From Candidatus Aenigmatarchaeota archaeon (GTDB taxonomy: Archaea > Aenigmatarchaeota > Aenigmatarchaeia > CG10238-14 > SCSR01), in NCBI GenBank assembly GCA_039000165.1, contig JAWBTW010000012.1, forward strand, positions 1 through 20,602: 20,602 nucleotides of DNA, in the 5' to 3' direction. Position 1 is the first letter of the stretch; each line of letters opens with the position of its first letter. Shown here piece by piece: positions 1 through 20,602 of this stretch. The notes below the pieces were generated by a model. The model searched no databases. It was not told where the DNA came from and saw only the letters and a list, made by a program, of their open reading frames with translations. The position numbers and the translations under genes are program-made.

Positions 1-2
1 CT

Positions 3-680
3 ATCTTGAGAATAGCAAAAGCATATAGAGAAACAGGAAAAATGCTTATAGATAAGGATGAAACCTTTGCCTTTTCTAAAAATCTAGAGTCAGCATGGGT
101 AACGAACCTTAAGCCTGAGGAAATTCTAAAAATTTTAGAAAATTGTGCAGAAAATTTTGATTTAGTTATTGGCTTAGATGTTGCAGCATCTCAACTTTGG
201 GATGGAGAAAAGTATTTCTATTCAAAACTAAACTTAAGACTAACAAGAACAGAGCAAATAGCTTTTATAGAAAAGTTAGCAAGAGAATTTCCCATTCTTT
301 ACATAGAAGATCCTTTTCATGAAGATGATTTCATAGGTTTCAGCACTTTAACCCATAGGTTAAGAGGAAGGATTGTTTGTGGTGATGATTTGTACGCAAG
401 CAATTTAAAAAGATTTAAGGAAGGAGTTTTACACAAAGCAACAAACGGAATTATAATTAAACCCAATCAAATAGGAACTATTAGCGATGTTATAAAACTT
501 TGCGAGGAAGCAAAAAAGGAAAAGCATGTAAGAGTAATTTCTCATCGTTCAGGCGAGACAGAAGATACTTTGATTTGCCATTTGGCTGTTGGTTTAGGTT
601 GCGAATACATAAAGCTTGGGATAAGCGGGGAAAGAACAGTAAAGATTAACGAATTGATAAGAATAGAAGAAAAAATATAA
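3..680 (+). CDS. eno: Enolase, C-terminal part (5' truncated by window edge)
   Basis: Motifs GLDVAAS, YIEDPF, VCGDDL, IIKPNQIGT, SHRSGETED and the terminal LIRIEE; frame is open to the left edge. Confidence 0.95.
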   Translation: MLRIAKAYRETGKMLIDKDETFAFSKNLESAWVTNLKPEEILKILENCAENFDLVIGLDVAASQLWDGEKYFYSKLNLRLTRTEQIAFIEKLAREFPILYIEDPFHEDDFIGFSTLTHRLRGRIVCGDDLYASNLKRFKEGVLHKATNGIIIKPNQIGTISDVIKLCEEAKKEKHVRVISHRSGETEDTLICHLAVGLGCEYIKLGISGERTVKINELIRIEEKI

Positions 681-752
681 GGCAAAATATCTTTTCATTT
701 ATATTAAATCTTTATATTTAACATTAAAGTATAATTTATTTTACCGATTCTT

Positions 753-1436
753 ATGAAGTACTCTTTCGAGAAAAGACAGAGAGAAAAGAAAATAGAAAGA
801 ATAGTTAAGGAATTGAAAAGAGTAAGATGGCAGTACAGAAACACAATCTTCTTTTTAATAAGCATTTCTATAGCATATCTAATCTTAAGAAACGAAAGTT
901 TCGTAGAAATGCTTTATAACCTAGGAAGAATCGGTTATCTTGGTTCTTTTTTCTCTGGCTTATTCTATACTTTTAGCTTGAGCGTAGCCATTTCAACAGT
1001 AATATTCTATAAAATGGGGAAGTATTTTAACCCTTTTTTAATAGCTTTTATAGGCGCTTTTGGAAGTGTTATAAGTGATTATTTTATTTTTAGGTTTGTT
1101 AGAGATAATTTAGTTGACGAGATAAAGCTTTTAGTTAACAACACAAGCAAAAAAGTTGTTAAAACTTTCAAAAATTCGATATTCTACAAAATTTTTCCTT
1201 TCTCAAATTTAGCTTTATCTGAAACTTTTGAAAGAACTTGGCTTAAAGTTTCTCGCTCAAGAAAATGGAAAATTTTAATAAGTTTTCTTGGTTGCTGCAT
1301 GATAGCTTCTCCTTTACCTGATGAGCTAGGAATAGCCCTTCTCGGCTCGATAAAACTTGAATCAAAGAAGTTCATAATCTTTTCTTACTTGTTAAACTTC
1401 ATCGGAATTTTTCTTATAGCTTCGCTACGGTTTTAA
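753..1436 (+). CDS. Integral membrane protein, possibly VTT/DedA (TVP38)-like
   Basis: 227 aa, several hydrophobic segments; GAFGSVISDYFIFRF and SPLPDELGIALLG resemble DedA/VTT re-entrant motifs. Confidence 0.6.
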   Translation: MKYSFEKRQREKKIERIVKELKRVRWQYRNTIFFLISISIAYLILRNESFVEMLYNLGRIGYLGSFFSGLFYTFSLSVAISTVIFYKMGKYFNPFLIAFIGAFGSVISDYFIFRFVRDNLVDEIKLLVNNTSKKVVKTFKNSIFYKIFPFSNLALSETFERTWLKVSRSRKWKILISFLGCCMIASPLPDELGIALLGSIKLESKKFIIFSYLLNFIGIFLIASLRF

Positions 1437-1459
1437 ACGTTAAAAAACAAATATAAAAT

Positions 1460-1801
1460 ATGAAGGAAAGAAAAATTGGAGAATGGGCTTTTATTCTTGG
1501 AGTTCTGATAGCTTTCTTTGCTGGAATAGTTATTGGCAAAGTTGAGGGAAATGTGGCAGTAGTTCTTATACTTTTAGGCTTGTTCGTCGGTTTAATTAAC
1601 TTGAAAAAGGATGAGAAAAAATTAACAACATTCTTAGTTGCAGCAATAGCCTTGCTTTTATCAGGAACCGCAGGTTTAGAAAACCTTCCTCTAATAGGCT
1701 CTTTTATCGGACCAATTCTAATTAACATCACAAGCTTTGTAACACCAGCTGCTGTGATAATTGCTTTAAAAGTAGTTTATAACTTGGCAAAGAAAGGCTA
1801 A
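1460..1801 (+). CDS. Hypothetical ~4-TM membrane protein
   Basis: 113 aa, ATG start, about four hydrophobic helices, co-oriented with its neighbours. Confidence 0.8.
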   Translation: MKERKIGEWAFILGVLIAFFAGIVIGKVEGNVAVVLILLGLFVGLINLKKDEKKLTTFLVAAIALLLSGTAGLENLPLIGSFIGPILINITSFVTPAAVIIALKVVYNLAKKG

Positions 1802-1827
1802 ATTTAAACAAATGAAAAAAATATTAT

Positions 1828-2787
1828 ATGGAAATCTTTACTGAAACTTTGACCTTTTTTTCTTCTGTAGCCTTGCTTGCTTTAGCTTCTCAATTGGTTA
1901 TAAAAAACGCTGCAAAGCTAGCAAGGATAACTGGTTTAGGTGAAGTGGTTATTGGCTTTATTCTCCTTTCTGTTTCAACAAGCATGCCAGAAATTAGCGT
2001 AGCTATATTTTCAGTTTTGACTAAAAACGTTGGTATAAGCATTGGCGATTTGTTTGGTGCAAATGTAATAAACATTTGCTTGATAATTGCTCTTGGTATA
2101 TTAGTTTCAAAGAAACCTGTAAAAATAAAAAAAGAAGAAATAACAAACCTTTCTCTTCTTCTTTTCTTCGCTTCTTTGATTCCTTTGATACTCATTTTTA
2201 TAGGCGAGGTTGGATTCTTAGTTGGAATTTTGCTATTAGCATTTTTCTTTGGTTTTTGTCTTTTCTCGATAAAGAGAAGAATTGGACTTAGAGAAAAAAA
2301 TGAAAAGAAAGATGATATAGCTAAACCTTTGATTTGGCTCTTGTTTGGCTTGTTTTTCCTTGTTTATAGTGCAATGTTTGTGGTTAATTCTGCTTCAGTT
2401 ATTTCTAAACTAACAGGAATTTCCCAGTCAGTAATAGGTGCAAGCATAGTCGCTTTAAGCACAACCCTTCCTGAACTTTCTGTTTGTTTGACCGCAATAA
2501 AAGAAGGGCATCCACATCTTACTTTAGGCGACACCATAGGTTCTTGTGTCACAAACATTACTTTAATTCTTGGTTTAGTTTTAATCCTAACAGAGTTTAG
2601 GGTTAGCGTCGCTGCCTTCTCGACAATAGCTTTATTCGCTTCTTTCTCTGCTCTTACTCTTTGGTATTTCATGAAAAATAGGTTATTAACCAGAAAAGAA
2701 GGTTTGTTTCTTCTTTTAATTTTCTTCGTTTATATGCTCTCTATTTATGGTGTTGTAACCTTAGAAAGAATGTTTTTCTTAGGCTAG
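1828..2787 (+). CDS. Cation:Ca2+ antiporter, CaCA family (YrbG/NCX_Mj-like)
   Basis: Two alpha-repeats STSMPE...GDLFGAN and STTLPE...GDTIGSC; about 10 TM helices. Confidence 0.9.
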   Translation: MEIFTETLTFFSSVALLALASQLVIKNAAKLARITGLGEVVIGFILLSVSTSMPEISVAIFSVLTKNVGISIGDLFGANVINICLIIALGILVSKKPVKIKKEEITNLSLLLFFASLIPLILIFIGEVGFLVGILLLAFFFGFCLFSIKRRIGLREKNEKKDDIAKPLIWLLFGLFFLVYSAMFVVNSASVISKLTGISQSVIGASIVALSTTLPELSVCLTAIKEGHPHLTLGDTIGSCVTNITLILGLVLILTEFRVSVAAFSTIALFASFSALTLWYFMKNRLLTRKEGLFLLLIFFVYMLSIYGVVTLERMFFLG

Positions 2788-2834
2788 ATTTATATAGTTT
2801 ATTAAGCCCAAAGAAATAGTTTATAGGTGAGAGC

Positions 2835-3878
2835 TTGATTTTAATAGATGGTTCGATAGGAGAAGCTGGCGGTCAAATTTTAAGAACAAGTATTGCTCTT
2901 TCTTCGCTTTTGCTTAAACCAATAAAAGTTTTTAACATAAGAAAAGGTAGAGCTAAACCAGGGTTAATGGCTCAGCATTTAGCTGGAGTAAAGTTTGCTG
3001 GTGAATTTTGTAATGCTGAGATAAAAGGGTTAAAAATTGGTTCAACTGAGCTCGAATTTATTCCAAAAAGCTTTAATATAGAAGATAAAAGAATAGAGAT
3101 AGGCACAGCAGGTCAAATTTCTTTAATCCTACAAACTCTAACTCCTTTACTGATTTTTGGAGGAAGAAAAGTAAAGCTTGAAATTGTTGGAGGAACAGCA
3201 GGCTTGGGAGCCCCAACTATTCACTACGTAAAAAATGTTCTTTTTCCTTTAATTTCAAGGCAAGGAATAAAAGCCCCTGAAATAGAAGTTTTAAAGGAAG
3301 GTTTTTATCCAAAAGGTGGGGGAATAGTAAAAGTTGGGTTTTGTCCTGCTAAGAAATTAAACTCGATTAGGTTACTTGAAAGAGGTAAAGTAAGACGTAT
3401 AAAGGGAATTTCAATAGCAGGCTCCTTATCGCAAGATGTTGCCGAGAGACAAGCGAACTCTGCTGCCAAGCTACTGAAAGAGTATGGTTTCGAAACAGAA
3501 ATTATTGCAAAAAGTGTAGAAACATTTTCTCCTGGAACTTCTATAACCTTATGGGCCGAATGTGAAAATTCTGTAATAGGGGCAGACAACATAGGAAAAA
3601 AAGGAGTGAAAGCTGAAACAATAGGCGAAGAATGTGCGAAAGAGCTTATAAATTCAATAGAATCAAAAGCTGCCTTAGACAAGTACATGGCCGACCAAAT
3701 ACTTATATTTTTGGCTTTAGCAGAATCCGAATCTTCAGTCACTGTGGAAAAAATAACCCAGCACTGCCTAACAAATATTAAAATAATAGAACAAATGTTA
3801 AGCGTGAAGTTTAAGATAGAGGAAAACTTCCCAGCAAGAATAAGTGTTAAAGGTATTGGTTTTGAGGCGAGAGAATGA
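2835..3878 (+). CDS. rtcA: RNA 3'-terminal phosphate cyclase
   Basis: IDGSIGEAGGQILRT, RAKPGLMAQH, GFYPKGGG, DKYMADQ and ITQHCLTN (adenylated His); TTG start after AGGTGA SD. Confidence 0.95.
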   Translation: MILIDGSIGEAGGQILRTSIALSSLLLKPIKVFNIRKGRAKPGLMAQHLAGVKFAGEFCNAEIKGLKIGSTELEFIPKSFNIEDKRIEIGTAGQISLILQTLTPLLIFGGRKVKLEIVGGTAGLGAPTIHYVKNVLFPLISRQGIKAPEIEVLKEGFYPKGGGIVKVGFCPAKKLNSIRLLERGKVRRIKGISIAGSLSQDVAERQANSAAKLLKEYGFETEIIAKSVETFSPGTSITLWAECENSVIGADNIGKKGVKAETIGEECAKELINSIESKAALDKYMADQILIFLALAESESSVTVEKITQHCLTNIKIIEQMLSVKFKIEENFPARISVKGIGFEARE

Positions 3879-5077
3879 AAGTATTGGTTTTAGGTTGTGG
3901 AGCGATAGGATCATCGATAATAAGGCTACTTTTGAAAGAGAAATTTATAGATGAAGTTTTTTGTATAAGTAAAGAGAAAAAAACCGCAAAAGACTTTCTT
4001 CTGAAAGATTTTAGAAGCGTAGAATTTAAAGTTGGCGACGCTCTTAACTTTAAAACGATAAAACCTTTTCTAGAAAAATCAGATTTTGTAATAAACGCTT
4101 TGCCAAGCTACATAGAAATAAAAGGAAAAGAAATCTTGATCAACCTAAAGATTCTTGAATTTTGTCTGAAAACCGGAACTAATTATTTGGACTTTGCTTG
4201 CTATGGAGATTACAGGAAAAAAATGGCTGAGCAGCTTGTTTTAAGCGAAGAATTTGAGAAAGAAAGAATCTTTGGTTTAATTAATGCAGGTGTTGCTCCT
4301 GGCTTATCAAACCTTATAGCAAAAGAAAGCAGCGAAGAGTTCGACTATTTGGACAGCATAAAAATAAGAACCCTAGAAGATCAAAGGGGTTTAGAGTTTG
4401 TGCTACCTTGGTCAAGAGAAGGTCTGTTTGACGTTGCTTCTAAGGTTTTAGTCTACAGGAATTACAAGTTCTTCCTTAAAGAACCTTTTACAGAAAGGGA
4501 GATTTACGATTATTCTTCTTTCGGTAAAATTCCTTGTTATCTTTTAGCTCATGATGAAATCTACACTATACCACATTTCATAAAAGTTAGGAACGTTGAT
4601 GTTAAAGGTGGAGGGAGCGATGTAGAAATTCTTCTTGCTTTGTATAAGCTCGGAATTTTTGAAGATGAAAAAATTAAAGTTGGGGAAGTTAGAATCTCGC
4701 CAAAAAAATTCATTTATTCTATTGTTAAAGGCACGCCAACTACCAAAGAATTCATAAAAATAATCAATGAGGGAATAATAGAAGATGCCTTCTTTGGTTT
4801 GTTTGTTGACTGTAAAGGATACTGGAAAAATAGCAGAATTGTGATGAAAACTTACCTTACATTTTCTCAGAAAATGATAAACAAAAAGCTTTTGGGGACA
4901 AATTACATTTCTTACCCTACAGCCTTATCTTCTGTTATATTTCTTAAGTCAATCTACAAGAAAAGGTTATATGGAGTTTTGCCTCCTGAAGCCCTTCCTA
5001 AAGCTGCAAGAAAAAAGTTCTTTAACGAATTAGAAAGAAAGGGAATAGTTCTAAACATCGAGTACAAAAAAGTTTAG
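3875..5077 (+). CDS. Saccharopine dehydrogenase-family NAD(P)-dependent oxidoreductase
   Basis: Rossmann VLVLGCGAIG, NYLDFA, GVAPGLSN, C-terminal GVLPPEAL; ATGA overlap with the rtcA stop. Confidence 0.85.
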   Translation: MKVLVLGCGAIGSSIIRLLLKEKFIDEVFCISKEKKTAKDFLLKDFRSVEFKVGDALNFKTIKPFLEKSDFVINALPSYIEIKGKEILINLKILEFCLKTGTNYLDFACYGDYRKKMAEQLVLSEEFEKERIFGLINAGVAPGLSNLIAKESSEEFDYLDSIKIRTLEDQRGLEFVLPWSREGLFDVASKVLVYRNYKFFLKEPFTEREIYDYSSFGKIPCYLLAHDEIYTIPHFIKVRNVDVKGGGSDVEILLALYKLGIFEDEKIKVGEVRISPKKFIYSIVKGTPTTKEFIKIINEGIIEDAFFGLFVDCKGYWKNSRIVMKTYLTFSQKMINKKLLGTNYISYPTALSSVIFLKSIYKKRLYGVLPPEALPKAARKKFFNELERKGIVLNIEYKKV

Positions 5078-5424
5078 TTATTTTCTTGTTAGATTTTCTA
5101 TTTCCAACCAAACTCTTTTCAGAAAAATTCCGGCAATTCCCCACAAAATCGGTAGCCATAAAGGAATTAAGCCTAGAATTTCTGGTAAGGAATATTTCCA
5201 CGCTCCAAAGAAAATCGCAAAAGCCTCAGCAGAAGCACCAAACACGCCCGAAAAAATAAAGAAATATATATCTTTCTTGTTTTTTTCAATTAAAATCATT
5301 AAAATGCTAACCAATATTAAGCAAACTAATAACAGAATGGGATTTTTCCAAAAAAATGCTGTCAAAAATATCGAAATCAACCTAGTAAAAAACTATAAAC
5401 AAATCTTTTCGAGAGCTTTTTCAT
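5078..5424 (-). CDS. Small membrane protein (DUF2878-like); N-terminus is out of frame by one base
   Basis: Body (5078-5380) has EAFAIFFGAWKYS...IPLWLPILWG; ATG at 5424 reads MKKLSKRFVYSFLLG* in the adjacent frame. Confidence 0.65.
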
Positions 5425-5578
5425 AATATTAATTTAAAAATTTTTATTTAAAAAAAGCGAAAAGTTTTTAAATTCTTGAAACAAAGAAATAATATCTTTC
5501 TACCTTAAGTTAATTTGCATAAAAATTTACTTAATTTAGTCAACTCTGGAGGTAAGTAAAAAATGTCGTGTGATAAGC

Positions 5579-6115
5579 ATGAGAAAAGAATTGATAGTGG
5601 TAATGCTAGCCAGCATACTCTCTTCAATAGGAATGGGAATATTTGCTCCTGTTTACTTGTTATTCTACCAAAAAATTGGGAGTTATGGAGAAATAACCGC
5701 AGCTTTTGGAATTTTCTGGATAGCCGTAGCTTTGTTAGAGGCTCCTTTTGGCTATCTTTCTGATAAGTTTGGTAAAAAGCTTTTTATAGTTTTGGGAGGA
5801 ATTCTAACTTCTCTCGTTTCTCTTTCTTATACACTCGTTAAAACTGCCAGCGAACTTTACCTTCTAGAATTTTTAAGCGGAACAGCAACCTCCATGCAAA
5901 CTCCTGCCATTCAATCTTTAATTTCCGAAATAACTCCAAAGAAGAAAAAAGGTAAAATTTTTGGCATATTCAACTCTTCTGTTAATTTAACGTATGGAAT
6001 AGCTTCTTTATTCTCAGGGATTTTTATAGGAATTTTTGGCCCGAACTCAGTTTTTATACTCTCTTCTTTCTTCCAGTTTGCCTCTGCTTTAATCGCTTCA
6101 AAGATTAGGAGCTAA
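5579..6115 (+). CDS. Half-size (about 6 TM) MFS-type transporter
   Basis: MFS motif A GYLSDKFGKK, PAIQSLISE and KGKIFGIFN; 178 aa from ATG 5579 (alternative GTG 5570). Confidence 0.85.
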   Translation: MRKELIVVMLASILSSIGMGIFAPVYLLFYQKIGSYGEITAAFGIFWIAVALLEAPFGYLSDKFGKKLFIVLGGILTSLVSLSYTLVKTASELYLLEFLSGTATSMQTPAIQSLISEITPKKKKGKIFGIFNSSVNLTYGIASLFSGIFIGIFGPNSVFILSSFFQFASALIASKIRS

Positions 6116-6225
6116 TCTTTCTTAGAAAATTTACAAATGAGTTCATGCTGAGCTAAACCTATGTAAATGGGTTTACCACAATACTTACAAATTCCTTCTG
6201 GTTCTGGCAAATCTTTTTCTGCCAT
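6112..6225 (-). CDS. 37-aa C2HC zinc-finger microprotein (not in ORF track)
   Basis: Hand translation MAEKDLPEPEGICKYCGKPIYIGLAQHELICKFSKKD*; CxxC-x10-H-x3-C; ATG 6 nt after the TIP49 stop; stop overlaps the MFS stop. Confidence 0.75.
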   Translation of the reverse strand: MAEKDLPEPEGICKYCGKPIYIGLAQHELICKFSKKD

Positions 6226-6231
6226 AGGTGT

Positions 6232-7596
6232 CTAAACCAGGAATTGCTCCTCAAATTCTTTCAAGTATTGAACTGATTTTTTAACATCAGAGAAGAGTTT
6301 TTCCACATAGGCCACATGTTCTTTCTCAATCTTTTCTGATTTTTTCTCCTTTGCTACTTCATAAGCAGGGGCTATTAGCTGAATGGCATACCTTAAGCTT
6401 GTTTTTGCTCCTATTTCTGTTAGGTACTCTAGAGCCTCTTCGCTAATTTTTATCTTTTCTGATTTTGCTCTTATCTCTATAATCTTTTTAATTTCATCCC
6501 TTTGATAAGGTTTTGTGTTTATTATCAATAGTCTATCAAGCAAGTCCAAAGGCATTCCGTGGGCAGCTTTTACATCAGTCCCTCTTATAGTTGAAAACCC
6601 TCTATTAGTTGCAAAAATTATAATTGGAGCAAGCTCTTGTTCCAGAGCACGGTTGAGAAAGGCGAAAGTTTCTATATCAAGCATGCTACACTCATCTATA
6701 AAAACAACCCCAGGCAATAATTCGCATTTTCCTTCCTGAACTAAGTTTTTAATGTATTCGTCAACTTCCTTTCTTACTTCTGGTTCAATTTCTTTTGATT
6801 CCCTTCCCCCAAAGAATAGACTGAAAATGTCACTGCCAGACCTTGAGCTTGCTACATCTAAAGCATGTAAGGTTACAGGATAGACGAATTCTTTTTCTTT
6901 CAAAACCTTTCCTTTGGGTATTGGTACAGTTCTTTCTGTAGTTAAATCAACTTTCCTTTCTTTTGCCGCTTCTTCGCTTATTCCCAGCTTAACTATTCTT
7001 CCTCCTTCAACATCAATCTGGATAATATCGCCTGTTTCCACACCTTGCTGAATTAGCTGAATCGCAAAACTTTGATCCATAGTAAGCTTTTTACTTTCAT
7101 CTTTTGTTGCGATTTTAATCGTTGCCCCAACTGGAATTTGCTGGTAAGGATTGTAAGGATGCTGAGCTTTTTCTATGCTTATTTCTTTCACTTCACCTTC
7201 ATAAATTTTCCTCATCTCATGAATTCTTGCTCCTATAGCTTTTCTTAAAGTTTGGGTTAGAAACTCTGTTTTTTTCATTTCTGTAGAGAAAATCTCGCTT
7301 GCAGCTAAAGGAACAAAGGGAACGTCATGCCCTAATTCTTTTGCTATAGCCATCGCAATAGCAGTTTTTCCTGTGCCCGGAGGACCAGCTAACAAAACTG
7401 CCCTTCCTGCAAACTTTCCTTCTTTTATTAGTCTAACAACTAAGCCTGCAGCCTCTCTAGCTTCTGTTTGACCAACCATCCCTTGAGCTATAGGCTTAGC
7501 TTTTAAACCTTCTAGACCTAAGCCTTGAATGTGAGAATGTGCTGCTATCCTTTCCCACTCGCGAAGAGACTCAGGAATTTCGGCTATTTCAGCCAA
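6232..7596 (-). CDS. TIP49/RuvB-like (RUVBL/Rvb) AAA+ ATPase
   Basis: AAHSHIQGLGL, GMVGQ, Walker A GPPGTGKT, DII insertion, Walker B FIDECSML, ATNRG, DLLDRL, SLRYA; TTG start with GAGGTGAGG SD. Confidence 0.95.
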   Translation of the reverse strand: MAEIAEIPESLREWERIAAHSHIQGLGLEGLKAKPIAQGMVGQTEAREAAGLVVRLIKEGKFAGRAVLLAGPPGTGKTAIAMAIAKELGHDVPFVPLAASEIFSTEMKKTEFLTQTLRKAIGARIHEMRKIYEGEVKEISIEKAQHPYNPYQQIPVGATIKIATKDESKKLTMDQSFAIQLIQQGVETGDIIQIDVEGGRIVKLGISEEAAKERKVDLTTERTVPIPKGKVLKEKEFVYPVTLHALDVASSRSGSDIFSLFFGGRESKEIEPEVRKEVDEYIKNLVQEGKCELLPGVVFIDECSMLDIETFAFLNRALEQELAPIIIFATNRGFSTIRGTDVKAAHGMPLDLLDRLLIINTKPYQRDEIKKIIEIRAKSEKIKISEEALEYLTEIGAKTSLRYAIQLIAPAYEVAKEKKSEKIEKEHVAYVEKLFSDVKKSVQYLKEFEEQFLV

Positions 7597-7602
7597 AATT
7601 CC

Positions 7603-8232
7603 TCACCTCTCAACTTCTATATTAAGAATTCCGTTCTTAAATTCTTTTTTGGTAATGGAAGCGTCAGATGGTATAGGAATCAACTTAAAGTAAGCCTTAT
7701 CTCCTGCAAAAGCTTTAACCTCGATGCTTTGCTCAAGCTTTTTAACTTCAATATCTTCTTCTTTCACATCAGGAAGCTTTATTTTTATTATTTGTTTGTT
7801 CCCTATTTTCTCTATTTTTGCTTCAGGCTCCTCTGTAACTTTTGGTACTCTAATTTTTTTCTTTTCAGGCTCTTCTCGAATTTCTTCTACTTCTTCTACA
7901 GCTGGTTTGATTCCGAGTCTTCTTTTAATCTCAGGCTCTATTTTTTTGTAATCTCCACTTGTTTTTACTTCAATTTTTGGTTCCCTTCCGCTTACTGAAT
8001 GGATTGTGATGCTTATTCCTCCTCCTTTAATTCCTGGTCTAAACTTGATTCTTGGTAACTCAAACCCAAACATTTTGTCTATTCTTTCAAACTCTTTATC
8101 TATATCCTCGAATATATCAAAAATTCTGACTTCCCTTCCTTTTTCTTTAAGCCTTTCTCCACAGATTGGACAAAACTCCCATTCGTCCTTAACTTTTTCC
8201 CCGCAGCTTGGACATTTTTTTCTTTCAAACAT
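7603..8232 (-). CDS. Zinc-ribbon-fused archaeal Hsp20 (alpha-crystallin domain) protein
   Basis: N-terminal CPSC-x10-CPIC; middle GGGISITI...EPKIEV; C-terminal IKLPDVKEEDIEV...FKNGILNIEV. Confidence 0.85.
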   Translation of the reverse strand: MFERKKCPSCGEKVKDEWEFCPICGERLKEKGREVRIFDIFEDIDKEFERIDKMFGFELPRIKFRPGIKGGGISITIHSVSGREPKIEVKTSGDYKKIEPEIKRRLGIKPAVEEVEEIREEPEKKKIRVPKVTEEPEAKIEKIGNKQIIKIKLPDVKEEDIEVKKLEQSIEVKAFAGDKAYFKLIPIPSDASITKKEFKNGILNIEVER

Positions 8233-8274
8233 TTTTTGACCTACTTAAAATTTTTCTGAATAATTTAAATTGTT

Positions 8275-8697
8275 TTACTCTACTTTTATTTCTTTTCCTT
8301 TTTTCTTTTCCTTCTTTGGCAATCTTATAGTTAAAACTCCTTTGTCCATCTCTGCCTTTGCTTTTTCGTAATCAACAGGAACTGGTAAGGTAATTACTCT
8401 TCTCAAAGCTCCGAACTTTCTTTCAGCTCTGTAGATTTTTTCTGTTTTTTCAATTTTTTTCTCTTTATGCTGGGCAGAAATTTCTAGAGTATTTTCTGTA
8501 GCTCTTACTGTTACATCGCTCTTGTCAAAACCTGGTAAGTCTGCTCTTACTATTATTTCCTCTTCAGTTTCTGAAATGTCTACAGGAAATGTTTCTGCAA
8601 AAAACTCTTCACTTGGAAGCCTTTCTAGTAATTGTCTCATTCTCCTTCTCATTCTTTCCAGTTCTTCAAAAGGATCCCAATAATCCCAAAAGACCAT
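8275..8697 (-). CDS. hsp20: Small heat-shock protein Hsp20
   Basis: [42 protein letters not shown], terminal IKVE (IxV); ATG 8697 follows a GAGGTGA SD at 8703-8709. Confidence 0.95.
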
Positions 8698-8726
8698 TTT
8701 TTTCACCTCAGTTAGTGTTTAAATAA

Positions 8727-8766
8727 CCTAAAAAATATAGCATTTAGGGGTTTAAATATTTTTCGG
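8727..8766 (-). promoter_or_regulatory. Candidate BRE-TATA promoter of the hsp20 operon with downstream palindrome
   Basis: Minus strand CCGAAAAA-TATTTAAA (8766-8751) followed by CCTAAA-N10-TTTAGG (8727-8748). Confidence 0.55.
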
Positions 8767-8832
8767 TCCATTTTTTGCTAAAGCAAATTGCTAAAACAAA
8801 CTTTTTATTTGAGTTTAATTAAAATTAAAGAC

Positions 8833-8994
8833 ATGGTAAGCATTTTATTCATGCTTTTTGGTGTAATAGATTTGTTAGGAGGCTTAGCTTTAACTTTTGG
8901 TTCAGTTTCATTTCTTCCTCAAATAGCAAAGTATGTGGGAATTATTCTTATAGCAAAAGGACTTTGGACGATAATAACAAGTATTATCCACTAA
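8833..8994 (+). CDS. Small 2-TM membrane protein (53 aa)
   Basis: MVSILFMLFGVIDLLGGLAL...YVGIILIAKGLWTII; ATG 8833 preferred over TTG 8788. Confidence 0.7.
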   Translation: MVSILFMLFGVIDLLGGLALTFGSVSFLPQIAKYVGIILIAKGLWTIITSIIH

Positions 8995-9176
8995 CCTAAA
9001 ACCTCAAGAATTTTACCTTTGACTAAAGCATCCCCACCTCTTGGTTCAGCCAAGATTTCTCCACAGTTTAAGCATTTAACAACAGTTGAAGCTTTACTAA
9101 AAATTACTTGCTTATTCTTGCATTTTTTACACATGACTTGAATGAACTTGCTTTTAGGGGTTTCTATTATTTCCAT
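8991..9176 (-). CDS. rps27e: 30S ribosomal protein S27e
   Basis: PKSKFIQVMCKKCKNKQVIF...VKCLNCGEILAEPRGG. Confidence 0.97.
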   Translation of the reverse strand: MEIIETPKSKFIQVMCKKCKNKQVIFSKASTVVKCLNCGEILAEPRGGDALVKGKILEVLG

Positions 9177-9180
9177 GGTA

Positions 9181-9465
9181 TCACAACTTAACTATTTCAA
9201 ATTTTTTCGCCCTGAAACCTTTTCCTCTTGTGTGTGTTTTTCCACAAGCTAAACATTTGAACCTTAAATCAACTTTTTTAGTTGGTTTTTCCCTTCCTTT
9301 CGGGTTTTCTTTCGGAAAACTTCCATAACCTTTCATCTTTCTCAAAAACCTTCTCTGCCCTTGAGCCAAAGTTCTTCTTTGCCTCTTTTTTGCTATCTCA
9401 ACTTCATGCTCTGTATGTTTTCTGCAATATGGACAAAAAGTTCTTATCTTCTTTGGCATTTTCAT
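9181..9465 (-). CDS. rpl44e: 50S ribosomal protein L44e
   Basis: [20 protein letters not shown]...[17 protein letters not shown]. Confidence 0.97.
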
Positions 9466-9506
9466 TCACATCACTCTAAAATATTTGAGCTTAATAAAAA
9501 TTTAAA

Positions 9507-10040
9507 TCACTTTTCAACTTTAAATTCTTCAACTATACCTCTTTCCTTCAATATTTTCACGTTTTCTTCAGGTAATTTTGCTATATCCCCCTTTTTAAAA
9601 GGACCGTAAACTTTTTCATCACTTCCTACAAATTCAGGAACATCCTCCTTGAAAATCACCAAATTTTCTTCCTCTTTTTTCTCGGAAAAGATTTTTTCCA
9701 AAACTCTCTTTCTTCTTTCTCCTATGGTTTTTACTAAACTTTCAAAAAACTCTTTTTCCTCTTCCGTCAAGTTTTCTGGGGGAATTTGTGTTCTTACGGT
9801 TATTATAGCTTGGTTTATTATTTTTCTTTCCCTTCTGTTGAAAATATCCTCTACCAAACTCTTAACATTTTTCAACTCCAAGGCAACTTTTTTGTTCTCT
9901 TCAGATAATTTCCTTTTTTGCTCGAGATAAGAAGCAAGCTTTTCATAAAAACTTTCCGGTAACTTTGTAAGTTTAGGAGAAGCTTGTTCTTCCCTTTGAA
10001 TTTTCCTTATAACTTCGAAAGTAATAGTTTCCTCTGCCAT
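9507..10040 (-). CDS. gins51: GINS subunit, Gins51 (Gins15) type
   Basis: A domain LTKLPESFY...RRERKII...NLTEEEKEFF, C-terminal B domain VPEFVGSDEKVYGPFKKGDIAKLP; sits between primase and L44e. Confidence 0.9.
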   Translation of the reverse strand: MAEETITFEVIRKIQREEQASPKLTKLPESFYEKLASYLEQKRKLSEENKKVALELKNVKSLVEDIFNRRERKIINQAIITVRTQIPPENLTEEEKEFFESLVKTIGERRKRVLEKIFSEKKEEENLVIFKEDVPEFVGSDEKVYGPFKKGDIAKLPEENVKILKERGIVEEFKVEK

Positions 10041-10049
10041 AGCATCCTT

Positions 10050-10319
10050 TTAAATTTTATTTGCGCAAGTTAAATATTCATGTTCTGGATTCTTACACCT
10101 GTAAAAAATTCTTTTTCTCGGTACTACAAAAACTTTTCCCTTCGAATCTTCTATTTTTGTTTCTACTTCCTCTTCCCAACTTTCAAAATAATTCCAAGGA
10201 CAATTTTTACAGTTGAATCCTTGAACAAAAGCTTTTTTCCTTTCGTAAGGAAGGAAAGGCTTATAAATTCCTAGGCTTTTTTGAAAATCTTCAAAACTTT
10301 TTTCACATTTTTTCTCGAT
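10050..10319 (-). CDS. Unannotated 89-aa Cys-rich protein, start codon non-canonical (ATC proposed)
   Basis: Hand translation (I/M)EKKCEKSFEDFQKSLGIYKPFLPYERKKAFVQGFNCKNCPWNYFESWEEEVETKIEDSKGKVFVVPRKRIFYRCKNPEHEYLTCANKI*; fills the primase-GINS gap; no in-frame ATG/GTG/TTG. Confidence 0.6.
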   Translation of the reverse strand: MEKKCEKSFEDFQKSLGIYKPFLPYERKKAFVQGFNCKNCPWNYFESWEEEVETKIEDSKGKVFVVPRKRIFYRCKNPEHEYLTCANKI

Positions 10320-10351
10320 AGCAACCCTATTAAAAAATGAAAGGTAAAGAA

Positions 10352-11665
10352 TTAATGCTTTTTCTTTTTCTTTTTTCTTATTTTTAGCTTTTTGAAGGGA
10401 TAGTTAACTGGATTTTTTATGACTATTTTATCATCCTTCTTACAGATGTCATCTGGCACACAAACTTTAATGTCAGTGTAAAAATTTTGATTATCGCAAT
10501 TTGGAGGAAGCAAATTTCTCTCTTGCCTCAAATGCCATCTCAGTTGAGTTCTCAAGTAATTAGCTCTCAAAGGAGGCAAATTTTTTGCGTTCCAATCTGT
10601 TAAAGTTTTTTCTATTTTCTCCCAGTCCCAACCCATGCTTCTTAAGAAATTTATCAAGATAAAAACACTTCTTTTTCTTCCGTCCGACAAACCTTTTAAA
10701 ATAGTCTGGATACAAGGTGGAAAATATTGTTCTGGAATTGCTTTCATCTTTTTAAACTTAACCTTTGGTAGCTCTTCCTTAACTTCTATCTTATACTTGG
10801 CAGACCAGTCTAAAGCTTCTACTATTAAAGCTTCAGCATCATGAAGCTTAACTTTTTGAACTAAAAACTTCTCATTAACTTTAACTTTCTCTGGAAGTGC
10901 TTGTTCTTTCTCAAACTTTTCTAAATCTTCTGGTCTTATGGGCAAACTTACTAGTAAAGTTGACTCGTGTAAAGAATAAGGAAGTCTAAACAAATGTCTT
11001 GAACCAAAAACATCCATGCTAACAACTTTAAAAGGGTCTAAACCGTTTTCGTCAGTTATTTCTTCAATTTTTTTCCCAATCCTTTGAGAAATTTCTTGAA
11101 GAGAGGCAAGAGCGAGCATTTCTTCTTTTAATTGCTCTTTTACGTACCATTTCAAGTATTCTATAACTTTCTGAAGGAGCTCAGGATAAAGAATTTGAGA
11201 AGGTTGAAAATTAATTTTTTCCGGAAGGGATTCAAACGGAATTCCTATATGAAACCCTTTCCCACCAGAAAATTTTATAGTGTAATTTTGAACACCGTGA
11301 TCCTTCAAAGCCTCTATTATTTGTTTGACAGTTATCTTTGCAATTTCAAAATCATTAACATCAGGGTCGATAAAAATATCCCAGCCAATTCTTAATTCAT
11401 CAAGTTGTACTTTTGTCATACCAACATCTAGTTTCATCGGTTGTGACCATCTTTCTACAGAACCATGAAAAGCTACAGCTCCTTCAGCAACGGCTTGTAA
11501 GACATCTTGAGGGTATTGAATGACATCAGGTCTTTTACCAAAACTTCCATCTTTATAAACAGGTATAACTTCTCTGTTTTTTCCAGCCTCTATCAAAGCG
11601 TTAAAGACAGATTCTCGTGAGTACCAATTCCAAACTCTTTGAAAGTTTATCGCCATGGCCATCAT
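10352..11665 (-). CDS. Fused DNA primase PriS-PriL (DPANN type)
   Basis: AEP motifs GWDIFIDPD, FSGGKGFH, RLPYSLH, then the PriL Fe-S domain FPPC...PPNC...VC...IC...KNPVNY; start at ATG 11665, 11662 or 11656. Confidence 0.92.
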   Translation of the reverse strand: MMAMAINFQRVWNWYSRESVFNALIEAGKNREVIPVYKDGSFGKRPDVIQYPQDVLQAVAEGAVAFHGSVERWSQPMKLDVGMTKVQLDELRIGWDIFIDPDVNDFEIAKITVKQIIEALKDHGVQNYTIKFSGGKGFHIGIPFESLPEKINFQPSQILYPELLQKVIEYLKWYVKEQLKEEMLALASLQEISQRIGKKIEEITDENGLDPFKVVSMDVFGSRHLFRLPYSLHESTLLVSLPIRPEDLEKFEKEQALPEKVKVNEKFLVQKVKLHDAEALIVEALDWSAKYKIEVKEELPKVKFKKMKAIPEQYFPPCIQTILKGLSDGRKRSVFILINFLRSMGWDWEKIEKTLTDWNAKNLPPLRANYLRTQLRWHLRQERNLLPPNCDNQNFYTDIKVCVPDDICKKDDKIVIKNPVNYPFKKLKIRKKKKKKH

Positions 11666-11730
11666 GAGAAGTTTAAAACTTCTCAATTATAATAGTAAGT
11701 TTAAATATTGAAATCTTTTTCTAAAAAATT

Positions 11731-12591
11731 ATGAAAGTAATAAACTTTTTTGATCCTTGGAAAAGCAAGCTATGTACTTGTCCAAAAAAATATTCTTTCA
11801 GCCCATATACAGGATGTTCTCATTCTTGCCTCTACTGCTATGCTTCCAGTTATATAAAAAAATTTTTTAATTGCAGACCAAAAAAAGATTTGCTCAAGAA
11901 GCTAGAAGAAGATTTAAAAAAAGTGGATAAAAGATTTCCCATTTCCGTTTCAAACTCGAGCGATCCTTATGTTCCTGAAGAAGAGAAGCTTAAACTCACA
12001 AGAGATTGTTTGAGATATTTTGCATTTCACGACTGCAAAATTCTTTTGATAACAAAATCCGACCTTGTTTTAAGGGATTTAGACATTCTTTCCAGGATGA
12101 GAAGTTGCGTTAGCATAACAATAACAACTTTAAACGAAGAAATAGCAAAAAAACTTGAACCAAAAGCTCCATCGCCTGAAAAAAGAATTAAGGCTGTTGA
12201 AAAGCTTGTTGAAAAGGAAATTCCAACCATAGTTAGAGTTGACCCGATAATTCCTTTCCTAAACGATAGAGAAATAGAAGAAATAGTGAAAATTTCTTCT
12301 TCTCTGGGAGTTAAACAAATAGTTTCAAGCACTTATAAAGTAAAGCCTGATAACTGGAAAAGGTTCTCCTTAGTTTTTCCAGAAATAGCTGAAAAATTGA
12401 AAGAACTCTACTTTAAGCAAGGTGAGAGAATTTCAAATTCCCTTTATCTACCAAGAGAAATAAGACTAAAGATAATGAAAAAAGTTAGAGAAGCTTGTGA
12501 CAGGAATAAAATAAGTTTTTCATGCTGTAGAGAAGGTTTTCTTGAATTAAACAACTCAAGAAGTTGTGATGGAACGCATTTGATTAAATAA
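11731..12591 (+). CDS. Radical SAM protein, SplB/COG1533-like
   Basis: SPYTGCSHSCLYCYA (CxxxCxxC), SSDPY, ITKSDLVLRDLD, LEPKAPSPEKR, RVDPIIP; extra CTC and CC...C cysteines. Confidence 0.88.
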   Translation: MKVINFFDPWKSKLCTCPKKYSFSPYTGCSHSCLYCYASSYIKKFFNCRPKKDLLKKLEEDLKKVDKRFPISVSNSSDPYVPEEEKLKLTRDCLRYFAFHDCKILLITKSDLVLRDLDILSRMRSCVSITITTLNEEIAKKLEPKAPSPEKRIKAVEKLVEKEIPTIVRVDPIIPFLNDREIEEIVKISSSLGVKQIVSSTYKVKPDNWKRFSLVFPEIAEKLKELYFKQGERISNSLYLPREIRLKIMKKVREACDRNKISFSCCREGFLELNNSRSCDGTHLIK

Positions 12592-13540
12592 AATCTAAAA
12601 GAACTTTTTGACCTTTTCCTAAGAATTGAGCCTGAATCTTAAGTCTCTTTCTTATTTCGTAAGCTAAGTCTTTCGCATAACCATGAACACAAATCACTTT
12701 TTTTGGCTTAACTTCTTGGATGAAAAGCATTAGCTGCTCGAAATCACAATGGTCTGAGATTGGAAAAGTTTCTACACCATAATTTCTAAAGAGAGCCCAT
12801 CCCGTAACTACACAGCATTTTGAATTTTTGTTTTGAAGATAAGGAACTGTGTGCATTGGCATAACAAAAACTTCTGAATCTTCCTCTTTTTCTAAAAATT
12901 TCAAGTTAACATCAAAGCTGTTATAAACTTGCGAGTACTTCCTTATGGAATCAGAGACTTGAGGAACTATTCCATTCTTATTCAAAAGTTTTATTATTTC
13001 TTGAGATTTTCCTATTGTATAACCACCAAGGTTAACCTTAAAGCCATTTTTTATTTGTCTGAGAACCCATTCTACAAGTGTTTTTCTTACCTCCTCGACA
13101 AAAGGGAACTTAAAAAATGGCTTGCCATAAGTTGCTTCTGTTATCAGAATATCAGCCTGGTAAATCTTTATTGCCTTATGAGTTAAGCCTTGCCAGAGTT
13201 TAAAATCTCCTGTGTAAAGGATTGAGGTGTTATTAGTTTCTATAAGAATTTGAGTTGAGCCTAAAATATGACCTGAGCTTATTAACCTTACAGAAAACCC
13301 GTCAAACTCGATTTTCTTGTTTTCTTTTACTATGTTTGCTTCGAAGAAAGGATTCCTAACTTTTATTAGCTCGTAAGTTTCTTGCGTGCAATAAGGCTTT
13401 CTTATAACTTCTTTTGGAGAATGGTCAACATGAGCATGAGAAACAAAAGAAATGAAATCAGAAACTTTTGGGTCAAGCAGAACAGTTTCATTTTTTATCT
13501 TAATAGCAATTCCATTACCGTAAGAAATCTTGAGTTCCAT
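12584..13540 (-). CDS. Metallo-beta-lactamase/beta-CASP nuclease with C-terminal PIP-box
   Basis: SHAHVDH, SGHILGS, YTGDF, EATYG, SDHCDF, VHG; ends QKVLLDFI. Confidence 0.88.
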   Translation of the reverse strand: MELKISYGNGIAIKIKNETVLLDPKVSDFISFVSHAHVDHSPKEVIRKPYCTQETYELIKVRNPFFEANIVKENKKIEFDGFSVRLISSGHILGSTQILIETNNTSILYTGDFKLWQGLTHKAIKIYQADILITEATYGKPFFKFPFVEEVRKTLVEWVLRQIKNGFKVNLGGYTIGKSQEIIKLLNKNGIVPQVSDSIRKYSQVYNSFDVNLKFLEKEEDSEVFVMPMHTVPYLQNKNSKCCVVTGWALFRNYGVETFPISDHCDFEQLMLFIQEVKPKKVICVHGYAKDLAYEIRKRLKIQAQFLGKGQKVLLDFI

Positions 13541-13561
13541 AAAAGAATATTGGTTTTTGTT

Positions 13562-13843
13562 CTATTTCTTCTTTGTTAATTTTTTAATTTCTTTTTTGAG
13601 TTTCAGAAGTTGAACAGAATAATTGCAATTGCTGCACTTTATGTTAAATTTTTGATTTAAGCCTTCGCCCGAAACAAAAGGTTCTTGCCACTTTTCCTTT
13701 CTTTTTTCAGAATTGTTACATTCGGGGCAAATAAGCTCTAACGTAGCTTCCTCTTCTCCAACTAGCTTGATTATTCTCACTCTTCCTTTTACTTCACCTT
13801 TTGAGTTCATCAGATCTCTTGTAGTTATGTATTCTATTTTCAT
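13562..13843 (-). CDS. Hypothetical zinc-binding protein (CxxC...CxxC)
   Basis: ICPECNN and IKCSNCNY; ATG 1 nt after the L40e stop. Confidence 0.8.
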   Translation of the reverse strand: MKIEYITTRDLMNSKGEVKGRVRIIKLVGEEEATLELICPECNNSEKRKEKWQEPFVSGEGLNQKFNIKCSNCNYSVQLLKLKKEIKKLTKKK

Positions 13844-13844
13844 A

Positions 13845-14018
13845 CTAACTCATCGGCCTACGCTTTGGCCTTAAAGCTCTTGAACCGCATTTCCTACATT
13901 TAACCTTACCAGCCTTTACTTTTGCAGGGTCTGCCCTCATCTTGGTTTTACAAACTCTACAAACATAAACTCTAAAGAAAAGCCTTTGGAGTGCCTCTGG
14001 AAAGGATTTTTTGACCAT
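13845..14018 (-). CDS. rpl40e: 50S ribosomal protein L40e (not in ORF track)
   Basis: Hand translation MVKKSFPEALQRLFFRVYVCRVCKTKMRADPAKVKAGKVKCRKCGSRALRPKRRPMS* (57 aa): FPEA..RL, CxxC, CRKCG..LRPK. Confidence 0.9.
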   Translation of the reverse strand: MVKKSFPEALQRLFFRVYVCRVCKTKMRADPAKVKAGKVKCRKCGSRALRPKRRPMS

Positions 14019-14162
14019 ATTCTCAACTCTTAAAATAAAGGTTTGTTAAATTTAAATTTTTAATTTTAGGCTATTTTATTTAAAGGTTTATCAAAGCTCT
14101 TCCAATAAAACTTATAGGTTAATTTTATATACTTGGAAAGCCAAACTTTTGTTTTGGATTTT

Positions 14163-14744
14163 ATGATTAAACCTGAAGTAAGAATTCTTGGTTTTGACGA
14201 CGGGGCTTTTAATTCTAAGACTAAAGGGAAAGTTCCTGTGATTGGAGTAATTTTTAGGGGTGGAAAATTTTTGGATGGAGCCTTAAAGACGGAAGTAACT
14301 ATTGATGGAAACGACGCAACACAAAAAATAGTAAAGCTTATAAATTCTTCTAGACATAAACAACAGTTAAAAGTAATAATGTTCGATGGCATAACTTTAG
14401 GAGGTTTTAACATAGTAGACATAAAAAAGTTACATGAAAAAACTGGCTTGCCTGTTATTGTTATAAATAGAAAAATTCCAAACTTAAAAGAAGTTGAAAA
14501 TGCCTTAAAAAATTTTAAAGATTTCAAGAGCAGGTGGAAAAAGATTCTTAACGCAGGAAAAATAAAAGAGTGCAAGATAAAAGAGAATAAAAAAGTCTAT
14601 TATCAATGCGTTGGTCTTAGAGATGAGGATGCGGAAGAAATAATAAGGATAAGCACTACAAGAAGTTTTATTCCTGAACCTTTAAGGGTTGCCCACATCA
14701 TAGCAACTGCAGTAGCAAAAGGTGAAAGTAGTGGTAGGGCGTAG
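14163..14744 (+). CDS. DUF99 family protein (endonuclease V-like fold)
   Basis: RILGFDDG, IDGNDAT, VIMFDGITLGGFNIVD, IPEPLRVAHIIA; ATG 14163 preferred. Confidence 0.9.
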   Translation: MIKPEVRILGFDDGAFNSKTKGKVPVIGVIFRGGKFLDGALKTEVTIDGNDATQKIVKLINSSRHKQQLKVIMFDGITLGGFNIVDIKKLHEKTGLPVIVINRKIPNLKEVENALKNFKDFKSRWKKILNAGKIKECKIKENKKVYYQCVGLRDEDAEEIIRISTTRSFIPEPLRVAHIIATAVAKGESSGRA

Positions 14745-15354
14745 AAGTAAGGAAGAGGTTATTGGAAGAAAAAAGTCTAGCCTTAAGAAAATAACTGAAG
14801 GTTGGTTTGGCTATATTTTTTACGCTGCTCTAGGAATAGTAATAGCTTTTCTTGTTAATTTAACTCTTGCTGTTGCTTTATCAACAGATTTACCAGTAGT
14901 TGCTGTAGTAAGTAGTTCAATGGTTCATGACGAAACAACAGAAGTAAACCATTACCAATGGCTTGAGAAAAAGTTTGGTTATAACAGAAGCTACATAGAC
15001 TCTTGGCCTGTAAATAAAGGTTTTGGTGTAGGAGATTTACCGATAATTCAAGGTTCAAAAGATTATAAAGTTGGTGATGTAGTAGTATTTTCTGTACCTT
15101 GCGAAAGCTCGCCAATAATTCACAGAATAGTCTATATAAATGAAGATGGTACTTATCAAACAAAAGGTGATCATAATCCAGACCAAATAACAAAATGTTG
15201 TAGCATAGAAAGACAAGTCTGCTACACAGAAAAAAGCATTTCAAAAGACCAAATTCACGGGAAAGTAATTTTTGTAATTCCAAAGTTGGGTTATTTTAAG
15301 GTAATAGTCTCGGAAATTTTCGAGGGTATAAGAAGAGTTTTTGGAGGAATCTAG
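14722..15354 (+). CDS. Signal peptidase I (archaeal/SEC11 type)
   Basis: N-terminal TM, VVSSSM (Ser), GDVVVF, IIHRIV (His), TKGDHN, IHGKVIFVIPKLGY; exact start uncertain. Confidence 0.88.
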   Translation: MKVVVGRRSKEEVIGRKKSSLKKITEGWFGYIFYAALGIVIAFLVNLTLAVALSTDLPVVAVVSSSMVHDETTEVNHYQWLEKKFGYNRSYIDSWPVNKGFGVGDLPIIQGSKDYKVGDVVVFSVPCESSPIIHRIVYINEDGTYQTKGDHNPDQITKCCSIERQVCYTEKSISKDQIHGKVIFVIPKLGYFKVIVSEIFEGIRRVFGGI

Positions 15355-15355
15355 A

Positions 15356-15685
15356 ATGGAGTTTTGCGAAAAATGTGGAAATTTGATGATGGTAGAAAAG
15401 AAGAAAAAGAAAAGCTTTTTAGTTTGTAGAAAGTGCGGTTTTAAGAAACCACTTAAAAAAGAAAAGATAATTTTAACTGAAGCTTCCCACGAACCTTCGC
15501 GTGGAATCGTTGTTATGGAAAAAGACGAAGGAATAGCTGAGTTACCAAAAACAAGGATAATGTGCCCAAAGTGCGAGAATCCAGAAGCATACTGGTGGAT
15601 GCAACAAACTAGGGCAGCTGACGAGCCGCCAACCATATTTTACAAATGTACAAAATGCGGTTATTCTTGGAGAAGTTATGGTTAA
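15356..15685 (+). CDS. tfs: Transcription factor S (TFS/RpoM)
   Basis: FCEKCGNLM...CRKCG and CPKC...QTRAADEPPTIFYKCTKCG; GGAGGA SD at 15343-15348. Confidence 0.96.
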   Translation: MEFCEKCGNLMMVEKKKKKSFLVCRKCGFKKPLKKEKIILTEASHEPSRGIVVMEKDEGIAELPKTRIMCPKCENPEAYWWMQQTRAADEPPTIFYKCTKCGYSWRSYG

Positions 15686-16683
15686 GATTTGCTAAAAATT
15701 TTCTCATATCTTTCGCAAAAATTCTTGAACTTTTCCTTGTTTTTGTACCAAGGAATAAAGAAAGTGATGAAAGTACTCTCTCCGTTTAACACATAGCCCA
15801 AAAACCCAGCTTTTATGAACAAGGATGCAATTTCTTTCCCTTCCCATCTATGTGAAAGAATAACAGGTTCAAAACACCTTTCCAAATCTTCCCTTTCATC
15901 TAGAACCTTCTCTTTGTGTATTGTTCTTTTCTTATGCTCTCTCAACTTATAAACAACTATATCTCCTGTTTTGGGCCAGTAAGCTACTTGACCAACTTTT
16001 CCGACAACTTTTCGGACAAACTCCATTTCACCATAATGGAATTGTTGCGAGAAACTATAAAGCATCCATGTGTTTTCTGTGTTAGCTAAGTAGAAGTTAA
16101 AGGGAAAAACTTTAAATAAAGGAGTTGCTTTCGAAAATGAAGCTTCTTTAAAATCTAAAGGTCTTACCTTTAACTTTAGAAAAGTATCAGGAAGCAAACC
16201 AGAACCCAAAACCAAAAGCTCTGGTCTTTTGTAAAGTTCGGCTATAAGTAAATCTTGGTCTCCCATCAAACTTCTCACATTTCTTACGATTCTTTCCCTA
16301 TCCTTAAGTTCAAAATTTCCTAAAGTGTTGGTTAGTAACGTAAAGAACTTTGGTCTTTCCTCACTTTTAATCAATCTTCTGAGTTTTTTCAAGCTTCTTA
16401 TATCATCCCTGATAACTTCTGCATCAGGATACCTTTCTTTACATATTTCAAGCATAGAAGGCGAAATGTCAACACCAATCCTTCTCTCAATATTGTTGTT
16501 TTGAAAAACTTTAAAGTCTAAACCACTGCCAACACCAAGTGCAACATGAACTTTACTCTTGTTTGGAAGGTAGTAGGAAAACATTTCCTGCTCTAATTCC
16601 CTTTCCTTTGGTGTAACCATGGTAATTTTTTCTTCCTCTTCTGCGTATTGTTTGCAAAATTCCTTGTTAAACCAAATCTTCAT
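15682..16683 (-). CDS. Class I SAM-dependent methyltransferase
   Basis: ALGVGSG motif I, GVDISPSMLEIC, DDIR, LTNTLGNF; C-terminal half not recognised. Confidence 0.8.
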   Translation of the reverse strand: MKIWFNKEFCKQYAEEEEKITMVTPKERELEQEMFSYYLPNKSKVHVALGVGSGLDFKVFQNNNIERRIGVDISPSMLEICKERYPDAEVIRDDIRSLKKLRRLIKSEERPKFFTLLTNTLGNFELKDRERIVRNVRSLMGDQDLLIAELYKRPELLVLGSGLLPDTFLKLKVRPLDFKEASFSKATPLFKVFPFNFYLANTENTWMLYSFSQQFHYGEMEFVRKVVGKVGQVAYWPKTGDIVVYKLREHKKRTIHKEKVLDEREDLERCFEPVILSHRWEGKEIASLFIKAGFLGYVLNGESTFITFFIPWYKNKEKFKNFCERYEKIFSKS

Positions 16684-16737
16684 AATTTACTCCAAAAACC
16701 TTAAAATATTTAAACCTAAAGAAAGAAGTATTTGGTG

Positions 16738-17040
16738 ATGCCAGCTTTGCGTTACAAACCAAAAAAAATTGCTGAGATAAACTTTGAGAAGGATAATAGA
16801 ATCGCTTTAATCGGGAAGGTTTTAGAACAACTGGAAAACAGTTTTTTCCTTGAAGATGAAACAGGAAATGTAGAAATATTTTTTGAAGGTGAATTGAAGA
16901 AAGGTCAGATAGTTAGAGCGTTTTGCTCTGTAATAGATGGCAAGCTCAAAGCTGATATTGTTCAAAGTTTAAGTGGCTTAGACCTGGAACTTTTAAGAAA
17001 AGTTGAAGAAATGTACGAAAAAGCAGGGTTAAGTATTTAA
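16738..17040 (+). CDS. Small OB-fold protein, RPA small-subunit (RPA14/RPA3)-like
   Basis: RIALIGKV, FFLEDETGNVEI, GQIVRAF, then a C-terminal helix LDLELLRKVEE; directly upstream of PCNA. Confidence 0.7.
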   Translation: MPALRYKPKKIAEINFEKDNRIALIGKVLEQLENSFFLEDETGNVEIFFEGELKKGQIVRAFCSVIDGKLKADIVQSLSGLDLELLRKVEEMYEKAGLSI

Positions 17041-17074
17041 AGGAAAATTTAGGTTTAATATAATAGGGCAGACC

Positions 17075-17824
17075 ATGTTTAAAGCAAAATTAAGCGATGT
17101 AAGCTTGCTTAGGGATTCAATTTCTACCATAGCTGAGTTAATAGATGAAGGTATTTTTAAAATAACAAAAGATGGGATAAGCTTGACTGCTGCTGATAGA
17201 GCCTTGGTAGCAGTAGTTGACTTTAAAATTTCTTCAAAAGCTTTTGACGAATATGAGGTTGAAAAAGAGCAGTCCATAGGAGTAAACATGGGTAATTTCT
17301 TGTCAGTACTAAAAAGAGCTGGAAGTGGAGATAAAGTAAGTTTGAGGCTTCAGGATTCTAAGCTTGAAGTAATTCTTGAGAATTCTTCAAGAAGAAGGTT
17401 TGTAGTTCCTTTAATAGACTTAAGCCAAGAAGAAGTTCCTCCTATCGAGCAACTTGAGTTTACCTCAAAAGCTGAGCTTAAGCCTGAGATTTTGGAAGCT
17501 GGAATCGAGGATGCAGAGGTTGTTTCTGATTCAGTTCTTTTCGAAGCTTCAAGGGAAAAGTTTTCGATGATAGCAGAAGGTGACATAAGCTCAGCTCAAC
17601 TTGAGTTAGAAAAAGGGAATGAAGCCCTTCTTGAATTAAAGGCTGATGGAAACGTTAGGGCAAGGTATCCCTTAGATTACTTGAAAAAAATGGTAAAAGC
17701 AGCTAAGATTGCTGATTCAGTAACTCTAGAATGGGGTCAAGATTATCCTATGAAGTTAAGCTTTAAGCTTGAAGATAAGCTTAGCTTAAACTTTGTTCTA
17801 GCTCCAAGGGTAATGGAAGAGTAA
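17075..17824 (+). CDS. pcn: DNA polymerase sliding clamp PCNA
   Basis: LIDEGIF, AADRALVAVVDF, AFDEYEV, YPLDYLKKM, DYPMKLSF, FVLAPRVMEE; 249 aa. Confidence 0.97.
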   Translation: MFKAKLSDVSLLRDSISTIAELIDEGIFKITKDGISLTAADRALVAVVDFKISSKAFDEYEVEKEQSIGVNMGNFLSVLKRAGSGDKVSLRLQDSKLEVILENSSRRRFVVPLIDLSQEEVPPIEQLEFTSKAELKPEILEAGIEDAEVVSDSVLFEASREKFSMIAEGDISSAQLELEKGNEALLELKADGNVRARYPLDYLKKMVKAAKIADSVTLEWGQDYPMKLSFKLEDKLSLNFVLAPRVMEE

Positions 17825-17826
17825 GC

Positions 17827-18411
17827 TCATTTAATTATAGCAGTTAAATCTTTAAAAGAAGTTACCTTAATTTCATAAGTTCTTCCTTCCAAATCTTTTA
17901 AAGTAAAGTCATGAACCTTTTTATGAGAAATTCCTCTTACATAGCTAGTTGCTCCACAACAATCTGAAACTATTATTACCTTATAATTTCTTTGGTAAGC
18001 TCCTTCTGCAGTAGCCCTAACACAATTATTCGTTAAAACTCCGCAGAGAATAACAGTACCTATATTTAAACCTTCTAAAATTTCTTCTAAATTCGTTTTA
18101 AAAAATGCGTCGAACCTATCTTTTCTTATTATTATGTCCTTATCCTTAGGTTTTATTTCCTCTATTATCTCCCAGCCTTTTGTACCTTCTATACAAGCTC
18201 TAACATTTTCTGGTTCTCCTATTTCTGCATTACTCTTATCAGGCTTAATAGTATGCTGAGTGTAAATGATGGGAATCTTTTTACTTCTGCAAAATTCTAT
18301 CAGATTTTTTACTTTTTTTATTAGCTTTTCATCAAGCATTTCGCAAGAATATTCTGACTTTCCTTTTTTAAAATCGTTTTGCATATCAATAACAAGCAAA
18401 GCTGGTTTCAT
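17827..18411 (-). CDS. Isochorismatase/nicotinamidase-family cysteine hydrolase
   Basis: ALLVIDMQNDF, RKDRFDAF, GVLTNNCVRATA; ATG 18411 preferred (alternatives 18417, 18435). Confidence 0.92.
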   Translation of the reverse strand: MKPALLVIDMQNDFKKGKSEYSCEMLDEKLIKKVKNLIEFCRSKKIPIIYTQHTIKPDKSNAEIGEPENVRACIEGTKGWEIIEEIKPKDKDIIIRKDRFDAFFKTNLEEILEGLNIGTVILCGVLTNNCVRATAEGAYQRNYKVIIVSDCCGATSYVRGISHKKVHDFTLKDLEGRTYEIKVTSFKDLTAIIK

Positions 18412-18438
18412 TTCCACAAAAAGAAATTGATTCAAACG

Positions 18439-19206
18439 CTATAAATACCTTAACTCTTCCTCGCCTTTAATTCTTGCCACAACTTCTACTATATCCTCAA
18501 ACCTTGCATGCTTTATTCTTTTAAGCATAGTCTCTTCTGTTTGAAAAATTCCTGCAGGATTTTCCATAGTTACTTCAATTCTTAAAGGCTTCTTTTCTCC
18601 TTCCAAAAATTTTACTTCTTCTATAGCTAAAGCGGAGAATTTGTGAATGTCAGTTTTTCCTACGCTAAAAGGAATTCTAGCTCGCCATTTCGTTATATCT
18701 GTAGAGTCAGCAACTTCTACTAATCTTGCTTCAAAACTTGTTGCGTCTTGATAACCCATATGGCAAACTATCGATTCAAGAACGAAGCAAGAAATTCTGT
18801 CAATTTTTTCTCTTTTATAGAATTTTCTGAGTATTCTTTGAACTATAGGATAAGCTATTACTGCTCCTATCAAGTCATGCCCTTCCCTACAAACAGAGCA
18901 GCCAATATCGTGCAAGTAAGCCCCTAATACTATGGCAACTTTTGCGTCTTCTTCGTTTCCAATCTTTTCTGTTACTATGTTAGGTTTAAAACCCTTTTTT
19001 GAAAGAATTTCAAAAATTTTTAAAGCGTTTAAAGCAGAAATTTCAGCATGAATTTTTCCATGGTCGTTATAGCCTAACCTTAACACTGCAAGATTGTTCG
19101 CCTGCTCTAGAAAAGCATCTATTTCCTTGTCCTTAAGCAAAAGATTGACTAATTTTTTTATTTTAGGAGTTTTTGCTATTTTTCTAAGCTCTTTTTCTAC
19201 TTCCAC
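18439..19206 (-). CDS. HD-domain phosphohydrolase (COG3294-like)
   Basis: RLGYNDHGKIH, AYLHDIG, CHM, VADSTD, DIHKFSALAIEEV; GTG start. Confidence 0.88.
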   Translation of the reverse strand: MEVEKELRKIAKTPKIKKLVNLLLKDKEIDAFLEQANNLAVLRLGYNDHGKIHAEISALNALKIFEILSKKGFKPNIVTEKIGNEEDAKVAIVLGAYLHDIGCSVCREGHDLIGAVIAYPIVQRILRKFYKREKIDRISCFVLESIVCHMGYQDATSFEARLVEVADSTDITKWRARIPFSVGKTDIHKFSALAIEEVKFLEGEKKPLRIEVTMENPAGIFQTEETMLKRIKHARFEDIVEVVARIKGEEELRYL

Positions 19207-19238
19207 TTTAATTATTTTGTTTTCCTGATAAAAATCTT

Positions 19239-19760
19239 TTATTCAAGAATTTTTCTTTCCATTTCCACAAATTCCTTATGTCTTTTTTCTATTTCTTCCA
19301 AAGTTTTTTGGATTGATTTATGTCTTTCTTCAAGCCTTTTGGGTATAGGCAAACCTTTTGTTTTGTGATAATTGTAAATTGCTTCATGTAAAGCGTCTAA
19401 GGCCAGAATCGAGCAGTGAATTTTTATCGGTGGGATTTTTTTCTCCCCACCAAGCTTTTTGATTAAATCTTCTTTATTTATCGTAAGCGCTTCTTCCAAG
19501 GTCTTTCCCTTAACCATTGTTGTAAGCATGCTAGTATTAGCTATAGCAACAACACAACCAAAAACTTCTCCTTTTACGTCAGAAATCCTTAGCTTGCCTT
19601 TTGAGTCTTTTTTAACCTTAAGATAAATTCTCATCACATCGCCACAAAGAATATTACCAGCTTCTCCTATTGCGTCAGGATTCTTCATTCTTCCTAGATT
19701 TTTTGGATTTTTAAAATGTCTGAGTATTTCTTTCGAATAAGGTAAACTAATTTTTCCCAT
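19239..19760 (-). CDS. iscU: Fe-S cluster scaffold IscU/NifU-like
   Basis: YSKEILRHFKNPKN, GNILCGDVM, FGCVVAIA, KIHCSILA. Confidence 0.93.
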   Translation of the reverse strand: MGKISLPYSKEILRHFKNPKNLGRMKNPDAIGEAGNILCGDVMRIYLKVKKDSKGKLRISDVKGEVFGCVVAIANTSMLTTMVKGKTLEEALTINKEDLIKKLGGEKKIPPIKIHCSILALDALHEAIYNYHKTKGLPIPKRLEERHKSIQKTLEEIEKRHKEFVEMERKILE

Positions 19761-20190
19761 TCAAATCTTCCTCTGTATAGATTTTTATTCCATTTTTGCT
19801 CAACAAGGCAGCAGTGACTCCGTTACCTTTTCTAATTTTCTTGTTAATCCAAGTCTTTCCAAAACCGCAAGAAGGACTTCCTGCTTTAAGAATCGCTTCC
19901 TTCACTCCCAATAGCTTTGCTATTCTAAGGACTTCTTTTGCACCTTTAACAAAATTTTTTGTTAAATCTTCCCCTTTTTCTGAAAAGACTTTTGCTTCAT
20001 TTTTTAAAACATATTCTCCGCTTTTGGTTAAGTAGGCAGGCTCTCTTGGAGTAGTTAACCCTCCAAGTTGTTCAGGACAAACAGGAATGGCTTCTCCTTT
20101 TCTTGCCATATCTAAAACTTTTTTGCTTAAGTTATTTTTCCCGTCATACTTACAGTTTATCCCTACTAAGCAAGCGCTAACTATTTTCAA
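19747..20190 (-). CDS. DUF523 / TudS (thiouracil desulfidase)-family Fe-S protein
   Basis: VSACLVGINCKYDG, VCPEQLGGLTTPREP, LKAGSPSCG, GVTAALL; TTG start. Confidence 0.9.
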   Translation of the reverse strand: MKIVSACLVGINCKYDGKNNLSKKVLDMARKGEAIPVCPEQLGGLTTPREPAYLTKSGEYVLKNEAKVFSEKGEDLTKNFVKGAKEVLRIAKLLGVKEAILKAGSPSCGFGKTWINKKIRKGNGVTAALLSKNGIKIYTEEDLNGKN

Positions 20191-20191
20191 A

Positions 20192-20602
20192 CTACCACTT
20201 CCCTTTGTAAGGAGAAACCTTTCTCAAATTCTCAATTGTTTGAGGCAAAACTTTAAGAACATATTCTATTTCTTCTTTTTTCGTCCATCTTCCTAAGCTA
20301 AGTCTTAAACTTCCATGAGCTTGGTGTGGCTTTAAGCCTATAGCAAGCAAAACATGGCTTGGTTCTAGACTTTCAGAAGAGCAAGCGCTCCCGGTTGAGG
20401 CTGCGATTCCTTTTATATCTAGGGCCATTACCAGACTTTCTCCTTCTATAAAATCAAACCAGAAACTTGAGATGTTTGGAAGCCTCTTATCAGGATGTCC
20501 GTTTAAATGAGAATTTTCTATCTTGAGAACTCCTTTTTCCAATTTTTTCCTTAAATTTTCTATTCTTTTGCTCTCTTTTTTCATTTCTTTTTTTGCAATT
20601 TC
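20192..20602 (-). CDS. iscS: Cysteine desulfurase IscS/NifS, C-terminal part (5' truncated by window edge)
   Basis: RLPNISS, IEGESL, STGSACSS (catalytic Cys), PSHVLLAIG, GSLRLSLGR; frame is open to the right edge. Confidence 0.95.
   Translation of the reverse strand, partial: EIAKKEMKKESKRIENLRKKLEKGVLKIENSHLNGHPDKRLPNISSFWFDFIEGESLVMALDIKGIAASTGSACSSESLEPSHVLLAIGLKPHQAHGSLRLSLGRWTKKEEIEYVLKVLPQTIENLRKVSPYKGKW

Follow-up and report, generated by a model that had tools for sequence, protein, structure and literature searches.

The window, that is, the whole 20,602-nt stretch of DNA analysed here, derives from a small Aenigmatarchaeota-type DPANN archaeon from a hot spring, with a genome of 783 kb (91.6% complete). 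Four minus-strand genes in one orientation occupy positions 6112..8697 and encode, in this order, a small heat-shock protein (Hsp20; 8275..8697, 140 aa), a protein combining a zinc ribbon with a divergent alpha-crystallin domain (Zn-ACD; 7603..8232, 209 aa), a TIP49/RuvB-like AAA+ ATPase (6232..7596, 454 aa, TTG start) and a C2HC zinc-finger-like peptide of 37 aa (6112..6225). The intergenic gaps of 42, 6 and 6 nt agree with those given in the first-pass annotation, and the operon-like unit that it proposed is borne out. Genes for S27e, L44e, GINS and primase sit just upstream of the cluster. Judged from sequence, the gene arrangement is far beyond chance, because it is conserved in relatives and includes the coupled junction.

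At the junction between Zn-ACD and TIP49, as recognized in the first-pass annotation, the Shine-Dalgarno sequence of TIP49, GAGGTGAGG (7601..7609, minus strand), is provided by the last codons of Zn-ACD (GAG AGG TGA) and overlaps its TGA stop (7605..7603), 4 nt ahead of the TIP49 TTG codon, a start whose counterparts in relatives are ATG or TTG. All 10 TIP49-linked Zn-ACD genes examined end in AGG or CGG followed by the stop codon (exactly AGGTGA in 8), whereas none of the 16 unlinked genes has a terminal Arg codon before the stop. Judged from this difference, Zn-ACD and TIP49 form a real, translationally coupled bicistron. The linked loci that keep the coupled junction span TIP49 identities of 74-100%. 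Furthermore, a metatranscriptome contig of 195 nt from a relative (4 mismatches) covers positions 7436..7630 across the junction and, as it comes from an assembled library and possibly represents DNA, gives a weak hint of co-transcription.

A BRE/TATA-like box, CGAAAAATATTTAAA (8751..8765, minus strand), is the candidate promoter at the head of the cluster, and AAGCTTAAATATTT-type boxes precede Hsp20 in relatives and the thermosome gene of the same genome. The box supports the earlier description of one BRE-TATA at the head, but its uniqueness does not hold: further TATA-like stretches are found at ~8726..8718 and within the 42-nt Hsp20/Zn-ACD spacer (8233..8274, minus strand), where AATTTAAATTA is a possible internal promoter. 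Since several such stretches occur in DNA of 33% G+C, a single promoter cannot be asserted from sequence. Between the head box and the Hsp20 start lies a palindrome-like element, TTAGGTTATTTAAACACTAA (TTAG-N12-CTAA; 8712..8731, minus strand), possibly an operator or a second TATA element. The TTAG-N12-CTAA element precedes Hsp20 in the loci L016, L114 and L115, is conserved in four genera and is kept in locus L022, where the Hsp20 ORF is deleted; its strict form occurs once in the whole 783-kb genome.

Domain architecture of the encoded proteins

The first gene product matches PF00011 with 76.4 bits (cut-off 20.8; 2.1e-21), which marks it as a canonical small heat-shock protein (sHSP), and is the only match to this family in the genome. 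The likely start is the ATG at 8697, with a GTG at 8706 likewise open, and the C-terminus (...KEIKVE) carries an IXI-type tail, I-K-V. The NCBIfam archaeal Hsp14 and Hsp20 models also match the protein, both below their cut-offs, and it scores 1e-4 on the Pfam CS profile.

Zn-ACD opens with an N-terminal zinc ribbon of four cysteines (Zn_ribbon_3, 5.2e-9, residues 5-28); in an alignment of 25 orthologues, the middle part comprises a helical FEDIxKEF motif, a GGGISITI beta region, an acidic linker and a conserved PKVTEEPE motif. The C-terminal 99 aa are sub-threshold in PF00011 (14.3 bits versus 20.8, E 0.046), and the NCBIfam archaeal Hsp20 model scores 31.1 bits (1.6e-7) against a cut-off of 140. 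The AF2 model reaches a pLDDT of ~90 only for residues ~130-209. A Foldseek search yielded 56 PDB matches at E<=0.001, the best being the ACD of Sulfolobus Hsp20.1 (4rzk; E 1.5e-6, 30% identity, TM 0.77-0.80); among the 27 rows listed, all are sHSP chains but one CS-domain row, and the best CS match, the CS domain of SGT1, ranks 47th. By fold, though not by sequence profile, the modelled C-terminal domain is thus an alpha-crystallin domain. It has no IXI tail: the chain stops with the last beta strand (...GILNIEVER), and in all 25 orthologues the C-terminus is at most a few residues away from this point. The family has 333 members at E<=1e-5, and among the 120 matches listed the organism is an Aenigmatarchaeota member in every case named. 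A literature search found no paper on zinc-ribbon ACD proteins, and Zn-ACD would represent a new zinc-ribbon sHSP family of 333 members even if its pairing with TIP49 were co-regulation only.

TIP49 is full length, domain II insertion included. It matches PF06068 over profile positions 1-346 of 347 (6.7e-138) and TIP49_C (PF17856; 7.4e-26), and aligns end to end with human RuvBL1 (E 1.6e-124; residues 9-452 to 7-454) and RuvBL2 (7.5e-118). GPPGTGKT (residues 71-78), D301-E302, N331, R355 and R402, which we take to be the Walker A, Walker B and other ATPase residues, are invariant in 12 orthologues. A homo-hexamer would be expected, because the 91.6%-complete genome holds a single TIP49 copy. 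TIP49/RuvBL proteins are among the most conserved proteins common to archaea and eukaryotes; our literature searches found no paper on the function or chaperone linkage of archaeal TIP49.

The 37-aa ORF is a real gene, because it is conserved in 19 of 41 relatives. Its motif, C-x2-C-x11-H-x4-C, offers 3 Cys and 1 His; zf-HIT domains have two interleaved zinc sites with about 7 Cys and 1 His. No Pfam family passes threshold for this peptide, and zf-HIT (PF04438) gives no match at E<=10. The gene lies downstream of TIP49 in genus g1 only (5 genomes) and elsewhere stands beside sHSP genes, including placement between Hsp20 and Zn-ACD in three genomes (G006, G012 and G020); the peptide is also found without TIP49. 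Its cysteine and histidine content, the lack of a zf-HIT match and its position after TIP49 in one genus only speak against a ZNHIT counterpart.

Distribution and neighbourhoods of Zn-ACD and TIP49

Among 251 genomes of the host's class, in counts that ignore shared ancestry, 34 carry TIP49 and 83 carry Zn-ACD, and Zn-ACD is present in 31 of the 34 TIP49-positive versus 52 of the 217 TIP49-negative genomes. Zn-ACD is near-obligate wherever TIP49 occurs in the class; the 52 TIP49-less genomes carrying it contradict the idea that it is exclusively a TIP49 partner. Of the 31 genomes with both genes, 15 have Zn-ACD immediately ahead of TIP49 on the same strand (gap <=15 nt), two more have the pair within ~0.5-1 kb, and in 14 the two genes are apart. 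The linkage thus recurs in relatives and extends over no fewer than four families and two orders, with two linked genomes (G162 and G190) belonging to family f21 of another order.

In a survey of 93 archaeal TIP49 loci, the largest cluster of neighbours consisted of ACD proteins. It comprises 16 proteins from 14 loci, every one encoded in the orientation of TIP49 and 11 at position -1; the downstream neighbours were variable. In the TIP49 tree, ACD-linked genes occur in each of the two sub-clades that make up the Aenigmatarchaeota clade, a pattern suggestive of an old linkage that was later lost in places. TIP49 has further, independent links to chaperone genes: one genome (G029) has a canonical Hsp20 two genes upstream, with Zn-ACD elsewhere, and in 4 Bathyarchaeia loci the thermosome gene is directly upstream, in one case with Hsp20 downstream as well. 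The Hsp20>Zn-ACD pair occurs by itself, too, in G018, G020 and G030, with a second such pair in G010; in G006 the pair stands alone, and the contig ends leave a following TIP49 possible. Outside the class, TIP49 has mixed neighbours with mostly RNA or DNA functions (exosome Rrp4/41/42, NFACT, NAT10/TmcA, Tpt1, TrmI, Rio2, SUI1, PolB, Hjc and reverse gyrase). Cdc48 is encoded in 39 of 41 relatives, with or without TIP49, and TIP49 therefore does not replace the usual sHSP-associated AAA+ ATPase; CDC48 and PAN models score <=38 bits anywhere in the host genome.

Possible roles of TIP49 in the cluster

In our best reading, the cluster is an Aenigmatarchaeota stress-type sHSP operon that co-produces TIP49. 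Taken jointly with the proposed partnership of Zn-ACD and TIP49, we give this reading slightly less than an even chance, and the direct partnership, as judged from gene order and junction, is plausible at a level just short of a coin toss. The head promoter would drive Hsp20 and then Zn-ACD; since the last Zn-ACD codons make up the ribosome-binding site of TIP49, its translation would be coupled to the Zn-ACD stop; and the 37-aa C2HC peptide would come last in the host's genus. Hsp20 and Zn-ACD would act as ATP-independent holdases and could build a mixed oligomer, Hsp20 docking through its IXI tail on Zn-ACD, which has no such tail. The clients or complexes that they bind would be brought by Zn-ACD, as partner, to the TIP49 hexamer made alongside, which may spend ATP on remodelling, releasing or re-assembling them. 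We infer, by analogy, a functional parallel to the Hsp20 and VAT/Cdc48 pair and to the chaperone-like side of RUVBL1/2. A bolder form, which we consider unlikely, would have homo-hexameric TIP49 supply the ATP-driven step in a chaperone or complex-assembly machine that is built on sHSPs and independent of Hsp90, with Zn-ACD as dedicated adaptor and the system as an archaeal forerunner of the RUVBL1/2 co-chaperone role. Such a machine would operate in Aenigmatarchaeota and perhaps, via the thermosome, in some Bathyarchaeia too.

The cluster might instead reflect co-expression without partnership, TIP49 being packed behind an sHSP gene in a compact DPANN genome and borrowing its promoter and ribosome traffic, while Hsp20 and Zn-ACD work as an ordinary two-component sHSP system to which the task of TIP49 has no relation. 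Both Zn-ACD and the Hsp20>Zn-ACD pair are widespread without TIP49, the linkage is lost in the 14 genomes in which the two genes lie apart, TIP49 neighbourhoods are lineage-specific across archaea, and in genus g24 TIP49 is appended to an exosome operon instead (Rrp4-Rrp41-Rrp42>TIP49); TIP49 and Zn-ACD could also both simply track thermophily. However, simple packing accounts less readily for a coupling maintained in every linked junction examined, for the near-constant presence of Zn-ACD in TIP49-bearing genomes and for the location of TIP49 by chaperone genes in three settings (Zn-ACD, the Hsp20 of G029 and the Bathyarchaeia thermosome), and we regard co-expression alone as possible but short of probable. 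The g24 exosome operon also fits a role of TIP49 in RNA/RNP or ribosome biogenesis, the sHSP-type proteins then being either incidental neighbours or chaperones in the assembly of the same RNP clients. RUVBL1/2 serve box C/D snoRNPs, and many neighbours of TIP49 in other phyla are RNA-processing genes; the cluster itself follows closely on the genes for S27e, L44e, GINS and primase, in G025 the gene immediately ahead of Zn-ACD is S27e, and in G012 an ORF that we read as putatively L13e-like precedes Zn-ACD. Yet ACD linkage is more frequent in the loci surveyed than any RNA-related linkage, and the cluster contains no gene for a box C/D or H/ACA protein, which leaves an RNP role rather improbable.

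The first-pass annotation had suggested a possible prokaryotic analogue of R2TP. In a true prokaryotic R2TP, Zn-ACD would be the counterpart of PIH1D1 and the 37-aa peptide that of ZNHIT, both docking on TIP49. Both ACD and CS domains are beta-sandwiches, and small zinc-binding proteins do bind RUVBL1/2 in eukaryotes; the support from the cluster is this fold resemblance, seen in the CS score of Hsp20 and the SGT1 match of Zn-ACD. The best fold matches of Zn-ACD, however, are all sHSP ACDs, not CS or PIH1 domains, there is a single TIP49 paralogue, and the 37-aa peptide has one C2HC site instead of two interleaved ones. In the host genome, Hsp90 (PF00183) and PIH1 (PF08190) gave no match, the latter profile matching none of the control genomes either, so that its absence is weakly shown; nor did any ORF match zf-HIT above threshold. 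The best zf-HIT score, 20.2 bits and below the cut-off, belongs to an ORF outside the cluster (C3) that we read as an unrelated 4xCxxC micro-protein. An RPAP3/Tah1 adaptor would carry TPRs, and the matches reported for 12 ORFs of the cluster and its surroundings include no TPR family. These observations contradict an R2TP homologue, and we consider it highly improbable.

If the Hsp90-independent machine is real, it would be the first function for archaeal TIP49. The pairing would imply that RUVBL proteins acted in a chaperone-like way before eukaryotes arose, with no need of Hsp90 or R2TP adaptors. The coupled Zn-ACD>TIP49 genes and the thermosome pairing of Bathyarchaeia each provide a concrete hypothesis on archaeal TIP49 in protein quality control, and if the pairing is co-regulation only, the cluster is still a tidy example of DPANN operon packing.

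Comparison with known systems

As described in two papers, Phr and HSR1 regulons combine an AAA+ ATPase with an sHSP gene, HSP20 adjoins VAT1 in P. furiosus, each gene of this pair having its own start site and Phr site, and Phr recognizes a palindrome (PMC10653856, PMC10746257). The analogy to sHSP and AAA+ heat-shock pairs drawn earlier is real: as in the euryarchaeal Hsp20 and VAT/Cdc48 pair (Pyrococcus/Thermococcus Phr, Archaeoglobus HSR1), an sHSP gene adjoins an AAA+ gene in a stress-type setting. A palindrome-like element lies near the candidate promoter. However, the ATPase here is TIP49 and not a double-ring Cdc48/VAT, Hsp20 is joined by a second ACD protein that bears a zinc ribbon, and TIP49 is translationally coupled, in contrast to the separate start and Phr sites described for P. 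furiosus.

With RUVBL1/RUVBL2 (Pontin/Reptin) of the R2TP/PAQosome, the cluster shares a full-length, orthologue-grade TIP49 with the domain II insertion and its association with chaperone-type genes. It differs in having one paralogue, versus two in the hetero-hexamer, and a partner domain of the sHSP alpha-crystallin type instead of CS. Sulfolobus solfataricus Hsp20.1 (4rzk), the closest solved ACD to Zn-ACD (30% identity, rmsd 1.7-2.0 A), likewise has a long N-terminal region, and we know of no zinc ribbon in it.

Two-component sHSP systems are found in bacteria, as in IbpA/IbpB and Deinococcus Hsp17.7/Hsp20.2, and the matches of the Zn-ACD fold search include 4fei, presumably a Deinococcus sHSP of this type. 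Like these systems, the cluster places side by side two ACD genes that have diverged, a canonical one with an IXI tail and an atypical one, and its Hsp20>Zn-ACD pair is conserved by itself. What sets it apart is that its second member has a zinc ribbon at the N-terminus and lacks a C-terminal tail, and that TIP49 is encoded directly downstream, whereas the cooperating Hsp70/ClpB of the bacterial systems are encoded elsewhere.

A translationally coupled gene pair within a small heat-shock protein cluster

Four co-oriented genes lie on the minus strand of the window, contig C12 of a 783-kb genome (25 contigs, completeness 91.6%). They encode Hsp20 (8275..8697, 140 aa counted from the ATG), a 209-aa zinc-ribbon protein with a divergent alpha-crystallin domain (ACD), here termed Zn-ACD (7603..8232), the RuvB-like AAA+ ATPase TIP49 (6232..7596, 454 aa, TTG start) and a 37-aa product (6112..6225), and are separated, in order, by 42, 6 and 6 nt. 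The Shine-Dalgarno (SD) sequence of TIP49, GAGGTGAGG (7609..7601, minus strand), overlaps the TGA of Zn-ACD 4 nt ahead of the TIP49 start. This layout, including the gaps and the SD over the Zn-ACD stop, had been described in the first-pass annotation and proved accurate on re-reading.

Hsp20 is a canonical small heat-shock protein (sHSP; PF00011, 2.1e-21) with the C-terminal tail I-K-V and the only PF00011 match in the genome. TIP49, also present in one copy, is full length with domain II included (PF06068, 6.7e-138; TIP49_C, 7.4e-26; human RuvBL1, E 1.6e-124). Zn-ACD begins with a 4-Cys zinc ribbon (Zn_ribbon_3, 5.2e-9), and its C-terminal domain scored under the threshold of Pfam HSP20 (14.3 bits) and under the model cut-off of the NCBIfam archaeal Hsp20 family (1.6e-7). 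An AlphaFold2 model computed from an alignment of 25 orthologues reached high confidence (pLDDT about 90) only over residues about 130-209, which superposed best on the ACD of Sulfolobus solfataricus Hsp20.1 (4rzk; E 1.5e-6, 30% identity, TM 0.77-0.80). The fold search returned 56 matches at E<=0.001; the 27 rows listed comprise 26 sHSP chains and one CS-domain row, and the first CS domain, that of SGT1, ranked 47th. Based on the ribbon match and the modelled superposition, Zn-ACD is a zinc-ribbon protein of the sHSP type; the C-terminal IXI tail motif of sHSPs is absent from the alignment of its orthologues. At E<=1e-5 the family comprises 333 proteins, and among the 120 listed, all organism names given by the source are Aenigmatarchaeota, with annotations reading 'zinc ribbon domain-containing protein' or 'HSP20 family chaperone'. 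A literature search outside subscription journals found no paper on zinc-ribbon ACD proteins. The 37-aa ORF carries the motif C-x2-C-x11-H-x4-C and matched no Pfam family; homologues in 19 of 41 relatives nevertheless indicate a genuine small gene.

The junction between Zn-ACD and TIP49 is conserved in the inspected loci where the former lies directly upstream of the latter (hereafter, linked). All 10 linked Zn-ACD genes inspected end with an Arg codon (AGG in nine, CGG in one) followed by TGA (nine) or TAG (one), and AGGTGA, located 3-9 nt ahead of the TIP49 start, is exact in 8 of the 10 loci; such an ending is seen in none of 16 unlinked Zn-ACD genes. The last Zn-ACD codons thus supply the ribosome-binding site of TIP49, which is the hallmark of translational coupling in a bicistron rather than of chance adjacency. 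We regard this conserved coupling within an sHSP cluster as a solid and new finding. In a metatranscriptome assembly, one 195-nt contig, derived from a relative (4 mismatches), covers 7436..7630 across the junction, and, DNA carry-over being possible, it gives only a hint of a junction-spanning transcript. The 3-5% of each run sampled from three raw-read hot-spring metatranscriptomes yielded 0 reads.

At the head of the cluster, on the minus strand, lie a BRE/TATA-like box (8765..8751) and, at 8731..8712, the palindrome-like element TTAGGTTATTTAAACACTAA. The element recurs 5' of Hsp20 in four genera, and its strict form occurs once in this genome. It also persists in the relative G003 (locus L022), which seems to have lost the Hsp20 ORF by a clean deletion: the head element and the final codons of Hsp20 remain, which brings the promoter up against Zn-ACD. 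At the same locus a 71-aa ORF ending in CPKC separates Zn-ACD from TIP49, and there is no coupling SD any more. The thermosome promoter of the window's genome resembles this head in its TATA box and, loosely, in the stretch that follows, a likeness too weak for an operator common to both. A sigma-70 and terminator scan, unsuited to archaeal promoters, gave counts not above those of shuffled sequence.

The minus strand upstream of the cluster encodes S27e, L44e, Gins51 and a fused PriS-PriL primase (10352..11686, a single 444-aa ORF; DNA_primase_S, 1e-6; DNA_primase_lrg, 6.6e-5), a fusion reportedly also found in Nanoarchaeum. A plus-strand 68-aa ORF (8788..8994), read as hydrophobic and without any family match, sits between S27e and the Hsp20 promoter and parts the cluster from the ribosomal-protein genes; in the relative G025, S27e abuts Zn-ACD directly. 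At the other end, a plus-strand gene for a 181-aa MFS half-transporter (5570..6115; MFS_1 profile positions 1-168 of 347) converges on the 37-aa ORF with a 4-nt overlap. Its length is kept in this genome and three congeners (L001, L003, L004, L021); the homologue at L008 has 416 aa.

Distribution of Zn-ACD and its linkage to TIP49

Within the order (41 genomes), TIP49 was found in 20 genomes and Zn-ACD in 27. Across 251 genomes sampled evenly from the class (cut-offs E<=1e-40 for TIP49 and E<=1e-25 for Zn-ACD), the corresponding numbers were 34 and 83, and Zn-ACD was present in 31 of 34 TIP49-positive versus 52 of 217 TIP49-negative genomes (raw counts, shared ancestry ignored). Near-obligate presence of Zn-ACD alongside TIP49 in this class is a solid and new observation. 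The neighbourhood survey suggested in the first-pass annotation showed that the linkage recurs: in 15 of the 31 genomes with both genes (raw count), Zn-ACD is immediately 5' of TIP49, co-stranded, with a gap of <=15 nt. These are G000 (the window's genome), G001, G010, G012, G024, G027, G038, G159, G170, G192, G250, G253 and G258, as well as G162 and G190 from another order (family f21). Two genomes (G025, G179) have the genes parted by a single gene or about 0.5-1 kb, and 14 have them apart, 13 on separate contigs, including G006 with both genes at contig ends, and one at a distance of 9.6 kb. In a tree of 87 TIP49 sequences, Aenigmatarchaeota form one clade with ACD-linked genes on both sub-clades, consistent with an old linkage lost repeatedly. 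In G253, TIP49 residues 1-79 and 76-191 match 1.5 kb apart in one 721-aa frame directly behind Zn-ACD (G253:C29:5760-7916), probably reflecting an intein near the Walker A motif.

Zn-ACD is not an accessory of TIP49 only; it is found in many TIP49-less genomes. Independently of TIP49, canonical Hsp20 sits directly ahead of Zn-ACD in G018, G020 and G030 and in a second such pair in G010; the same pair is seen in G006, where contig ends cut off the continuation. Unlinked Zn-ACD otherwise has unrelated neighbours, among them tRNA-intron endonuclease, GDH and a Hel308-type helicase. The 37-aa gene follows the sHSP genes no less closely than it follows TIP49: it lies 3' of TIP49 in genus g1 only (5 genomes), between Hsp20 and Zn-ACD in G006, G012 and G020, and beside a Zn-ACD-like gene in G021, with the remaining homologues elsewhere.

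TIP49 neighbourhoods and functional readings

Neighbours were compared across 93 TIP49 loci, comprising the best 80 of 237 confirmed loci, of which the nearest named ones are from hot-spring metagenome assemblies of Candidatus Aenigmatarchaeota, together with the loci of relatives. The neighbours are lineage-specific, and ACD proteins form the largest cluster (16 proteins at 14 loci, all co-oriented); in G029, a canonical Hsp20 lies two genes 5' of TIP49. A thermosome gene (Cpn60_TCP1, 2.2e-195) is directly 5' of TIP49, co-stranded at 5-80 nt, in four Bathyarchaeia loci (L049, L056, L064, L066), one of which (L066) reads thermosome, thermosome, TIP49 and, 300 nt downstream, a 202-aa Hsp20. This pairing, independent of the Zn-ACD linkage, is likewise solid and new. 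A literature search outside subscription journals and supplements found no paper on archaeal TIP49 function or chaperone linkage.

From a stress-responsive transcript, Hsp20 and Zn-ACD would be made as holdases, the IXI tail of Hsp20 could dock on the tail-less Zn-ACD to form a mixed oligomer, and coupling to Zn-ACD translation would set a proportionate amount of TIP49, which may drive the ATP-dependent remodelling or re-assembly of holdase clients. We consider such a functional partnership between TIP49 and sHSP-type proteins plausible, though not quite probable. The conserved coupling to an sHSP-type gene speaks for the first-pass proposal of a proteostasis module, and the occurrence of Zn-ACD without TIP49 speaks against it; on balance that proposal is partly supported. 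Co-expression without partnership is a reading to which we give about one chance in three. A two-chain prediction of TIP49 with Zn-ACD, from separate alignments and without controls, scored 0.15 and 0.07, below the mark of 0.32, and weighs on neither side. An RNA or RNP role of TIP49, with incidental sHSP neighbours, seems unlikely for this cluster. Elsewhere in the order, genus g24 has Rrp4-Rrp41-Rrp42 co-stranded before TIP49 with no Zn-ACD in that place (L017, L019, L028-L030; RNase_PH, 1.2e-33; RRP4_S1/KH); TIP49 is >99% identical in L017/L028 and in L019/L029, so that these represent three distinct genomes. Other neighbours include NFACT, NAT10/TmcA, Tpt1, TrmI, Rio2 and SUI1, as well as a DRG-type GTPase, RNase HII, PolB, Hjc, reverse gyrase and Nre, and a Rab-like GTPase with DUF72 (L039, L040).

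The cluster had further been likened to R2TP, the eukaryotic RUVBL1/2 complex with PIH1D1. Homology is not supported, and a true R2TP is highly improbable: the genome has a single TIP49 and no Hsp90 match, the Zn-ACD domain is of sHSP rather than CS type, and the 37-aa peptide has a single C2HC site and no match to zf-HIT, the ZNHIT zinc finger, an identity rejected after profile searches. PIH1 likewise had no match in the genome, an absence weakly shown because the PIH1 control search matched nowhere. It is possible that TIP49 here works like a RUVBL co-chaperone. Outside the window, an ORF of roughly 54 aa with four CxxC pairs (G000:C3:53444-53497, minus strand) weakly matches zf-HIT (20.2 bits, below cut-off) just upstream of an ORF read as EF-1beta-like; it presumably resembles the HVO_2753-type zinc-finger micro-proteins and is unrelated to the cluster.

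Neither Cdc48 nor PAN was found in this assembly. Cdc48 is present in 39 of 41 relatives, among them all five congeners, so its absence here is probably an assembly gap, and replacement of Cdc48/PAN by TIP49 was dropped as an explanation; TIP49 therefore adds to Cdc48. Cdc48 matches split within open frames of 1,200-1,900 aa in G001, G003, G005, G006, G011, G030, G032 and G036-G038, which suggests one or two inteins in the Cdc48 of many Aenigmatarchaeota. A precedent for the sHSP-TIP49 cluster is the euryarchaeal Phr/HSR1 regulon, in which an sHSP gene is found together with an AAA+ ATPase; in P. furiosus, HSP20 adjoins VAT1 (PMC10653856, PMC10746257). Compared with that pair, the ATPase of the Aenigmatarchaeota cluster is TIP49, with Cdc48 existing besides.
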